DNA of 64,000 bases from assembly GCF_900541275.1 (NCBI RefSeq), contig NZ_UQJH01000003.1, positions 47,955-111,954 of the forward strand, written 5' to 3'. How positions within the stretch are numbered: position 1 is the stretch's first letter; each line of letters opens with the position of its first letter. The translations under genes were made by a program, and so were the position numbers. The notes below the pieces were generated by a model. That model was given only the letters and a program-made list of their open reading frames with translations, was not told where the DNA came from and did not search any database. Of the stretch, positions 1-64,000 are shown piece after piece. This DNA comes from an uncultured Porphyromonas sp. (GTDB taxonomy: Bacteria > Bacteroidota > Bacteroidia > Bacteroidales > Porphyromonadaceae).

Positions 1-8
1 TATGTTGC

Positions 9-803
9 TTGGCCATTATAACGTCAAACTCGTGGGTTGTATTCGGTCAAAAACGTTACAAGGCGCTCTACGAATACGCGGAACGAAATGCCACGACCGG
101 CAAAGTCACTAACGATATCATACGTCTTAATTCTGAGAAAGGCTACTTCTCCTGTGTCAGTGAGAATACCTACCAAAAGAAGTTAGTACAGGACTCCCTC
201 CTCCACACCGGACTTGATCCCTACACCATCGTCGCCATGACACGAGATATGGCGAGAGGACAGAGGACACGTATCTTCACCGACCTCGCAAGCAATACCA
301 GGACGGTATACGAGTATCCCATGACACAGATCCACTACGAGGAGCCTCTTCCCACTGTGACATGGGAGCTGTCAGACGAGGTGAAGGAGGTCAATGGCAT
401 CCCCTCCAAGCAGGCGAGGGGCAAGCTCTACGGACGCGAGTGGATCGTCTCCTATGCGACGGATGTCCCTCTACCTGTGGGACCGTGGAAGCTCACCGGT
501 CTGCCCGGTCTGGTGACAGAGGCGGTCACGACCGACAGTCTCTTCCACTTCACGCTCATCTCCTTTGCCCTCACCCCCGATGACGAGCGTCCTATCATAC
601 CCTCACCCTTGACCGCCTCATCACCATCCAAGAAACAGTTGAAGAAGGAGGTCCTCCACGCCCTACATCAGTGCGCCACCAACAACCGAGCCTGGCTCAA
701 GAAGCTCTACCCCGTGTCCAGCCAGCCTGAAGAGACCCCGGAGGACCTCCGGCGGATGGCACTCGCCCGCAAGTCGTACCAGTATATCGAGCGAGCAGAG
801 TGA
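9..803 (+). CDS. GLPGLI family protein (possibly 5'-truncated by window edge)
   Basis: Contains a 'TGLPGLV' motif typical of the Bacteroidota GLPGLI family (TIGR01200). No signal peptide is visible at the N-terminus, so the start may lie upstream of the window. The stop overlaps the start of the next gene (ATGA). Confidence 0.6.
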   Translation: MAIITSNSWVVFGQKRYKALYEYAERNATTGKVTNDIIRLNSEKGYFSCVSENTYQKKLVQDSLLHTGLDPYTIVAMTRDMARGQRTRIFTDLASNTRTVYEYPMTQIHYEEPLPTVTWELSDEVKEVNGIPSKQARGKLYGREWIVSYATDVPLPVGPWKLTGLPGLVTEAVTTDSLFHFTLISFALTPDDERPIIPSPLTASSPSKKQLKKEVLHALHQCATNNRAWLKKLYPVSSQPEETPEDLRRMALARKSYQYIERAE

Positions 804-3367
804 TCCGGAGGCATCTCCTTTTTCTTCTTCTCCTTCCCCTCACGCTGACCATTGCCACCGCTGAGGAGTGGTGTGGAGTGGTCAGGGACGCCGAGACCGG
901 CGAGGGGATATCGACGGTCCAGATCCTTCTGCTCCGTGGTGAGAGCAAGGTGATCCGTCAGACGATCAGCCTGGAGGACGGCACTTTCTGTCTCGCTCTC
1001 CCCGACTCCAAGTCCGACCTCACGGTCCGCGCCGCACTGATCGGCTACCGGACGGAGGTGGTTCGCTTAGACACCCTCCTCATGAGAGAAGGAAAAGAGA
1101 TCCTGCTCCACCGGCAGGACTTCAAGCTCCCCGAGGTGCAAGTGCGGGCGAAAGCCATCGAACAGCATGGCGACACGGTCAGCTACCGTACCTCCGCCTT
1201 TGCACAAGCGATGGACACTAAGCTGGAGGATGTGCTGACGCGGCTCCCTGATGTCTCTGTCTCCTCCGGCGGTATGATCTCCTACAAGGGACGAAGTATC
1301 AATCGCTTCTACATAGAGAACCTTGACCTCCTCGGCAGTCGATACACCCTTGCCTCGCGTAACATCCGACCTGAGGATGTCGCCTCCGTACAGATCTACG
1401 AGCACCACGAGCCGATCAGGCTGCTCAGGGAGCAGAGCCGATCCGACCGCGCTGCACTTAATGTGAAGCTCAAGGAGTCTGCCAAGAAAAGGTGGCTCAG
1501 GGACCTAAGCGGTGCTGTCGGCGGCTGGCCGCCGATCGGCAAGGTGAGCGGTTCGCTCATGAACTTCCAGCCCCGGCGGCAGACCATCCTCGTCGCCAAG
1601 GGAGACAATACCGGCAACGACATCATCTTCGAGACCCGAGTACAAAACATCGGCATGGGGGTGGTCTTCAACCCCTACGAACTCTCCGGAGGACCGGAGA
1701 ACCTCTTTGCGGAGCGAAAGATCTACAGCACCTTCTTCGGACGCGATCGAAGGCGCGACAATCAGACCGCCTTCCTCTCCCTCAATCATCTCATCGCCCT
1801 GTCCGACAGAGAAACCCTTCGGATCAATCTCAACGGATTCCACGACCGAAACCGACTCAGAGAGGAGCGGGAGAGCCACTACTACGACCCTGCGCTCGGA
1901 TCGATCGACCTCCGAGAGACCACCGACTATCTCTCGAAGCGCAGTGCAACGGAGAATGAGCTTACCTATGAGCAGAATGGGGAGGAGCTCTATCTCAAGG
2001 ACATCCTCTCCGTCCGCTACCACCACCTCACCACCGAGGACAACGCTGCCGTCAATGGTCGGCCTCGCACCATTGATATGCTCCTCCCCTCCCTCCGGCT
2101 CTCCAATTCGCTCACTGCGAAGAAGCTCCTCGGCGGGCATCTCTATACCGCCGCCCTCGGCATAGGGTACAGCAGCCGTCCTCAGGAGATGACCCTCGCA
2201 GGAGAGACTCCCTATCGGCTGCAGTCCGATGACCTCACTGCCACACTCGCTCTGGAGGGCACCTTTTCCATAGGTCAACATCAGCTCTCCCCACAGATCA
2301 GAGGCGGCCTGGAGAGCTATGAGCTTAGGATCGGGGAGCAAGAACAGGATCCCCGTAAGGTCCACAGTAAGGAGCTGACCTCCGACCTTTCTGTAGAGTA
2401 TCGATACCAGAGTAATGGACTGGAACTGAGGCTCACACCTGCCCTTAGTGCAAGACTGCAAGATCTCCCCGGAGGGAGACAGCAACACCTCCTCCCCGGC
2501 GTCAGTTCCTCGATCAGGTATGACTGGATGGGCGGGAGGACACTACTCATCTACAGCTTCAGCACAAGCCGACCGGAGCTAACATCCTACTTCCCGCACA
2601 TGATCCGCGTCGGTCTGACAGACTACCGGGAGGGAATCACGGACCAAGGGGTGACACGCTCGCACAACCTACTGCTCCGACAGGAGGGGACAGCGCCGTG
2701 GGATCTCTCCTATGTGCTCACCGGTCGAGGAGGGCACGTGACCGCACCGAGGATCTATAGTCTCTCTGTCAGGGAGGGCAAGAGGATCCGCTCCTACCTC
2801 CCACTCGCCCACAGCGCCCTCTCCGGCGGTCTCTCTGCGGAGCTCTCCAAGTACTTCTCTGGACCGATGATCACACTCAAGGGGACGGTAGGCTGGGACA
2901 GCTCCAAGGGCGACACCTACCAGCAGGGACTCATGATCCCCTATCGTGGGTCTGACCTCTCGTATGGGGCATCCCTGAACTGGATGGGAAGCACGCTGAT
3001 GACCCTCGAGTATGGCATCGAGAGCGACCGATCCCGAGTCCACATCGGGGATAGGGCGACAGACCTCATCACCCGGAGTCTGGAGCAGACCCTGCGAGGT
3101 ACCCTACTCCTCTGCGCACACTGGGGAGTATCCGCCGACCTCCAGCACCGCTACAGCAGTTCGCCCCTATATGACCCGATCAACCAAGTCTTCCTCGACG
3201 GCAAGATCTACTACACGAGGGACAAGCTCCGTCTCCAGATCGACCTCACCAACCTAACCAACGTCCGCTCAGAGTACTACCGCCGGACCGACGGTATCAA
3301 TAGCAGCAGCCGGCGTACCACCCTCCGCGGTCGGGAGGTGCTTCTTACTCTTACCCTCAAGCGGTAG
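800..3367 (+). CDS. TonB-dependent-receptor-like outer membrane protein with N-terminal CarbopepD_reg domain
   Basis: Signal peptide, a carboxypeptidase-regulatory-like beta-sandwich (VVRDAETGEGISTVQILLL...) and a plug-like segment (LEDVLTRLPDVSVSSGGMISYKGRS). This is the classic partner of GLPGLI proteins. Confidence 0.7.
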   Translation: MIRRHLLFLLLLPLTLTIATAEEWCGVVRDAETGEGISTVQILLLRGESKVIRQTISLEDGTFCLALPDSKSDLTVRAALIGYRTEVVRLDTLLMREGKEILLHRQDFKLPEVQVRAKAIEQHGDTVSYRTSAFAQAMDTKLEDVLTRLPDVSVSSGGMISYKGRSINRFYIENLDLLGSRYTLASRNIRPEDVASVQIYEHHEPIRLLREQSRSDRAALNVKLKESAKKRWLRDLSGAVGGWPPIGKVSGSLMNFQPRRQTILVAKGDNTGNDIIFETRVQNIGMGVVFNPYELSGGPENLFAERKIYSTFFGRDRRRDNQTAFLSLNHLIALSDRETLRINLNGFHDRNRLREERESHYYDPALGSIDLRETTDYLSKRSATENELTYEQNGEELYLKDILSVRYHHLTTEDNAAVNGRPRTIDMLLPSLRLSNSLTAKKLLGGHLYTAALGIGYSSRPQEMTLAGETPYRLQSDDLTATLALEGTFSIGQHQLSPQIRGGLESYELRIGEQEQDPRKVHSKELTSDLSVEYRYQSNGLELRLTPALSARLQDLPGGRQQHLLPGVSSSIRYDWMGGRTLLIYSFSTSRPELTSYFPHMIRVGLTDYREGITDQGVTRSHNLLLRQEGTAPWDLSYVLTGRGGHVTAPRIYSLSVREGKRIRSYLPLAHSALSGGLSAELSKYFSGPMITLKGTVGWDSSKGDTYQQGLMIPYRGSDLSYGASLNWMGSTLMTLEYGIESDRSRVHIGDRATDLITRSLEQTLRGTLLLCAHWGVSADLQHRYSSSPLYDPINQVFLDGKIYYTRDKLRLQIDLTNLTNVRSEYYRRTDGINSSSRRTTLRGREVLLTLTLKR

Positions 3368-3445
3368 GCCCCGAGCCCTTGCCACCGTCCCTCTCCAAGC
3401 CAATTATTCCAAGAGCAGTTTTTTCTCACGACTTCAGGGTCATAA

Positions 3446-3505
3446 CTAATAGCGGTAATAGAGAAATCTATTACCGCTATTGGTCACGCTTATTACCGGT
3501 AATAG
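3446..3505. repeat. Phased palindrome array, variant A: three 16-bp units (CTAATAGCGGTAATAG / CTATTACCGCTATTGG / CTATTACCGGTAATAG) centred 22 bp apart
   Basis: Read directly from the sequence. Unit centres fall at 3453.5, 3475.5 and 3497.5. Confidence 0.8.
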
Positions 3506-3573
3506 AAATAGCCCAGAAGGTGTGAGGTAACTTCCCTGTGAATCTCAGTCGCATACGGATGATGCTTTTTTAG

Positions 3574-3581
3574 TAGATTTG
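3574..3581 (+). promoter_or_regulatory. Candidate Bacteroidota -7 box (TAGATTTG) for ffh
   Basis: Matches TAnnTTTG and lies 66 bp upstream of the ffh ATG. Confidence 0.3.
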
Positions 3582-3646
3582 CAGGGTTATGGGCGGGCCG
3601 ATGGCTCGCAATCGATAATAGCTTGTACTTGTAGTAGCACCATCAT

Positions 3647-4999
3647 ATGTTTGAAAGTCTATCGGACCGACTTCTTGAGTCCTTTAAGAACCTTAAGGGA
3701 GAGGGATCCATCACCGAACTTAATGTCGCTGACACCGTCAAGGACATACGTAAGGCCTTGCTGGAGGCGGACGTCAATTACACCGTCGCCTCCGACTTTA
3801 CGAAGAGCGTCCTCGACAAGGCGGTGGGCGAAAAGGTGGTCTCCTCCATCAAGCCGGGACAGAAGCTGGTCCAGATCGTCCACGATGAGCTGACGCGCTG
3901 TATGGGCGGCACCGAGGTGGAGCTGAGGACCGACGCGGACCCCAATATCATCCTGATGTCGGGTCTGCAGGGCTCAGGTAAGACCACCTTTGCCGGCAAG
4001 CTCGCCAATATGCTGCACAAGAAGAAGGGGCTGAAGCCTCTCCTTGTCGCCGGGGATGTCTATCGACCGGCTGCCATCGAGCAGCTCAAGGTGATCGCTG
4101 CTCAGATCGGCATACCGGTCTACAGCGAGGAGGGCAATCAGGATCCGGTGGCGATCGCTGAGCGGGCGCTTGCCTTTGCGAAGATGAATGGTCGCGACAC
4201 GATCATCATCGATACCGCCGGGCGCCTCGCCGTGGATGACGTGCTGATGACCGAGATCGCCAATATCAAGACAGCGGTCAGACCGACACAGATCCTCTTC
4301 GTCGTCGACTCAATGACGGGACAGGATGCGGTGAATACGGCCAAGGAATTCAATGACCGGCTCGACTTCGACGGCGTAGTCCTGACGAAGCTGGATGGTG
4401 ATACCCGAGGCGGTGCTGCTCTCTCGATCCGGACTGTGGTCGACAAGCCTATCCTCTTCATCGGTACGGGAGAGAAGATGGAGGCAATCGACGTCTTTTA
4501 CCCCACCCGTATGGCGGACCGCATCCTCGGGATGGGCGATGTCGTCTCCCTCGTGGAGCGGATGGAGCAGCAGTACGATGAGAAGAAGGCTGCCCAGCTG
4601 GAGAGCAAGATCAGGAAGAATAAGTTTGACTTCGACGACTTCCTCGAGCAGATCCAGCAGATCAAGAAGATGGGCAACCTCAAGGATCTCTTAGCCATGA
4701 TCCCCGGTGTCGGCAGTGCGATCAAGGACTTAGACGTAGACGACAGCGCCTTCAGCGGCATCGAGGCTATTATCCGCTCGATGACGCCCGAGGAGCGCGC
4801 CAATCCTGACATCATCAACGCTGAGCGGCGGAAGCGTATCGCTGCAGGTAGCGGGAAGGACATACAGGAGGTGAATCGCCTGATCAAGCAATTTAACTCC
4901 GCCAAGAAGATGATGAAGAAGATGAGCAGCCTCGGTCTCAATGGCAAGGGCGCTCCCTCTATGGCTCAGATGCGACAGCAGATGAGAGGCGGCAGATGA
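3647..4999 (+). CDS. ffh: Signal recognition particle protein Ffh
   Basis: N-terminal MFESLSDRL...NVADTVKDIRKALLEADV, the GLQGSGKTT P-loop and a Met-rich C-terminal M domain. Confidence 0.95.
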   Translation: MFESLSDRLLESFKNLKGEGSITELNVADTVKDIRKALLEADVNYTVASDFTKSVLDKAVGEKVVSSIKPGQKLVQIVHDELTRCMGGTEVELRTDADPNIILMSGLQGSGKTTFAGKLANMLHKKKGLKPLLVAGDVYRPAAIEQLKVIAAQIGIPVYSEEGNQDPVAIAERALAFAKMNGRDTIIIDTAGRLAVDDVLMTEIANIKTAVRPTQILFVVDSMTGQDAVNTAKEFNDRLDFDGVVLTKLDGDTRGGAALSIRTVVDKPILFIGTGEKMEAIDVFYPTRMADRILGMGDVVSLVERMEQQYDEKKAAQLESKIRKNKFDFDDFLEQIQQIKKMGNLKDLLAMIPGVGSAIKDLDVDDSAFSGIEAIIRSMTPEERANPDIINAERRKRIAAGSGKDIQEVNRLIKQFNSAKKMMKKMSSLGLNGKGAPSMAQMRQQMRGGR

Positions 5000-5035
5000 A
5001 ATAATCACTTTTTACCAAAATAGTCACACAACATT

Positions 5036-5935
5036 ATGGAAACACCCTACACACTGCTCGATGGCAAGGAGATCAATCGGCAGATGAGAGAGGAGATCAA
5101 GGCGGAGGTGGAGAAGATGGTCGCTGAGGGACACAAGTCTCCCCGACTGATCGCTGTACTCGTCGGCCACGATGGTGGCAGCGAGACCTACGTACACAAT
5201 AAGATGATCACCTGCGAGGCGTGCGGGATCCGTAGCGAGACCCTGCGCTTCGAGGCGGAAATCACGGAGGAGGAGCTGCTCAAGGAGGTCGCTAAGCTCA
5301 ATGCGGACAATGACCTTGACGGCTTCATCGTCCAGCTCCCATTGCCTAAGCATATCGATGCGCAGAAGGTGATCGAGGCGATCGACCCGAGGAAGGACGT
5401 GGACGGCTTCCACCCGACCAACGTCGGCAAGCTCTCCATCGGACTGCCGGGCTTTGTCTCCGCCACCCCCTTCGGCATCTGCGAGCTGCTGAGGCGGTAC
5501 AACATCAGCACAGACGGCAAGCACGTAGTGGTGCTGGGGCGGAGCGACATCGTCGGAAAGCCGGTGGCACAGCTGCTGCTCCATAAGGACAATCCCGGCA
5601 ATGCGACCGTCACGGTCTGCCACAGCCACACGAAGGACATCGCCTTCTACACCCGTCACGCCGACGTGATCATCGCCGCACTGGGTCAGCCCCACTTCGT
5701 CAAGGCCGATATGGTCAAGGAGGGTGCTGTCGTGATCGACGTAGGTACGACCCGTGTACCGGACGCCTCGAGAGCGAAGGGCTTCCGTCTCTGCGGTGAC
5801 GTGGACTTCGACAACGTCGCACCGAAGTGCTCCTACATTACTCCCGTGCCGGGAGGTGTGGGCCCGATGACGATCATCGCACTGCTTCACAATACCCTCC
5901 TCGCCGCCCGGCGCAATAGGGGTCTCGAGAAGTAA
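5036..5935 (+). CDS. folD: Bifunctional methylenetetrahydrofolate dehydrogenase/cyclohydrolase FolD
   Basis: Full-length match to the FolD pattern ([20 protein letters not shown]..., [18 protein letters not shown]). Confidence 0.9.
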
Positions 5936-6076
5936 GTCCCGACCTACCCTTCCGCCGAGGGAAGGAACACATGTAATGCACGCATAGGAGAGAGAGGGAT
6001 GACCGAGGTAATGCGGGAGACTCCCCATCAGCCGTCGGTCATCCTCTCCTTGTCACACGCCAGTCTATCAGATGAT

Positions 6077-8152
6077 ATGAAGAAGGTACATCGCACCACC
6101 GCTCTCTGGACGTTCGTCGCCATCCTTGCTACGGCGGCGATCTTGGCACTGTGCTACCCGGGCGGGCAGTCACACTTCAAGTACAAGTATGCGGTCAATC
6201 AGCCCTGGCGCTACCAAGACGTGCTGATAGCGCCGTACGACTTCGAGGTGCGGAAGAGTCCGGAGGCGGTACAGCAGGAGCAGGCCTACATAGAGGCACA
6301 CAAGGATCTCTACTTCTCCTACAATAGGGAGGTGTACAGGCAGCAGAAGGATCAGCTACTCGAGGCCTATCACGATGCCAAGCTGCCCCGGGTGATCATG
6401 GAGCACAGTAGCTACGTTGCCTATTTGCTGAGGGAGCTGGAACACTTCTACGACCTCGGTATGGTCGATCCGACGGAGGTGGAGCAGCTCACGGACTCCG
6501 CCCAGGTCTTTGTGATCGGCAAGGACAATGTGGCTCGGGAGCGCCAGCTCTCCGATCTGATCACCACGGCGGAGGCCTACGACTCGATTATAGCTAACGC
6601 ACCCAAGGGACTCGACAGCCTCATGCTGCGTCAGGCCGACCTGACGGCGCTCCTGATGCCCAATGTGATCTACGACACCGACCAGACGAGCCGTATGGCG
6701 GACGCCCGCATCGCCTCGATCAATGAGGTGGTGGGAGTGGTCTTCAAGGGGACGAAGATCGTCGGACTCGGCGAGATGGTCACCCCGGAGATCTATCAGA
6801 AGCTCAAGGGGTACGAGGCGGCCTACAACGAGTACGCTCGCAGCACGTCAGACTTAGCGATCATCCGGCTGGGGTTGCTGGCGCTGATCGCCGGCACGCT
6901 GCTGGGACTCTTCTTCTACCTCCGGATAGCCCGTCCAGACCTTATGATCGAGCGACGCAATAGGCTCTTCCTGCTCCTACAGGTGCTGCTATTCCCCGCC
7001 GCCTCCTACCTACTTGCTCCGATCTCACCGATGGTGGTATATGTGATCCCCTACTGTATGGTGCTGATCCTGACACGCGTGGTGATGGATGGGCGCACCG
7101 CCCTCGTGACCTTTATCACGACCGTGCTCCTCACCACCCTCGTGGTACCTGATGCCTCCCTCTTCCTCCTACTCCAGGTGATCAGCGGGGCGGTAGTGCT
7201 GGCGACGCTGTCCGATATTTCTCAGAGACGAGACCTGATCTACTCCGCGGTGTGGGTGCCCTTTGTCCAGATCGCCGTCTACACCGCCTACACGCTCGCC
7301 ATGGAGGGGACGCTGGCAGGCTTTGACATCAATCTGGTGTGGTACTTTGCGATCGGCTTTATCTTCCTGATGTTCTCCTATCCACTCCTCTATATGGTGG
7401 AGAAAGTCTTTGGCTACATCACACCGATCAGTCTCGTGGAGCTGGGCGACATCAACAAGCCGCTCCTCAAGAGGGAGAGCGAAGTGGCACCGGGGACCTT
7501 CCAGCACGTGCTTAATGTCTCGATCCTCAGCACCGCTGCGATCTCCAAGATCGGCGGCAACGTGCAGCTGACCCGCACCGGCGCGCTCTACCACGACATC
7601 GGGAAGATGAAAAACCCGATCTACTTCACGGAGAACCAGGGCGGAGAGAATAATCCACACTTTAAGCTCCGCCCCGAGGAGAGTGCGAAGATCATCATCA
7701 GCCACGTCACGGACGGGGTAGAGATGGCTCGCAACGCGAAGCTCCCCGAGCAGATCATAGACTTTATCCGCACCCACCATGGTCTCGGTATGACGAAGTA
7801 CTTCTACATCCAGTACTGCAATGAGCACCCTGGGGAGGTGGTAGACGAGAGTATGTTCCGCTACCCGGGGCCCAACCCCTGGACCCGTGAGCAAGGCGTG
7901 ATGATGCTGGCGGACCAGGTGGAGGCCTCGTCCCGCAGCCTCAAGGAGATGAATGAGGAGATCCTTACCAATCACATCGACAAGATCGTCGATGGCATAG
8001 TCAGTGGCGGTTACCTGCGAAATACGCCGCTGACGCTTAAGGACATCGAGATGATCAAGCAGGTATTCCTCGACAAGCTCCGGACGATGAACCACTCTCG
8101 GATCAAGTACCCGGAGCTGAATAAGGAGGCTAAGGCAGCTCAAGCCAAGTGA
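6077..8152 (+). CDS. 7TM-receptor/HD-domain phosphohydrolase (7TMR-HD, PgpH-like)
   Basis: Multi-pass membrane region followed by an HD/HDIG domain (ALYHDIGKMKNP, IRTHHGLGM). The ORF track starts at 5999 and I preferred the in-frame MKK start at 6077. Confidence 0.75.
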   Translation: MKKVHRTTALWTFVAILATAAILALCYPGGQSHFKYKYAVNQPWRYQDVLIAPYDFEVRKSPEAVQQEQAYIEAHKDLYFSYNREVYRQQKDQLLEAYHDAKLPRVIMEHSSYVAYLLRELEHFYDLGMVDPTEVEQLTDSAQVFVIGKDNVARERQLSDLITTAEAYDSIIANAPKGLDSLMLRQADLTALLMPNVIYDTDQTSRMADARIASINEVVGVVFKGTKIVGLGEMVTPEIYQKLKGYEAAYNEYARSTSDLAIIRLGLLALIAGTLLGLFFYLRIARPDLMIERRNRLFLLLQVLLFPAASYLLAPISPMVVYVIPYCMVLILTRVVMDGRTALVTFITTVLLTTLVVPDASLFLLLQVISGAVVLATLSDISQRRDLIYSAVWVPFVQIAVYTAYTLAMEGTLAGFDINLVWYFAIGFIFLMFSYPLLYMVEKVFGYITPISLVELGDINKPLLKRESEVAPGTFQHVLNVSILSTAAISKIGGNVQLTRTGALYHDIGKMKNPIYFTENQGGENNPHFKLRPEESAKIIISHVTDGVEMARNAKLPEQIIDFIRTHHGLGMTKYFYIQYCNEHPGEVVDESMFRYPGPNPWTREQGVMMLADQVEASSRSLKEMNEEILTNHIDKIVDGIVSGGYLRNTPLTLKDIEMIKQVFLDKLRTMNHSRIKYPELNKEAKAAQAK

Positions 8153-8165
8153 GCCCCACTCTCCC

Positions 8166-8735
8166 TTGAAGATCAGTCCTGACATACCCGAGGAGGAGCT
8201 GGTAGAGCTCGCAAGACAGCAGGAGACCCAGGAGGAGGCCTTCCGCCTCATCGTCGACCGCTACTCGCCGATGCTCTACGCCGTGATCCGTCGTGTGCTC
8301 ATCACCCACGACGACACCAACGACGCCCTGCAGAATACGCTGATCAAGGTGTGGAAAAACCTTGCCCACTTCGAGGGTAAGTCCAGGCTCTCCACCTGGA
8401 TGTACACCATTGCACTCAATGAAGCTCGCTCGCTCCTGAGACGAAACCGTCCGGAGCGTCAGTTGCCCATAGAGACCGACACATACAGCCTCGCAGAGAC
8501 GCTGACCAGCGACCCTTACTTCGATGGCGACGAGGCGGAGATCCAGCTGATGGAGGCGATAGACAAGCTCCCGGAGAAGCAGAGGACGACCTTTGAGCTA
8601 CGTTACTTCGAGGAGCTACCCTATGCCGAGATCTCTGAGATCACCGGCACCAGCGTCGGGGCTCTCAAGGCGAATTACCACCACGCCACTCAGAAGCTCT
8701 ACAAGTACCTCGGTGTGGTGGAGGATGAGGATTAA
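8166..8735 (+). CDS. ECF-type RNA polymerase sigma factor
   Basis: Sigma-70 region 2 and region 4 signatures (FRLIVDRYSPMLYAVIRR..., WMYTIALNEA, ...LPEKQRTTFELRYFEELPYAEISEITGTSVGALK). Confidence 0.85.
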   Translation: MKISPDIPEEELVELARQQETQEEAFRLIVDRYSPMLYAVIRRVLITHDDTNDALQNTLIKVWKNLAHFEGKSRLSTWMYTIALNEARSLLRRNRPERQLPIETDTYSLAETLTSDPYFDGDEAEIQLMEAIDKLPEKQRTTFELRYFEELPYAEISEITGTSVGALKANYHHATQKLYKYLGVVEDED

Positions 8736-8812
8736 ACTTTTGCCACCACTGAGGATCCTATAATTGTACTGAGGTACGAGGAGATACCATTAGAATCGTC
8801 TTTCACACAAGT

Positions 8813-9226
8813 ATGAGCATCAAGAGAACTCCCCTGAGGAGCCGTAATATCATCAAGCCACTTGATCCCGCAAGGCACTTCTCCGTCCCCGATGGATACT
8901 TCGAGGGGCTGGCGGATCGTGTCAAGCAACGGATCGAGACGATAGAGCAGGTGGAGGAGCGGCTGAGTCACCACAAGCGGGGCGAAAGACGCAGATCCCG
9001 CAAGCGCCTCTATATAGCTGTCGCCTCGGTGGTAGCCGTGCTACTTGCCATCCCGCTGATCTACACCACCGGTGTCATGAAGGTTCATGATGAGGAGACG
9101 ACGCTCTCGGGGCGCAGTGACGACCTGGAGCGCTACGAGCAATACAGCGACCAAGACTACGAGGACTACCTCTCGGAGGACTTGGCGGACGACTATTACC
9201 TACACGTCACTTATAGCGGCCTCTGA
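8813..9226 (+). CDS. Putative anti-sigma factor (single-pass membrane protein)
   Basis: Sits immediately downstream of the ECF sigma gene. It has a charged N-terminus, one TM helix (LYIAVASVVAVLLAIPLIY) and an acidic C-terminus. Confidence 0.45.
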   Translation: MSIKRTPLRSRNIIKPLDPARHFSVPDGYFEGLADRVKQRIETIEQVEERLSHHKRGERRRSRKRLYIAVASVVAVLLAIPLIYTTGVMKVHDEETTLSGRSDDLERYEQYSDQDYEDYLSEDLADDYYLHVTYSGL

Positions 9227-9252
9227 CCTCATAGCCTACCCACATCATCCCT

Positions 9253-9738
9253 ATGAATAGACTAATTCTCACCCTGATATTCCTCTTTGTTCTCCTTCCC
9301 CTGTCGCTCGGAAAGGCTCACGGCAGTGGCATGGCGCAGCTGGCGCCACAGCCGATATCTGCCGGTACCGTGGCACAGACTCCTAAGGCAGAGCAGATAC
9401 GGAAGGAGTGCGTCGCCTATGTAACCCGGACCTGTAAGCTAACAGCAGACGAGGCTAAGGCTCTGGACACCGAGCTGGCGCGCTATGATCGCAAGAAGAT
9501 GATCCTCTGGAAAGAGCGAGCCGAGCTCCTCGACCTGCTCGAGGATGGGGACCTGAGCGACTACAAGTATGGGAAAACGCTTGAGAAGGTGCTCAATCTC
9601 GATGTTGAGCTGAAGAAGTGTCGCCTACGGCTCTACCTATCCCTCAAGCCCTACTTCCAGAATAAGAAGTTGGGCGAGATCTATATCGCCATCAAGGACT
9701 TCAAGCAAGACTTCTCCACGAAACAAGGGGAGCTATAA
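9253..9738 (+). CDS. Secreted/periplasmic hypothetical protein (third gene of ECF module)
   Basis: Signal peptide MNRLILTLIFLFVLLPLSLGKAHG followed by helical, charged repeats. Confidence 0.5.
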   Translation: MNRLILTLIFLFVLLPLSLGKAHGSGMAQLAPQPISAGTVAQTPKAEQIRKECVAYVTRTCKLTADEAKALDTELARYDRKKMILWKERAELLDLLEDGDLSDYKYGKTLEKVLNLDVELKKCRLRLYLSLKPYFQNKKLGEIYIAIKDFKQDFSTKQGEL

Positions 9739-9756
9739 TCTTCGCACCACCACTAA

Positions 9757-9807
9757 GCCCAGCCCGGCAGCCGGTTTGCTCCGATGCTGCCGGGCTGGGC
9801 TTTTTTT
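9757..9807 (+). terminator. Rho-independent terminator
   Basis: A GCCCAGCCCGGCAGC ... GCTGCCGGGCTGGGC stem followed by TTTTTTT. Confidence 0.8.
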
Positions 9808-9836
9808 CCACATACCTAAGCATTAAAATGAGAATG

Positions 9837-9995
9837 TTGCACGAAGTGCATTCTCGCACATTTGTTTCAAATGTGCTGAGACTTTGCACGAAGGATGAGA
9901 TGCAAGGCGCTGAGGATGAGGTCGAAGGGAGCGTACTCACGTACGTGACCGAGACCGAATTCCGAAAGCAACGCAGCAGATCGCCTTCGTGCAAC
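9837..9995. promoter_or_regulatory. rlmD leader with three TTGCACGAAG motifs (two direct, one inverted) and a 21-bp palindrome GCACATTTG-TTT-CAAATGTGC (9856-9876)
   Basis: Read directly from the sequence. The motifs sit at 9837-9846, 9884-9893 and, inverted, 9986-9995. Confidence 0.5.
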
Positions 9996-10009
9996 AGTCT
10001 CAAATTGCG

Positions 10010-10017
10010 TACATTTG
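10010..10017 (+). promoter_or_regulatory. Candidate -7 box (TACATTTG) for rlmD
   Basis: Matches TAnnTTTG and lies 65 bp upstream of the ATG at 10082. Confidence 0.3.
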
Positions 10018-10081
10018 CTCCTGCCCTACTGCAGACCTTGCTATCGGTCCGCCGTAGGTTTTACCCCTGAGATAACCCATT

Positions 10082-11509
10082 GTGAAAGCTAAGAAAAGAG
10101 AGAAAAAGAGAGTGATCGCTCCCGGCATCACCATCGAGAAGATGGCTGCCGAGGGGAAGTGCATCGGACACTTAGAGGACGGGCGTGTGGTCTTTGTGCC
10201 ATACAGCGCTCCGGGAGACGTGGCCGACCTGCTTATCACGAGGAGCAAGCACTCCCACGCGGAGGGGCTGATCGACCGCTTAGTCACCCCATCGGACCGG
10301 CGGCGAGAGCCGGTATGCCCCCACTTCGGTCTCTGCGGTGGCTGCAAGTGGCAGCACGTGCCATACGAGATGCAGCTCGAGGCCAAGCAGCAGCAGGTCT
10401 ATGACCAGCTGACCCGTATCGGCAAGGTGACGATCGGGGAGCAGCGCCCTATACTGGGCTGCGAGAGGGAGTTGGGGTATCGAAATAAGCTCGAGTTTAC
10501 CTTCTCCTCCTCCCGCTGGATCACCGAGGAGGAGCGCGACCTGCTGGATGGTGAGGCAGTCGATGAGCGACGAGGAGTGGGCTTCCACATACCGGGACGC
10601 TTCGACAAGGTCTTGGACATCCGGGAGTGCCACCTGATGGATGACCTGAATAATAGGATCCGAAACTTCATCCGGCACTACGGTCTCACGCATGAGGGGT
10701 ACACCTTCTTCGATCTGAGAGAGCAGGTGGGGCTGATGCGGACGATGATGCTACGGATCTCCTCCACGGGCGAGGTGATGCTGGTCATCGCCTTCGGTGA
10801 GGAGGATGAGGAGCGCCGCACTGCCCTACTGAGCGCGCTGAAGGAGGCCTTCCCCGAGATCACTTCCCTCCTCTATGTGATCAATACAAAGGGCAACGAC
10901 ACCCTCGACGGGCTCGAGGTGAAGTCCTTCTCCGGCAGAGACTATATCGTCGAGGAGATGGAGGGGCTGCACTTCAAGGTGGGACCCAAGTCCTTCTTCC
11001 AGACCAATAGCCGCCAAGCCTATCGCCTCTACTCCGTAGTGCGTGAGCTGGCAAGCCTCACCGGTAAGGAGATGGTCTACGACCTATACACCGGCACCGG
11101 CACCATCGCCTCCTTCGTCTCCCGCCAGGCAGCGCACGTGATCGGCATCGAGTACGTCGAGGAGGCCATCCAGGATGCGAGGCTCAATGCGGACTTCAAT
11201 GGTCTGACGAACCTTGACTTCTACGCCGGTGACATGAAGGACATCCTGACCGATGACTTTGTCTCGTCCCACGGGCGACCCGATGTGATCATCGCCGATC
11301 CGCCCCGAGCCGGTATGCACCCCGATGTACTGCAGACGATCCTGCATGCTCACCCCTACCGCATCATCTACGTGAGCTGTAATCCCGCCAGTCAGGCACG
11401 AGATTTGCAGACTCTTCAGGAGGAGTACGCCGTCGCCGTGACGCAGCCGGTGGATATGTTTCCGCAGACGCACCATGTCGAGAACGTCGTCCTCCTCGTC
11501 CGTAAGTAA
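10082..11509 (+). CDS. rlmD: 23S rRNA (uracil-C5)-methyltransferase RlmD/RumA
   Basis: TRAM domain, an Fe-S Cys cluster (CPHFGLCGGCKWQH) and a SAM-methyltransferase C-terminus (DLYTGTGTI..., IIADPPRAGMH). Confidence 0.9.
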   Translation: MKAKKREKKRVIAPGITIEKMAAEGKCIGHLEDGRVVFVPYSAPGDVADLLITRSKHSHAEGLIDRLVTPSDRRREPVCPHFGLCGGCKWQHVPYEMQLEAKQQQVYDQLTRIGKVTIGEQRPILGCERELGYRNKLEFTFSSSRWITEEERDLLDGEAVDERRGVGFHIPGRFDKVLDIRECHLMDDLNNRIRNFIRHYGLTHEGYTFFDLREQVGLMRTMMLRISSTGEVMLVIAFGEEDEERRTALLSALKEAFPEITSLLYVINTKGNDTLDGLEVKSFSGRDYIVEEMEGLHFKVGPKSFFQTNSRQAYRLYSVVRELASLTGKEMVYDLYTGTGTIASFVSRQAAHVIGIEYVEEAIQDARLNADFNGLTNLDFYAGDMKDILTDDFVSSHGRPDVIIADPPRAGMHPDVLQTILHAHPYRIIYVSCNPASQARDLQTLQEEYAVAVTQPVDMFPQTHHVENVVLLVRK

Positions 11510-11542
11510 CTCACACCATTTTATTTCAATACATCCCGACTT

Positions 11543-11920
11543 TTGACAACTTCGACCACCACACACGAGCGCACGGAAGCGCTAGTCCACAGTATCGTAG
11601 AGGGCCTCAGGGCCAAGAAAGGACACGCCATCACCATCCTCGACCTGCACCGCTTGCATGATCGACCCACCGACTATATGATCATCGCTGAGAGCAACAG
11701 CCCCACAGGCATCAGCACTCTCGAGGAGTCGGTCCGCGAGGTGGTGGAGGAGCAGGCCGGTGAGCGTCCCATCCGCGTCCACAAGGGGAGCGGTGAGTGG
11801 ATCGCCATGGACTATGTCGATGCTATGGTCCATATCTTCACGCCGGAGCTCCGCACCTTCTACCATCTCGAGCAGATGTGGGAGGATGCCGACAGGACCC
11901 AGCTGGAGGACGAAGTCTGA
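11543..11920 (+). CDS. rsfS: Ribosome silencing factor RsfS (Iojap)
   Basis: About 125 aa with the conserved motifs DYMIIAESNSPTG and WIAMDYVDAMVHIFTPELRTFYHLEQMW. Confidence 0.85.
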   Translation: MTTSTTTHERTEALVHSIVEGLRAKKGHAITILDLHRLHDRPTDYMIIAESNSPTGISTLEESVREVVEEQAGERPIRVHKGSGEWIAMDYVDAMVHIFTPELRTFYHLEQMWEDADRTQLEDEV

Positions 11921-11949
11921 GATGTATTATAGAGAATTGATCCACTCGT

Positions 11950-14103
11950 ATGCCAAATAATACCATACCTCAGAGAGGCAATCCGAAGCGAAAGCCAAAT
12001 ATCAATATCGGCTGGATCTTCATGATCATCATGATGGTGATCCTGGGGCTCTACTTCTTCGGAGACAACAGCAACGCCCGCTCTGTCAAGTGGTCTGACT
12101 TCCAGACCTTGATGGAGGATGATGCCTTTGAGTCCATCACCGTCTACTCCTCTAAGGGGAAGGTGGATGCCACCCTCCGCCAGGGCAAGGAGGGTCGTCT
12201 CGTCGACCTCGGCATCATACCGGCCGAGCAAGTCAAGCAGACCCGCCCACGCCTCCTCGGCGCTACCCAGGTCACGTCAGAGATGCCGGGGGCGACAGCC
12301 TTCAATGACATCTATCAGAGGATCAAGAGCTCAGACAAGCCGATCTCCACAGAGATCTCGTACGTCAATCAGAGCATCAGCATCTGGACCATCCTCCTCC
12401 AGACCTTACCCTTCCTCCTCCTGATCGTCTTCTGGATCTGGATGATGAGGGGCTTCTCCGGGATGGGCGGTCGTGGCGGTGTGATGAATGTCGGCAAGTC
12501 CAAGGCTCAGCTCTTTGACCCGGAGACAAAGGTGAAGACCACCTTTGACAACGTTGCCGGCCTCTATGGTGCCAAGCAAGAGGTGATGGAGGTGGTCCAC
12601 TTCCTCAAGGAGCCCAAGCGCTACACCCACCTCGGCGGTAAGATCCCCAAGGGCGTACTCCTCGTAGGGCCTCCCGGCACCGGTAAGACTCTCCTCGCCA
12701 AGGCTGTTGCCGGCGAGGCGGGCGTGCCCTTCTTCTCCCTCAGCGGCTCAGACTTCGTCGAGATGTTTGTCGGCGTGGGAGCTAGTCGCGTGCGAGACCT
12801 CTTCAGCACGGCAAAGGAGAAAAGCCCTTGCATCATCTTCATCGATGAGATCGACGCCATCGGTCGGGCGAGGGGAAAGAATGCCGGCTTCGGTGGCAAC
12901 GACGAGCGAGAGAATACCCTCAATCAGCTGCTGACGGAGATGGACGGCTTCGACACCAATAGCGGAGTCATCGTCATGGCGGCTACCAACCGTGCCGACA
13001 TCCTCGACAAGGCACTCATGCGTGCCGGCCGCTTTGACCGACAGATCTACATCGACCTGCCCGACCTCAATGAGCGAAAGGAGATCTTCCTCGTGCATAT
13101 GAAGGGGCTCAAGCTAGCGCCCGACGTGGATCCGGACAAGATGGCCCGCCAGACGCCGGGATTCTCCGGGGCAGACATTGCCAACGTCTGCAATGAGGCG
13201 GCACTGATCGCCGCTCGCGAGTCGAAAAATGCCGTGGAGGCAGTCGACTTCTCCAACGCCGTCGACCGCGTCGTCGGTGGACTGGAGAAGAAGAGTGCCA
13301 TCATCACCAAGTCGGAGAAGAAGATGATCTGCATCCACGAGGCAGGTCACGCTACCATCAGCTGGCGTCTCCGCTATGCCAATCCGCTCGTCAAGGTAAC
13401 CATCGTACCGAGAGGGCGCGCACTCGGAGCCGCCTGGTATATGCCTGAGGAGCGGCAGATCGTCCCCAAGGAAGCGATCGAGGACGAGATGTGTGCGACC
13501 CTTGGCGGCCGTGCCGCTGAGGAGCTCTTCATAGGGCACATCTCCACAGGGGCCTCCAATGACCTCGAGAAGGTGACCCGCATGGCGCAGGCGATGGTGG
13601 TCAATTATGGCATGAGCGACAAGATCCCGAACGTCAATTATCAGGACAATCAGGGTGAGTACAACTTCACCAAGCCCTACAGCGACGAGACTGCCCGACT
13701 GATCGACCAAGAGATCCGGAGCATCATCGCTGAGCAGTATGAGCGAGCCAAGAAGATCCTGCAGGAGAATGAGGAGGGTCATCACGAGATGGCAGACCTG
13801 CTCTTCCAGCGCGAGGTGATCTACACCGAGGATGTGGAAAAGATCCTCGGCAAGCGCCCATGGGACTCCCGGGCTGAGGAGCTACTCAGGGATGCGGAGG
13901 AGCAGGGAGGCGAGGTCAAGGAGGAGACCCCTCACGAGACCGAGACACCCGACCACCCCTCTGACGAGCCTAAGGGCACGTCCTCGGAGGGCAGATCCAC
14001 TCCCCCACCCCCACCCTTTTCCTCTAAGGCTGAGGAGGAGGACTCCTGCAGCGAGCAGGTCCACGACTCCGGCATCCTCGGAGCGGACTCCTGCGGAGAC
14101 TGA
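11950..14103 (+). CDS. ftsH: ATP-dependent zinc metalloprotease FtsH
   Basis: TM segments, AAA Walker A (GPPGTGKT) and the SRH, the HEAGHA zinc motif, and a ~100-aa acidic/Pro-rich C-terminal tail. Confidence 0.95.
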
Positions 14104-14137
14104 TCAGTGGCACCGCTCTAAGCAAGCATTAGCGTAA

Positions 14138-14191
14138 GAGATCGAGGCTCTCTTGTCCGGAAGGGACGAGGGAGCCTCGATCTCTTTTTTT
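14138..14191 (+). terminator. Rho-independent terminator after ftsH
   Basis: A GAGATCGAGGCTC ... GAGCCTCGATCTC stem followed by TTTTTTT. Confidence 0.8.
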
Positions 14192-14431
14192 ACCCTCACG
14201 TCACCGGATCAGGTGGACTAATAAAGACGCGCACACACCCTTTCGGCACCGCGACCATCCATAGTGAGAGACCAAACCGCCCCCGATGATCGCCATCACT
14301 CAGTGAGGGCACCAAAGCCTCCTAATAGGTCTACATATCCCACGAAACTCCTCCACTTTCGCACACCTCTTGAGAACCCAAGGAGCGTCCTCGCAATAGG
14401 CTGACAATCAGACTCAGGATATGTGGTACTT

Positions 14432-14491
14432 CTAATACCGATATTAGTGAACTCTAATACCGATATTAGAGGATTCTTTTACCGGTATTAG
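14432..14491. repeat. Phased palindrome array B: CTAATACCGATATTAG x2 + CTTTTACCGGTATTAG, centres 22 bp apart
   Basis: Read directly from the sequence. Unit centres fall at 14439.5, 14461.5 and 14483.5. Confidence 0.85.
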
Positions 14492-14565
14492 GCGTGCTTT
14501 TGTTTGGGAAGGTGGGGGAAAAAGTGGAACTTTGTATCTATCCTATATGACTATGACACCAAGTC

Positions 14566-16263
14566 GTGTTACCTCAGATGAATAAAATATTATCCCTACT
14601 TACTGCAGGCTTGCTCTCCGGGCTTTGCCTCTCAGCTGTCGCCCAGAGCGACAAGACCCCTACAGATCCTCAGCTCGCCACCTCCAGAGCGATCGACATA
14701 TTTAGGAGCGTTCTCAGTAATGTCTCGACACTCTATGTGGACACCTTCGATATGGAGAAGGTGACCGCTCAGGGACTGAATATGACGCTCTCGCAGCTGG
14801 ACCCCTACACCAACTTTTTCCCCGAGTCAGACCGGGCGGACTTCGCCTTCATGACCACAGGGGAGTATGGCGGTATCGGTGCCTACATCCTGCAGGTGGA
14901 CTCGGTGGTCTACGTGCGGGAGCCTATGCCGGGCTCTCCGGCAGCCAAGGCAGGTCTCCGGAGCGGAGACGCCTTCCTCGAGATCGATGGGAAGAGCGTG
15001 GTGCCCGGCACCGCCTCTATGATCAGTGATAAGCTGAAGGGTCCGGTAGGGACCGATGTGAAGGTGAGCATCCTACCTGTCGGTGCGACGAAGCCAGTAG
15101 AGAAGACTCTCTCTCGCGCCAATGTGGTGGTGGACCAGGTGGTCTACAGTGCCATCTATGGCGATCGCATCGGATATATCCGGCTCAGCTCCTTTACCGA
15201 CAAGAGTGCGGCTGACGTGCGGCGCGCCTACGAGCGACTGAGCAGCTCGGGCAAGCTCAAGGGGCTGGTACTGGATCTCAGGGGAAATACCGGTGGCGTG
15301 CTGGACGGAGCGATAGATATCGTGGGGATGTTTGTCCCCAAGGGGACTAAGGTCATGGAGACTAAGGGGAGGCTACCGCAGTCCGGTCAGGAGTACCGCA
15401 CGACCACAGACCCGGTAAGCCTTGACCTCCCCCTGACGGTGCTGATCAACGGCTCCTCTGCCTCTTCGAGTGAGATCGTCGCTGGGTCATTACAGGACCT
15501 GGACAGAGCGGTCCTGATAGGGAGTAAGAGCTTCGGGAAGGGTCTCGTGCAGTCGACACGCCCCACCCCATACAATGGCATCCTCAAGGTGACAGTAGCG
15601 CGATACTACATCCCGAGTGGGAGGTGCATCCAGCAGCTGGACTACAGCCACCGAAATCCCGACGGCTCGGTGGCTGCCGTACCGGATAGCCTCACCAAGA
15701 CCTTCCGCACCGCTGCCGGTCGGATCGTGCGGGACGGGGGAGGCATCCGCCCGGATATCAAGATCGAGGACGAGATACTGACTGAGCCGATCCTCTCTAT
15801 GTCACGTAAGGGGGCGCTCTTCAGGTATGCCGGACACTTAGTCTCCGGCCGTCCGACGCCCTCGAGCTACCGCGACATCGTGATCAGCGATGCTGAGTAT
15901 GAGGCACTGATAGACACCCTCGAGGCGGGGAACTTCCGGTATGGTGAGATGAGTGCCAAGGCCCTTGATCAGCTGAGAGAGCTGGCCGACTACGAGGGCT
16001 ATGCCGAGGGGAGTAAGACAGAGTTTGACGCCTTGCGGGCTAAGCTCACCCCCTCGCTCCGCAGAGACATTGCCCCACACAAGCAGCTGGTACTGGACCT
16101 ACTGAGGGGGGAGATGGCGATGCATTTCTTTGGATCCCAAGGGTACTATGCGGTGATGATGGAGACGGATCCATCACTGAAGGAAGCAGTGCGAGTCCTC
16201 GGGGATCGCAAGAGCTATCGAGACCTACTGACCCCTAAGGACCGGAGCGATGGCAAGAAGTAA
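14566..16263 (+). CDS. S41 family C-terminal processing peptidase (tail-specific protease)
   Basis: Signal peptide, a PDZ region and the S41 catalytic block (NGSSASSSEIVAGSLQDLDRAVLIGSKSFGKGLVQ). Confidence 0.85.
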   Translation: MLPQMNKILSLLTAGLLSGLCLSAVAQSDKTPTDPQLATSRAIDIFRSVLSNVSTLYVDTFDMEKVTAQGLNMTLSQLDPYTNFFPESDRADFAFMTTGEYGGIGAYILQVDSVVYVREPMPGSPAAKAGLRSGDAFLEIDGKSVVPGTASMISDKLKGPVGTDVKVSILPVGATKPVEKTLSRANVVVDQVVYSAIYGDRIGYIRLSSFTDKSAADVRRAYERLSSSGKLKGLVLDLRGNTGGVLDGAIDIVGMFVPKGTKVMETKGRLPQSGQEYRTTTDPVSLDLPLTVLINGSSASSSEIVAGSLQDLDRAVLIGSKSFGKGLVQSTRPTPYNGILKVTVARYYIPSGRCIQQLDYSHRNPDGSVAAVPDSLTKTFRTAAGRIVRDGGGIRPDIKIEDEILTEPILSMSRKGALFRYAGHLVSGRPTPSSYRDIVISDAEYEALIDTLEAGNFRYGEMSAKALDQLRELADYEGYAEGSKTEFDALRAKLTPSLRRDIAPHKQLVLDLLRGEMAMHFFGSQGYYAVMMETDPSLKEAVRVLGDRKSYRDLLTPKDRSDGKK

Positions 16264-16600
16264 GGGCGAGGGCGGTCTGGTCTACTCGACCGGCAAGGAT
16301 ACCATGGCCTCACTCCTCGAGGGGATCACCCTCGGCAATGAGGAGGAGACGCTCGGCCCCGGTGAGCAGCGGCTCCACGTCCATATGGAGCGGAAGGGAC
16401 GCAAGGGGAAGACGGTGACACTGATCACCGGGTTTGTCGGGCGATCATCCGACCTGGAGGAGCTGAGCAAGGAGCTAAAGGCAAAGTGTGGCATCGGGGG
16501 GAGTGTCAAGGAGGGAGAGGTGATCCTCCAGGGAGAGGTGGTCGAGAGAGTATCCTCTCTCCTGAGAGAGATGGGATATAAGCAGACGACAGGTAAGTAA
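16250..16600 (+). CDS. Translation initiation factor SUI1/YciH family
   Basis: About 116 aa with the SUI1 fold signature (VTLITGFVGRSSDLEELSKELKAKCGIGGSVKEGEVILQGE). Confidence 0.8.
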   Translation: MARSKGEGGLVYSTGKDTMASLLEGITLGNEEETLGPGEQRLHVHMERKGRKGKTVTLITGFVGRSSDLEELSKELKAKCGIGGSVKEGEVILQGEVVERVSSLLREMGYKQTTGK

Positions 16601-19600
16601 TGATTAGGAAGACACTCACAGTCTACTCTGCCTCGGCAGGAAGTGGCAAGACGTACAGCTTGGTCAAGGAATTTCTGCTGCTCCTTTTTCTTAATCACTA
16701 CGCTCCACACTCAGAGCTCTCGGGGAGCCGTGAAGTAACCGAAGCGACGGGTGATCCGTACTTCGGTTTCCAGGGTGTCTTGGGTGTCACCTTTACGAAG
16801 AAAGCGACCCTGGAGCTCAAGCAGAGGATCCTCCGAGAGCTGATCCGCCTGAGCGAGGTGAAGCCGGGCACGGCGATCACCGGCATCTCTAAGGATGTCA
16901 TCAAGGAGCTGAGCGGACTGGTCGGCAAGACAGTGAAGGAGCTGAGTGATGACCTGCCTCGCCTCAGCAAGCACGCTGTAAAGCAGATCCTCGAGGACTA
17001 CAGCCACTTCAATGTCCGGACCATCGACTCCTTCTTCCAAGAGGTATTGCGGGGTCTGCGCCGCGAGATCACCGGTCAGAGTTTCTCCGGGTCGTACCAG
17101 ATCGAGCTGAACGTTGAGGAGGCGATCAACCTTGCCATTGATAACCTAAAGCTCGAGATGGATGCTAATACCTACAGCAACATCTCAAGCGTGGTCAGGA
17201 GACTCCAGACCGACTCTATCGGCGCGGACGAACGGGTCGACCCCTTTAAGGAAATCGCTGACATCGCTAAGCACCTCATCAATGGCAATGAGTGGGAGGA
17301 GATCAAGTCCGACCTCCTAAGCGAGAAAGCGCAACAGTGCGTAAGTCAAAACCAGCAATACCTCAAGGGAGTAGTCGACGAGTACGAGAGCAAGCTGAGA
17401 CCGATAACTACCATAGCGAGGAAAATAAGTGAGTACAATCCCTACCGATGGGGGAGCAAGATCAAGACTATCTCGACGATAGACAATATTGCTGATGCCA
17501 TACTGCTGGAGGGACTCACTAAGGAAGAGATCTCGAAGTGGAAGCTTACGGATAATGACAAAGAGTATGAGGGGGTCATCTACCCTCTGAGGGACCAGGT
17601 AGCAAATCTGCTCCCTGCGAGCGGTGCCAAGGAGTATGTGAACGCCCGACTGCTACTGGACTACTTGGACTATATACCCATACTGGCAGAGATTGCCAAG
17701 TCGATCGAGGAGTATGAGCATCAGAATCACCTGCTCCTTATCCCCAGGGTAAATCAGCTCCTTGATCAGATCATAGACGGAGACGACACCCCCTTTGTCT
17801 ACGACCGTGTGGGCGTACGACTGCACCACTACGTGATCGACGAGTTTCAGGACACGGCCAAGCTGCAGTGGTCCAACTTCCACCCGCTCATCAAAGAAGC
17901 TCGAAGCAGTGGACACGAGAACTTCGTCGTCGGTGATGCCAAGCAGAGCATCTATGCCTTCCGCGGAACAGACAGTAGCAACTTCATCAAACTGGTGGAT
18001 GGGATCAAAAAAGGATCTGGCAAAACCGATCGGGTTATCAATCTGCCTACCAACTGGCGGAGCGACGAGAGGATCATCACCTTTAATAACGAATTCTTTG
18101 CAGACATCTATAATTATAAAGGCTACTACACAGAGGACTACGATACCGAACTGACCAGGCTCCACAAGATGGTATACGAGAGGGACAATGTGAAGCAAGA
18201 AGTCCCCGATCAGAAGAGAGGCACCGGCTCCGGGTACATCGAGATCTCCGTCCTACCGGATAATAAGAATAATGAGAGCATACCCGATGTAAAGACTTAC
18301 CTCCACGACCACCTTGTGGATCTCTTCGACCGCGGATATAAGCCGGGGGACATCGCGATCCTCTCACGAAAAAACAATCAGTGCGAAAAAGTCGCCACGT
18401 GGCTTACCGAGTGGACTGCTAAGGAGGAAGATCGGGCAGGTCAGTATGCCTTTGTAAGCAAGAGCGCTCTCAGCCTGACGAGCTCTATCGTAGTCCGTCT
18501 CCTCAGGACTCTGATCAGGGCACTCTCAGTCGCCTCTCCTCAGAGCGAGAAGCTACTGAGACTGATGATCCAGTCCTATGTACAGAGTAGTAACCCTGAG
18601 AGCGATACGAATAGTGCAGAGCAGCTCTACGATAGGCTTATGAAGCTCTCCACAGCCGGTCTGTCGGTCTATGAGTTCCTCCTCAGAGCCATTGATCTCC
18701 TCGGAGAGCTACCTGTCGAGGAAAAGCTCTACGTCAATTCCTTCATCGACTTGGCATACACCTACAGCAGGCGGAGTCCGGATCTGTCGATCCGGCAGTT
18801 TGACGACTGGCTGGAGCAATACATTGACAAGGCTAAGGTCGATATGGGCAGCGGCGAGCTGGATCGCATCAATGTCCTGACGATACACCAGTCAAAGGGA
18901 CTCGAGTTCCCCGTCGTCATACTCCCATTTGCCGACTGGGACATCTACTCACCCAATAAAGGAAAGAGGGATCTCCGCCTGATCCGGATCCCTGATAAAG
19001 ACTATCCTGATCTATCCTCAGATGATGTAAAGCCGGGCATCTACCTGATCAATATGGAGGATGGCAAACGAGGACTGGCGAGCAGTCTATCGCCTATCTA
19101 TGAGGCAGAGAGAGAGGCACTCTATATGGAGCAACTTAATCTCCTGTATGTCGCCTTCACGAGGGCAAAGAGCGAACTCTATGTCTTCACTAAGCCAAAG
19201 TCTAAAACAGGCACGACAACCAGGATAAATAATATCATCCTGGATCGCATGGAAAAATTAGAAGAAGGCCTCAAGGGTGATCTTATCAAAAAGGAGGAGC
19301 AGGGCATATCGGTGTGGCGAAGCAACGTAGAGGAGAAGCCAAAGCGACAGGAGAAGAGGTCGAACTCGACGAGCTGTGGTCAGGTAACCCTCGACAGTCT
19401 CGTCAGCATCGTCGACCTGAAAGACCTCCAGGTACGGGATAAGTATGCGGATGAGAAGACTGACTTCGGCATACTGATGCACAGTCTCCTCTCATCAGTG
19501 TATACTGCTGATGACTTTGCCCCCCTGCTCCAGAATCTTCTCAACACCGGCAGGATCAGCGAGGAGGAGCACGACAATCTCCTCGCCAACTTCACCACAG

Positions 19601-19914
19601 CAATGATGGATTCCACCTACGCCCGATGGTTTCCACCCTACGGGGAGGTCATCATCCGCACGGAGTCGACCCTCTATGACCAAGGCTACGGCAGGGAGCA
19701 TCGACCGGATCGTGTAGTGCTCAGGAGAGATGGTGACGGGCAGCTCCACGGTGTGGTCATAGACTACAAGCTGGGCGACCCGAGCCCTATACCTGAGGCC
19801 TATCGCCGACAGGTCCAGCACTACGTCGACCAGCTCCATAGCAGTGGCGTGGACGAGGTGACGGGATATTTGTGGTACCTTCGCAGTCCTGATGGAATAA
19901 TCAAGGTGTGCTGA
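16600..19914 (+). CDS. UvrD/AddA-like SF1 helicase fused to C-terminal RecB-type PD-(D/E)XK nuclease
   Basis: Helicase motifs I (SASAGSGKTY), Ia (GVTFTKKAT), II (VIDEFQDT), III (GDAKQSIYAFRG), V/VI (TIHQSKGLEFPVV, YVAFTRAK) and a C-terminal nuclease motif (VVIDYKLGD). The start overlaps the SUI1 stop and the end overlaps the rlmN start. Confidence 0.8.
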   Translation: MIRKTLTVYSASAGSGKTYSLVKEFLLLLFLNHYAPHSELSGSREVTEATGDPYFGFQGVLGVTFTKKATLELKQRILRELIRLSEVKPGTAITGISKDVIKELSGLVGKTVKELSDDLPRLSKHAVKQILEDYSHFNVRTIDSFFQEVLRGLRREITGQSFSGSYQIELNVEEAINLAIDNLKLEMDANTYSNISSVVRRLQTDSIGADERVDPFKEIADIAKHLINGNEWEEIKSDLLSEKAQQCVSQNQQYLKGVVDEYESKLRPITTIARKISEYNPYRWGSKIKTISTIDNIADAILLEGLTKEEISKWKLTDNDKEYEGVIYPLRDQVANLLPASGAKEYVNARLLLDYLDYIPILAEIAKSIEEYEHQNHLLLIPRVNQLLDQIIDGDDTPFVYDRVGVRLHHYVIDEFQDTAKLQWSNFHPLIKEARSSGHENFVVGDAKQSIYAFRGTDSSNFIKLVDGIKKGSGKTDRVINLPTNWRSDERIITFNNEFFADIYNYKGYYTEDYDTELTRLHKMVYERDNVKQEVPDQKRGTGSGYIEISVLPDNKNNESIPDVKTYLHDHLVDLFDRGYKPGDIAILSRKNNQCEKVATWLTEWTAKEEDRAGQYAFVSKSALSLTSSIVVRLLRTLIRALSVASPQSEKLLRLMIQSYVQSSNPESDTNSAEQLYDRLMKLSTAGLSVYEFLLRAIDLLGELPVEEKLYVNSFIDLAYTYSRRSPDLSIRQFDDWLEQYIDKAKVDMGSGELDRINVLTIHQSKGLEFPVVILPFADWDIYSPNKGKRDLRLIRIPDKDYPDLSSDDVKPGIYLINMEDGKRGLASSLSPIYEAEREALYMEQLNLLYVAFTRAKSELYVFTKPKSKTGTTTRINNIILDRMEKLEEGLKGDLIKKEEQGISVWRSNVEEKPKRQEKRSNSTSCGQVTLDSLVSIVDLKDLQVRDKYADEKTDFGILMHSLLSSVYTADDFAPLLQNLLNTGRISEEEHDNLLANFTTAMMDSTYARWFPPYGEVIIRTESTLYDQGYGREHRPDRVVLRRDGDGQLHGVVIDYKLGDPSPIPEAYRRQVQHYVDQLHSSGVDEVTGYLWYLRSPDGIIKVC

Positions 19915-20945
19915 TGAGTAAAAGAACATTACTGGGACTGACTTTAGACGAGCTTACCGCCCTTGTGCAGGAGGTCGGGGAGCCAAAGTATAGGGCAAAG
20001 CAGCTCGCCGAGTGGCTCTACGTCAAGAGAGCCACCACCCTCGACGAGATGACCAATCTCCCAAAGGCTCTCCGCACGAAGCTGGAGGCCTGCTGCACCA
20101 TCGGTCGCAGCCCGGTCGCTCTCACGCAGGTGTCCCGGGATGGGACGGAGAAGTACCTCTTCCGCAAGCAGGATCGTCCGGAGCAGACCTTCGAGACCGT
20201 CTATATCCCTGAGGAGGACGGTCGTGCGACACTCTGTATCTCCTCACAGGTGGGCTGTCGGATGGGATGTCGCTTCTGCGCCACGGGGCAGATGGGATTT
20301 CACGGGCATCTCACTGCAGCAGATGTGATCAATCAAGTACTCAGCGCTCCTCACTTCGACTCCCTCACCAACGTCGTCTTCATGGGCATGGGCGAGCCAC
20401 TGGACAACTACAAGGTGGTCGCCTCCGTGCTGGAGATCATGACCGCAGAGTACGGACTTGCCTGGAGCCCTAAGAGGATCACCGTCAGCACGGTGGGTCC
20501 TCGAGTAGGGCTGACGCGCTTCCTCGAGGAGGAGAGAGCCAATCTTGCTGTTAGTCTGCACAGCCCCTTCCCCGAGGAGCGAGCTGAGATCATGCCGGTG
20601 GAGGGGCTCTTTCCCATAGAGGAGGTAATCGAGACCTTGGGCAAGTACGACTTCTCCGGTCAGCGGAGACTCTCCTTTGAGTACATCGTCTTCGGTGAGC
20701 TCAATGACGACCTCCGCCACGCCAAGGCACTGGTGGAGCTGATCCGTCCACTCAGGTCTCGGGTCAATCTTATCCCCTACCACCCGATCGAGGGACTACC
20801 CTATCACTCGTCCAGAAGGGAGGTCATCGAGCAATTTGCCGACTATCTCAATGATCACGGTGTCATCGCTACGATACGTCGCTCGCGCGGTCAGGACATC
20901 GACGCCGCGTGCGGCATGCTCTCCACACTTAAGCCACTCTCGTAG
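19908..20945 (+). CDS. rlmN: 23S rRNA/tRNA (adenine-C2)-methyltransferase RlmN (radical SAM)
   Basis: KYRAKQLAEWLY N-terminus and the CRMGCRFCATGQMG radical-SAM cluster. Confidence 0.9.
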   Translation: MLMSKRTLLGLTLDELTALVQEVGEPKYRAKQLAEWLYVKRATTLDEMTNLPKALRTKLEACCTIGRSPVALTQVSRDGTEKYLFRKQDRPEQTFETVYIPEEDGRATLCISSQVGCRMGCRFCATGQMGFHGHLTAADVINQVLSAPHFDSLTNVVFMGMGEPLDNYKVVASVLEIMTAEYGLAWSPKRITVSTVGPRVGLTRFLEEERANLAVSLHSPFPEERAEIMPVEGLFPIEEVIETLGKYDFSGQRRLSFEYIVFGELNDDLRHAKALVELIRPLRSRVNLIPYHPIEGLPYHSSRREVIEQFADYLNDHGVIATIRRSRGQDIDAACGMLSTLKPLS

Positions 20946-20951
20946 TCACCG

Positions 20952-22328
20952 ATGAGAGAGGCAAGGGACCTTACCGGGGGACCGATCGGTAAGCAGATCG
21001 TTTCGCTGGCGCTGCCGATACTGGGGAGCTCATTTACCCTGATGCTCTACAGCTTCGTCGATATGGCGTGGCTGGGACGGCTGAGTAGCCAGACGGTCGC
21101 TGCCTCCGGCGCGGCATCCATCTTTACCTGGTTGGTCAATTGCTTTACGCTCATCACTAAGGTAGGTGCTGAGGTGACGGTAGCTAATGGCATTGGGCGA
21201 AAGGACGAGCGGGCAGCAGCGGACTATGCGGCTCACAATATCACACTGGCACTCTACTTCGGTCTCGTCACCTCGCTCACCTTTTTACTCCTCACAGACA
21301 CCTTCATCGGCTTCTATGGGCTCGAGGCACCGGTGGACCGATATGCGACCAACTACCTGCGGCTCTGTGCGCTGGGATTCCCCTTCATCTTTCTCAGCAA
21401 TGCATTCATCGGGATATACAACGCCTCCGGACTCTCCAAGATCCCCTTTGTAGTCAATGTGATCGGGCTGGGGCTCAATATGATCCTTGATCCGATATTC
21501 ATCTTTGTCCTCGGTCTCGGCATACGGGGTGCCGCTCTCGCCACGGTGCTCTCACAGGCGATCCTGATGTCGCTCTTCCTCATCCAGATGAAGTATCGAG
21601 ATCGGCTGCTGGGAGGCTTCCGAATGATCCGGAAGTTGTCTGCCCAGACGACCCGGACCATACTTAAGCTGGGGGTACCGGCTGCGCTGATGAATGCGTT
21701 CCTGGCGGTGATCAACCTTATCCTTGGCCGCTTTGCCTCCGCAGCGGGGGGCGCCACCGGCGTGATGACCCTGACGATCGGGGGACAGCTGGAGGGGATC
21801 ACGTGGAATGCCGGTCAGGGATTCTCCACGTCTCTCTCCAGCTTTGTGTCGCAAAACTATGGCGCTGCGAAGTACGGACGGATCCGCGAGGGGCTGCGAT
21901 TTACCCTCTGGCTCTGCCTATTCTTCGGGATCGTGGGGACGCTGATCAATTACTTCGGCGGGTCGTGGCTATTCTCCCTTATCATCCCCAATGATCCTCA
22001 CGGTATCGCCGCCGGGGCGGAGTACCTCCGGATCGATGCATGGGCCCAAGCCTTTATGATGGTCGAGGTCTGTTTCCAGGGCTTCTTCTACGGTATGCGA
22101 CGCCCACTACCCCCATCAGCGATTAGTATCGGGTGCAACTTCCTCCGTATCCCCATGGCTCTCGTACTGCTCAGCCTGATCGGTGGGATCTCCTGTCTCT
22201 GGTGGACGATCTGCATCACCTGCATCCTCAAGGGGACTCTTGCGGGTGGCTATTACCTACTGAAGGGACGCGCCAAGATCTACCCGCCCACCGATGCGCC
22301 TATGGAGCAGATACACGAGGGAGCATAA
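20952..22328 (+). CDS. MATE family efflux transporter
   Basis: Twelve-TM polytopic protein with a MATE-like N-terminus (IVSLALPILGSSFTLMLYSFVDMAWLGRL). Confidence 0.8.
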   Translation: MREARDLTGGPIGKQIVSLALPILGSSFTLMLYSFVDMAWLGRLSSQTVAASGAASIFTWLVNCFTLITKVGAEVTVANGIGRKDERAAADYAAHNITLALYFGLVTSLTFLLLTDTFIGFYGLEAPVDRYATNYLRLCALGFPFIFLSNAFIGIYNASGLSKIPFVVNVIGLGLNMILDPIFIFVLGLGIRGAALATVLSQAILMSLFLIQMKYRDRLLGGFRMIRKLSAQTTRTILKLGVPAALMNAFLAVINLILGRFASAAGGATGVMTLTIGGQLEGITWNAGQGFSTSLSSFVSQNYGAAKYGRIREGLRFTLWLCLFFGIVGTLINYFGGSWLFSLIIPNDPHGIAAGAEYLRIDAWAQAFMMVEVCFQGFFYGMRRPLPPSAISIGCNFLRIPMALVLLSLIGGISCLWWTICITCILKGTLAGGYYLLKGRAKIYPPTDAPMEQIHEGA

Positions 22329-22407
22329 TTCGGACTTCTTTTGGTACATTTACACTGAGCTAACGATTGTCTTGTACATTTAATATAAGAGTATAGATAG
22401 AGATAAA

Positions 22408-24561
22408 ATGAGCACCAAGACTTACCTTTTTCTTCTCTCCCTGATCGCCGGTTGCCTCCTGCTACAGGCACAGACCGTCGAGCCACTGACGCTGGATGAT
22501 GTCACCCCCGGGGGGCGGACCTACTGGAGCCACCAACCCTCTACACCGACGATCTGCGGGATCATCGGCGATGGCGTGGTCACCTATGACGAGAAGGGGC
22601 TCAAGCTGGTGGACAAGGCCGGCCGCGAGACCGATCTCCTGACGCTGCAAGAGTGGTCTCAGATCGACGACACCCCGGTCAAGGCACTTCCCTGGCTGAC
22701 GGTGTACGGAAAAGGTGAGTACTTGTCTCGCACCTCGGAGAGGGGCATCGACTTCATCGACCTGAAGTCTAAATCCATCGCCAAGCACTATGCGTACGAC
22801 ACGAAGCGGTGGCAGCATCTACACGTGGCTCCGGGAGCCTCCTACATCGTCCTCTCAGACGGCGAGACGATGGCTCTACTAAAGAGCGGTGCGACAGAGC
22901 CCCGAGAGCTGGTGAGCGACTCTTCGCACGATATTGTCTACGGGATGCCGGCTGCGCGAAACGAGTTTGGAACCGAGTCGGGTATCTTCTTCTCCCCGAG
23001 CGGCAGGTACTTCGCCTTTTACCGCATCGACCAGTCGGAGGTGACGGACTACCCGATCGTCCGGATCCATCGTCCAATAGCAGAGAGTGACCCGCTGAAG
23101 TACCCGATGGCAGGACAAGGCTCTCAGCATACGACCGTAGGCATCTACGACACAGCAGATGGCTCCATCCGCTACCTCGCCACCGGTGAGCCCAGAGACA
23201 GGTACTTCACCAACCTCTCCTGGGCACCGGATGAGAAGAGCCTCTACATCGATGAGGTGAAGCGCTCGCAGGACGAGTGCAACCTGGTGGAGTACAGCGT
23301 GGAGAGCGGTCACCCCGTGCGGACCGTGCTGACAGAGCGCAACGAGAGGTACATCGAGCCACTGGAGCCCATTGCCTTCACCAGTGACGGCAAGGCGTTC
23401 GTCCGATCCACCCGTATCGATGGCTACCGCCACCTTTACCTCTATCGCACGAAGGACGGCAAGCTGATCCGTCAGCTCACCAAGGGCGAGTGGGAGGTCA
23501 AGTCGCTCTACGGGATCTCACAGGACGATCGCTACGCCTACTTCATCGGCAATGAGGGCTACCCGATGGGTCAGGCGCTCTACCGGGTGGCGCTTGCGAG
23601 TGGCAGGGTGACCTCCGTCACTCCTGGGCGTGGGTGGCACTCCTGCAGCCTGTCTGCTGACTTTACGACAGCTTATGACCTCTTCAGCTCCAAGGACAGC
23701 CCGGCGGAGGTTCGGGTCATCGACTTAGGGAAAAAAGCCATCCGCTCTCATCTGCTCAAGAAGTGCGAGGTGCCCTCCGACCTCTCCCATCGACCCGAGG
23801 TACGTCTCGGGACAATCAAGTCTGCCGATGGGGTGACCGATCTGTACTACAAGATGACCCTGCCCGCCACCCTCGAGGAGGGGAAGAAGTACCCGACTAT
23901 CGTCTATGTCTACGGAGGTCCTCATGCACAGCTGGTGACGGATAGCTGGCGGAGCCTTCGCTACAATTGGGACAACTATATGGCTGAGCAGGGCTACATC
24001 GTCTTCACCGTGGACGGACGGGGATCCAACAATCGAGGAATGGCCTTTGAGAGCATCATCCACCGCAGGCTGGGCAAGGCGGAGATGGAGGACCAGATGG
24101 AGGGGGTAAAGTTTCTCGCCTCCCTGCCTTACGTTGACACCGAACGACTTGGCGTCTACGGCTGGAGCTTCGGTGGCTTCATGACCACCAATCTGATGCT
24201 GACCCACGGGGATACCTTCAAGGTCGGTGTCGCCGGCGGTCCGGTGATCGACTGGGCATTCTACGAGATCATGTACGGCGAGCGGTATATGGACACACCG
24301 CAGGAGAATCCGGAGGGCTACGCTGCAGCGCGTCTCTCTGACCGAGCCAAGGATCTGCGAGGGAGATTGCTCCTCATCCACGGTGGTGTCGATCCTGTGG
24401 TGGTGTGGCAAAACTCTCAGACCTTCCTCAACGCTTGCATCGCCGCCCGCACCTACCCGGACTATATGATCTATCCCGATCACGAGCACAATGTCCTGGG
24501 TCCGGATCGGGTCCATCTCAATACCGTCATCAGTCGCTACTTCGACGACTTCCTCAAGTAA
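22408..24561 (+). CDS. S9 family serine peptidase (dipeptidyl-peptidase IV / prolyl tripeptidyl peptidase-like)
   Basis: Signal peptide, a beta-propeller region and an alpha/beta hydrolase with the GWSFGG nucleophile elbow and a C-terminal His. Confidence 0.8.
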   Translation: MSTKTYLFLLSLIAGCLLLQAQTVEPLTLDDVTPGGRTYWSHQPSTPTICGIIGDGVVTYDEKGLKLVDKAGRETDLLTLQEWSQIDDTPVKALPWLTVYGKGEYLSRTSERGIDFIDLKSKSIAKHYAYDTKRWQHLHVAPGASYIVLSDGETMALLKSGATEPRELVSDSSHDIVYGMPAARNEFGTESGIFFSPSGRYFAFYRIDQSEVTDYPIVRIHRPIAESDPLKYPMAGQGSQHTTVGIYDTADGSIRYLATGEPRDRYFTNLSWAPDEKSLYIDEVKRSQDECNLVEYSVESGHPVRTVLTERNERYIEPLEPIAFTSDGKAFVRSTRIDGYRHLYLYRTKDGKLIRQLTKGEWEVKSLYGISQDDRYAYFIGNEGYPMGQALYRVALASGRVTSVTPGRGWHSCSLSADFTTAYDLFSSKDSPAEVRVIDLGKKAIRSHLLKKCEVPSDLSHRPEVRLGTIKSADGVTDLYYKMTLPATLEEGKKYPTIVYVYGGPHAQLVTDSWRSLRYNWDNYMAEQGYIVFTVDGRGSNNRGMAFESIIHRRLGKAEMEDQMEGVKFLASLPYVDTERLGVYGWSFGGFMTTNLMLTHGDTFKVGVAGGPVIDWAFYEIMYGERYMDTPQENPEGYAAARLSDRAKDLRGRLLLIHGGVDPVVVWQNSQTFLNACIAARTYPDYMIYPDHEHNVLGPDRVHLNTVISRYFDDFLK

Positions 24562-24581
24562 TCTCAATTTCTGTAAGTGAT

Positions 24582-25871
24582 ATGAAAGCATTAGTACTCG
24601 GCTCCGGAGGACGTGAGCAAGCCATCGCATGGAAAGTAGCCAAGAGTCCACTGGTCAGCGAGGTGATCATCGCACCGGGCAATGCCGGAGCTTTCCCCAA
24701 GACAAGGAATGCCGACATCGACATCAATGATGCAGATGCCGTTGCAGACTTTCTGACCAAAGAGTCTGTCGAACTGCTTGTCGTCGGTCCGGAGCAGCCC
24801 TTAGTGAGCGGGCTGGTGGACCGACTACTGGCACGCCCCGAGCTAAGCTCCCTACACATCGTCGGCCCCACTCAGGAGGCGGCGCAGATGGAGGGAAGCA
24901 AGGACTTCGCCAAGGCATTTATGCAGAGGCACGGCATCCCGACAGCCAAGTACCGCTCCTTCACCGCCGGAGAGCGGGAGCAGGCGCTGGACTACCTCCG
25001 CAACGAAGAGAAGGCTCCCTACGTCCTTAAGGCGGACGGCCTCGCAGCCGGGAAGGGCGTGCTGATCTGCCAGACCCTCGAGGAGGCAGAGGAGGGACTG
25101 GACAGCATGCTCGGGGGAAAGTTTGGGCACTCAGCCGACACGATCCTCATAGAGACCTGCCTCACCGGCATCGAGTGCTCCGTCTTCGTCCTCACCGATG
25201 GCAAGAGCTACCGCATCCTGCCGACGGCAAAGGACTACAAGCGCATCGGAGAGGGAGATACGGGACTCAATACAGGAGGTATGGGTGCGGTATCACCGGT
25301 CCCCTTTATCGATGACGAATTTATGACCAAGGTGAAGGAGAGGATCATCGAGCCCACCATCCTCGGCCTTGCGGAGGACGAGATAGACTACCGAGGATTC
25401 CTCTACTTCGGCCTGATGAATCAGAATGGCGACCCCTACGTCATCGAGTACAATTGCCGTATGGGCGACCCCGAGACACAGGCGGTGATGCCGAGGATTG
25501 CGGGCGACCTGGTTCCCTCGCTGCTTGCCCTCCGGGATCAGAGCTTGGCCGACACCGAGGACCCCGGTGAGATCGAGGAGACAGCGCTCACGGTCGTGGC
25601 CGCCATGAAGGGCTATCCAGAGAGCTACCCCAAGGGCGCCCAGGTCATCATCTACGGTGATGACAGCGACAGCTCGATCGTCTTCCACTCCGGGACAACG
25701 GGCAGCGGACGAGACATCCGCACATGTGGCGGGCGAGTCTTTGCCGTCACCGCACTTGATAGAGGGATCATGCGGGCGAGGAAGAGAGCCTACGACCGGA
25801 TGATGATGACCTGCTTTGACGACATGTACTACCGGCACGACATCGGCAAGGATCTCGTGGAGTACGAGTAA
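24582..25871 (+). CDS. purD: Phosphoribosylamine--glycine ligase PurD
   Basis: MKALVLGSGGREQAIAWK N-terminus and ATP-grasp motifs. The ORF-track start at 24405 is an upstream in-frame extension that overlaps the S9 peptidase gene. Confidence 0.9.
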   Translation: MKALVLGSGGREQAIAWKVAKSPLVSEVIIAPGNAGAFPKTRNADIDINDADAVADFLTKESVELLVVGPEQPLVSGLVDRLLARPELSSLHIVGPTQEAAQMEGSKDFAKAFMQRHGIPTAKYRSFTAGEREQALDYLRNEEKAPYVLKADGLAAGKGVLICQTLEEAEEGLDSMLGGKFGHSADTILIETCLTGIECSVFVLTDGKSYRILPTAKDYKRIGEGDTGLNTGGMGAVSPVPFIDDEFMTKVKERIIEPTILGLAEDEIDYRGFLYFGLMNQNGDPYVIEYNCRMGDPETQAVMPRIAGDLVPSLLALRDQSLADTEDPGEIEETALTVVAAMKGYPESYPKGAQVIIYGDDSDSSIVFHSGTTGSGRDIRTCGGRVFAVTALDRGIMRARKRAYDRMMMTCFDDMYYRHDIGKDLVEYE

Positions 25872-25894
25872 GGAGGGATCGGAGACTGAGCCTT

Positions 25895-26782
25895 ATGGAG
25901 CAATACCTGACTAAGCTATCATCACTCGGAGAGCAAGTGCTCTCTGAGCCCATAGTAGCGCTTGTGCTCTCCGCAGCCCTACTATTCCTGCTCCACAGGC
26001 ACAATATCCTCAGCTACGGATCACATATCCACGAGACGACATCGTGGATAATGATGGCGCTCCTGATGACGAGTCAGGTAGGCATAGCTACACGCTCACT
26101 CTCCCTCATGATGATCTCGACGATCATCCTGGTCTTCCTCAGTGAGTACATCATAACCTCGCTCGCCCAGCACAAGTCCCCATTCATCGGATTTAATATC
26201 GGACTTGGCATAGGACTTCTGTCTCTGATTGATCCGATATGGTTGCCGACACTCCTCATCTTTGGCTTTATGCTCAGGCAGATCGGTCTTGGGACCTGGC
26301 GTCACTACTCCGCTATGGTTCTTGGGGTACTTATGGTGCTCTGGGTGGGGATCCTCCTCCTTGCGCCCCCCACTCCCGAGGGTGTGCTGGGGTTTGTTGA
26401 CCGCACCTATGGATCTCTTCTTCACCCGAGTCTCCCGAGCAGTACCGATGACTGGTTGCGAGTCACATCCCTCATGATGCTTCTCTCAGCCTCCACTATC
26501 GAGACTATGATCGTCCGCAGGCACGCCATTACCAGATACCGATGGGTCACCCATCTCCACCTCAGGCTGGGCTGGTTCCTCTTCGTCCTATACTGTATCT
26601 ACTACTCGGCAGAGATGCCCTCGCCCGTCTTGTCTATCTTCTTCTGCACGTCGTGTGTGACCGCATTTCTCTGCACAAATACCCAACGCCTTGTATTTCT
26701 CACATCTGCGCTCGGATCTATAGCCGGCTTTACGCTATACGCATTCCTCCCCCCCCTTATTCTGACGACACGCATCCTATGA
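25895..26782 (+). CDS. Hypothetical polytopic membrane protein
   Basis: Multiple hydrophobic helices with no recognisable catalytic motif. Confidence 0.4.
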   Translation: MEQYLTKLSSLGEQVLSEPIVALVLSAALLFLLHRHNILSYGSHIHETTSWIMMALLMTSQVGIATRSLSLMMISTIILVFLSEYIITSLAQHKSPFIGFNIGLGIGLLSLIDPIWLPTLLIFGFMLRQIGLGTWRHYSAMVLGVLMVLWVGILLLAPPTPEGVLGFVDRTYGSLLHPSLPSSTDDWLRVTSLMMLLSASTIETMIVRRHAITRYRWVTHLHLRLGWFLFVLYCIYYSAEMPSPVLSIFFCTSCVTAFLCTNTQRLVFLTSALGSIAGFTLYAFLPPLILTTRIL

Positions 26783-27741
26783 TATCCTTCATCATCCCTG
26801 TCTACAACCGACCCGATGAGGTCAAAGAGCTACTCGAGAGCTTCCTCAGTCAGGAGAGCACGCCCCTCGACTACGAAGTGGTGGTCGTGGAGGACGGCTC
26901 AGACATCCCCTGCCGTGAGGTGTGCGAGAGCTATGCCGACAAGCTGCCGGTCCGATACCTCTATCAGTCTCCAAATACCGGGCCCTCCGGGGCCCGCAAC
27001 TATGGAGCCAAAGTGGCACAGGGAGACATCTTCCTCTTCCTCGACTCCGACGTAGAGCTCCCGCCAAGCTACCTGAGCACACTGGCCCTCGACATAGAGC
27101 GGAGACCGGTAGACCTCTTCGGCGGACCGGATGCGGCGAAGGAGGACTACACCGTGACACAGCGTGCGATCAGCTATGCGATGACCTCATTCTTCACCAC
27201 AGGAGGCATCCGAGGGGGGCGAAAGGACCAGCCGCTGGACAAGTTTTACCCCCGCACTTACAATATGGGCGTGACGCGCACAGCGTATGAGGCGGTCGGA
27301 GGCTTCCGTCAGGATCTCCGCTATGGGGAGGACATTGACTTCAGCCTGCGGGTGACAGAGGCGGGCTACCACTCTGCGCTGTACGACGACCTCTTTGTCT
27401 ACCACAAGCGGCGGGACACGTACAAGAAATTCTTCGCCCAGATACGCCACAGCGGACGGGCTCGCGTGATGCTGGAACGTCTCCATCCCGGCAGCATGAA
27501 GCCGGTGCACTACCTCCCCTCACTCTTCGTGGTCTTATGCTTCATCGCCCTACTCTCCAGCCTATATGGCGGGCTTATGTTTCCACTCCTCTACGCCCTC
27601 TTGATCATCTTTGATGTATATGGTCGGGGCGACTCGCTCGAGCTGGCGGTCAATTGCGTGATAGCAGCCTTTGTCCAGCTCTTTGGCTACGGGTTTGGCT
27701 TTATTGAGGCAAAGATAGGGAGGGGGGAAGGCTCAGAGTAG
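26780..27741 (+). CDS. Family 2 glycosyltransferase with C-terminal TM segments
   Basis: MISFIIPVYNRPDEV start, GT2 DxD motifs (FLDSDV) and C-terminal hydrophobic helices. The ORF track extends the start upstream to 26542. Confidence 0.75.
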
Positions 27742-28863
27742 AGCGACGATCTCTCGAGCCGCCAGCGTCGAGGCAGGGAGCTCCGTCTGGAGAGCCTCCG
27801 AGACGGCATCGTAAGCCTCCAGCATCGCTCTTCGCTCAGCTGTATCAGTGAGCAGGGGCGTGAGGTGGCTCCGTATCGCCTTGACCGAACACCTTGCCCC
27901 AAAGAGCTCCGCCACCACCTCACGGCGGGCGATCAGGTTGACGAGCGAGATGTAGGGGACCTTGAAGAAGTGGTCAAAGGCGAAATTCACTAATCGCCCG
28001 GCACGCGTCGCATAGCAGACCACCTGAGGCGCACCGAGAAGAGCCGTCTCGAGGGTCGCCGTGCCGGAGGTCACTAATGCTGCATCCGCCCCCGAGAGGA
28101 TCTCGTAAGTCTCCCCATACCGCACCTCCACCCTCTGCAGGCTGTATCGCTCTATGATCTCGCTGTAGAGCGACCGGTCGATGGCGGAGACACCGGCCAC
28201 CACCAGCCGGTACCGGTCGCCGAGAGACGCCACACTCTCCAGCATCAGGGGGAGATTGCGCCTCACCTCCGAGAGACGACTACCACAGAGGAGCGCAATG
28301 TAAGGTCGCTCCTCTATCGTCACGTCAGCGCTGCGGTGCGACCTGAAGTGCATCACCTCCTCATAGGTAGGATTGCCGACGTAGGAGACTCGCTCCACCC
28401 CCTTGGAGCGAAAGTAGGGTACCTCGAAGGGGAAGATACACTGGATCAAGTCGCAGTCACGCCTCAGCTGACGGACGCGAAACTCCTTCCACGCCCACAC
28501 CTTGGGCGGGATAAAGTAGACGATCCGCGTCGTAGGCAGCTGCTTCCGCACAAAAGGCAGGATATACCGCATGCAGAAGGAGCCGTAGTCCACACAGATC
28601 ACCACATCCGGGCGATAGTCAAGCAGGGACTGCCTCACCACATTCCGTCCTCGTCTGATCTCGGGGTAATGCCGTAGGACATCCACGATACCCATGTAGG
28701 CCATCTCCTCCGACCTGAGCACACACGTTCCACCCCTCTCCCTCATGGCGGCACCGCCCATATAGGCAAAGTCTGCCTGAGGGTCCTCAACTCTCAAGGC
28801 AGACATCAGATGTGCAGCGTGGAGGTCTCCACTCGCCTCACCCGCTATGAGGAAATACTTCAT
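27733..28863 (-). CDS. lpxB: Lipid-A-disaccharide synthase LpxB
   Basis: MKYFLIAGEASGDLHAAHLM N-terminus, full length. It converges on the GT2 gene with a 9-bp overlap. Confidence 0.9.
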   Translation of the reverse strand: MKYFLIAGEASGDLHAAHLMSALRVEDPQADFAYMGGAAMRERGGTCVLRSEEMAYMGIVDVLRHYPEIRRGRNVVRQSLLDYRPDVVICVDYGSFCMRYILPFVRKQLPTTRIVYFIPPKVWAWKEFRVRQLRRDCDLIQCIFPFEVPYFRSKGVERVSYVGNPTYEEVMHFRSHRSADVTIEERPYIALLCGSRLSEVRRNLPLMLESVASLGDRYRLVVAGVSAIDRSLYSEIIERYSLQRVEVRYGETYEILSGADAALVTSGTATLETALLGAPQVVCYATRAGRLVNFAFDHFFKVPYISLVNLIARREVVAELFGARCSVKAIRSHLTPLLTDTAERRAMLEAYDAVSEALQTELPASTLAAREIVALL

Positions 28864-28869
28864 CCGGCG

Positions 28870-29640
28870 TCAGTCATCCTCCTCCCACGACTGCAGGTCG
28901 CGGACATACTGATAGGCAGTGACGTCAATCTTGCACGGCACCATCGTGGCGTAGCCTCGATCCAAGGTCGCCACGTCCCAGCCCTTCTCGGCCGGCTCAT
29001 TGAGTACCAGGTCACCACTCAGCCAGAAGACATCCTTCCCCTGAGGGTTACGCTGCTTGATGAATTCGTTGTGATACCTCCCGTCCGCCTGACTGCAGAC
29101 CCTCAGCCCTCTGACGCGAGGGATATTGGGCACATTGACATTAAGGTAGACCCCACGAGGCAGCCCCTCCTTGAGGATCCGCCGACAGATGGCGCGCGCA
29201 TAGCGACAGCAGGCGAGGTAGTCGCTCTCCTGCTTGCCATGGATGAGCGAGATGGCGAGGGAGGGAATGTCAAAGATACAGCCCTCGATCGCAGCGCCAA
29301 GGGTGCCGGAGTAATTCACCGCAATGCCCTTATTGTCCCCGTGATTGATCCCCGCGATGACGATATCCGGCATCTCCGTCACGATGACATTGAGTGCCAG
29401 CTTGACGCAGTCGGCAGGCGTGCCGGTGCAGCTATAGACCGTCAGACCAGGCTCCGAGCGGACGAGGCTGTAGGTGATAGGATTGCGGGTGGTGATGGCA
29501 CTCGAGGAGCCACTCCTCGGCTCATCAGGGGCGACGACGATTACATCGCCCATATCTCGTAGCGAGAGGGAGAGCTCCGTCAGCCCCTTGGCAAAGACGC
29601 CGTCGTCATTGCTGACTAAGAAAAGTGGACGCTTGGCCAT
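28870..29640 (-). CDS. surE: 5'/3'-nucleotidase SurE
   Basis: LVSNDDGVFAKGL...VVAPDEPRSGSSSAIT signature. Confidence 0.9.
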   Translation of the reverse strand: MAKRPLFLVSNDDGVFAKGLTELSLSLRDMGDVIVVAPDEPRSGSSSAITTRNPITYSLVRSEPGLTVYSCTGTPADCVKLALNVIVTEMPDIVIAGINHGDNKGIAVNYSGTLGAAIEGCIFDIPSLAISLIHGKQESDYLACCRYARAICRRILKEGLPRGVYLNVNVPNIPRVRGLRVCSQADGRYHNEFIKQRNPQGKDVFWLSGDLVLNEPAEKGWDVATLDRGYATMVPCKIDVTAYQYVRDLQSWEEDD

Positions 29641-30194
29641 CAGAGCGTTGGGATAGAGAGAAGGGTCACCTCAAATATCAGGGTAGAGTATGCAGGGATA
29701 GACGAGCGAGAGGAGCCACCATAGGTATAGGCGCCGTAGCCCAGCTGCCAGGGGATCACCACCTCCCACGTCTCACCGACAGACATATGCTGGAGTGCCA
29801 GTTGCATCCCCCGAATGATGGACTCAGGTCGACCGTTACCCTCCTGGTGGTATATCCAGGACTTGACGATCTCATCGGTCTCAAGTACCTCACCGCTAAT
29901 CAGCTTGATGGTATACTTATACTCCACCTGGCTATTCTGGAGCGGTCTCTGAGGCTTGGCTCCCTCCGGCAAGCCCTGGATCACCTTATAGTAAATGGCA
30001 TAGGGCGACAGCTCGAAAGCAAGCTTCTTGTAGGAGGTATCAGCAGCGATATCCTCCACGTACTTCTCGTTCTTCACCCTATACTCCGACTTCGCCTCAT
30101 CGGGAGCCGTCTGATCGCAGGCGGTGAGGAGACCGAGCGAGAGGCCGAGGGTAAGCGAGAGGAGGAGACCTTTTAGTATGGACTTCATATGCAA
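29640..30194 (-). CDS. FKBP-type peptidyl-prolyl isomerase lipoprotein
   Basis: Lipobox (LLTAC) and a C-terminal FKBP block (GYGAYTYGGSSRSSIPAYSTLIFEVTLLS). Confidence 0.7.
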   Translation of the reverse strand: MHMKSILKGLLLSLTLGLSLGLLTACDQTAPDEAKSEYRVKNEKYVEDIAADTSYKKLAFELSPYAIYYKVIQGLPEGAKPQRPLQNSQVEYKYTIKLISGEVLETDEIVKSWIYHQEGNGRPESIIRGMQLALQHMSVGETWEVVIPWQLGYGAYTYGGSSRSSIPAYSTLIFEVTLLSIPTL

Positions 30195-30203
30195 AAAAGG
30201 GGA

Positions 30204-31748
30204 TCAGAGGTTCTTCAGGAGGGACTTCATACTGACCTTCTCATCGATCAGTGCGTGCAGCTCGCGGATCGGGACACGCTTCTGCTCCATCGTATCGCGG
30301 AAGCGAACCGTCACTGCCTCGTCCGAAGGTGTATCATTATCAATAGTCACGCAGTAGGGCGTGCCGATGGCATCGTGACGGCGGTAGCGCTTGCCGATGG
30401 AGTCCTTCTCATCGTAGACACAATTGAAGTCATAGCGCAGCTCCTTCATGACCGACTCAGCGATCTCGGGCAGACCGTCCTTAGCGACCAGCGGGAGCAC
30501 AGCCACCTTGGTTGGCGCCAGTGCCGGTGGCAGCTTGAGCACCACTCTGGAGGAGCCATTCTCGAGCTCCTCCTCCACGTATGAGCCGCACATAATGCTG
30601 AGGAAGAGGCGATCCACACCTATGGAGGTCTCTACCACGTAGGGGACATAGCTATCACCCAGCTCCGGATCGTAGTACCGCAGCTTCTTGCCACTGTACT
30701 TCTCGTGCTGGCTGAGGTCAAAATTGGTCCGCGAGTGGACTCCCTCCACCTCGCTGAAGCCAAAGGGCATCTCAAACTCGATGTCCGTTGCAGCATTGGC
30801 GTAGTGCGCCAGCTTCTCGTGGTCATGGAAGCGGTACTTATCGTCCCCGAGACCGAGGTTCTTGTGCCACTTCATCCGCGCCGCCTTCCACTGCTCAAAC
30901 CAGTCGATCTCCGTCCCGGGCTTCACGAAATACTGCATCTCCATCTGCTCAAACTCGCGCATACGGAAGATAAACTGCCGTGCCACGATCTCGTTGCGGA
31001 ACGCTTTACCGATCTGTGCGATGCCGAAGGGGATCTTCATGCGACCCGTCTTCTGCACATTGAGGAAATTGACAAAGATCCCCTGCGCTGTCTCGGGTCT
31101 CAGATAGACCGTCATCGTGTCGTCGGAGGCGGAGCCCATCTGCGTGGAGAACATGAGGTTGAACTGCCGCACGTCGGTCCAATTGCGCGAGCCGCTCACC
31201 GGATCAGCGATCTCGCAGTCGAGGATCAGCTGATGAAGTCCCTCCAGATCACCACTCCCCGACACCTCGGCGTAGCGGTCGTAGACCCTCTTTCGCTCAT
31301 CGAGTACGCGCTTCAGATTGACGCTCGTCTCTCGATACTGCGCCTCATCAAAGCTGTCTCCGAAGCGCTTACGCGCCTTGGCGATATCCTTCTCGATCTT
31401 CCCATCCAGCTTAGCGATATAGTCCTCCACAAGGACGTCGGCACGGTACCGCTTCTTGGAGTCCTTATTGTCGATCATCGGGTCATTGAAGGCCGCCAAG
31501 TGACCCGACGCCTCCCAGATCCTCGGGTGCATAAAGATGGAGGAGTCCAGCCCTGCGATATTGTCGTGCAGGTGCGTCATGCTCTCCCACCAGTATCGCT
31601 TGATGTTATTCTTCAGCTCGATGCCATTCTGACCATAGTCATAGACGGCACTGAGACCATCGTAGATCTCGGAGGAGGGGAAGACAAAGCCATACTCCTT
31701 GCAGTGACTGATGATTGTCTTGAAGAGCGTCTCGTTATTCTCAGACAT
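30204..31748 (-). CDS. glyQS: Glycine--tRNA ligase (dimeric class II, GlyQS)
   Basis: MSENNETLFKTIISHCKEYGFVFPSSEIYDGL... over the full length. I chose the start at MSENN (31748) rather than the track start at 31799. Confidence 0.9.
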   Translation of the reverse strand: MSENNETLFKTIISHCKEYGFVFPSSEIYDGLSAVYDYGQNGIELKNNIKRYWWESMTHLHDNIAGLDSSIFMHPRIWEASGHLAAFNDPMIDNKDSKKRYRADVLVEDYIAKLDGKIEKDIAKARKRFGDSFDEAQYRETSVNLKRVLDERKRVYDRYAEVSGSGDLEGLHQLILDCEIADPVSGSRNWTDVRQFNLMFSTQMGSASDDTMTVYLRPETAQGIFVNFLNVQKTGRMKIPFGIAQIGKAFRNEIVARQFIFRMREFEQMEMQYFVKPGTEIDWFEQWKAARMKWHKNLGLGDDKYRFHDHEKLAHYANAATDIEFEMPFGFSEVEGVHSRTNFDLSQHEKYSGKKLRYYDPELGDSYVPYVVETSIGVDRLFLSIMCGSYVEEELENGSSRVVLKLPPALAPTKVAVLPLVAKDGLPEIAESVMKELRYDFNCVYDEKDSIGKRYRRHDAIGTPYCVTIDNDTPSDEAVTVRFRDTMEQKRVPIRELHALIDEKVSMKSLLKNL

Positions 31749-31842
31749 ATTGTATGGAAAATCAATTGTTTCGCTTACAGGGACGACCCCGGAGGTCATC
31801 TACGCAAAGGTAATCAAAATGTACGCACTATCCCTTAAAAAG

Positions 31843-32421
31843 TCAGCGGACACCGAGGAGCTTATGCTGCTGGAGAGAGAGGCACCACTGCGGATGGGCG
31901 AGCACATAGGCAACGGTCTCAGCGATGATCTCACGATTGCGCACCGGGTCGCCCACGTCGCAGGGCTGGAGGAGGTAGTGGTCGGCGTGGATGCCGTAGT
32001 CACTCACCTCATGCGCCCCGTCATAGATCACCTTGAGCTCATCGACTCGCGCGAGGACCACACGACCCTTTGTCCCCACGTAGGCGAGCTTAGGCGAGCA
32101 GGTGATCCAGTCCACCCCAGTGGGGAGCAGATGGGTGCCATTGGTCTCCACGGCGACACGCTTGCCGAGCGCCCGGAGTCCCTCTACAAGGGACTCCGTC
32201 AGCTGGAGAGATGGCTCTCCACCGGTGACGACAACGAGCGGGGCGGGGTATGAGCCTACCTCCGTGAGGATCTCAGCCTCAGTCATCTCGGTGCCGTGCC
32301 GGAAGTCTGTATCACAGAAGTCACAGGCTAAGTTGCAGCCCGAGAAGCGGAGGAAGACCGCCGGAGTACCGGCCTGCACGCCCTCTCCCTGCAGGGAGTA
32401 AAAGATCTCGCAGACCCTCAT
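31843..32421 (-). CDS. queE: 7-carboxy-7-deazaguanine synthase QueE
   Basis: Radical-SAM CNLACDFCDT motif within MRVCEIFYSLQGEG. Confidence 0.85.
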   Translation of the reverse strand: MRVCEIFYSLQGEGVQAGTPAVFLRFSGCNLACDFCDTDFRHGTEMTEAEILTEVGSYPAPLVVVTGGEPSLQLTESLVEGLRALGKRVAVETNGTHLLPTGVDWITCSPKLAYVGTKGRVVLARVDELKVIYDGAHEVSDYGIHADHYLLQPCDVGDPVRNREIIAETVAYVLAHPQWCLSLQQHKLLGVR

Positions 32422-32768
32422 AGGCCGGCGTCATGCTCATCGATGGTATAGAGTGCGGTATTATTCTCCGACTCACACACCTTAGCCTTGTAGCAATTGG
32501 GGATCTGCTCCACACACCAGCGGGCAATATTCTCCGCCGTGGGGTTGAAGGGCAGGAGCTCATTGAAGTCCCCATGGTCGAGATAGGCGTGGATCCGTTC
32601 CTTGATGACATTGAAGTCCACCACCATACCCTCAGCATTGAGCTCCTCAGAGCGGCAATAGATCGTGATGATCCAGTTGTGCCCATGCACTCGGCTGCAC
32701 TTGCTGGGATAGGGAAGCTCCAGATGGTGGCATCCGGCGACCTCAAGTCTCTTAGCGATATAGTACAT
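32418..32768 (-). CDS. queD: 6-carboxy-5,6,7,8-tetrahydropterin synthase QueD
   Basis: MYYIAKRLEV...CSRVHGHNW...DFNVIKE motifs. The start is set at MYYIAK; the track's longer ORF (to 32891) adds a non-conserved N-terminus. Confidence 0.8.
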   Translation of the reverse strand: MYYIAKRLEVAGCHHLELPYPSKCSRVHGHNWIITIYCRSEELNAEGMVVDFNVIKERIHAYLDHGDFNELLPFNPTAENIARWCVEQIPNCYKAKVCESENNTALYTIDEHDAGL

Positions 32769-32968
32769 AATATTGTATAGTGCCTTCTTATAAAAAGGGA
32801 TTGAGTGGACCTGTGCTGATTGCCCCGATGACAAGGACCGATCAATGGGCGGTCGGGACGGGGAATACATATCGGGAGAGCGAACTCTCATACCTATCCG
32901 TGGTGGAGTCTCGATAAGCCCCCGACACAGTAGGGCGCAAAGATCCGTATCTTTCTTATTTCCTTATG

Positions 32969-32976
32969 CAAAGATA
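32969..32976 (-). promoter_or_regulatory. Candidate -7 box (TATCTTTG on minus strand) for queDE
   Basis: The reverse complement of CAAAGATA matches TAnnTTTG. It implies a ~190-nt leader if queD starts at 32768. Confidence 0.3.
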
Positions 32977-33148
32977 CTGATTTTACACGCCCCCCCTCGC
33001 TTCGCCCCACCCTCCGAGCAGTGGTGACGCATATAAGGACCACCAAATAGCGACACTACTATGCCCGAGCGTGCACACGATTCCCCTGTCCCTTGTGGGA
33101 TATCAGGTGGATTACACCGGGCTAGCAGCCTCGGCATCAGGCTCCATT

Positions 33149-33230
33149 CTTTTACCGATATTAGAGACGACTAATATCGGTATTAGTATTTTCTTTTACC
33201 GGTATTAGTGATCTCTAATACCGATATTAG
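33149..33230. repeat. Phased palindrome array C: four units (CTTTTACCGATATTAG, CTAATATCGGTATTAG, CTTTTACCGGTATTAG, CTAATACCGATATTAG), centres exactly 22 bp apart
   Basis: Read directly from the sequence. Unit centres fall at 33156.5, 33178.5, 33200.5 and 33222.5. Confidence 0.85.
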
Positions 33231-33309
33231 ATCAAGGGCCCGGGATTATGTGCTGCTCTGCTTGGCGATTCGTCATCACAGGGGCAGTGGCAATGTATCG
33301 GGAAAAGTG

Positions 33310-33317
33310 TATATTTG
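33310..33317 (+). promoter_or_regulatory. Candidate -7 box (TATATTTG) for rubredoxin gene
   Basis: Matches TAnnTTTG and lies 55 bp upstream of the ATG at 33373. Confidence 0.35.
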
Positions 33318-33372
33318 TCTTGGTCTAGTAGGACTACAACTAAACTTTAACGACAAATAGAAACAATTTATC

Positions 33373-33537
33373 ATGAAGAAGTACGAGTGCACAGTCTGTG
33401 GCTGGGTCTATGATCCCGAGGTAGGTGATCCTGACGGTGGTATCGAGCCGGGAACAGCCTTTGAGGATATCCCGGAGGATTGGGTATGCCCCCTCTGCGG
33501 AGCCACTAAGGATGACTTTGAGCTGGTCGAGGAGTAA
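33373..33537 (+). CDS. Rubredoxin (54 aa)
   Basis: Translates to [54 protein letters not shown] with two CxxCG motifs. It is absent from the supplied ORF track, presumably because it is under 60 aa. Confidence 0.9.
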
Positions 33538-33622
33538 TCTCCACTCCCTAAGACCTTTGCGATAGACCAAAGCTAAGAGATATAGCTATCAGGACCTCTC
33601 CCGAGGTCTCCATAAACGAACT

Positions 33623-33660
33623 AAGGGACCGATGCGGTGTGTGATCCGCATCGGTCCCTT
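33623..33660. terminator. Bidirectional hairpin terminator between rubredoxin(+) and holB(-)
   Basis: A 15-bp perfect stem (AAGGGACCGATGCGG / CCGCATCGGTCCCTT) with an 8-nt loop. Confidence 0.7.
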
Positions 33661-33682
33661 AGCTTGGATTTTACCCCACCCC

Positions 33683-34819
33683 TTACCTCTTCGGGATCAG
33701 CATCGCCATCGCCACGAGTAGGTCAAAAAAGACGATCTTGATGGATGCATTTTGCATCAGCTCCCTCCGTGCTGCCGAGAGATCCTCCATCAGCGGGGGG
33801 TAGGAGCTCAGGGGGACGGCAGTGGCAACGCTCCGGATCCTGTCGCGAATGGCAAGCCTGGTGTAGACGATCTCCTCCGTCCCGTAGCTCAGTGCCAGCA
33901 TCTCCCTGAGGATCCGGTCCGTCGCATCGATTAGCGAGATCACCTCAGGACGACTCAGGGTGGCTGCCTGGTCGGCAAACTCTCGGTAGGCCCTTGGGGT
34001 CCGCTTCATCGCTGTCTCCATAAGCCCAAGTGCTAGGTCGATCGCCCTATCCTGCGCCTTGCCCTCAAGAAGTCGCATGGCACGCAGGAGGTTGCCCCGT
34101 GCGAGGTGACCTGCCTCATACGCCTGCTCGGGAGAGGCACCACACTCGCTGACGAGATAGTCCACGAGACAGGTCTCCTCGATCGGTGGGACATCGATCC
34201 GCTGGAAGCGACTCAGGATCGTCTCGAGTAGCCTCGAGGGATCGTGAGAGACGGCGAGGAAGATGACCCCCACCGGGGGCTCCTCGAGGAGCTTGAGCAA
34301 CTTATTGGCCGTGTCCTCCCGCATCGTCTCCGGCTGCCATATGAGGACCACCTGATGGGTGCTCTTGAAGGAGCGAAGTGACGTGATGTGGATCAGGTGA
34401 TCAGCCTCTGAGACAAAGATATGTGGCTGCTTATTCCCTCCCCTGAGGAGAGTCCTCCAGTCCTCCGGACCAAACCGCCGCTGCTCCCTGAGGAGCGTGG
34501 CAAAGTCCTCCCGGAGATCCTCCGAGGTGACCTCGCGGAAGTCTCCCTTGATCACCGGATAGCAGAGGTAGAGGTCGGGGTGCTCCCAGAGATCCATCTG
34601 CCGGCAGGACTCGCAGTGCCCACAAGCATCCGCCCCGGTCTGCTCACACAGTATGTGACGAGCAAAGGCTATCGCTAGGGGGAGTGCCTCACCACCCTCA
34701 TCTCCGCAGAAGAGGAGGGCGTGCGGTATCGCATCTCTCAGCCGGATCGAGGAGAGCTGATCTATCAGCGAGGGGTCGGCAAGAGTAGCCGCATAGTCCG
34801 GGAGGAGATGGTCGGCCAT
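33683..34819 (-). CDS. holB: DNA polymerase III delta' subunit HolB
   Basis: AAA+ clamp-loader signature (HALLFCGDEGGEALPLAIAFARHILCE, CGHCESC zinc module). Confidence 0.8.
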   Translation of the reverse strand: MADHLLPDYAATLADPSLIDQLSSIRLRDAIPHALLFCGDEGGEALPLAIAFARHILCEQTGADACGHCESCRQMDLWEHPDLYLCYPVIKGDFREVTSEDLREDFATLLREQRRFGPEDWRTLLRGGNKQPHIFVSEADHLIHITSLRSFKSTHQVVLIWQPETMREDTANKLLKLLEEPPVGVIFLAVSHDPSRLLETILSRFQRIDVPPIEETCLVDYLVSECGASPEQAYEAGHLARGNLLRAMRLLEGKAQDRAIDLALGLMETAMKRTPRAYREFADQAATLSRPEVISLIDATDRILREMLALSYGTEEIVYTRLAIRDRIRSVATAVPLSSYPPLMEDLSAARRELMQNASIKIVFFDLLVAMAMLIPKR

Positions 34820-34826
34820 ATCGGGA

Positions 34827-35861
34827 TCAGCCTCTCGGACGCTCTACTGCCCCACTGAAGGTATTGGTGGGATGAGCAGACTCGGGAGAGTCGAAGTACT
34901 TCATAAACTGAGAGCGTGCGAGGAAATTGGCCTTATCTACCTGCTTGGCAGCCAGGCGACCGGTCATCTCAGTGATGCTCTCATACTTATGCTCCTCCAT
35001 CCAGCTCTTCACCTCGTCAAGAGACTCGGTGATGGCCTGCTCCTTTTTCCCATAGAGGATGGATGCCATCTGGATGGCGTTGGCACCGGCAAGGACTCCC
35101 TTGACGACGTCTTTGCCATTTCGCGCTCCGGAGGAGATAGAGATGGAGAGACCGGGAACGGCTCCCTGGACCAGTGCCGTGAAGCGAAGACCGTCGTAGA
35201 AGTCACTCGGGCTGCTGAAGACCGGTCCGGCAGAGAGACACTCAGCCGTCAGGTCCACATCGGGCATGTAAGACCTATTGAAGAGGACCACACCATCGGC
35301 CCCGACCATATGGAGGTCAGCGCAGAGGCGGATGAGGTTGCTGTAGTACTTGGAGATCTTGACGACCAAGGGCTTCTTGTACCCCGACTCCCGCAGCGTG
35401 GTGACCACCCTGAGGATGGCGCGCTCCGGCTCACCATAGTCCTGCGTCCGGTCTGTCTCTATGCGCATAACGTTGAGCTCAAGGCCATCGGCACCGGCAT
35501 CAGAGAGACTCTTGGCATAGTCCACCCATCCCTCAGAGCTGGAGCAATTGACGCTGGCAAATACGGGGATGTCGACCGCTCTCTTGACGTCGCGCACCAG
35601 CTGCTCATGCTGGCGCATAGAGTGCTCCTCGGAGTACTCCCTGATGTAATTGTACGCCTCGGGGAAGTCATGAGACTGGGTATAGGTGTCGTCTGCCTCG
35701 CTCTGGATCTGCTCCTCAAAGATAGACTTGAGGATGACCGCACCGGCGCCTGCGTCGGCAAAGGCCTTGATCTTATCGACAGATGCGGTTAGACTGGAGC
35801 TTGCAGCGATGATGGGACTTTTCAGCTTTAGCCCGGCATAGGTGGTGGTTAGATCAACCAT
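34827..35861 (-). CDS. Dihydroorotate dehydrogenase-like / dihydropyrimidine dehydrogenase PreA-like TIM-barrel flavoprotein
   Basis: LKLKSPIIAASSSLTAS... and a glycine-rich FMN-binding C-terminus typical of the DHOD class 1 family. Confidence 0.6.
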   Translation of the reverse strand: MVDLTTTYAGLKLKSPIIAASSSLTASVDKIKAFADAGAGAVILKSIFEEQIQSEADDTYTQSHDFPEAYNYIREYSEEHSMRQHEQLVRDVKRAVDIPVFASVNCSSSEGWVDYAKSLSDAGADGLELNVMRIETDRTQDYGEPERAILRVVTTLRESGYKKPLVVKISKYYSNLIRLCADLHMVGADGVVLFNRSYMPDVDLTAECLSAGPVFSSPSDFYDGLRFTALVQGAVPGLSISISSGARNGKDVVKGVLAGANAIQMASILYGKKEQAITESLDEVKSWMEEHKYESITEMTGRLAAKQVDKANFLARSQFMKYFDSPESAHPTNTFSGAVERPRG

Positions 35862-35917
35862 GGTATTGCTTGATTATCGTGATGAAATATAGACTGATGA
35901 AAATGCAGATCACCGGA

Positions 35918-36835
35918 TTAGTAGTGGGTGATGATTGGCACATTGCCCTGACCCTTGGACTTCTTATTATTATCGGAGATCTTTTTGGAGGTTGAGGGGG
36001 CGGCAGCGGGGACCACTTTGCCCCCATTGCGCATAAAAGCCTCGACTCTCGGGATCTCCTCACGGATCGCCCGGATGCGGTTTAGGTCATTGGGGTGAGA
36101 GCTGATCACCTCGCTCTGATTGCCCCCTCCGCTGCGGCTGGCCATCTTGACCCAGAGATTGGGCGCATTGTGGTAGTCGTAGCCTGCAAGTGCCATGAGG
36201 TAGAGACCGATCTGGTCAGCCTCGTACTCCTGCTTGCGCGAGTAGGGAAGCTCGAAGATAAGCTTTCCTCCCACATTATATAGGATATTGCCGATCACCT
36301 GGGCGCCCGCCGAGCTGCCGGAGAGGATCTGCCCCAGCGCCTGACCTCCATACTGGCGGAGGATCGCCTGGGAGAGTCGCTCATTGGAGTGCTTGGCGAC
36401 TGCGTGAGCCACCTCGTGAGCGATCACCGTGGCGAGCTCATCGTCAGTCTGTGCGACAGGGAGGATGCCCTCGTAGACGACGATCTTGCCGCCCGGCATA
36501 CAGAAGGCATTGACTTGATTGGAGGCGATGAGATTAAACTCCCACCGGAAGTAGCGGATGTCCTCCGTATGCCCGATAGAGCGGAGGTACCGCTCAGTGG
36601 CTGAGGCGATGCGCTTTCCCATCTCGCGGGTACGCTGTGTCTGAGCCATGTCACGGCTCTTGGGTGCCTGGGAGATGAAGGATCGGTACTGCTGCTCACT
36701 GATGGCGACGACCTGGGCATCGGAGACGAGATTGATCTGACGCCGTCCGGTGAGCGGTACTAGCGAGCAACCGCTCACCAAGAGCGCGGTCATCAGGGTC
36801 GCCAGGAGGAGCCTATGGGGAAGGATTATTTTCAT
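35918..36835 (-). CDS. M48 family zinc metallopeptidase lipoprotein
   Basis: Lipobox (LVSGCS) and the HEVAHAVAKH HExxH motif. Confidence 0.8.
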   Translation of the reverse strand: MKIILPHRLLLATLMTALLVSGCSLVPLTGRRQINLVSDAQVVAISEQQYRSFISQAPKSRDMAQTQRTREMGKRIASATERYLRSIGHTEDIRYFRWEFNLIASNQVNAFCMPGGKIVVYEGILPVAQTDDELATVIAHEVAHAVAKHSNERLSQAILRQYGGQALGQILSGSSAGAQVIGNILYNVGGKLIFELPYSRKQEYEADQIGLYLMALAGYDYHNAPNLWVKMASRSGGGNQSEVISSHPNDLNRIRAIREEIPRVEAFMRNGGKVVPAAAPSTSKKISDNNKKSKGQGNVPIITHY

Positions 36836-36892
36836 TGTATATGGACTTACTGATTTACTCCTTCAAAGATACACAATTATCGCCTTGTGCTG

Positions 36893-37804
36893 TCAGCCCT
36901 TTCGGTCGATCAGCACCGCCTTTGCCCCCACCTGAGGCTGATACATGGCTCGCGGGAGGAGGCTCATACTTCGCTCGATGAGATAGGTGCCGTAGCTCCT
37001 GAGATCGGGTAGCTGCTCCGTCTCCGAGGGGAGGATCGGCTTGCCGATGTAGACATCTATCACTTCGCCCTTCTTATTGAGGATCTCACGCGGGAGCATC
37101 AGGTCGCTGACGACGGGGATGTGGTTTTTCATGTAATAGAAAAGCCCGGAATTGTGCCCATCAAACATAATCGGGAATATCGGTCTCGATGCCCGCCTAA
37201 GGATCCGGAGACTGGAGTTTTTCCACGGACTCTCCACCGGAAGCCCCCGCCTGAGTGAGAAGCGCCCCACCCCGCCGGCGGGGAAGAGGCCAAAGGGGTA
37301 TCCCGCCTGAAACTCGCGGGCAAGCGCCCTAAGGCTCTTGACATTTACACTCGGGTCGTGGACATAGCGAGGATTGCTCTCCCGATTGGGCACCACAGGC
37401 ACCCACATTTGCTCAAGAGAAGAGATGTGTGAGAGGACGGAATTGACCAGCACCTTGTAGTCCGGGCGTATGTGTCCCACGATGTCCACAAGGATCAGCC
37501 CATCGATGCCTCCAAAGGGGTGATTGGAGACAGTGAGGAACTGCCCCTCCCGCATTAGCTCGAGATTCTCCTCGCCGTGCACCCTATACGTGACGTCCAC
37601 CAAGGGGTGTCGTAGCGCTGCACTGGCGTACTCGGGGCCGCTGAGGTGACAGAGGTCGGCATTGAGCCGGTTGATGGAGTTGACGCCAAGGATCCGCATG
37701 AGCCAGCGCCCGACACCACGGCCCACACCGGTCCGGAAAAATGGAACCATCTCCCCCAGATCCTCAATCGAGAGGACGTCGTTGCGCATGTCGTCTCTAC
37801 TCAT
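36893..37804 (-). CDS. Lysophospholipid/glycerol acyltransferase family protein (PlsC-like)
   Basis: Acyltransferase motif-I-like block (TVSNHPFGGIDGLIL) and overall LPLAT-like topology. The physiological substrate is unknown. Confidence 0.5.
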   Translation of the reverse strand: MSRDDMRNDVLSIEDLGEMVPFFRTGVGRGVGRWLMRILGVNSINRLNADLCHLSGPEYASAALRHPLVDVTYRVHGEENLELMREGQFLTVSNHPFGGIDGLILVDIVGHIRPDYKVLVNSVLSHISSLEQMWVPVVPNRESNPRYVHDPSVNVKSLRALAREFQAGYPFGLFPAGGVGRFSLRRGLPVESPWKNSSLRILRRASRPIFPIMFDGHNSGLFYYMKNHIPVVSDLMLPREILNKKGEVIDVYIGKPILPSETEQLPDLRSYGTYLIERSMSLLPRAMYQPQVGAKAVLIDRKG

Positions 37805-37945
37805 TGGTCAGCACATGATAGACATAATTGCACAAACCTAACAGAATATTATCACAACTCGCTAACATGAAAGGGGAAAATGGTCAAACCGCTGTCAAAG
37901 AAACTGAAATAAAGATAATTCCTATCCTGGTATCACTCCTTTGAG

Positions 37946-37953
37946 TAGATTTG
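37946..37953 (+). promoter_or_regulatory. Candidate -7 box (TAGATTTG)
   Basis: Lies 30 bp upstream of the ATG at 37983, which supports the shorter lipoprotein start. Confidence 0.3.
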
Positions 37954-37982
37954 TCTGCAAGCAATCACGAAGAAAACCTCAG

Positions 37983-39056
37983 ATGCGTCACCTTAATATC
38001 CTGCCGCTCCTCATTGCTCTAACGACCTGCCTGAGCCTCACCTCGTGCGCTAGGAAGGCTTACTACGATATCAGCACCGGTGCCGATGTCGCTGATAGTG
38101 GCAACTATGTCGTGCGGTGGCAGGTCCGGCCCGGGATGAGAGGGGAAGTAGCCATCTATGCCTCCGATGATGCCGGCAGCTACCCGGTAGAGCCGACCAA
38201 GGTGGAGCCGATAGGCAAGGAGTGGGCCACATTCGCCACAGATGGGACAGTCTACTCGAGGCACTACTTCCTCCTCGTCTTTGACGACCGAGAGATGAGG
38301 GTCGCCGGTATGAGGGTGATACCGACAGAGGGCTTTGCCAACCTCCGTGACGCTGGTGGATATATGACCGACGAGGGGTACCAGATGCGATGGGGGCGAC
38401 TTTACCGTGGCGGGCGCTACAGAGGGCTTACGCCGAGGGACAGCCTCGTGATCGGGTCCCTGGGGCTGAAGCACAATATCGTCCTCAGCGATGCCTACTC
38501 CTTCGTCTACCTCACCAATGGCATAGGGAATGTCGTCCAAAAGGACTTCGCCGCCAATACCCCGATCGACTACAAGTCCGTCCTGAAGCGGATCGATGAG
38601 GGAGATATGAGTAAGGAGGGGGTGATCCTCTTTATCCACGATACCTTCAATAGCTTAGCGTACGAGAATCCTGAGCAGCTCTCTGCCGCACTCCACTACC
38701 TCCTCGACCCCGATCACTACCCTGTGATGATCAGCGATGAGTGGGGAAAAGATCGAGCCGCCTTCCTGACTATGCTGGTCCAGTATAGCTTAGGTGTCTC
38801 CCGGTCGGACATCCTCTCGGACTACCTCCTGAGCAACGCCCTCCTGTCGGTGGAGAAGCTGGCGCCACAGGGCTTCCACGCCACGCCGGGGCGACAGGAG
38901 GCTCTGAGTGAGTTTTTCCGATGCCGACCAAGCGACCTCCTCTCGATCATAACCGACATCGAGAATAAGTACGGCACCATCGGTAACTACATGGATCAGG
39001 TGCTGGACTTCGATGAGAGCGACCGCATCAGGTTGAGGGAGCTCCTCCTCTACTAA
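37983..39056 (+). CDS. Lipoprotein with Y_phosphatase3-like (protein-tyrosine-phosphatase-like) domain; catalytic Cys replaced by Asp
   Basis: Lipobox (LSLTSC), an NLRDAGGY motif, and a P-loop region (SDEWGKDRAAFLTML...DYLLSN) aligning to HCTAGKDRTG...DYLL of the Y_phosphatase3 family. Confidence 0.55.
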   Translation: MRHLNILPLLIALTTCLSLTSCARKAYYDISTGADVADSGNYVVRWQVRPGMRGEVAIYASDDAGSYPVEPTKVEPIGKEWATFATDGTVYSRHYFLLVFDDREMRVAGMRVIPTEGFANLRDAGGYMTDEGYQMRWGRLYRGGRYRGLTPRDSLVIGSLGLKHNIVLSDAYSFVYLTNGIGNVVQKDFAANTPIDYKSVLKRIDEGDMSKEGVILFIHDTFNSLAYENPEQLSAALHYLLDPDHYPVMISDEWGKDRAAFLTMLVQYSLGVSRSDILSDYLLSNALLSVEKLAPQGFHATPGRQEALSEFFRCRPSDLLSIITDIENKYGTIGNYMDQVLDFDESDRIRLRELLLY

Positions 39057-39075
39057 GGGCAAGGGACAAAACAAG

Positions 39076-39112
39076 AGGGACACCCTATCACGTGCAGCGA
39101 TAGGGTGTCCCT
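39076..39112. terminator. Bidirectional hairpin terminator between convergent genes
   Basis: A 14-bp perfect stem (AGGGACACCCTATC / GATAGGGTGTCCCT) with a 9-nt loop. Confidence 0.7.
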
Positions 39113-39165
39113 TGTGTATGTCTATCCCGACCTCCTTAGGCGCGATGCCGGGGTCGCAGAGGGGA

Positions 39166-39375
39166 TTACTTAAGGCGTACAGTGATCGGTGAGATCTCCT
39201 CAAAGGTGAGCTTATCCTCCCTCGCCAGCCAGCCGAGCGCAATGTGGACATCCCTCAGGGTGCCGATCTTCGTAGCACTCTTGATATCCTTATCGGTCAT
39301 CGCCTTCTTGCTCTTGCGGAGCACCTCCCACACGAGACCGGCATTGGTACCGATCAGCTCTGTCATTTCATCCAT
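39166..39375 (-). CDS. Small winged-helix DNA-binding protein (DUF2582-like)
   Basis: About 69 aa (MDEMTELIGTNAGLVWEVLRKSKKAMTDKDIKSATKIG...), typical of the Bacteroidota wHTH mini-protein family. Confidence 0.55.
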   Translation of the reverse strand: MDEMTELIGTNAGLVWEVLRKSKKAMTDKDIKSATKIGTLRDVHIALGWLAREDKLTFEEISPITVRLK

Positions 39376-39663
39376 AATTCGTCTGTTACACTTTAGTTAC
39401 TAAGTCATTATACATCTTTTGATGCGCTAAAGATACCACAATTTCCAGAGTATGCCACAAGCCACCCGCCCCCTCAAAGGGTGACGCATTGGGGCGTTAC
39501 AGCTAAGAAGCGGCTCCCCCTGCAAGGTGCGATCCCTCTGACCGGTTAGTCTCCTGATGCTCCTACATACCGAGGGGCGGAGCTTCAGAGGGATCATCGC
39601 TCCTTCGCCAGACATCGAGACACGAGGTGGCGAAGACCGCAGGAGACGCAATTTTGGTTTAGA

Positions 39664-39690
39664 GGAGACACGGGGAGACACGGAGAGACT
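39664..39690. repeat. Short tandem repeat GGAGACACG-GGGAGACACG-GAGAGAC inside ORF-free region
   Basis: Read directly from the sequence. Confidence 0.6.
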
Positions 39691-40039
39691 CTGTGAGACA
39701 ACCCCTCCCGGCTGGGGGGCTATATTTGCACCGCTGAAGCCTCTGGACAAGTGAGGTGATCGTCGCTCAGCCGAGGTGCTGGGGGCAGTCTCCGCTTCTC
39801 CTTCTACGTGCATTCTACGTCCTCTATAGGGTATTTCGCGCCGTAGGAAGGGGATCTTAGGAGCGCACTTTGATAGGGCTGATGGTGCTGACCGCAAAGG
39901 TCGATTCGTCTATGCACCCTCTCAATGAGCTGAATGGTTTTCTGTATCACTCAGTACCCCTCCCCCCTCCACTCCCCAATCAGTTCGCCGAAGGGGGGAC
40001 TAAAGCACCGGCAGTACTCTCATATGACGGGGATGGATC

Positions 40040-40086
40040 AAAAAAAAAGCTCAGGCTGAGGGGCAGTGAAGCCGATCAGCCTGAGC
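40040..40086 (-). terminator. Rho-independent terminator of nifJ (minus strand)
   Basis: A GCTCAGGCTGA ... TCAGCCTGAGC stem with an A9 run on the plus strand, which reads as a T-tail on the minus strand. Confidence 0.75.
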
Positions 40087-40136
40087 TAGTCTATTTAGAT
40101 GGAGACGGTGGCTAGACCGTCAGGTGTGCGGGAGGA

Positions 40137-43100
40137 TTACATCCACTTACCGGGCTCCTCCTCTACCTTCTTCTCCACCTCAGAGGGAGCCTCAGCGACA
40201 TCCTCCTCGGGTCTTGAGAAGTCCATGGCGAGATACCTCTGGTACTTGGTGTAGCGGTACTTGGCATCCTCGAGAGCAGCAGCGTAGAGCGCCTCGGCGT
40301 CCTCGGGGAAGAGCTTCTCGAGAGAGCGGTAGCGCACCTCACCCATGATGAAGTCGTGGAAGAGATCCCACTGCGGCTCCTTGGAGTCAAATTGGAAGGG
40401 ATTCTTGCCCTGCTCCTCCAGACGGGGGTCGTAGCGCCAGAGCTGCCAGTAGCCACACTCAACGGCGCGTCTCTCCTCATCTTGGGTCTTACCCATACCG
40501 GCACGGAGACCATGATTGATACAGGGGCAGTAGGCGATGATCAGTGAGGGACCATCAAACTCCTCAGCCTCGCGGATCGCCTTGAGCGCCTGAGCCTGGT
40601 TGGCTCCCATAGCGATCTGAGCGACGTAGACATAGCCGTAGCCGGCAGTCATCATGCCGAGGTCCTTCTTGCGGAAGCGGCGACCATTGGCAGAGAACTG
40701 TGCCACAGCGGCACGCGGGGTAGACTTGGAGCTCTGACCACCGGTATTAGAGTAAACCTCCGTATCGATGACGAGGACATTGACGTCCGGTGCCTGTGCC
40801 AGCACGTGGTCGAGACCACCATAGCCGATATCGTAAGCCCAGCCGTCACCACCGATGATCCAGTGAGACTTCTTGGTGATGTAGTGACGGAGATCGTCGA
40901 TGAGACGACCACCCTCGGTAGCATCATTCTCTACCAAAGCACGGATCTCATCGGAGAGCTCACGGCAAGCCTTGGCATCGTCGTACTTCTCGATCCACTC
41001 CTTGAGGAGCTCCTTAGTCTTCTCCTGACCGATCTCGATCTTACCATCGACGACATCCTGCGCGATGGTGAGGAGGCGCTCGCGGAGCTTCTTATTGGCG
41101 AGGTACATACCATAGCCATACTCTGCATTGTCCTCAAAGAGGGAATTGGCCCACGCAGGACCGTGACCCTTCTCATTGGTCGTGTAGGGCGTCTCAGGAG
41201 CAGATGCGGAGTAGATAGAGGAGCAGCCGGTGGTATTGGCAACAACCTGACGATCACCATAGAGCTGAGAGATCAGCTTGACGTAGGGCGTCTCACCGCA
41301 GCCGGAGCAGGCACCGGAGAACTCAAAGAGAGGCTGAGCGAACTGAGAATTCTTCACGCTCTTGCTGACATCAACGAGGTGAGCCTTATTGGTCACCTTC
41401 TGAGCAGAGTAGAGCCACAGCGGATCCTGCTCCTCCTGGGTGTGAAGCAGCTCCATGGTGAGTGCCTTCTCGCCCTTCTTGCCGGGGCAGACATCAGCAC
41501 AGTTACCGCAGCCGAGACAGTCGAGGACGTCGACCTGGATGCGGAAGCCCATACCCTTAAACTCCTTACCGATAGCAGGCTTGGTCACGTAGCCCTCGGG
41601 AGCATTCTCCATCTCCTTCTCATCGAGGATGAAGGGGCGGATGGTAGCGTGAGGACAGACGTAGGCACACTGGTTACACTGGATACAATTCTCCTCGTGC
41701 CACATCGGGACATTGACAGCGACACCGGGACGCATCACGCGGGTGGTCCCGGGCTGCCAAGTACCGTCCTCAAGGCCGGTGAAGACACTTACAGGCAGGT
41801 CATCACCCTCCTGAGCGTGCATCTTCTTAACGATGGCGGAGACGAAAGGCGTGTCGTACTCGTACTCCTGCTCTGCATCGTCAGCGCAGTCTGCCCACTC
41901 AGCGGGCACGGGTACCTCGATGACATCAGCACCGGCATCGACGGCCTGATAGTTCATATTGACGATCTTCTCGCCCTTGTGTCCGTAGCTCTTGACGATG
42001 AATTTCTTCATCTGCTCGACTGCGAGATCGTAGGGGATGACGTTGGCGATCTTGAAGAATGCGGACTGGAGGATCGTATTAGTGCGGTTGCCGAGACCGA
42101 TCTCAGAGGCGATCTTGGTCGCGTTGATGATGTAGAGGTGGCAACCGTTCTGTGCGAGGTATCTCTTGAGACGACCGGGGAGGTTCTCACCCAGATCCTC
42201 CGGCTCCCAGATGGAGTTGAGGAGGAGTGAGCCACCCTTGCGGAGACCCTTCGTGATATTGAAGCGGTGCAGGTATGCCGGCTCGTGGCAGGCTACGAAG
42301 TGGGGGTGATTGACGTAGTAAGTGGAGCGGATGGGGCTGTCACCGAAGCGGAGGTGAGAGCAGGTAAAGCCTCCGGACTTACGAGAGTCGTACTCAAAGT
42401 AAGCCTGGCAGTACTTGTTTGTATTCTCACCGATGATCTTGACAGAGTTCTTATTGGCACCCACGGTACCATCAGATCCACGACCATAGAACTTCGCCTC
42501 AAAGGCATCCGTAGCCACGTCGAAGTGGTCTGTGAGCGGAAGTGAGGTGAAGGTGACGTCATCCACGATACCGAGGGTGAAGTGATCCTTCGGCATCTTC
42601 ATGCGGAGGTTCTCAAAGACAGCAGCAAACTGCTCCGGGGTCACGTCCTTAGAGGAGAGACCATAGCGACCACCGACAACTATCGGGTGCTCCTCCATAC
42701 CATAGAGAGCGTTCTTTACATCAAGGTAAAGGGGCTCACCAGCGCTACCGGGCTCCTTGGTACGGTCAAGGACAGCAACATGCTTCACGGTCTTGGGCAT
42801 TGCCTCGAGGAAGTGCTCCACGCTGAAGGGGCGGAAGAGGTGGACCTTGATCATACCGACCTTGCGACCCTCGGCATTGAGCTTGTCGATCACCTCCTCA
42901 GCGGTCTCACAGGCAGAGCCCATGCAGATCACGATATCCTCAGCATCCTCAGCGCCGTAGTAGTCGAAGAGGCGGTAGTGACGACCGGTGATCTTGCCCA
43001 GCTCGTCCATATAGTGCTGTACGGTCTCAGGGACGGCGTTGTAGAAGGGATTGGATGCCTCACGCTCCTGGAAGTAGATATCACCATTCTGCGCCGTACC

Positions 43101-43754
43101 ACGGGTCACCGGTGCATCAGGGGTGAGCGCGCGGTGACGGAACTCCTTGATCGCCTCGAGGTCAACGAGGGGACGGAGGTCCTCCATATCGATCTCCTCG
43201 ATCTTCTGGATCTCGTGAGAGGTGCGGAAGCCGTCGAAGAAATGGAGGAAGGGCACACGTCCGTGGATTGCAGAGAGGTGCGCTACAGCGGCCATATCCT
43301 GAGCCTCCTGCACGGAGTTGCTGCAGAGCATAGCGAAGCCGGTAGCACGGCAGGCCATCACGTCCTGGTGATCACCAAAGATCGAGAGGGCATGGCCGGC
43401 GATGGCACGTGCAGCGATGTGGAAGACACCGGGGAGGAGTTCGCCGGAGATCTTGTACATATTAGGGATCATCAGGAGGAGACCCTGAGACGCAGTAAAG
43501 GTGGTCGTCAGTGCACCAGCCTGCAGAGAGCCGTGGACAGTACCGGCGGCACCGGCCTCACTCTGCATCTCCTGGACACGGACGGTGTCGCCGAAGAGGT
43601 TTTTACGCCCATTGGCTGCCCACTTGTCCACAACCTCTGCCATCGTAGAGGAGGGAGTGATGGGGTAGATGGCGGCCAGCTCCGAGAACATATACGCGAT
43701 ATGCGACGTAGCGGTGTTGCCATCACAGGTCATGAATTTCTTTTCTTTACTCAT
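40137..43754 (-). CDS. nifJ: Pyruvate:ferredoxin (flavodoxin) oxidoreductase
   Basis: A 1205-aa protein with a canonical PFOR N-terminus (MTCDGNTATSHIAYMFSELAAIYPITPSS), 4Fe-4S ferredoxin motifs (CIQCNQCAYVCPHA, CLGCGNCADVCP) and a TPP-binding GDG block. Confidence 0.95.
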   Translation of the reverse strand: MSKEKKFMTCDGNTATSHIAYMFSELAAIYPITPSSTMAEVVDKWAANGRKNLFGDTVRVQEMQSEAGAAGTVHGSLQAGALTTTFTASQGLLLMIPNMYKISGELLPGVFHIAARAIAGHALSIFGDHQDVMACRATGFAMLCSNSVQEAQDMAAVAHLSAIHGRVPFLHFFDGFRTSHEIQKIEEIDMEDLRPLVDLEAIKEFRHRALTPDAPVTRGTAQNGDIYFQEREASNPFYNAVPETVQHYMDELGKITGRHYRLFDYYGAEDAEDIVICMGSACETAEEVIDKLNAEGRKVGMIKVHLFRPFSVEHFLEAMPKTVKHVAVLDRTKEPGSAGEPLYLDVKNALYGMEEHPIVVGGRYGLSSKDVTPEQFAAVFENLRMKMPKDHFTLGIVDDVTFTSLPLTDHFDVATDAFEAKFYGRGSDGTVGANKNSVKIIGENTNKYCQAYFEYDSRKSGGFTCSHLRFGDSPIRSTYYVNHPHFVACHEPAYLHRFNITKGLRKGGSLLLNSIWEPEDLGENLPGRLKRYLAQNGCHLYIINATKIASEIGLGNRTNTILQSAFFKIANVIPYDLAVEQMKKFIVKSYGHKGEKIVNMNYQAVDAGADVIEVPVPAEWADCADDAEQEYEYDTPFVSAIVKKMHAQEGDDLPVSVFTGLEDGTWQPGTTRVMRPGVAVNVPMWHEENCIQCNQCAYVCPHATIRPFILDEKEMENAPEGYVTKPAIGKEFKGMGFRIQVDVLDCLGCGNCADVCPGKKGEKALTMELLHTQEEQDPLWLYSAQKVTNKAHLVDVSKSVKNSQFAQPLFEFSGACSGCGETPYVKLISQLYGDRQVVANTTGCSSIYSASAPETPYTTNEKGHGPAWANSLFEDNAEYGYGMYLANKKLRERLLTIAQDVVDGKIEIGQEKTKELLKEWIEKYDDAKACRELSDEIRALVENDATEGGRLIDDLRHYITKKSHWIIGGDGWAYDIGYGGLDHVLAQAPDVNVLVIDTEVYSNTGGQSSKSTPRAAVAQFSANGRRFRKKDLGMMTAGYGYVYVAQIAMGANQAQALKAIREAEEFDGPSLIIAYCPCINHGLRAGMGKTQDEERRAVECGYWQLWRYDPRLEEQGKNPFQFDSKEPQWDLFHDFIMGEVRYRSLEKLFPEDAEALYAAALEDAKYRYTKYQRYLAMDFSRPEEDVAEAPSEVEKKVEEEPGKWM

Positions 43755-43807
43755 ATATAAGTATACTAAAGCGTGAAGTAATTTAGTTCTTCTTTTCTCT
43801 TAAAGGG

Positions 43808-44995
43808 TCAATAGAGGAAGCCGAAGAGCCAGATCGGCAGACAGTTGTCATGCCCCACCAGCAGGTTGCTGAAGGTGTAGGTCACATCGCTCTTGAAGCG
43901 ACTCGTCTTACCATCGACGCAGGCAAAGAGATGCTCTCCGTCGACGATAAAGTCCGCACCGGGCTTCTCGGGGACGTTGACTTGATAGCCGGCGTTCTCA
44001 AATTGTGAGAGGAGGAAAGTCTTGAGTCGCATACAGGTGGACTGCCGATGCGGATACATCACCCCGGCGATATTGGTGTCGTTGGGGAAGATCTGATCGG
44101 GCTTTTTAGGGTACTCGTTGCCCTCCTTATAGATCGTGCGGATCAGCTCCGCATCGTCGAGATACTTGAGGTAATTGGCTATGGTGGCTCGGCTGGCTCC
44201 GATACTGCGAGCAAAGCGGGTCACGTTGGCAGTAGGCTTATCTTGCGTGCAGATCTGGAAGAGCAGCTCCCGCATCTTGGGCAGGTAAGAGATATCGACC
44301 TGATGGACGTAGACCACATCCACCTCCAGCATCATATTGATATTCTTCGTCAGCTTGGCCGAGGAGAGTGGATTGTCCTCCACGGGCGGATAGTAGCCCT
44401 CGGTGAGGTAGAGTTCAAAGTCCTCCTTCGGCTTCACTTGGTTCATCACCTCAGCAGCGATCTCCTCGTGCCGCTCCATCAGGTCCTTGAGCGGGTACGC
44501 CTTGAGGTGGAGACCATACTTTATATTGAGGTACTGGCGGAAGGAGAAGCCCTGGAGACTGATGATCCGCACCCTACCCTGCAGCTCCGGTCCCAGCTCC
44601 TCCTCGGTCACGACGCTCGAGGTACTGAAGATCACCCGCAGGTTGGGCATATCCATATAGATCCGGTAGAGATCGTCTCGCCACTTAGCGTACTTGTAGA
44701 TCTGATCCACAAGGAGAATCTTGCCCCCCTCTTCCTGGTAAAACTTCCTCGCAAAGTCGTAGAGCGAGTGTCCCGCAAAGAAGAGGTAATTCATCGTCAC
44801 ATACTGGATCTGATCGGGCCGTGCGGTGATATTGCGGACAGCATAGGTAAGCAGGAAGATCGTCTTGCCTATGCCGCGCGCACCGCGCACAGCGACCAGA
44901 CGATCCGATGAGCTGATACTACTGATCAGGGACTTGCGGTCGCTCTCCTGATGTGCAGTCAGCATCCGATTGTATATCTTCCTAAAGCTCTGCAT
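43808..44995 (-). CDS. AAA_14/DUF4143 family ATPase
   Basis: P-loop (VRGARGIGKT) and the characteristic C-terminal DUF4143 region. The family is of unknown function and is common in Bacteroidota. Confidence 0.65.
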   Translation of the reverse strand: MQSFRKIYNRMLTAHQESDRKSLISSISSSDRLVAVRGARGIGKTIFLLTYAVRNITARPDQIQYVTMNYLFFAGHSLYDFARKFYQEEGGKILLVDQIYKYAKWRDDLYRIYMDMPNLRVIFSTSSVVTEEELGPELQGRVRIISLQGFSFRQYLNIKYGLHLKAYPLKDLMERHEEIAAEVMNQVKPKEDFELYLTEGYYPPVEDNPLSSAKLTKNINMMLEVDVVYVHQVDISYLPKMRELLFQICTQDKPTANVTRFARSIGASRATIANYLKYLDDAELIRTIYKEGNEYPKKPDQIFPNDTNIAGVMYPHRQSTCMRLKTFLLSQFENAGYQVNVPEKPGADFIVDGEHLFACVDGKTSRFKSDVTYTFSNLLVGHDNCLPIWLFGFLY

Positions 44996-45174
44996 GCTAA
45001 AACGTCGTGACGGCCTCCCCGATTAAGAAGGGATACCTCCCGAAGTCATCCGAAGTGTGATGGTGGCTTCGATGGTTCAAAAGTAGGAAGAATAATCCAA
45101 TTTTGCAAACCTTGTGTTACAATTACAGGAAGAAAGTTTGCTCTTTTGTGCTGGCCACCTATCATAATCATAGG

Positions 45175-45735
45175 CTAACCCGGCGGCTCCTCCCACCAGA
45201 CGCCATCGGCAGAGCGAACGAGGTGAACCACCTCTCCATAGGCGATCTTGCGAGCGAAGGACTCATCGATCGAGTAGCCGAGGAGACGGACGAGGAAGAT
45301 CCGTATCACCCCCGCGTGCGTCACCAGCACCGGTGGGCGATCGTAGTCCGGGAGGTAGTCGATGAAGTCCTGCACCCGTCGGGTCATCCCGGGGTACGAC
45401 TCACCGGCGGGCGGGGCACTATGCTTGTAGTCGGCAAACCACGCCTTGCTCTCCTTTCGCTCATAGACCGACTGCCAGGGGACCAGCTCCCACTTCCCAA
45501 AGGCCAGCTCTGTGAGCCGGGCATCGATGGTGATCGTGTCGGCGAGCTCCTTTGCCAAGAGTCGGCAGCGCTTGAGCGGACTGCTGTAGACACGCCCATA
45601 GCCTGTACCCTCGAGGGTAGCGACCACCGCGGCAGCCTCCTGCGGGAAAGTCTCCGCCACCGAGACATCGGCTCTGCCGTAGCAGATGCCACTCGGTGCG
45701 GCGGTATGCGTATGGCGGACAAGGTAGAGCTCCAT
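45175..45735 (-). CDS. cobC: Histidine-phosphatase family protein, probable alpha-ribazole-5'-phosphate phosphatase CobC
   Basis: MELYLVRHT phosphohistidine motif and its position in the cobUTS cluster. The track start at 45786 is an in-frame extension. Confidence 0.65.
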   Translation of the reverse strand: MELYLVRHTHTAAPSGICYGRADVSVAETFPQEAAAVVATLEGTGYGRVYSSPLKRCRLLAKELADTITIDARLTELAFGKWELVPWQSVYERKESKAWFADYKHSAPPAGESYPGMTRRVQDFIDYLPDYDRPPVLVTHAGVIRIFLVRLLGYSIDESFARKIAYGEVVHLVRSADGVWWEEPPG

Positions 45736-46496
45736 CACGCCAGCCGCTCCACGGCGAGGAGGGCGATGAGACAGCCCATCTCGCACATCTGCTCAAGCGC
45801 CCCGAGCACATCCCCCGTGTAGCCTCCGATACGCGCCTTACTGAGTCGGTGGACAAAGAGGAGCAGCAGGATATAGACCCCCACCACAGCAAGGGCCTGC
45901 ACCCACCCGAGTGCCAGCAACGCCACGAGGCCGGTGGCGATCCCTACCGCAATGGAGCCGTCAGAGGTGACGTAAGACTCTCGGCTGAGCTTACTATTCT
46001 CCCGCCGGGCATAGACAGAGAAGTGCATCATCAGCAGCGGCACCGACCGCGCACTGCAGCACATCACCACCATCGCCGGGATCGGACCGGTGAGTGCAGA
46101 GAGACAGCAGACCTTCAGCAGCAGCTGCATCACCGTGCCGATCATGCCAAAGGCTCCGGCGTGACTGTCCTTCATAATCTCCAGCACCCGCTCTCTGCTC
46201 GTCCCGCCACCAAATCCGTCTAAGAAGTCGGAGAACCCGTCCTCATGGAAGGCTCCCGTCACTATAATCATCGTGGAGAGCGCCAGCACGGACGAGACAG
46301 AAGGAGGTAGCTGGAGGAGGAAAAAGGCTAGCGCATAGACCGCGGCCCCACACCCTCCGATGAGAGCCCCCACGAGGGGCATATAGCGAGCCGCCTCATG
46401 GGCCGTCTCCGCATCGAAGTGTACCTGTCCCACCGGAAGGCGGGTGTAGCACATCACCGCCGCCTTCAGGAGATTCCACTCACTCCTCAGCCCCAT
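45735..46496 (-). CDS. cobS: Adenosylcobinamide-GDP ribazoletransferase (cobalamin synthase) CobS
   Basis: Polytopic membrane protein (CYTRLPVGQ, GAFHEDGFSDFLDGFGGG, RIGGYTGDVLGA). The start is set at MGLRSEW. The track ORF extends it by 98 aa that overlap cobT out of frame. Confidence 0.75.
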   Translation of the reverse strand: MGLRSEWNLLKAAVMCYTRLPVGQVHFDAETAHEAARYMPLVGALIGGCGAAVYALAFFLLQLPPSVSSVLALSTMIIVTGAFHEDGFSDFLDGFGGGTSRERVLEIMKDSHAGAFGMIGTVMQLLLKVCCLSALTGPIPAMVVMCCSARSVPLLMMHFSVYARRENSKLSRESYVTSDGSIAVGIATGLVALLALGWVQALAVVGVYILLLLFVHRLSKARIGGYTGDVLGALEQMCEMGCLIALLAVERLA

Positions 46497-47526
46497 GGCG
46501 ATAGATACTATCGGGATTGTCCTCGTAGCAATTCTCCAGCTGTCGATCGTCAAAGGAGGCCATCTCATTGAGGAAAGCGATGGCCGACTGGATGATCGGA
46601 TAGGCGACCACAGCACCGGTACCCTCACCCAGTCGCATACCGAGCCGGAGGATCGGCTCCCCACCGAGGTAGTCAAGCAGCAGCCGATGCCCACCCTCAT
46701 CGGAGACATGGCCGTAGAGGACGCACTCCTTAGTGCCGGGGGCAAGGGCCTCTGCAGCGATGACGGCCGCCGTAGATATGAAGCCGTCACAGAGGATCAC
46801 CATCCGCAGCCGTGCCGCCTCGATCATCCCACCGACCATCATCGCTATCTCGTACCCACCATAGGTAGCGAGGATCTCGAGTGGCGTCTTAGGGTGATGA
46901 GCCTCCACAGCTCGCTTGAGTGTCTGGTACTTATGCTCTAGAGGGGCATCGTCAAGGCCGGTACCACGCCCCACGAGCCGGTCAAGTGGGATGCCAGAGT
47001 AAAGGTGAGCCAGCACAGCGGAGGAGGAGGTATTGCCGATCCCCATCTCACCGAAGCCGATCACATTGCAGTCCCTATAGTACTCCTCCCGCACGCAGGC
47101 GGCCCCGATCTCGAGCGCTCTCCGGCACTCCTCAATCGTCATCGCCGGCTCGTAGAGGAAATTTCGCGTCCCGTACCCTACCTTTCGCGGCTCCACGCCA
47201 TACTCCTCGGGGAAGTCTCGATCCACGCCGGCATCGATGACGCGGAGGTGGAAGTGGTGCTGCCGACAGAAGACGGTGATCGCCGCATTTCCTCTCTGGA
47301 AGGTGCAGCCACACCTGTAGGTGAAGTCCTTAGGCGAGAGACTCACCCGCTCATCCACTATCCCGTGATCGCCACAGAAGAGGAGGAGTGCCGGTCGTCT
47401 CAGCTCCGGCGTAAGTGTGTCCTGGATCAGGCAGACCTGACGAGCTATCGTCTCAAGCTGTCCAAGCGAACCGATGATCTTCGATCGCGTGTCGATCTTG
47501 TGCTGTATTTCTTCTACTGTTACCAT
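46480..47526 (-). CDS. cobT: Nicotinate-nucleotide--dimethylbenzimidazole phosphoribosyltransferase CobT
   Basis: About 348 aa with a typical CobT N-terminus (IDTRSKIIGSLGQLETIARQV...) and a GTG-rich C-terminus. Confidence 0.85.
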   Translation of the reverse strand: MVTVEEIQHKIDTRSKIIGSLGQLETIARQVCLIQDTLTPELRRPALLLFCGDHGIVDERVSLSPKDFTYRCGCTFQRGNAAITVFCRQHHFHLRVIDAGVDRDFPEEYGVEPRKVGYGTRNFLYEPAMTIEECRRALEIGAACVREEYYRDCNVIGFGEMGIGNTSSSAVLAHLYSGIPLDRLVGRGTGLDDAPLEHKYQTLKRAVEAHHPKTPLEILATYGGYEIAMMVGGMIEAARLRMVILCDGFISTAAVIAAEALAPGTKECVLYGHVSDEGGHRLLLDYLGGEPILRLGMRLGEGTGAVVAYPIIQSAIAFLNEMASFDDRQLENCYEDNPDSIYRHGAEE

Positions 47527-47529
47527 ATA

Positions 47530-48042
47530 CTACTTTAGTCTCATGGCTATACCTGAAACCATAAAGAAAGCCTCATCGGCTGATGCGGCTATATGCTGAT
47601 TGACCCACCCCTGGAGGTCGACAAAGTGACGCGCACTCTCCGAGGAAGCGTGGAGCCCCATACCGAGCTCATTGGAGACGACGATGAGGGTCATCTCCCG
47701 AGCGATGAAGCGATCCCACTCCGCCGTGGCAGCCCTGAGGGTCTCGTCCATATCGTAGCCATGCTCGTCGTAGAGATTAGTGAGCCAGAGGGTGACGCAG
47801 TCCATCAGCACCACCCGCCCCGTGAGGTCGTGGTCGCTCAGGCGAAGCGGCTCCTCCACCGTCGTCCACTGCTCCCCGCGGTCCCGCCGGTGACGCTCCA
47901 CCCGCCGCGCAAAGTCCTCATCCATGATCCGTGCCGTGGCGAGGTAGATCGGACGATCGGATAGAGACTCTGCCAGCGACTGCGCATAATGACTCTTACC
48001 GGAGCGAGCTCCTCCGGTAACATAGATAATCCTATGCTCCAT
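47530..48042 (-). CDS. cobU: Adenosylcobinamide kinase/adenosylcobinamide-phosphate guanylyltransferase CobU
   Basis: MEHRIIYVTGGARSGKSHYA P-loop in a ~170-aa protein. Confidence 0.85.
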   Translation of the reverse strand: MEHRIIYVTGGARSGKSHYAQSLAESLSDRPIYLATARIMDEDFARRVERHRRDRGEQWTTVEEPLRLSDHDLTGRVVLMDCVTLWLTNLYDEHGYDMDETLRAATAEWDRFIAREMTLIVVSNELGMGLHASSESARHFVDLQGWVNQHIAASADEAFFMVSGIAMRLK

Positions 48043-48045
48043 CGG

Positions 48046-48429
48046 TCAGAGGTAGTTCATTATGGCGATGAGGATAAGGAGAAGCGCCATCAGCCCGGTG
48101 ATCAGCCAAAATTGCTTGGAGGCGCTCCGACTCTTCCTACTCTTCCCCACGGTATAGACGCTGTCGGACTGATCCGCTGCCGGCAGATAGCCCGCCTCCC
48201 GGAGGATGCGAAGCGCTCTCTCCTCCTCCATCGCTGGGACCATGAGCGAGACGCCACCGGTCAAGCCCTGCACCCGCCCGAAGACCTGTGTCCCCGTCTC
48301 TCCGGAGATGGACACCATGATATTCTCTGACTGGAGAAGCGTCTCCGCCAACCGTACCTCCTCAAGGTTGAGGGAGTTAAAGACCTCCACAAAGGTCTCC
48401 CTCTGATTATCCCTTTCCATAATAGTCAC
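48046..48429 (-). CDS. DUF2007-like small protein with C-terminal TM helix
   Basis: N-terminal beta-alpha 'putative signal transducing' fold pattern (VEVFNSLNLEEVRLAETLLQSENIMVSIS) and a C-terminal hydrophobic helix. Confidence 0.45.
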   Translation of the reverse strand: MTIMERDNQRETFVEVFNSLNLEEVRLAETLLQSENIMVSISGETGTQVFGRVQGLTGGVSLMVPAMEEERALRILREAGYLPAADQSDSVYTVGKSRKSRSASKQFWLITGLMALLLILIAIMNYL

Positions 48430-48563
48430 TCTGTCTCTTGCGTACGGAGACCATCTCCATACTTTACAAAGGTCGCTTTTTTCCCCCGCCGAGCCAAGTC
48501 TCGTCAGTCGAGCAAAAAGGCACCACCCACGTCAAGGAAAAAAACTACTGCGCCCCTCGTAAG

Positions 48564-49673
48564 TCACTTCTGCCCCATAAAACGATCTTCCCGCAGTTGC
48601 TCCAGCCGCTTGCGGGCATAGAGGACCCTCGGGGAGGGCTTTCGTCCGGGATCACTCCGCAGCTCAAGGTACGTCTCCAGAGCCTTCATCTCGGCAGCGT
48701 CATCTCCTAGCTCCCTATACGTCAGAGACTGCCTGTATGGGATGTCCGGCAGGTCGGGGGCAAAGCGACCGAGGTCTCTGAGATGGCGGAGTGAGGAGCG
48801 ATATGCCCCTCGGAGGAAATCCGTCTCTGCCATCAGGTCGTGGTAGCTCTTGAGTACCTGGATCCGCAGTGGGGTCCGCTCCATGAGGGAGTCCACCTTG
48901 GCGAGGTAGAGTGCTGACTCGGTCGGCTCCTTCTGCTGTACATAAATGGTAGCGAGGTCGATCATCGGGAAGGGATTGGCCTCCTCGGAGATCTTTATTG
49001 CCTCCTTCAGCACCGGGATCGCCTGCGTGAGGGAGTCCTGCTGCATGAGCGACTGACCGTGGTAGTAGACCGTATTCATGCTCCTATCCCCGGCATGGTA
49101 GAGGGTGTCAAAGTCGGCATAGGCCTCATCGTAGTAGCCGGCACCATAACTGACTGCTGCACGACGCTGCCTCACGGGGCGGTTGTCAGGATACTCGTAG
49201 AGGAAATTATTCATCATCGTCAGACCGAGGAAACCGACTCCCTGCTGCTCATAGAGATCGGAGAGGCGGAGGACATTGACGATATTATACGGGGAGAGCT
49301 CCTTGATCTCCTCACGGACAGTGATGGCGGAGTCCGGCTGCTGCATACTCTCGTAGATCCCCGCCAGCAGTTGCTTGTCGATCACGGAGCCCTCCTCCGT
49401 CGCCAGAGGCAGGATCAGTGCCTTCGCCTCCTCGTATCGGGCAAAGGAGGTGAGGACGCGGGTCTCCTGACGGAGCATCACGGGGCTCTTGAGGCTGTCG
49501 GGGCGACTCTCCAGCAGCTCCAGAGCGCGGTAGTACAGCCCCTCATCGATCAGTCGCTGCACCTCCGACTCGGATAAGTCAGTCTGAGCTACCGCCATCA
49601 GCGGCATCGCACACAGAAGCAGCCAAAGCAGTGCCTTGCGATGGATAATGTGCCGGATCACTAAGTTCTCCAT
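48564..49673 (-). CDS. TPR-repeat protein with signal peptide
   Basis: Signal peptide followed by multiple TPR-like helical repeats. Confidence 0.6.
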   Translation of the reverse strand: MENLVIRHIIHRKALLWLLLCAMPLMAVAQTDLSESEVQRLIDEGLYYRALELLESRPDSLKSPVMLRQETRVLTSFARYEEAKALILPLATEEGSVIDKQLLAGIYESMQQPDSAITVREEIKELSPYNIVNVLRLSDLYEQQGVGFLGLTMMNNFLYEYPDNRPVRQRRAAVSYGAGYYDEAYADFDTLYHAGDRSMNTVYYHGQSLMQQDSLTQAIPVLKEAIKISEEANPFPMIDLATIYVQQKEPTESALYLAKVDSLMERTPLRIQVLKSYHDLMAETDFLRGAYRSSLRHLRDLGRFAPDLPDIPYRQSLTYRELGDDAAEMKALETYLELRSDPGRKPSPRVLYARKRLEQLREDRFMGQK

Positions 49674-49759
49674 ACGGTATTCCTTTTATCATAATTCTTC
49701 CCTCGGCACAAGATACAAAAAGAACCGCTACCAAGTCTCTCGACTCGATAGCGGCACGA

Positions 49760-49837
49760 TGGTGGACCCTGTAGGATTCGAACCTACGACCCTCTGTTTG
49801 TAAGACAGACGCTCTAAACCAACTGAGCTAAGGATCC
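49760..49837 (-). tRNA. tRNA-Val (anticodon TAC), CCA encoded
   Basis: Reverse complement GGATCCTTAGCTCAGTTGGTTTAGAGCGTCTGTCTTACAAACAGAGGGTCGTAGGTTCGAATCCTACAGGGTCCACCA folds into a cloverleaf. The anticodon loop is CTTACAA. Confidence 0.9.
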
Positions 49838-49863
49838 GGTAATGGAATATTTCTGAAAAGCAG

Positions 49864-49938
49864 TGGACCCTGTAGGATTCGAACCTACGACCCTCTGTTT
49901 GTAAGACAGACGCTCTAAACCAACTGAGCTAAGGATCC
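49864..49938 (-). tRNA. tRNA-Val (anticodon TAC), second identical copy without encoded CCA
   Basis: A 75-nt body identical to the first copy. The 3' end is followed by CTG rather than CCA. Confidence 0.9.
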
Positions 49939-50088
49939 GAGTGCACCCGACCGGCTCCTCTCCAGCCGAATGCTCCGCAAAGGTACGAAATTTTATGGAT
50001 CTCGCAACCCCCCCACCCCGCTAAGACAAGGAGAGGGGCTGTGTCCCCGGTGCTCCGACGACACAGCCCCTCTTGGACTCAAGTATGC

Positions 50089-52107
50089 TTACTTCTTGTA
50101 CGCAGCCCACCAAAGTGGTGTGCCCACCTCATCAGGACCACCAAGCACGGAAAGGGCATCAGCGTAGTCCTTCGGAGAGTTATTCTTCAGCGAAGATGGG
50201 AATATGAGGCGCTGCGGGAAGAACTCCCATCGGCTCTCCTTACAATTCTCCTTCGTCAGAGCCGGCAGGTTGGTAATTGTCTTCTCGACCATTGGATTCT
50301 CAAAGAACGGCAGACCAAGTCTCCGCTGGTCAGACCACGCCTCGAGAGGAAGCCACGGCACCTGGGCGATGTATTTCTGAGTGATGATCTTTGTCAGGTG
50401 GTCGTTGCTCACGGTCCCATCCTTGTAGAGCCCGTTACTCGGGTAGTGGTACTCATAGCTCTCCTCCTTACCGGTGAGACCATTAAGATAGCGCTTGGTG
50501 ACCGGCTGCGGCTCAGCTGTGTGATCCCATGCCACAGAGGTCCCCACTCTATTGTAGGACTGTGAGGCGAGGTATTGATCCAGGTACTTGGAGATGCCCG
50601 CATCGGGGAAGCACTTGTCGAAGTAGCCAAAGCTCTCCCGGATACCTCTCTCATAGGCCTCCTTGCCGTTCATCGGCACCTGCCATCCGCGTACTGCAGC
50701 TTCAGCGATGAGGAAGTAGCTCTCCCAGGGTCCGTAGAAGACACGTCTCATGGAGCTATTGCGGAAGTCAAGCACAAGGGTAGGCGTGTTGCCACGGAAG
50801 AATGCCACCTTATTCAGAGCACCCTTATCGCCCCAGTCTCCGGCAACGGGAGCATTCCAGGTAAAGGCGGAGTTGATCACCGCAACGGTGTCAGGCTTAG
50901 AGCTTCCCTCGACCTTCTTCTCGAGTGCTCTCCGGGTGACGGAGGCCACATTGCTCCAGCTTGGATACTTGCAGAAGTGGGGATTATTGAGATCACCGGG
51001 GATGCCGTATGCCACGTATGCCCTCGGATCCATCGTGTTATTGAACCCATCGTTCCAAAATCCAGCAGAGGGATCGTTGGTCATCGTAGGGAAGTGATCC
51101 GGCCAGCGTACTCCCATCCAGTCGGGAGCATTAAACTTCACCTTGATCGGCTCGGGAGGCGTGACGCCTCCTTTCTTCTGCTCCGCCTCATTGAGGATCG
51201 GTACGGCTGAGCGGACATAAGCTCCGATCTGCTCCTCGGAGGTGATACCCCCCAGACCGGTGTACAGGTTATTGAGGGTGGCAGAGAGATACTGCGAATT
51301 CCACTCACGAGTCATCACTCCGGTGAGGGCATCCCATCCGGGACGCTCCTGAACAGAGAAGATCTCATCAAGGGAGGAGATATACCCCTCTTTGACCGCT
51401 GCCTCAAAGTGCTTACGTGCCAACTCCGGATCAGCATTGACGACACGCATGGCGAGACGCATCCGGAGAGAGTTACCATACTTCTTCCACTTGGCAAAGT
51501 CGTACCCGTATGCCGGGTCCAGCTTGGAAGTGGCTTCGGGGACAGCCGGCGACAGAGCCAGGTCCCTCGTGGACTCCTCGATCTCCTTGAGGAGGAAGTT
51601 GTACACCTCCTCCACGGTATTAAACGTCACCTCCTCTCCCTGAAATCCATTGAGCGGCATGGGACCAAAGTTGTCTGCAAACTCACTCATAAGGTAGACA
51701 CGCCAGATACGAGCCACCTCGTAGAGATTCTTGCTGTAAGGCTGCAGCGATCCCTCGGCCTCCTTTTGCTGGTACAGGGAAATGGCCTCATTGATGGAGC
51801 TCAGCCAACTGGTGACGTATCCGAAGTAATTATCGGTCCATCCATCGTCGGTGTAATACTCAGAGAGCGAGCCAATCCTATCCGTATGGGCGGCGTCCTT
51901 CCAATAGAGTACAAAAGACCGCTCGGCCACCTCGGGATTCATCTGAGCAGAGATGATGGAGTTATTGATAAAATACTCGATCTGCACCAAGTCGGTGCCG
52001 GCCTCGTACTGACTCCTATTGATCTCGTCGAAGTCACTACACCCGGAGAGGGTCAGACCGATCGAGAGCCCGGCAGCCAGCGTCAGACCTATAATATTCT
52101 TATTCAT
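50089..52107 (-). CDS. SusD/RagB family nutrient-binding outer membrane lipoprotein
   Basis: Lipoprotein signal (MNKNIIGLTLAAGLSIGLTLSGCS) and a SusD-like TPR-containing fold, immediately downstream of susC. I preferred a start at 52107. Confidence 0.85.
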   Translation of the reverse strand: MNKNIIGLTLAAGLSIGLTLSGCSDFDEINRSQYEAGTDLVQIEYFINNSIISAQMNPEVAERSFVLYWKDAAHTDRIGSLSEYYTDDGWTDNYFGYVTSWLSSINEAISLYQQKEAEGSLQPYSKNLYEVARIWRVYLMSEFADNFGPMPLNGFQGEEVTFNTVEEVYNFLLKEIEESTRDLALSPAVPEATSKLDPAYGYDFAKWKKYGNSLRMRLAMRVVNADPELARKHFEAAVKEGYISSLDEIFSVQERPGWDALTGVMTREWNSQYLSATLNNLYTGLGGITSEEQIGAYVRSAVPILNEAEQKKGGVTPPEPIKVKFNAPDWMGVRWPDHFPTMTNDPSAGFWNDGFNNTMDPRAYVAYGIPGDLNNPHFCKYPSWSNVASVTRRALEKKVEGSSKPDTVAVINSAFTWNAPVAGDWGDKGALNKVAFFRGNTPTLVLDFRNSSMRRVFYGPWESYFLIAEAAVRGWQVPMNGKEAYERGIRESFGYFDKCFPDAGISKYLDQYLASQSYNRVGTSVAWDHTAEPQPVTKRYLNGLTGKEESYEYHYPSNGLYKDGTVSNDHLTKIITQKYIAQVPWLPLEAWSDQRRLGLPFFENPMVEKTITNLPALTKENCKESRWEFFPQRLIFPSSLKNNSPKDYADALSVLGGPDEVGTPLWWAAYKK

Positions 52108-52124
52108 ATCTGTACGCATTGCCA

Positions 52125-55100
52125 TTAGAAGTTGACAGAAAGATTGACGTAGAAGGAGCGTGTCGTCGGAGGAGCCATAGCCTCGAGTCCGACAGCATTG
52201 GAGCCGGTCGCATAGACCGACTCAGGATCGATGCCATTCATCTTGCTGTAGATCATCCAGAGATTATTTGCCGATACACCTATGCGGGCACCCTGGACTG
52301 CCGTATCCTCGATCCAGGAAGCGGGTAAGGTGTAGTCGAGCGAGAGATTACGCAGACGGACATTAGTCGCATCGAAGAGGTTGTCCTCCGTGATGCCGAC
52401 ATTACCCGTAGCTATCTTAGTCCAGTAATCCTGGGTGGTCACCTTGACGTCATTGGGGACGTAGGAGTTGCCCTCCTTGCGGACTCCGTCGTACACAAAG
52501 TCACCACGCTCACCATCCTCACCGAGGGTCAGTGCGGAGCGACCGTTGACTTTGAGGAGGTAGTTGGTAAAGGAGAAGATCTTGCCCCCAAATCGTCCGT
52601 CGATTTGGAAGCTCAGAGATAGATTTTTGTACCTCAGTGTATTAGTCAAGCCCAGGAGGAAGTCCGGCTGCTGATTGCCGAGATAGTACTGTCCCGGAGC
52701 TGCAGTCGGGATACCGTCCTTATTGACGATCACCTTACCATTATAGGGGCTATCGGGATCCTCCACACGGGCAAACTTGCTGCCGTAAATGACACCATAG
52801 CGCTCTCCTGTAGCTGCGAGGACGGAGATATTATCAAAGGCTCCGAGGCTATACTGGCTTACACCCTCGGCGAGCTCCCTCACTGTATTGACATTCTTGG
52901 AGACATTGGCCGTGAGGCTCCAGGTGAAGTCCTCAGTCAACACGGGAGTGGCACCGAGCATCAGCTCAAATCCCTGATTCTCGATATCGCCGGCATTGAT
53001 CTTCCGGTACTTATACCCCTGTAGTCCATTGATCGGGATATTGAGCAGCTGATTGACCGCATTGGACTTATAGTAAGCTAGGTCAAAAGTCAGTCGACTA
53101 TCAAAGAAACGACCCTCGAGACCGACCTCCCAGGAGTTGATCAGCTCATTGCGTACGCTTGGGTCATAGAGTACGTCTTTCTTGGAGGCGATGATATTCC
53201 CATTGGGATCCCGATTGATCCCATAGGTATTGTACAGCTGATAGGGACCCATATCATTACCCACAGAGGCATAGGAGGCCCTCAGCTTTGCAAAGGTGAG
53301 CCAGTCCAGGTCTCCCTCCGCAGCATTGCGTATGAGGTCCGATAGGACGACGGACGAGCTTACCGAGGGGTAGAAGAAGGAGCGATTCTCCTTGCTCAGC
53401 GTGGAGCTCCAGTCGTTACGACCGGTAAGGTCGAGATAGACAAACCCACCGTAATTGACCTGAAAAGTCCCATAGAAGGAGTTGATCTTGTGCTTATTGA
53501 TGTTCTCATCAAGAGCGGGGTTGCTGGTGCTATTATTCACACTGAAGAGATCAGGCACCGCCAGCTCGCCGATCGTCACACCGACGCTTGAGAAGTCTCT
53601 CGACATAAGATTGCCACCAAAGGTCCCATGGAAACCGAAGTCCCCAAGCACCTCGTCCTTACCCGCTGTGAAGAGGAAGCTCAGATTGGTCTCACTGAAG
53701 ACATCCTTATGGACGGAGTAGGAGCCATTGGGCTTGATAGGGCCCTTTGACCACATCTTTTCGTCCCGATTAGTGGTGTACATATCCGCTCCTCCACGAA
53801 GCTCAAGAGACAGCCAGTCGGTAAAGCTATACTTCACGGAGCCATTAAGGAGGAAGCGATCCCTCACGTCATCATTGTTATAGTATCGCGTAGCCCAGTA
53901 AGGATTGAGACCGCTGGAGGGATTGTACCAAATATGGCGACCGTACTCATCCACTGCAGCCGAGAGGGAGGTAATATCCACATTGCCCGGCATAGAGAGC
54001 AGCGTACTGAAGTAATTGTCATTCCTATTACCGCTGATGGGGCGATTATGCACATCAGTGCGGATATACTGTACCTTAGCATCGACGGTCCATGCATCGC
54101 GCTCTCCAAAGGTGGAGACGAAGCGAGTAATCATATTGAGTCGATTCAGCTTAGACTCCGGGGTCATATCTCTATTGTACGCATGAGTGATCGAGGCATA
54201 GACCGAGGAGCCCTTACCGACTGAGCGGGAGAGAGCGATTGAGTTCTGAGTATTGATCCCGGTGCGGAGGAAGGCATCGATGTTGTCGAAGTAGCGCAGG
54301 GGCTCCTTCTTACCATTCCACTGTTCGACCTCTGTGCCGTCCAACTTTGGACCCCAGCTGGAGCCGCTCTCCTTATCAAAGACGCCATACGATCCTTGTC
54401 CGTACAGCTTCTGTACCTTAGGAGTCATAAAGATCGTCTCAAATCCGGTGGAGGAATTGACACTTATCCCGAGGCCCTTCTGTGCCATTCCGGTCTTCGT
54501 GGTGATCAGGATCACGCCATTACCGGCGCGGGAACCGTAGAGGGCGGCGGCGCTGGCACCCTTGAGGACGGACATGGAGGCGATGTCATTGGGATTGAGG
54601 TCGCCAAGTCCATTACCCATATCGAGGGAGGGGTTCCAGAAGTCGTTATTAGAGGCACCGGTGAAGTTATCCATCGGCACTCCGTCGACGACGATGAGTG
54701 GCTGATTGTCGCCGGTCAGTGAGTTATTGCCTCGGAGGACAATCTTGGAGGATCCGGCTATACCGCCACCTCCCTTGACGACCTGCAGTCCCGCCACCTT
54801 ACCTGCGAGAGAGTTGGTGACGTTGGTCTCGCGTCCCTTGAGGAGGTCTTCCCCCTTGACCTCTTGCAGGGCATAGCCGAGAGAGCGCTTCTCACGCTTG
54901 ATGCCGAGAGCGGTCACTACCACCTCACCAAGGAGCTCTGCATCCTCATGCAGCACAATGGTGATCTGCTTGCGACCTGACACCGGCACCTCCTCGGTGC
55001 GCATGCCGATGTACGAGACGATCAGCGTGCCATTGGAGGGCACGGCGGAGAGCTTGAAGTGTCCATCAATGTCAGATGAGGCACCATTCTTGGCATCGCC

Positions 55101-55253
55101 CGACACTTTGATGATGGCACCCATAATAGGCTCACCATCCACATCTGTGATCTGTCCGGTCACGTCTATGGTCTGAGCCCTGAGCCCCACAAGGGAGAGT
55201 AGCATAAGGGCTAAGGTGAGCCACACCTTTCGATTGGTAAGAGTGTGAATCAT
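52125..55253 (-). CDS. SusC/RagA family TonB-linked outer membrane protein
   Basis: A 1042-aa protein with a signal peptide, CarbopepD_reg domain, plug (LQEVKGEDLLKGRETNVTNSLAGKVAGL) and beta-barrel, ending in F. Confidence 0.9.
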   Translation of the reverse strand: MIHTLTNRKVWLTLALMLLSLVGLRAQTIDVTGQITDVDGEPIMGAIIKVSGDAKNGASSDIDGHFKLSAVPSNGTLIVSYIGMRTEEVPVSGRKQITIVLHEDAELLGEVVVTALGIKREKRSLGYALQEVKGEDLLKGRETNVTNSLAGKVAGLQVVKGGGGIAGSSKIVLRGNNSLTGDNQPLIVVDGVPMDNFTGASNNDFWNPSLDMGNGLGDLNPNDIASMSVLKGASAAALYGSRAGNGVILITTKTGMAQKGLGISVNSSTGFETIFMTPKVQKLYGQGSYGVFDKESGSSWGPKLDGTEVEQWNGKKEPLRYFDNIDAFLRTGINTQNSIALSRSVGKGSSVYASITHAYNRDMTPESKLNRLNMITRFVSTFGERDAWTVDAKVQYIRTDVHNRPISGNRNDNYFSTLLSMPGNVDITSLSAAVDEYGRHIWYNPSSGLNPYWATRYYNNDDVRDRFLLNGSVKYSFTDWLSLELRGGADMYTTNRDEKMWSKGPIKPNGSYSVHKDVFSETNLSFLFTAGKDEVLGDFGFHGTFGGNLMSRDFSSVGVTIGELAVPDLFSVNNSTSNPALDENINKHKINSFYGTFQVNYGGFVYLDLTGRNDWSSTLSKENRSFFYPSVSSSVVLSDLIRNAAEGDLDWLTFAKLRASYASVGNDMGPYQLYNTYGINRDPNGNIIASKKDVLYDPSVRNELINSWEVGLEGRFFDSRLTFDLAYYKSNAVNQLLNIPINGLQGYKYRKINAGDIENQGFELMLGATPVLTEDFTWSLTANVSKNVNTVRELAEGVSQYSLGAFDNISVLAATGERYGVIYGSKFARVEDPDSPYNGKVIVNKDGIPTAAPGQYYLGNQQPDFLLGLTNTLRYKNLSLSFQIDGRFGGKIFSFTNYLLKVNGRSALTLGEDGERGDFVYDGVRKEGNSYVPNDVKVTTQDYWTKIATGNVGITEDNLFDATNVRLRNLSLDYTLPASWIEDTAVQGARIGVSANNLWMIYSKMNGIDPESVYATGSNAVGLEAMAPPTTRSFYVNLSVNF

Positions 55254-55327
55254 AAGTTGTAAGTAAAAAGAATGAAATATTATCCGTAGACTTCCTCATC
55301 CAAAAACGAATGGGATACTCTTCTTAG

Positions 55328-55335
55328 CAAAGATA
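55328..55335 (-). promoter_or_regulatory. Candidate -7 box (TATCTTTG, minus strand) for susC
   Basis: The reverse complement of CAAAGATA lies ~75 bp upstream of the susC ATG. Confidence 0.3.
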
Positions 55336-55522
55336 GCTATTTTAGTAATCATAATAGCTGTTGCCCCGACTTAACAGTCGCTACCAAGCTGCCGTCCTTT
55401 CATCATTAGTTAGAGTCTGCCGGAGAGACAGAAAGAGGGAAAAGTGGTACATTAGCGGGCAGAAAGCTTTTGTATACTCGCAGAAGCACCACTTACCACT
55501 CACTTACCACTCACTTAAGACC

Positions 55523-56737
55523 ATGAAGAAATCGCTTATCATTGCGCTCACAGTGGCGCTCCTCACCTCCCTGTCAGCCCTCTCTTACGCCTGTACCACA
55601 GCCGTCTTCTCAGGCAAGTCGACCCTGACCGGTCGCCCGATGCTTTGGAAGGTGCGGGACACCGACTTTTACCACAACTATGTCTCTCGCCATCAGTCCC
55701 CCAAGGGCTGGTGGTACATCGGCATCTCCAACGTCGAGGACAAGAAGGGCGAGCAGATCTGGAGCGGACACAACGAGCGGGGCTTCGGGATCATGAATAG
55801 CGCCTCCTTCAATGTCAATAAGGACGACCCCGCCTCCATTGCCGACCGAGAGGGCTATGTGATGCGCCGAGCGCTGGAGGAGTGCGAGACACTCAAGGAC
55901 TTTGAGCAGCTCCTCGATGCTATGGTCAAGCCGATGGGCCTGGCCGCACACTTTGGCGTCATCGATGCCCACGGCGGGGCTGCGATCTACGAGGTCAATA
56001 ACTACACGTGGACGAAAGAGGATGCCAATACTGCACCCGGGGGATACATCGTCCGCTCCAATTACTCTGAGACCGGTGAGCAGGACCGCGGCCTTGGCTA
56101 CGTGCGTGCCTGCTCAGCGAGAGAGCTGCTCTCCGAGCTGGATGGTCCGGTGACGATCGACTACATCACCAATACTCTCTCCCGCTCCCTCTACAACTCT
56201 CAACTGGGGATCGATTATGGGACCGAGTATCTGAGGCACGATGGCTTCGCCAAGGGCTTCATCCTCACCGATGACCTGATGGCACGCTACGACTCCGCCT
56301 CCGTCACGATCACTGAGGGTGTCTCTCCGGGTGAGGACCCGACCGATGCCACCTCCTGGATACAGGTGGGGCAGCCCTACATCTGCCCGCTGGTGCCGGT
56401 ATGGGCTTGGGCGAAAGTGCCCGCTGAGCTTGCCCTCCCTCAGGAGGAGGACCCAATGGGCACGGTAGCTGAGCTGGTGCTAGAGATCAAGAAGGAGCTC
56501 TTCCCACTCCATACCGTGGAGCAGACTCGCTACCTCTACATCCCGGTGATCATCAATAAGCAGGGCACCGGGCTGATGCAGCGCATACAGTCTCTCGAGC
56601 AGGAGGCACTCCCCGCCATCCGCACCGCCAAGAGCCCGGAGGAGCGCGAGAGGCTCACCGGAGCCTACTTAGAGCGCTGCACCGCCCTACTCCGCTCGAC
56701 ACTCGAGGCAAATCCCGCGCCTAAGACGAGTAGGTAA
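55523..56737 (+). CDS. Secreted Ntn-hydrolase with N-terminal Cys nucleophile (peptidase C69 / choloylglycine-hydrolase superfamily)
   Basis: The signal peptide ends ...LSYA|CTTAVFSGKS, so Cys would be residue 1 after cleavage, followed by a GRPMLWKVRD block. The track ORF starts upstream at 55361. Confidence 0.6.
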   Translation: MKKSLIIALTVALLTSLSALSYACTTAVFSGKSTLTGRPMLWKVRDTDFYHNYVSRHQSPKGWWYIGISNVEDKKGEQIWSGHNERGFGIMNSASFNVNKDDPASIADREGYVMRRALEECETLKDFEQLLDAMVKPMGLAAHFGVIDAHGGAAIYEVNNYTWTKEDANTAPGGYIVRSNYSETGEQDRGLGYVRACSARELLSELDGPVTIDYITNTLSRSLYNSQLGIDYGTEYLRHDGFAKGFILTDDLMARYDSASVTITEGVSPGEDPTDATSWIQVGQPYICPLVPVWAWAKVPAELALPQEEDPMGTVAELVLEIKKELFPLHTVEQTRYLYIPVIINKQGTGLMQRIQSLEQEALPAIRTAKSPEERERLTGAYLERCTALLRSTLEANPAPKTSR

Positions 56738-56907
56738 CGATTCGCTCACAAGTGGAGCAAATGCTTTTGTCAAGGGGCTGGCAAGAGACCTTCAATAGCT
56801 CTTTTTGGGGGCTCAAAGATAGGCAAAACAATAAGCAAGTGGGGCTGTTTACCCAAAGATAAAGAAATCCAGCGCCGAATGCCTATGGTCAGAAAGTTTT
56901 TTATTAC

Positions 56908-56915
56908 TATCTTTG
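56908..56915 (+). promoter_or_regulatory. Candidate -7 box (TATCTTTG) for ROK regulator gene
   Basis: Lies 29 bp upstream of the ATG at 56944. Confidence 0.3.
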
Positions 56916-56943
56916 ACCCGTCAAGGGAAATCTTAAAATTATC

Positions 56944-58200
56944 ATGACGGCAGAAGAATTCAAGAATAGGTTTAACTCCTCAACGAAGAGCCTTCGCTAC
57001 AAGCGGAGGATCATAGAGCACATCATCGACGAAGGACCGGACACCCTCCCCTCACTCTCCAAGAAGCTGGAGCTGAGCGTACCGACGACGAGCAAGTATG
57101 TCAATGAGATGATCGATGGAGGTCTCATGCGTAGCTACGGCAAGCTGGAGACCTCCGGCGGGCGGCATCCTTACCTCTTTGGGCTTGACCCCTCCAATGT
57201 CTACTTCCTCGGGGTGGACTTCACCCAGGGGAAGATGCATATGATGATGATGGACTTCTGCGGCGATCAGGTGCAGGAGGTGATGGACATTCCCTTTAAG
57301 TTTGAGAACACGCCCGAGTGTCTCGATGAGATCTGCCACAGGATCGATCACTACATCGATCACGAGTGTACGGTAAAGCGACAGAATGTCGTCTCCATCG
57401 GGCTCAATCTCTTTGGGCGCATCAATCCTGAGACCGGATGCAGCTATACCTACTTCAATTTCAGCGAGAGACCTCTCGGTGAACTCCTGACGGAGCACTT
57501 CTGCATCCCCGTCTGGGTCGACAACGACTCACGTGCCTGCGCTTACGGAGAGTATATGACCCATATCCGCGAGGAGGGACGAAACATACTCTTCATCAAT
57601 GTCACCTGGGGTCTCGGTCTCGGTATCATCATCGATGGCAAGCCCTACGCCGGCAAATCCGGTTTCAGCGGTGAGCTGGGGCACATCCACGCCTTTGAGA
57701 ACGAAGTGCTGTGCCACTGCGGGAAGAAGGGCTGTCTCGAGACCGAGGCGAGTGGTAGCGCAATGTACCGCAAGTTTCAGGAGCGTATCGCTCAGGGAGA
57801 CACCTCCACGCTCACCGCACCAGATGGCCCCTTCGGCATCACCAATCCCGAGGACGTCACGCTCGACCAGCTGATCGATGCGACCCAGAGGGAGGACATC
57901 CTCTGCATCGACATCCTCGAGGAGATCGGTAATAACCTCGGTATGCACATCGCCGGGCTGATCAACCTCTACAATCCCGACTTCGTCATCATCGGTGGAC
58001 AGCTTGCCAATACGGGAGACTACTTCATGCAGCCCCTCAAGACGGCGATCCGCAAGTACTCGCTCAATATGGTGAGCCAGGACACCAAGCTGCGACGCTC
58101 ACTACTGATGCGCTACGCCGGTGTCGTGGGTGCCTGTATGCTGGCGCGCAAGAAGTCGGTCGAGCACCTCACGGACACGGAGGAGGAAGAGGAGGCTTAA
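56944..58200 (+). CDS. ROK family transcriptional regulator (NagC/XylR-like)
   Basis: N-terminal wHTH, ROK sugar-kinase fold and a zinc motif (CHCGKKGCLE). Confidence 0.8.
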   Translation: MTAEEFKNRFNSSTKSLRYKRRIIEHIIDEGPDTLPSLSKKLELSVPTTSKYVNEMIDGGLMRSYGKLETSGGRHPYLFGLDPSNVYFLGVDFTQGKMHMMMMDFCGDQVQEVMDIPFKFENTPECLDEICHRIDHYIDHECTVKRQNVVSIGLNLFGRINPETGCSYTYFNFSERPLGELLTEHFCIPVWVDNDSRACAYGEYMTHIREEGRNILFINVTWGLGLGIIIDGKPYAGKSGFSGELGHIHAFENEVLCHCGKKGCLETEASGSAMYRKFQERIAQGDTSTLTAPDGPFGITNPEDVTLDQLIDATQREDILCIDILEEIGNNLGMHIAGLINLYNPDFVIIGGQLANTGDYFMQPLKTAIRKYSLNMVSQDTKLRRSLLMRYAGVVGACMLARKKSVEHLTDTEEEEEA

Positions 58201-58256
58201 GTCACCACGCCACCCGCTCAGGGTGGCACATACAGCGAGACCAATAATCTCCGCAC

Positions 58257-58302
58257 GGAGGAGGGAGAGCCACCCAAGCGGGCTCTCCCTCCTCTCTTTT
58301 TA
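58257..58302 (+). terminator. Rho-independent terminator after ROK gene
   Basis: A GGAGGGAGAGCC ... GGCTCTCCCTCC stem followed by TCTCTTTTT. Confidence 0.7.
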
Positions 58303-58338
58303 TCCGATTCACACCTCCGCCGGAGAAGGGGAAAAATA

Positions 58339-58398
58339 CTAATACCGATATTAGTGACGACTAATACCGGTATTAGTGTTTTCTTTTATCGGTATTAG
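58339..58398. repeat. Phased palindrome array D: CTAATACCGATATTAG, CTAATACCGGTATTAG, CTTTTATCGGTATTAG; centres 22 bp apart
   Basis: Read directly from the sequence. Unit centres fall at 58346.5, 58368.5 and 58390.5. Confidence 0.85.
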
Positions 58399-58585
58399 TG
58401 CGAGCTTTACTCAACAGCCGATGAAGCCGGTTTTTCTCACTGAATTTTACGGCTATAGCATCTGAAAACCACTGCCTTACAAGACATGGTACAAAACTTA
58501 TGATGCGGGAGAATCAAGTTGGTGCGGGGGTAGACTTTTAGATATTCTTAGAAAAGGGGTAATTTTACCCTCCAAGAATAAGACT

Positions 58586-59791
58586 ATGAGCAAGCTGACG
58601 CAATACATCGAGCTGACACTGGGAGAGCAGAGCAAGTTTGCCCTCCCGGGGCTGGGGACGTTCCGGATCGATCGTCTGCCGGCGCGCCTCGATAGGGCCA
58701 AGGGACTGATCTATCCTCCGACGAAGCAGGTACGCTTCAATCCCGGCAACGCCGCCGATGACGGCATCCTTCGCCGTCTCTATCTGACCGGAGACGGCAC
58801 TCCTGAGGAGCAGGCACAGATCGCCGGCGAGCGTCTGCGTGCCGACATAGAGGAGATGGTCAAGGTGCTTGAGACAGGTGCCCCTGTGACGATCGGTCAC
58901 TTGGGGATGCTGATCCGCGATCCATGGCAGAGTGGCAAGATCACCTTCCGCAACGATGGGGGCGCCCAAGGATTTGACCTGCCTGCTGTTACGCTGATGC
59001 TGAGGGACGGAGTAGGCACTGAGGGGATGGAGCAGGAGATCCGATCCGCCTCGCGAGAGCCGGTGACCCAGGAGAGCTATCCGGCTGAGCCTGCCGAAGG
59101 ACCCTCAATCGCAGAGGCTCCATTCACGGTCACTTCGCCCGATCCTGATACAGAGGCAAGCTATTCGTCTGAGCCAATCAAGGAGACCTCCATACCGGAG
59201 GCACAGACACTGATGCCCCCGACTGAGCCTAGTCCGGAGCCGGTCGCTGAGCCCCCTTTGATACCCACCCCATCCCATCCGACCAGCGAGACTACCCCGC
59301 AGCACGAGCGACCGAGAGAGAGCAAGAGCAAGGCGCTACAGATCATCATTGGTTGCCTCATAGGGCTGGTGGTCCTTGGCGGGATCATTTTCCTCATCAC
59401 CCGAGGAGGCAAGCCCGCCCAACAGCCTCTGCCTACGCCTGCACCCACGACACAGGAAGCCCCTGTAGTCAAGCCACAAGAGCCTGTTGCCAAGACCGTT
59501 ACGCCGCAGCAAGAGACCTATAAGGGACTCCCGATCTATCGGCAGGGGGTGATCACCCCTCGGCACTACATCATCATCGCCAGCCTGATGACTGACAAGG
59601 AGATGGAGACTTACCTCAAGTCACACAAGATCCTCGAGACCTTCCCCGATGCAGGCATCCTGATGATGCGCAACGGGCAACGGAGGATCTTCTCCCACGT
59701 ACTCAAGGACTCTGACCGTGCACTGGAGCAGATGAGGGAGGTACGGAAGGAGAGGGAGTATAGCCAGTCCTGGATCTATCTTGATAAATAA
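58586..59791 (+). CDS. HU-like DNA-binding domain protein with Pro-rich linker, TM helix and C-terminal SPOR-like domain
   Basis: N-terminal HU-like fold (LPGLGTFRIDRLPARLDRAKGLIYPPTKQVRFNPG), a P/E/T-rich linker, a TM helix (IIIGCLIGLVVLGGIIFLI) and a C-terminal ~80-aa alpha/beta region resembling SPOR. Confidence 0.6.
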   Translation: MSKLTQYIELTLGEQSKFALPGLGTFRIDRLPARLDRAKGLIYPPTKQVRFNPGNAADDGILRRLYLTGDGTPEEQAQIAGERLRADIEEMVKVLETGAPVTIGHLGMLIRDPWQSGKITFRNDGGAQGFDLPAVTLMLRDGVGTEGMEQEIRSASREPVTQESYPAEPAEGPSIAEAPFTVTSPDPDTEASYSSEPIKETSIPEAQTLMPPTEPSPEPVAEPPLIPTPSHPTSETTPQHERPRESKSKALQIIIGCLIGLVVLGGIIFLITRGGKPAQQPLPTPAPTTQEAPVVKPQEPVAKTVTPQQETYKGLPIYRQGVITPRHYIIIASLMTDKEMETYLKSHKILETFPDAGILMMRNGQRRIFSHVLKDSDRALEQMREVRKEREYSQSWIYLDK

Positions 59792-59800
59792 CTACTGCGT

Positions 59801-60190
59801 ATGAATAGGCAAGTATTAGCGACGATCGCCGTGATACTGGGTCTCCTCGGAGCGCTCTATTACATCTACGAGATGGTGACGGGGCCTGCACCATGGCACG
59901 ACCACGTGTATATGGTGGCACTCTTTGCACTGATCTCCGTATTCAGCTATCCCAACGCCTGCTATGGTTCCTTCAACGAGGTTCACTCCGTCTACCTGCT
60001 TGACCGGGCGTGGCGCGAAGCAGCAGCCGGCTACATCGTCATCGGGGTGCTATTAGTGGTGAGTCTCATCCTCCACTGCACCCAGTCACTCGACTACCTC
60101 CGTCAGGAGCTGGGCTCGCTCATCGTCCTCGCCGCCTTTGCCGGCAGCACCTACTACCGCTACCGCAAGCAGCGCAAGCGCCTTCGGTAG
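59801..60190 (+). CDS. Small hypothetical membrane protein (3-4 TM)
   Basis: Hydrophobic helices and a basic C-terminus (YRYRKQRKRLR). Confidence 0.45.
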   Translation: MNRQVLATIAVILGLLGALYYIYEMVTGPAPWHDHVYMVALFALISVFSYPNACYGSFNEVHSVYLLDRAWREAAAGYIVIGVLLVVSLILHCTQSLDYLRQELGSLIVLAAFAGSTYYRYRKQRKRLR

Positions 60191-60204
60191 GTTGTTAAAA
60201 AAAA

Positions 60205-60249
60205 GAGAGCCCCCCGCAAGTCTCGTACTTGCGGGGGGCTCTCTTTGTA
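60205..60249. terminator. Bidirectional rho-independent terminator between convergent genes
   Basis: An A8 run, then a 16-bp stem (AGAGAGCCCCCCGCAAG / CTTGCGGGGGGCTCTC), then a T-rich tail. Confidence 0.8.
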
Positions 60250-60259
60250 TCCTCTAAGA

Positions 60260-61297
60260 TCAGAGGAAGCGACCCTTACTCAGATCATCTTCCGGCGCCT
60301 TGGCAGAGAAGCGCAGAAGATCCTCCAGTGCCTCCTGCTCCGTGATGCCGGCAGCGTCACTCAGCTTCTTCACGAGGAGCTTCTCCTCAGGTCTTAGCTT
60401 GGAGAGGTCGTGAGTATCCGTCTCGATATACTCCCCGGTATTGGCAAAGACGATGAAGGGGATCCCCTTCAGATTAACATCCACCACATCTGTAGCTCGC
60501 TGCTTGCGCGTCATCCCGTAGAAGGGCGAAGGACGACCACCCTCACCGCTAAACTTGCTGGATCTCGCATGGAGGAGTGTCAGCTGTAGCTCGAAGCGGC
60601 TCTCTGTCACAGGAAACTCCATAAAGCCCTTCAGCCCGATCGGATTGGAGATCCCGGTGTACTTTGCCCCGTCGTTTAGTGTCTTATCCCAAGGGTCAGT
60701 GTCGAAGTAGTAGTAATACATATAGCGATAATCACCGTCGGCAAACTTCATATCAGGGTCACCAAACTTTGTGGGACGAATGTTGCGGGCGGTGAAGAAG
60801 AACTGGTGCCTCTTGTCCTCACCATTGGTGGCAAATTGCCCCGTAATCTCCTTCCCCTCCTTGTCGTACATCTTGATGATGAGACCACACTGGCGATCAG
60901 AGAGGCCGGCATCCCTACTGGCGTAGAAGGACTGGTCCGTCCAGTCTCTCTTCGCCGGATCAATGATCGTAGAGAGGTCAGGAGACTTTACGCCCTCCTT
61001 ACCACCATAGACGATGAAGCGGGCAACACCCTTCGGAGATATCTTCCACCCCTCACCGGGGACCTCCTCGAGGATCATCACCTGCTCGCTTGGAGTATAC
61101 TTCACTCCCTCTCTATGTCCGGTAGCGTGCACCTTATTGCCGTGGAAGTGGCAGTCAAAGAGGATCAGCTCGATCTTCTTCGGGTCATCGTGGTTCTTAT
61201 TCTGTACCTCGTCGACCGGAGTACTGGGCTTGCAGGCTGCGAGACCAAGGGTCAGGAGTAGCAGGGCTATGAGCGTAGTGTAGATAGTTTTCTTCAT
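60260..61297 (-). CDS. Hypothetical lipoprotein encoded downstream of a TonB-dependent receptor (possible ligand-binding accessory protein)
   Basis: Lipobox (LGLAAC), a His-rich N-terminal region (DCHFHGNKVHATGHREG) and no recognisable enzymatic motif. It follows the receptor gene after a 4-bp gap. Confidence 0.5.
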   Translation of the reverse strand: MKKTIYTTLIALLLLTLGLAACKPSTPVDEVQNKNHDDPKKIELILFDCHFHGNKVHATGHREGVKYTPSEQVMILEEVPGEGWKISPKGVARFIVYGGKEGVKSPDLSTIIDPAKRDWTDQSFYASRDAGLSDRQCGLIIKMYDKEGKEITGQFATNGEDKRHQFFFTARNIRPTKFGDPDMKFADGDYRYMYYYYFDTDPWDKTLNDGAKYTGISNPIGLKGFMEFPVTESRFELQLTLLHARSSKFSGEGGRPSPFYGMTRKQRATDVVDVNLKGIPFIVFANTGEYIETDTHDLSKLRPEEKLLVKKLSDAAGITEQEALEDLLRFSAKAPEDDLSKGRFL

Positions 61298-61301
61298 GAT
61301 A

Positions 61302-63596
61302 TTAAAAGTGATAGGTCACGGCCAGTCGCACGTCCCTACCGAGATCGTGCGCATAGTACCGTGAGAGATTGGTGTATTCCTTGTATTCCGTATTCAGCAG
61401 GTTGGAGACGGAGAGCGCGATGCTGAGCGACTGCTCTCCGGTAAGCGGAATCATCGTTCCCGCCTCAAGGCCGAGGAGATGGTAGGCCGGCGGAGCGTAC
61501 GGGATCAGATCCTGCTCGGGATCGAAGCGCCGTTGCTTGGCCACATACTTATGCGACAGCCCGATCGTGGTCTCCCTCCAGAGGGGGAGCTTCACATCAA
61601 GCGTCTGAGTTAGGCGAAATGGAGGGATGAAGGGGAGATACCGCCCGGTGGAGCGCTCGTTACCGAGGACGATACCCCCCAGTACCCGATACGAGATCCG
61701 GTCGGTGACCGACCAGCGGACCTCCGCATCCACCCCGCGGAGAAAGGCGGAGGTACTGCGGTAGCGGAAGAGGGGATAGGAACCGCTGAGGACAGAGAAG
61801 AAGTCTCCCGTCGGAGCCTTGTAGATATACCCGCCGATCCACTGCAGATACCCCTCGACCGATGCTCTAAGGGTGCTTGAGGAGTAGTCGATAGCGGCAA
61901 TCCACTTTAGTGCCCTCTCGCTGCCCATAGTATCGTCCCCCTTGAGATACAGTCCACCGGCAGCGTCCAGTCCCTCGCTCCAGAGCTCCGCCACGTGGGG
62001 CGCCCGCCAAGCGCTGCCGAGCTGCGTCGTCAGAGCGAGGGAGGGGAGGAGGTGATAGTGTGCCGCCGCCATGGCAGTGAGATTGAGATACCGCCGCTCG
62101 CCCCCGTAAGGTCGCGAGTAGAGGTCGATGCCCTCGGCATTGAGGTACAGGGCGTCGATGCGACTGCCCGCCTCGAGAGCCAGCCGCTCGGTCTGGTACT
62201 TCTGCACCCCATAGAGCCCGCCGGAGAGACGGACGTAATTGGGTATCAGAGGGACCACTCCCGTACCGGGCTGACTATAGTTGTTGCTGTAGGTGACCCC
62301 GCTCCCCACCTCGCTCGACCAAGGACCATAGCTTTTTGACCAGGTGAGGTCGCCCTGGGCATTGTCAAGCGTCAGGCTGACGCTCGGGATGGAGGAGCGG
62401 TCCATACGGCGGAAGTGGTACTCCCGCTGACGGTCACGCTGGTAGGCGAGACATAGGGCAAGGGTCCCCAAGCGGTCACTGCGATACTCGCCCCGGAGGC
62501 GGAGGTTGTGATGGATAGATCGGTGGCGGGGAAAGGCTATGGAGCGTGAGAAAGGGGACGTCTCCACCGGTCGCCCAAGCTTGATCCGCTCCCGCAGGAG
62601 ATCCTCGCTGCCAAGCTGCGCACCGAAGTAGATCCCCTCATTGTGGTCGCTCAGGTTGTAGAAGAGCTCCACCAGCCCCCTCTCCCCTCTCCACCCGAGG
62701 CTGAGGTCGAGGTCTCCCGACCGAGCGCCGGTATTATTAAGGAGGTACTTGGCGGTTGAGCGGTCCCCGGCGGTGGCATAGGCGGCCTGGATGCGGTAGG
62801 CGACAGAGGACAAGGGGCTGCCGGCAAGGGCGAAGTCGGCACCGAGGCTACGACCATTGGATCCATACTCTGTGCCTATGCGCCCGGAAGTCTGCTCACC
62901 ATAGGGCAGCAGCGGGCTGTCGATGATGATCACCCCACCGAGGGCATCGCTGCCGTAGCGAACCGACTCCGCCCCCTTGAGGACGGTGATCATGCCAGCA
63001 TGCCCTGCGTGGAGCCGGGTGCCGAAGTCGACATTCCACTGCTGCGCCTCCTGACGCACGCCGTTTCGGATGATCAGGATCCTATTCCCCGAGAGACCGT
63101 GGATCACCGGCACCCCCTCGCCACTGCCGGTACTGATGCTGCTCACCCCCTTGACCATCGTCAGCGCATCGGTCAGGTCTTGTCGGATCGTCCGGTGGAG
63201 GTCGTCGGAGGTGATCACATCCCCCACCATCGTCCGCGCCTTGGGTGTCCGCTGTGCCACCACCTCAACAGCGTCCAGCACTTCGCGAGCGGGACGCATA
63301 TAAATAGTGGTATCCCTCAGACTCTCCACCGGGATTGAGAAGGGCTCATAGCCGACGAAGCTGCCGACGAGCCGATCCCCTCCTTGCCCGGCAACCGTTG
63401 GGACAAGCGCAAGACCGGCGCCATCAGTGAGACAGGTGTGACGACCCAGCCGGAGGATCACGCCCGGCAGGGGCTGTTTGTCCTCAGCATCGAGGACCGT
63501 GACCCGCCACGACTGAGCCGCCGCCGACAGGGTCAGTAGCGTGAGCAGTGTCCCCAAGAGGGTACACCTCACGCCGTCATATGGTATGTGTGTCAT
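61302..63596 (-). CDS. TonB-dependent receptor with N-terminal CarbopepD_reg domain
   Basis: Signal peptide, carboxypeptidase-regulatory-like domain, plug (DALTMVKGVSSISTGSG..PVIHGLSGNRILIIRNGVRQ) and a beta-barrel ending in ...VTYHF. Confidence 0.85.
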   Translation of the reverse strand: MTHIPYDGVRCTLLGTLLTLLTLSAAAQSWRVTVLDAEDKQPLPGVILRLGRHTCLTDGAGLALVPTVAGQGGDRLVGSFVGYEPFSIPVESLRDTTIYMRPAREVLDAVEVVAQRTPKARTMVGDVITSDDLHRTIRQDLTDALTMVKGVSSISTGSGEGVPVIHGLSGNRILIIRNGVRQEAQQWNVDFGTRLHAGHAGMITVLKGAESVRYGSDALGGVIIIDSPLLPYGEQTSGRIGTEYGSNGRSLGADFALAGSPLSSVAYRIQAAYATAGDRSTAKYLLNNTGARSGDLDLSLGWRGERGLVELFYNLSDHNEGIYFGAQLGSEDLLRERIKLGRPVETSPFSRSIAFPRHRSIHHNLRLRGEYRSDRLGTLALCLAYQRDRQREYHFRRMDRSSIPSVSLTLDNAQGDLTWSKSYGPWSSEVGSGVTYSNNYSQPGTGVVPLIPNYVRLSGGLYGVQKYQTERLALEAGSRIDALYLNAEGIDLYSRPYGGERRYLNLTAMAAAHYHLLPSLALTTQLGSAWRAPHVAELWSEGLDAAGGLYLKGDDTMGSERALKWIAAIDYSSSTLRASVEGYLQWIGGYIYKAPTGDFFSVLSGSYPLFRYRSTSAFLRGVDAEVRWSVTDRISYRVLGGIVLGNERSTGRYLPFIPPFRLTQTLDVKLPLWRETTIGLSHKYVAKQRRFDPEQDLIPYAPPAYHLLGLEAGTMIPLTGEQSLSIALSVSNLLNTEYKEYTNLSRYYAHDLGRDVRLAVTYHF

Positions 63597-63659
63597 TTGA
63601 TTTCTCTCTATAGTACAACAGAGCCGACCGCTCAGGAGAGCGACCGACGACAGGCGTTA

Positions 63660-63971
63660 CTATAGAGAGAAGGGAGGGGCACGAAGGGACGGAAGGTCAA
63701 GCGAGACAGAGTGTAGCACCGGAGTCGGAGCCACGGAGAGCTCTACACCGGGCATCCGAGGTCCAGTGACCTCAGGAGTCCCCTCACCCTCGTCAAAAGT
63801 CTCGGAGAGGAAGTGGAGGAAGAGACAGCCGGTGGCACTCGTCGCCGAGGTGTCGCAGAGACCGCTGACGTGATCAACCGACGAGAGGTGGACCGGAAGC
63901 GTCACCGCTACCGAGCCAAAGACAGCCAGCATCACGCCGGCCAGCACCCTTATAAGCTGCTCCCTCTTCAT
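63660..63971 (-). CDS. Small hypothetical secreted protein upstream of TonB-dependent receptor
   Basis: ORF with a signal-peptide-like N-terminus (LIRVLAGVMLAVFGSVAVTL). The composition is GC-biased and there is no homology signal. Confidence 0.3.
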   Translation of the reverse strand: MKREQLIRVLAGVMLAVFGSVAVTLPVHLSSVDHVSGLCDTSATSATGCLFLHFLSETFDEGEGTPEVTGPRMPGVELSVAPTPVLHSVSLDLPSLRAPPFSL

Positions 63972-64000
63972 ATCTTTGGCAAAGGTACGAAAAAAGGTAA

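Follow-up and report, generated by a model that had tools for sequence, protein, structure and literature searches.

The palindrome array upstream of ffh (array A) in the window, by which we mean the whole 64,000-nucleotide stretch of uncultured Porphyromonas DNA that was analyzed, belongs to a family of palindrome arrays with a strict 22-bp phase in one Porphyromonas clade, within which it is diverged and variable in copy number. The half-site exchange for which it was singled out is a tolerated, near-neutral A/T choice (W) at positions 4 and 13 of the 16-bp unit and gives no pointer to a second binding specificity. With moderate confidence, we read array A as one diverged representative of a lineage-specific intergenic family whose arrays act as cooperative platforms for a putative dimeric protein and modulate or insulate the adjacent promoter. 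No earlier description of such arrays was found in the searchable literature, and the family is apparently undescribed so far.

Array A and its surroundings comprise the following features, and the same array sequence is present in L001-L004.

800..3367, + strand: upstream gene, 855 aa, with an N-terminal CarboxypepD_reg-like domain; its stop codon lies 78 bp before array A
3446..3505, no strand assigned: array A, three 16-bp units and two 6-bp spacers in exact 22-bp phase
3446..3461, no strand assigned: unit A1, CTAATAGCGGTAATAG, with a canonical left half, core GCGG and the variant right half TAATAG
3468..3483, no strand assigned: unit A2, CTATTACCGCTATTGG, the array A unit that varies most between strains
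3490..3505, no strand assigned: unit A3, TTATTACCGGTAATAG, the sole fully swapped unit of array A
3574..3581, + strand: TAGATTTG, the Bacteroidetes-type -7 box (TAnnTTTG) of the ffh promoter, 68 bp downstream of array A
3647..4999, + strand: ffh, encoding an SRP54-type GTPase (Pfam SRP54 match), downstream of array A with its ATG at a distance of 141 bp

The preliminary description had reported here a three-unit array with a shared ACCGGT core, half-sites swapped relative to three other loci, and a perfect 16-bp palindrome at its end. The array is real, with units beginning at 3446, 3468 and 3490, and its 14-mers (≤2 mismatches) have 5 and 10 matches in the window versus 0.03 expected by chance. 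The ACCGGT core holds for A3 but not for A1 (GCGG) or A2 (CCGC), and the swap is complete in A3 (TATTA..TAATA) but limited to the right half of A1 (TAATA-GCGG-TAATA) and the left half of A2 (TATTA-CCGC-TATTG), which leaves TATTACCGGTAATA with the ACCGGT core confined to unit A3 within array A. The 16-bp palindrome CTATTACCGGTAATAG is absent from the window, where a T at position 3490 leaves a perfect palindrome of 14 bp (3491-3504); the complete 16-mer is present at the orthologous site of related strains (L098, L184-186 and L191-194). What looked like a swap is, in each half-site, the exchange of a single A/T base (position 4 or 13 of the 16-mer), and no half-site is rearranged. Relative to the family consensus CTAWTAYCGRTAWTAG, A1, A2 and A3 depart at 1, 2 and 1 positions, respectively, and the array carries bases that are rare in the family, namely G at position 7 (3/310 units), C at position 10 (5/310), T at position 1 and G at position 15. 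A2 is the reverse complement of A1 at 15 of 16 positions, and A1, the spacer and A2 form a perfect 18-bp hairpin as single-stranded DNA (3446-3483, -16 kcal/mol, z -6.8); in HMSC065F10, the hairpin of the corresponding pair has three mismatches.

Three sister arrays lie elsewhere in the window, each in an intergenic region.

14432..14491, no strand assigned: array B, 3 units, 74 bp upstream of an S41 peptidase gene
32418-32891, - strand: queD-like PTPS gene beside array C
33149..33230, no strand assigned: array C, 4 units, in the divergent region between the queD-like PTPS gene and rubredoxin
33310-33317: a perfect TATATTTG -7 box between array C and rubredoxin
33373-33537, + strand: rubredoxin ORF (54 aa, CxxC...CxxC) beside array C, below the 80-aa ORF cut-off
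58339..58398, no strand assigned: array D, 3 units, 187 bp upstream of a gene for an HU-CCDC81-domain protein

Array B begins 247 bp downstream of the strong intrinsic terminator of ftsH (14138-14184), and array D follows a terminator-like hairpin with a T-run (58260-58302, read from the sequence) that lies after a ROK-family gene. With terminators before arrays B and D and promoter boxes after the arrays, the arrays appear to occupy the untranscribed gap between a terminator and the next promoter. Neither a tRNA scan nor the Rfam 15 covariance models, applied to the whole window at gathering score, gave a match at the arrays; the only genes detected were two tRNA-Val genes, which are tandem tRNA-Val(TAC) copies on the - strand (49760-49938) about 25 bp apart.

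To place array A among its relatives, a two-unit degenerate pattern, with W required at positions 3, 4 and 13 of both adjacent units, was scanned against 185,579 species-representative genomes, and nearly all of the matches listed fell in P. bennonis DSM 23058, Porphyromonas sp. HMSC065F10 (about 98% protein identity to the window) and three uncultured Porphyromonas MAGs. Counting as an array any two or more units that match CTNNTANCGNTANNAG with ≤2 mismatches in exact 22-bp phase, we recovered at least about 90 arrays from at least five genomes of the P. bennonis group, a count that includes orthologous and hence non-independent arrays. Array A belongs to this set by the same definition, with three detected units, an intergenic position and an outward-pointing TAnnTTTG box downstream. 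Arrays of three (n = 42) and four (n = 43) units predominated among those recovered, five or more units were rare, and the density was about one array per 16 kb. The unit logo reads C-T-A-W-T-A-Y-C-G-R-T-A-W-T-A-G, with C1, T2, C8, G9, G16 and the central CpG near-invariant, starts of CTAA, CTAT or CTTT and finishes of TTAG, ATAG or AAAG, whereas the spacer positions carry little information (0.2-0.7 bits). A search of viral contigs with the two-unit pattern returned four matches, of which the sole palindromic both-strand match (L189) comes from Porphyromonas-like chromosomal DNA in which no neighbour was informative. A series of six identical 22-bp repeats in a Paludibacteraceae MAG (L046:1588-1716; CTTTTATCGTTAATTG plus TCTAAA) was rejected as unrelated, its identical spacers marking it as an ordinary minisatellite.

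The phase of the arrays is strict. Of about 300 unit junctions, one had a 21-bp spacing and all others 22 bp, and across 575 kb 272 good units lay inside arrays versus about one in isolation. Spacers were no more alike within arrays (2.87 of 6 positions) than between arrays (2.95 of 6), which together with the strict register indicates that the phase is maintained and is not a by-product of recent duplication; recent tandem duplication as the source of the 22-bp period was thus rejected family-wide. Among 13 orthologous array pairs, change affected 4% of constrained positions, 22% of positions 4, 7, 10 and 13 taken together and 28% of spacer positions, a contrast that ascertainment exaggerates, as a pair was counted only when each of its two arrays matched the motif; for positions 4 and 13 taken singly, the figures were 23% and 15%, respectively. 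What is kept is thus unit positions 1-3, 5-6, 8-9, 11-12 and 14-16 and the phase, while positions 4, 7, 10 and 13 and the spacers change freely. Neighbouring units stood more often in direct (FF+RR, 45) than in inverted orientation (FR+RF, 29). This led us to reject a required pairing or hairpin formation between units, and the strong single-strand hairpins are a by-product of palindromy. In the order of asymmetric cores, CCGA-type units tend to precede TCGG-type units (23 FR versus 6 RF junctions), giving arrays an F..F R..R appearance with one internal dyad. The 8 bp on each side of the arrays show a symmetric bias, with G/C favoured at -8/-7 and +7/+8 and A/T in the 3-4 bases adjoining the first and last units, and a degenerate extra half-unit (..ATACCGAC.. 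or ..ATATCC..) follows some arrays in register.

All arrays were intergenic (0/89 in genes, as called by a crude ORF and codon-usage gene caller). Among those classifiable, the flanking genes were tandem for 37 arrays, divergent for 14 and convergent for 4, with at least two arrays (L013 and L088) in the convergent setting, and several arrays began within 30 bp of the upstream stop codon. An outward-pointing TAnnTTTG was found within 20-220 bp of 51 of 72 arrays, and the boxes pointed outward far more often than inward (61 versus 10), at a median distance of 97 bp; no outward box was closer than 20 bp to its array, and most were 50-150 bp away. The distance from the centre of the last unit to the nearest outward TAnnTTTG showed a weak period of about 11-11.5 bp (49 cases, Rayleigh p 0.003-0.006, uncorrected for the seven periods tried and including non-independent orthologous arrays). 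Downstream of the arrays lie housekeeping genes with no relation to one another (ffh, S41 peptidase, rubredoxin, PPDK, feoAB, dnaN and metK), further examples being queC, rplM, panB, tRNA synthetases, an ECF sigma factor and an antitoxin. No regulon coherence was found among the array-adjacent genes, and no regulator recurred next to the arrays, where we saw only isolated BlaI-like, PadR, ECF-sigma and ROK genes.

The preliminary description had suggested that the half-site swap reflects either a second, paralogous DNA-binding specificity or an orientation-insensitive, structure-driven recognition, rather than simple sequence drift. Across the family, position 4 was A in 209 and T in 99 units and position 13 T in 205 and A in 103, with G/C almost never at either, a roughly 2:1 A/T usage that fits a recognition indifferent to A.T versus T.A. 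The units form a continuum around CTAWTAYCGRTAWTAG and not two classes, an outcome that the preliminary description had itself named as refuting its proposal. In the three P. bennonis-type genomes, CTAATA and CTATTA half-sites occur at about 60:40, both kinds are present in 45 of 49 arrays, heterotypic AA/AT units are in excess (85 observed versus 71 expected) and AT/AT (TATTA/TATTA) units are depleted (18 versus 25), whereas two homodimeric paralogs would predict the opposite. Since the two kinds mix within units and within arrays, two classes are ruled out. Drift also fares better than had been proposed, the degenerate positions changing about as fast as the spacers, and orthologous arrays of different genomes flip between W states and gain or lose units. 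The sister lineages nevertheless differ in half-site "dialect" (chi-square p 7e-23, over the arrays in L005-L097 and the window), with AA 189, AT 126 and TT 14 in P. bennonis-type genomes versus AA 218, AT 12 and TT 38 in HMSC065F10, the CAMXXM MAG and the window, and with TA at half-site positions 3-4 almost never in either. AT-type half-sites make up 4% (12/272) in the window's lineage and occur in 4 of its 40 arrays, among them the ffh array in the window and HMSC065F10 alike; given this rarity, array A is a genuine local outlier, and the earlier impression that it stands out from its neighbours was correct.

The history of array A was followed at the orthologous site of strains whose Ffh is at least 97% identical to that of the window, where the unit number ranges from one to four.

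4 units: L098 and L184-186, with the first two spacers both 'agaaat'
3 units: the window, L001-004, L029 and L191-194
2 units: L195
1 unit: L181-183 and L196-205, CTAATA[C/G]CGGTAAAAG

Unit 1 and the last, fully swapped unit are constant wherever two or more units exist, A1 being unchanged in the window, L029, L098, L184-186 and L191-195, whereas strains differ in the middle unit by as many as 4 of 16 bases. Of the 13 intergenic differences that separate the window from HMSC065F10, 6 fall inside the 60-bp array A, so that the units change faster than their flanks, and 3 of the 4 changes in unit 2 are exactly those that give the reverse complement of unit 1. We infer that these changes would be compatible with a single template-switch (quasi-palindrome correction) event in either direction. 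The extra unit of the four-unit alleles is, judging by their identical 'agaaat' spacers, a recent tandem duplication. The promoter block TTTTTTAGTAGATTTGCAAGG is kept in relatives with 0, 1, 2, 3 or 4 units, and at 93-94% Ffh identity, relatives lack the array and differ in their upstream genes but keep the block TTTTTTnGTAnATTTGC, including the TAnnTTTG -7 box. Since strains with a single unit and relatives with no array at all retain the ffh promoter, the array is dispensable for ffh. Likewise, the promoter of the S41 peptidase, downstream of array B in the window, is conserved in an array-less relative whose S41 peptidase is 78% identical, and the arrays thus appear, on comparison of these sequences, as add-ons upstream of promoters that are otherwise intact. 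A metagenome scan with Ffh yielded one close relative, and the other 79 loci (about 70% identical) were without arrays. In a filled/empty-site comparison at the S41-peptidase locus, the contigs that carry the orthologs end within a MITE (L207/L208), and synteny is different in the next relative (L209).

All five Porphyromonas genomes carry this MITE-like dispersed repeat of about 400 bp, which has terminal inverted repeats (TIRs) GGGGTGACGCATTTGAG and long palindromes in its interior (L098:2596-3950; L010:150-1010; L077:1000-1270 and 1885-2300; L189:645-; L207:1-170), and in the window it lies at about 39470-39650, with TIR-like matches at 33021 and 37978. TIR matches lay within 150 bp of an array in 19 of 44 cases. 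In L098, an inserted MITE separates the array from the ffh promoter, in L207 it directly adjoins the S41-peptidase promoter at the very point that corresponds to the end of array B in the window, and a 10-bp remnant, CAGGGGTGAC, occupies the same spot upstream of ffh in L181-183. We rejected the view that the arrays belong to the neighbouring MITE, as the MITE has its own TIRs and lies 14-130 bp from arrays, and most arrays have no MITE nearby.

The near-invariant positions beside near-neutral W and spacer positions, the rigid 22-bp spacing, the narrow size range and the scarcity of single units together point to cooperative dimers on double-stranded DNA. Several dimers of one putative DNA-binding protein would bind cooperatively on one face of the helix, 22 bp being two helical turns. 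Recognition by this putative protein would depend on the invariant CT..TA.CG.TA..AG positions, with A.T and T.A equivalent at +/-5; minor-groove or shape readout, for instance, would confer just such a tolerance. The position upstream of promoters suggests a modulator or insulator, and the bound array may act in this way upstream of the -33/-7 core promoter and not as an occluding repressor. The composition of array A would then stem from descent within one labile array, shaped by slippage in 22-bp steps and perhaps by a template switch involving units 1 and 2, and not from a different ligand. Against such a platform stand the diverse neighbours without regulon logic, the dispensability of the array and the fast unit change at ffh, and the arrays between convergent genes; more than 90 near-identical arrays in a narrow clade would also be hard to explain without some copy-and-paste process. 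A bolder version is rather unlikely: the arrays would be the genome-wide platform of a lineage-specific global protein (nucleoid-associated or a promoter-upstream modulator) that binds only as an oligomer on 3 or 4 phased palindromes, the sites would have been copy-pasted, and the dialects, AA/AT half-sites in P. bennonis-type versus AA/TT in HMSC065F10-type genomes, would have co-evolved genome-wide between the sister lineages, leaving the ffh array as a relic or import of the sister dialect.

The main rival, though unlikely, is that the arrays are REP/BIME- or REPIN-like selfish or neutral extragenic palindromes, spread by a putative enzyme acting on hairpins of adjacent units and by slippage, with no dedicated regulation and with array A as an old, decaying copy. 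Their high copy number in a narrow clade, their strictly extragenic placement, some of it between convergent genes, and the functional incoherence of the neighbouring genes are all in keeping with such an origin, as are the change from 1 to 4 units at ffh in near-identical strains and the lack of an array in the next relatives, the stable single-stranded hairpins of adjacent units (z -3.4 to -6.8), the FR excess over RF junctions expected from one inverted-doublet progenitor, and the frequent proximity of a MITE family. However, the units lack a GTAG or CGTC tag, their spacing is strictly 22 bp where REP dimers vary from 1 to 100 bp, singletons are almost absent, direct neighbours are commoner than inverted ones, and a single unit gives only a weak hairpin with an AT-rich 6-bp stem; copies have neither spacers nor flanks in common, so that no transposed module is visible beyond the unit, and promoter boxes point away from the arrays by 6 to 1.

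Three further explanations are less probable. Intrinsic DNA structure, the structure-driven option of the preliminary description carried to its extreme, in which in-phase AT-rich half-sites every 11 bp bend the DNA, or cruciforms form, and promoter geometry or supercoiling is altered with no dedicated protein, is improbable as the whole account: the near-invariant C1, T2, C8, G9, G16 and central CpG are far more specific than curvature or cruciforms need, although positions 3-4 accept AA, AT and TT but almost never TA or G/C, AT-rich arms alternate every 11 bp, and the arrays lie upstream of promoters. The array-to-box periodicity of about 11 bp would also agree with it (p about 0.003-0.006, uncorrected), but is weak and includes non-independent orthologs. 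That two paralogous regulators divide TAATA and TATTA half-sites between them, with array A a target of the second, is very improbable, and this reading is close to refuted. The clustering of the rare AT-type half-sites in a few arrays of the window's lineage and the conservation of A1 and A3 across four lineages speak for it; against it are the excess of heterotypic units and the mixed arrays of the sister genomes, the full swap of just one of three A units, the flipping of orthologous arrays between states and the single-unit ffh alleles, which carry CTAATA..TAAAAG. Slighter still is the prospect that the arrays work as RNA hairpins, either stabilizing the 3'-UTR or terminating transcription of the upstream gene, or forming a 5'-UTR element of the downstream one, as the strong predicted hairpins between adjacent units and the arrays that begin within 30 bp after an upstream stop codon might suggest. 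Canonical terminators precede arrays B and D and would place them outside the upstream transcript, the -7 boxes lie downstream of the arrays and point away, no T-run follows the arrays, no Rfam model matched them, and direct unit pairs, which break complementarity, are common.

Among known systems, phased tandem operators such as the triple 17-bp operators of lambda OR/OL, GlpR/DeoR-type tandem operators and ArgR ARG-box pairs serve cooperative dimeric or oligomeric regulators. They share with the arrays palindromic units of 14-18 bp, two to four copies, a spacing of about two helical turns, conserved units and free spacers, but a genome has them at one or a few loci, where they overlap or adjoin the promoter, whereas the Porphyromonas arrays number at least 90, have -7 boxes mostly 50-150 bp off, adjoin unrelated housekeeping genes and almost never occur as single units. 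Position-specific unit conservation (affected by ascertainment), free spacers and a phase independent of recent duplication were all found as in operator arrays, and functionally coherent targets were not. ParB/Noc/KorB-type sites are 13-16-bp palindromes with a central CpG dispersed over a replicon, and KorB can act from upstream of promoters; the 16-bp palindrome, the invariant central CG and the tens to hundreds of sites per replicon are similar, but those sites are single and not in phased arrays, and the array sequence is unrelated to parS or NBS. The 22-bp iterons of plasmid origins (R6K, RK2) resemble the arrays in their 22-bp period and 3 to 7 copies. They are direct repeats without palindromy, confined to a single origin beside a rep gene, whereas the arrays consist of palindromic units at 90 or more chromosomal intergenic loci beside housekeeping genes. 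REP/BIME elements carry GTAG or CGTC at one end of the palindrome and occur as singletons or as head-head and tail-tail dimers with variable spacers, head-tail neighbours being rare (Di Nocera et al. 2013, PMC3733652). Like the arrays, REP/BIME/REPIN elements are short, strictly extragenic, clustered, high-copy, lineage-specific and hairpin-capable palindromes with strain-variable copy number, but their units are 20-40 bp versus 16 bp here and their spacers variable versus a strict 22-bp register (PMC3733652). The arrays show neither the tag, nor singletons with variable spacers, nor a rarity of head-tail neighbours. Collectively, the architecture resembles phased tandem operators and the distribution REP/BIME or ParB/Noc/KorB sites, and the arrays have the defining features of none of them.

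The claim of a second specificity at ffh can be set aside, and array A is best regarded as a labile, diverged copy. If a protein binds the arrays, they would offer a natural system for studying how a global regulator or architectural protein acquires more than 100 sites, the two half-site dialects would be a case for site-protein co-evolution, and the natural one-, two-, three- and four-unit ffh alleles would provide a test of whether unit number tunes the promoter. If the arrays are instead selfish, they would represent a new kind of extragenic repeat in Bacteroidota.

Follow-up and report, generated by a model that had tools for sequence, protein, structure and literature searches.

Dispersed repeats of Bacteroidota have been described mainly as MITEs, and to our knowledge the nucleoid-associated and global DNA-binding proteins of this phylum are poorly characterised. 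REP/BIME elements are clade-specific and lie at operon boundaries, including those between convergent genes, and binding of architectural proteins or topoisomerases to them has been proposed. The dRS3 units of Neisseria alternate with variable segments of 50–150 bp and are integration targets for a phage. The lambda OR/OL operators and the Fis-site arrays of rRNA and tRNA promoters are single-locus or promoter-class-specific, and their protein is known. In CRISPR arrays, repeats of roughly at least 23 bp are separated by unique spacers of about the same length, and cas genes are often present.

A REP is defined as an imperfect palindrome of 20–40 bp that is tagged at one end by GTAG or CGTC; REPs are single or paired, their spacing varies, and many form transcribed hairpins with a link to RAYT transposases (PMC3733652). 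BrickBuilt, a MITE of P. gingivalis with 19 copies, has a 23-nt unit (AGAYCATARTATCCTCTCRTRTG) and no spacers. Its leader and tail carry terminal inverted repeats like those of ISPg elements, its repeat number is variable and often high, and it is reported to influence the transcription of its neighbours (PMC4596501).

The window, which is the whole 64-kb stretch of DNA that was analysed, contained 13 units of the form CTWWTA-NCGN-TAWWAG in four arrays (A to D) with a period of exactly 22 bp. Searching the window with CTAATACCGRTATTAG (up to 3 mismatches) gave 26 strand matches, corresponding to these 13 units, all inside the four arrays. In 100 dinucleotide-preserving shuffles the same search found 0.37 matches on average and never more than 3. 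Unit starts were 22 bp apart in all four arrays, with no exception, and Tandem Repeats Finder independently detected the period of 22, with a 44-bp super-period in addition for array C. The arrays and the elements near them are given below; those called putative or terminator-like were read from the sequence.

3446..3505, no strand: array A, three units starting at 3446, 3468 and 3490, 141 bp upstream of ffh (3647-4999).
3574..3581, plus strand: Bacteroidetes-type −7 box of ffh, TAGATTTG, starting 68 bp past the end of array A; a motif match that marks a putative promoter.
14401..14411, no strand: alpha box CTGACAATCAG, exactly 20 nt left of array B, a piece of the shared mosaic flank.
14432..14491, no strand: array B, three units, CTAATACCGATATTAG twice and then CTTTTACCGGTATTAG.
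14503-14506: putative −33 element TTTG, directly after array B.
14527-14534: putative −7-like element GAACTTTG, past array B and the putative −33 TTTG.
32969..32976, minus strand: −7 box TATCTTTG directed at the PTPS gene, a motif match alone; 172 bp separate it from the left edge of array C.
33149..33230, no strand: array C, four units with the 44-bp super-period; the PTPS (queD-like) gene and the rubredoxin gene diverge from either side of it.
33310..33317, plus strand: TATATTTG, the −7 box in the promoter of rubredoxin; it begins 79 bp past array C.
58260..58301, plus strand: downstream of the ROK gene, a terminator-like hairpin, GGAGGGAGAGCC...GGCTCTCCCTCC, with a T run behind it.
58339..58398, no strand: array D, three units; the ROK-family gene lies 138 bp before it, and a gene with an HU-CCDC81 domain 187 bp after it.

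Array B follows ftsH at a distance of 328 bp and precedes the S41 protease gene by 74 bp. As the hairpin follows the ROK gene, array D would sit between a terminator and the next promoter.

The original prediction had located all four arrays at these coordinates with an exact 22-bp phasing, and both points hold in every array of the window. Array A (CTAATAGCGGTAATAG, CTATTACCGCTATTGG and TTATTACCGGTAATAG) is a diverged variant with GCGG/CCGC cores and CTATTA/TAATAG halves, and its units 1 and 2 are not self-palindromic, being near reverse complements of each other. A TTTT left half had been described as typical of the last unit of each array. This applies to arrays B and D; array C has TTTT in units 1 and 3, array A has none, and in other loci TTTT was found in either half of the unit and at any unit position. 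The genes had been placed 75–190 bp downstream, and the start-codon distances of arrays A to D are 141, 74, 142 and 187 bp, respectively. A single orientation shared by all arrays, which had also been claimed, has little meaning for near-palindromic units and fails genome-wide. The winged-helix protein at 39166-39375, proposed there as a candidate regulator, is a real match to the DUF2582 winged-helix domain, and nothing ties this protein to the arrays.

Among the matches listed, a scan of public genomes found at least about 100 arrays in 93 loci, with a density of at least one per 11–17 kb. In this set, 92 of the 93 stretches came from five species-level genomes of the Porphyromonas bennonis group. 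Scaffolds of P. bennonis of 69 kb and 46 kb carried at least four arrays each, and the 64-kb window carries four. More than 100 arrays per genome are probable in this small Porphyromonas group, and the earlier expectation of dozens genome-wide holds and was too low. The density is comparable to that of the E. coli BIMEs. Unit spacing in the arrays among the matches listed was exactly 22 bp in 243 of 254 cases, and most arrays had three (39 arrays) or four (48 arrays) units, with a range of 2–6. All of these arrays (at least about 100) were intergenic, except for overlaps with the ends of ORFs in the fetched loci, where genes were crudely called as the longest ORFs. No isolated consensus unit was present in the 655 kb searched; three apparent singletons were arrays split by N runs or by one 21-bp spacing. 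Nine of 99 arrays adjoin contig ends or N runs; arrays break short-read assemblies at such places and coincide with synteny breakpoints.

The possibility that the pattern is due to chance, low complexity or an assembly artefact has the AT-richness of the units in its favour and nothing else. The window gave 26 strand matches where 0.37 were expected, the 22-bp spacing recurred as described, and the same arrays were found in isolates and in independent metagenome assemblies. The motif is thus neither random nor of low complexity, a doubt that the original prediction had raised against itself, and we give this explanation no weight.

Each unit consists of the half-site CTWWTA followed by Y, arranged around an invariant central CG, and units are separated by free 6-bp spacers. 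The 341 units start with CTAA, CTAT or CTTT and finish with TTAG, ATAG or AAAG. The core was CCGG in 135, CCGA in 98 and TCGG in 96 units, and TCGA in only 2, where about 29 were expected (p = 4 × 10−16). The genome-wide observed/expected ratios of TCGA (0.90) and ATCGAT (0.82) rule out a general avoidance of these words as the cause. In TCGA cores both halves are weakened, and their near-absence fits a strength threshold on each site. Alternatively, the mutually exclusive CCGA and TCGG variants could have arisen by deamination if the outer C of CCGG is methylated. The half-site dialect differs genome by genome.

Like REP/BIME elements, the arrays are high-copy, extragenic, lineage-specific clusters of short palindromes in mosaics with other motifs. 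In contrast to REPs, their units are 16 bp long, the GTAG/CGTC tag is absent in the position frequencies of the 341 units, single units do not occur in the 655 kb searched, the period is exactly 22 bp in sets of 3–4, and there is no selection for pairing, as stem complementarity is not maintained. No RAYT was seen among the 25 families listed for 91 array-facing genes. We therefore rejected a canonical REP on the grounds of the untagged 16-bp units, the lack of singles, the fixed spacing and the absence of covariation. With BrickBuilt the arrays share the genus, the intergenic location, the multiple copies and a tandem short-period repeat, but their unit is unrelated in sequence, palindromic, 16 + 6 bp long and present in 3–4 copies, and inverted-repeat ends were not found. 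The unrelated consensus and the difference between 23 nt and a 22-bp period exclude identity with BrickBuilt.

A functional analogy can be drawn with lambda OR/OL and Fis sites, where 3–4 palindromic sites of about 15–17 bp with short AT-rich spacers lie on one DNA face and are bound cooperatively, and the location upstream of promoters is similar. The arrays differ from these in having probably more than 100 chromosomal copies, shared flanks and no gene theme, and in lying also between convergent genes. Similar to the dRS3 mosaics of Neisseria, they are intergenic, high-copy, lineage-restricted arrays of a short repeat with inverted ends; unlike these, they have a fixed 22-bp period and no phage link was seen. 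The single match in a scan of the viral collection was host flank beside a tRNA gene, and a distant blastn search of plasmids with array C gave no match, so a phage or plasmid origin was rejected. CRISPR was rejected on units of 16 bp, spacers of 6 bp and 3–4 copies per array. A partition or centromere-like site had been among the suggested functions. No rep or par families occur among those listed for the 91 array-facing genes, and palindromic units, probably more than 100 chromosomal copies and the lack of a plasmid match speak against both an iteron origin and a plasmid centromere; this suggestion was dropped. In the literature, substrings of the unit matched only 16S, barcode and similar unrelated sequences, and reports on RAYT/REPIN in Bacteroidetes and on repeats of P. 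bennonis contained no description of the array motif. The earlier statement that no described motif matches is thus supported for the literature, Rfam, plasmids and phages searched.

At orthologous loci the core positions were 4–8 times more conserved than the spacers or flanks. Differences were found at 13/518 core positions (2.5%, 14 core positions per unit), 12/74 central N positions, 23/156 spacer positions and 356/3240 positions of the 150-bp flanks. Divergence thus reached 15–16% in the spacers and at the two central N positions, compared with 11% in the flanks (core versus flank p = 1 × 10−11), in a set where ortholog pairs are partly non-independent and part of the loci was ascertained via the motif itself. 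Loci fetched by protein identity and not by the motif gave 3/252 for the core and 145/1493 for the flank (p = 2.5 × 10−7). Nearly all orthologous comparisons had an array in both genomes. The lone case of absence (L010 versus L055) involved DNA too diverged to define the borders of an empty site.

Each of the 10 relatives that were fetched on the basis of protein identity had an array upstream of the rubredoxin gene, and so did the deeper lineage L129. It was kept even where the upstream neighbour gene differs and the remaining intergenic DNA is unalignable. The species of the window was present in hundreds of metagenome assemblies, for which at least 1,586 blocks were listed. The −7 box of rubredoxin and its surroundings were conserved in all relatives, at 79, 109 or 220 bp from the array. 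Sister species were found better via homologs of DNA polymerase III delta-prime than via rubredoxin homologs, as the latter protein is too conserved and its matches were unrelated taxa with different synteny. Array B was identical in three other strains. Array D showed two alleles among strains, with flanks differing by 11%, units at 3/42 core positions and spacers at 4/12. The ortholog of array A in Porphyromonas sp. HMSC065F10 had identical spacers and flanks 96–99% identical, with six differences in units 2 and 3. In one pair of loci (L009 and L092) the flanks were 95–96% identical, yet the units were in each genome's own dialect. In another (L095 and L100) the flanks were 98% identical and the array-bearing segments, of 273 bp and 372 bp, were non-homologous. 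The entire content of an array can be exchanged between closely related genomes.

Many copies share a mosaic of about 130 bp that consists of the alpha box, a 20-nt linker, the array and a short TCTGAGG end; other flank types exist. The alpha box (CTGRnnnYCAG) is one-sided, and of the 24 arrays with such a box, 23 have it at the 20-nt offset. Information content was 0.95 bits/column in the alpha region, 1.7–1.9 in the units, 0.5–1.0 in the spacers, 0.95 in the 8-bp right end and 0.14–0.18 outside. Many copies also agree in the order in which their unit variants follow each other, with CTAATACCGACTATAG, which is not palindromic, as the third unit, and in a family-level spacer consensus. No terminal inverted repeats were recognisable in the column-wise profile, whose borders are sharp and formed by the alpha box at one end and by TCTGAGG at the opposite end. 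Inspection of the loci listed revealed no direct repeats at the borders that would indicate target-site duplications. A true MITE with the inverted repeat GGGGTGACGCATTTGAGC, distinct from the arrays, also occurs in these genomes. For the separate 380-bp MITE, 10 of 37 inverted-repeat cores were within 60 bp of an array. This is not clearly beyond coincidence, since neither element is found outside intergenic DNA and the presence of arrays was the criterion by which the loci had been selected.

Palindromic units might act via nucleic-acid structure, either as DNA cruciforms and hairpins or as RNA hairpins that serve as terminators or mRNA stabilisers, as proposed for REPs. Single strands of the arrays folded far better than shuffles as DNA (−17 kcal/mol, z = −5.4) and as RNA (−28.9 kcal/mol, z = −6.6), units 1 and 2 of array A are mutual reverse complements, and the order CCGA then TCGG outnumbers the reverse by 27 to 8. 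However, palindromes fold well automatically, and the two halves of the unit vary independently. The partner positions 3/14 and 4/13 showed no covariation (p = 1.0 and 0.70, respectively) and complementarity at positions 7/10 was below expectation (137 seen, 193.5 expected), which indicates that base pairing is not preserved and fits half-site recognition. Inter-unit mismatches were about equal in the inverted and direct comparison, and pairing gives no reason for an invariant, loop-like central CG beside variable positions. Since the putative promoter box comes after the array at A, B and C, and a terminator-like hairpin precedes array D, most of them are probably outside the downstream transcript. 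With Rfam 15 at the gathering score, tRNAs were the only matches, two of them in the window and three in a set of eight related loci, and the arrays had no match. With the covariation tests negative, hairpin or cruciform function was rejected, and we regard a structural role as very improbable. A second reading, which the original prediction placed first, is that one transcription factor binds the arrays as classical operators and so controls a regulon made up of the downstream genes. The palindromic sites, with their conserved contacts and free spacers, agree with it, as does the conserved array upstream of rubredoxin. Furthermore, 89 of 204 array sides had a Bacteroidetes-type −7 box pointing outwards within 400 bp, with 50–100 bp as the most frequent distance, where about 10% were expected from motif density. 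The 91 genes with their 5' end facing an array, which include ffh, RNase R, FeoB, tRNA synthetases, DnaN and sigma factors, nevertheless fall into 125 Pfam families with at most two members each. Arrays were equally frequent in convergent (8/18) and promoter-bearing (56/121) intergenic regions, and in one convergent case (L033) both sides had Pfam support. The distance from array to −7 box ranged from about 20 to over 300 bp and differed between orthologs; upstream of one gene it was 79, 109, 136 or 220 bp across lineages. The weak 11-bp periodicity of this distance (R = 0.31, n = 43) is suggestive and was not significant, as 0.14 of the jittered sets did as well after the scan over periods. 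The orientation of the alpha/beta flanks relative to the neighbour gene looked mixed on inspection, the shared flanks point to copying and not to independently evolved sites, and the probable number of more than 100 arrays per genome also speaks against a regulon. A gene-specific regulon is accordingly improbable, and this part of the original prediction found no support.

Another explanation is a selfish or neutral, non-autonomous MITE- or REP-like element without host function, whose units are bound by a transposase or recombinase that spreads and homogenises the copies, or whose copies are homogenised by recombination. The common 130-bp module with its fixed order of unit variants at many unrelated loci, the dialect of each genome, the replacement of array-bearing segments between close genomes, the breaks of synteny and assembly at arrays, their presence between convergent genes and the missing gene theme are all in agreement with such an element. 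On the other hand, terminal inverted repeats and target-site duplications were not recognisable, the alpha box is one-sided, and no transposase was seen among the 25 families listed for the array-facing genes, which is a limited view. The only candidate empty site had no clean boundaries, and the copy number of 3–4 units is tight compared with minisatellite-bearing MITEs. The arrays were also stable at orthologous sites across species, with contact positions evolving 4–8 times more slowly than spacers 6 bp away. Neither neutral decay nor gene-conversion tracts longer than 16 bp explain this difference, since such tracts would homogenise the spacers as well. Core conservation could in principle still reflect recognition by a transposase or recombinase, as with RAYTs on REPs, or recurrent replacement, and not a host function. 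Overall, we consider a purely selfish or neutral element rather unlikely.

We lean, with a little better than even confidence, towards the arrays being a dispersed intergenic repeat family of the P. bennonis clade, loosely REP/BIME-like, in which the core forms putative helically phased sites for a dimeric protein and which spread and was then selectively kept, with an architectural role favoured. From the four possibilities that had been listed at the outset, this retains the phased, two-fold-symmetric sites and the dispersed repeat family, and leaves out the gene regulon and the partition or centromere site. On this symmetry each unit would bind one two-fold symmetric, presumably dimeric, DNA-binding protein. 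The CTAAT and ATTAG blocks, 11 bp apart, would present successive major grooves, and the 22-bp period of about two helical turns would place 3–4 dimers along roughly one DNA face. We infer that these dimers could bind cooperatively as a single nucleoprotein complex covering 60–82 bp, which would account for the absence of single units. The family would have spread by copying of the approximately 130-bp mosaic module, and selection on the contact positions may then have kept the copies at orthologous intergenic positions. The arrays appear to act as DNA and not as RNA at operon boundaries, usually 50–250 bp upstream of a −7 box and also between convergent genes. Action at the DNA level together with this siting favours an architectural role over gene-specific regulation. 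The arrays may organise the nucleoid, insulate, or serve as a generic scaffold upstream of promoters, as BIME/REP elements or upstream Fis sites suggest by analogy.

The clean anatomy of the arrays (22-bp period, 3–4 sites, invariant contacts and neutral spacers) means that an 80-bp oligonucleotide of array C should be an effective protein bait. If the arrays are selfish, they would be a new type of prokaryotic repeat with its own putative mobilising enzyme. If they are functional, they would show how a cassette of binding sites spreads like a mobile element and is then kept by selection, and they would mark the borders of operons in these bacteria from human-associated samples. It is possible, if for now doubtful, that they belong to an undescribed genome-wide DNA-organising system of the P. 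bennonis clade, in which a dimeric protein binds cooperatively to more than 100 arrays at operon boundaries, on cassettes that spread like a mobile element and were then fixed under selection. In Bacteroidota, such a system would correspond to BIME/IHF/gyrase or Fis-type architecture, and the regularity of its sites would far exceed that of all known sets of nucleoid-protein sites.

The window was searched with the CTAATACCGRTATTAG pattern at up to three mismatches, giving 26 strand matches. These correspond to 13 units (16-bp near-palindromes CTWWTA-NCGN-TAWWAG), every one inside four arrays, compared with a mean of 0.37 matches and a maximum of 3 in dinucleotide-preserving shuffles. Pattern search and direct reading gave the following positions.

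3446-3505: array A, neighbour ffh
14432-14491: array B, neighbour S41 protease gene
33149-33230: array C, neighbours PTPS and rubredoxin genes
58339-58398: array D, neighbours ROK gene and HU-CCDC81 gene

The start-to-start distance of units was exactly 22 bp, and Tandem Repeats Finder reported period 22 in arrays B, C, and D, with an additional 44-bp super-period in C. The four exactly phased arrays of the original prediction are therefore real. Its claim that all units are self-palindromic failed for array A, a diverged variant in which unit 2 is nearly the reverse complement of unit 1. The TTTT half-site, described as typical of the last unit, was not tied to that position, and the common orientation of the arrays has little meaning for near-palindromes. 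G+C content of the window was 52-62% in 2-kb windows, and the units were about 75% A+T.

A degenerate two-unit pattern scanned against 185,579 species-representative genomes matched at least 93 stretches. Among the matches listed, 92 of 93 stretches fell in five Porphyromonas genomes (Porphyromonas bennonis DSM 23058, Porphyromonas sp. HMSC065F10, and three uncultured Porphyromonas MAGs); the match at locus L084, inside a called ORF of an unrelated Bacteroidetes MAG, looks like chance. Around array A, HMSC065F10 and the window were 96-99% identical, which places the window in that species or a very near one; metagenome contigs identical to the window came partly from human gut samples. The 655 kb of clade sequence examined held about 100 arrays, with exactly 22 bp in 243 of 254 unit spacings. 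Arrays had two (11 arrays, several truncated at the end of a contig), three (39), four (48), five (4), or six (1) units. No genuine isolated unit occurred in the 655 kb, and three perfect "singletons" were members of arrays broken by N runs or one 21-bp spacing. Array density was at least one per 11-17 kb, with at least four on a 69-kb and at least four on a 46-kb P. bennonis scaffold and four in the window, which extrapolates to about 100-200 per genome for an assumed size of about 2 Mb. Separately, 9 of 99 arrays adjoined contig ends or N runs (loci L019, L066, L016, L017, L036, L079, L088, L093), so the repeat breaks short-read assemblies.

Lineage depth was gauged by DNA polymerase III delta-prime protein identity. 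A phased three-unit array 5' of rubredoxin was kept down to about 75% identity (L129); the 71% lineage (L130) had no array at the rubredoxin locus, and outgroups at 46-50%, P. levii included, had none in 12-21 kb. The L129 array (9602-9661) has non-palindromic units (CTAWTACCGCTAAAGR), one of them inverted. They resemble the odd dialect of array A and may represent an older or alternative half-site pair.

Position frequencies over 341 units showed C1, T2, C8, G9, A15, and G16 to be 98.5-100% invariant and T5, A6, T11, and A12 about 94-95% conserved. Position 3 was A (90%) or T, mirrored by position 14, and position 4 was A (68%) or T (31%), mirrored by position 13. Position 7 was C (70%) or T (29%) and position 10 was G (69%) or A (29%). 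This invariant central CpG between two variable positions recalls LacI-type operators, which may be a lead. The spacers were variable with a weak edge preference, T-G...C-A. Half-site "dialects" differed between genomes: CTAATA made up 65-83% and CTTTTA 10-15% of half-sites in HMSC065F10, one MAG, and the window; P. bennonis and two MAGs had about 52% CTAATA and 30% CTATTA, with CTAAAC and CTATAG rarer.

Many arrays sit inside a larger module common to several loci. Of the 24 arrays with a palindromic alpha box (CTGRnnnYCAG), present on one side only, 23 had it at a distance of exactly 20 nt.

14401-14411: alpha box of array B (CTGRnnnYCAG match)

On the same side TTGYG occurred about 36-42 nt out, and on the opposite side TCTGAGG directly adjoined the array. 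The column information profile of 17 module-bearing loci from four species gave about 0.95 bit/column for the alpha region, 1.7-1.9 for units, 0.5-1.0 for spacers, and 0.95 for the 8-bp right end, against a background of 0.14-0.18 outside the module. Its internal order was fixed: CTAtTACCGGTATTAG, CTAtTACCGGTAtTAG, TGTcgA, CTAATACCGactATAG, T..TCA, CTAATACCGgTATTAG. These copies therefore go back to one common element of about 130 bp and did not arise as binding sites that evolved independently. By visual inspection, other arrays, most HMSC-type ones among them, seem to have different flanks, often G-rich (AWTTGCCCC...GAGGGG).

Arrays were taken as orthologous when both 150-bp flanks could be aligned and unit numbers were equal. 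The 11 orthologous pairs differed at 13/518 core positions (2.5%), 12/74 of the two central N positions (16%), 23/156 spacer positions (15%), and 356/3240 flank positions (11%). As this set was found partly through the motif, the count was repeated using just those loci retrieved through protein identity (core 3/252, N positions 4/36, spacers 9/78, flanks 145/1493). Core-versus-flank p-values of 1e-11 and 2.5e-7, respectively, are optimistic because the pairs lie partly on one tree, but the effect is large. The rubredoxin locus agreed in qualitative terms: an array stood 5' of the gene in 10/10 relatives with identical rubredoxin, with either PTPS or an S9 peptidase on its far side. DNA between array and promoter could not be aligned between these two locus types, and the distance to the conserved rubredoxin -7 box was 79, 109, or 220 bp among relatives (136 bp in L129, measured by hand).

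Within species the arrays were stable, with B and D unchanged or almost unchanged across several strains; between species their content was replaceable. Loci L009 and L092 had 95-96% identical flanks and a common first unit, and the remaining units and spacers followed their own genome's dialect. L095 (2554-2927) and L100 had 98% identical flanks around non-homologous intergenic segments of 273 bp and 372 bp, each carrying its own, different array, which looks like cassette-like replacement. Array A differed from its HMSC ortholog at six positions in units 2-3 with nearly identical spacers and flanks, and the replacement of ACCGCT by AGCGGT has the appearance of an inversion or template switch. 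Synteny breaks coincided with arrays (rubredoxin loci L094-L103; L078 versus L091 and L008). The two flanks of one HMSC065F10 array mapped to two different array-bearing P. bennonis loci. Orthologous comparisons revealed no clean empty site or target duplication.

The arrays were intergenic, the few apparent ORF overlaps being ends of crudely called ORFs. Gene ends facing an array were 91 5' ends and 69 3' ends (p=0.10). The 91 genes represented 125 Pfam families with at most two members each, including ffh, RNase R, FeoB, tRNA synthetases, DnaN, sigma factors, and proteases; the 25 families listed included none of transposases. In the loci examined, arrays occupied 8/18 convergent and 56/121 promoter-bearing intergenic regions of 150-1000 bp (p=1.0), and in L033 an array lay between two Pfam-supported convergent genes (thioredoxin-like protein, DprA). 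Outward Bacteroidetes -7 boxes (TAnnTTTG, mostly TACCTTTG) were found within 400 bp on 89/204 array sides, where the density of the motif predicts about 10%. Distances were most often 50-100 bp, with only about six boxes within 36 bp. A hint of 11-bp periodicity in these distances (R=0.31, n=43) failed once the period was scanned, as 14% of jittered data sets equalled it. Judged by these predicted boxes, arrays often lie upstream of promoters, with few overlaps, and also occur elsewhere.

Single strands of the arrays fold well, as expected if they act as hairpins through base pairing, but good folding is the automatic outcome of palindromes. If pairing mattered, partner positions should co-vary, and none did (3/14, p=1.0; 4/13, p=0.70); units were also no more complementary to one another than directly similar. 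A promoter box lies downstream of arrays A, B, and C, and array D follows a terminator-like hairpin, so most arrays probably lie outside the downstream transcript. Rfam gave no match for the arrays. Positions 7 and 10 were anti-correlated: the central tetranucleotide was CCGG in 135 units, CCGA in 98, TCGG in 96, and TCGA in 2, versus about 29 expected (p=4e-16). Genome-wide avoidance of TCGA or ATCGAT was rejected as the cause (O/E 0.90 and 0.82). Along an array, CCGA units came before TCGG units 27 times and after them 8 times. On the simplest reading of the core counts, each half-site tolerates the weaker T variant, and selection acts against units in which both halves are weak; every putative dimer site would then have to exceed a threshold strength. 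Deamination of methyl-CCGG, halting once the site is destroyed, or descent from a few master copies may be the cause instead.

The same genomes carry a separate multi-copy MITE, about 380-420 bp long, which ends in the inverted repeats GGGGTGACGCATTTGAGC / GCTCAAATGCGTCACCCC and is GC-rich and highly self-complementary inside; 10/37 of its inverted-repeat cores lay within 60 bp of an array. The MITE copies and other features are as follows.

L064 885-1262 and 1890-2300: MITE
Window ~39468-39900: degenerate MITE copy
Window 49763-49837 and 49864-49938, minus strand: two tandem tRNA genes, about 100 bp apart (Rfam, 73.8 bits each)
Window 39166-39375, minus strand: 69-aa winged-helix protein (DUF2582, domain match), also at L129 3430-3642

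The degenerate copy makes ORF 39427-39897 probably spurious. The DUF2582 gene adjoins a tyrosine-phosphatase-family gene in the window and in the deeper lineage; its product had been proposed as a candidate binder, and the domain is genuine, with no link to the arrays seen. The HU-CCDC81 gene is followed by a 129-aa gene, and in one strain (L115 1673-3329) an AbiEi/AbiEii pair (abortive-infection toxin-antitoxin) has been inserted directly downstream of the latter. CTAG (O/E 0.16) and GGCC (O/E 0.39) were strongly under-represented in the 655 kb, which may reflect restriction-modification pressure.

The arrays are not an iteron origin, centromere, CRISPR array, or Rfam family, and a literature text search found no mention of the unit sequence. 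Nearest in kind are REP/BIME elements and Neisseria mosaic elements. REPs are defined by a GTAG or CGTC tag, single-unit occurrence, and hairpin character (PMC3733652), and the arrays failed this definition; they do not belong to BrickBuilt either. In mode of action they would come closest to tandem operator sets or to upstream arrays of Fis sites, but they belong to no regulon-type system.

These results fit a dispersed repeat, specific to this clade, built around a set of phased sites for a putative two-fold symmetric DNA-binding protein; we infer the protein, its binding, and the function of the arrays. The CTAAT and ATTAG blocks, 11 bp apart, would fall in successive major grooves, and the 22-bp period would set three to four dimers on roughly one DNA face. 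That units always come in multiples, within a narrow range of array sizes, suggests a complex of defined size that assembles cooperatively. The phased, two-fold symmetric site pattern of the proposed operator array for a dimeric regulator is supported. A regulon is not: genes near arrays have no common theme, arrays also lie in convergent regions, and copies are numerous, all of which argues for an architectural or generic role. The shared module and dialects show that copying spreads or renews the family, and a core that stays conserved beside neutral spacers just 6 bp off argues for selection maintaining the copies and against simple tolerance of them. We rate the family as a kind of bacterial interspersed extragenic repeat, of interest for its unusually regular, operator-like, and evidently constrained architecture.
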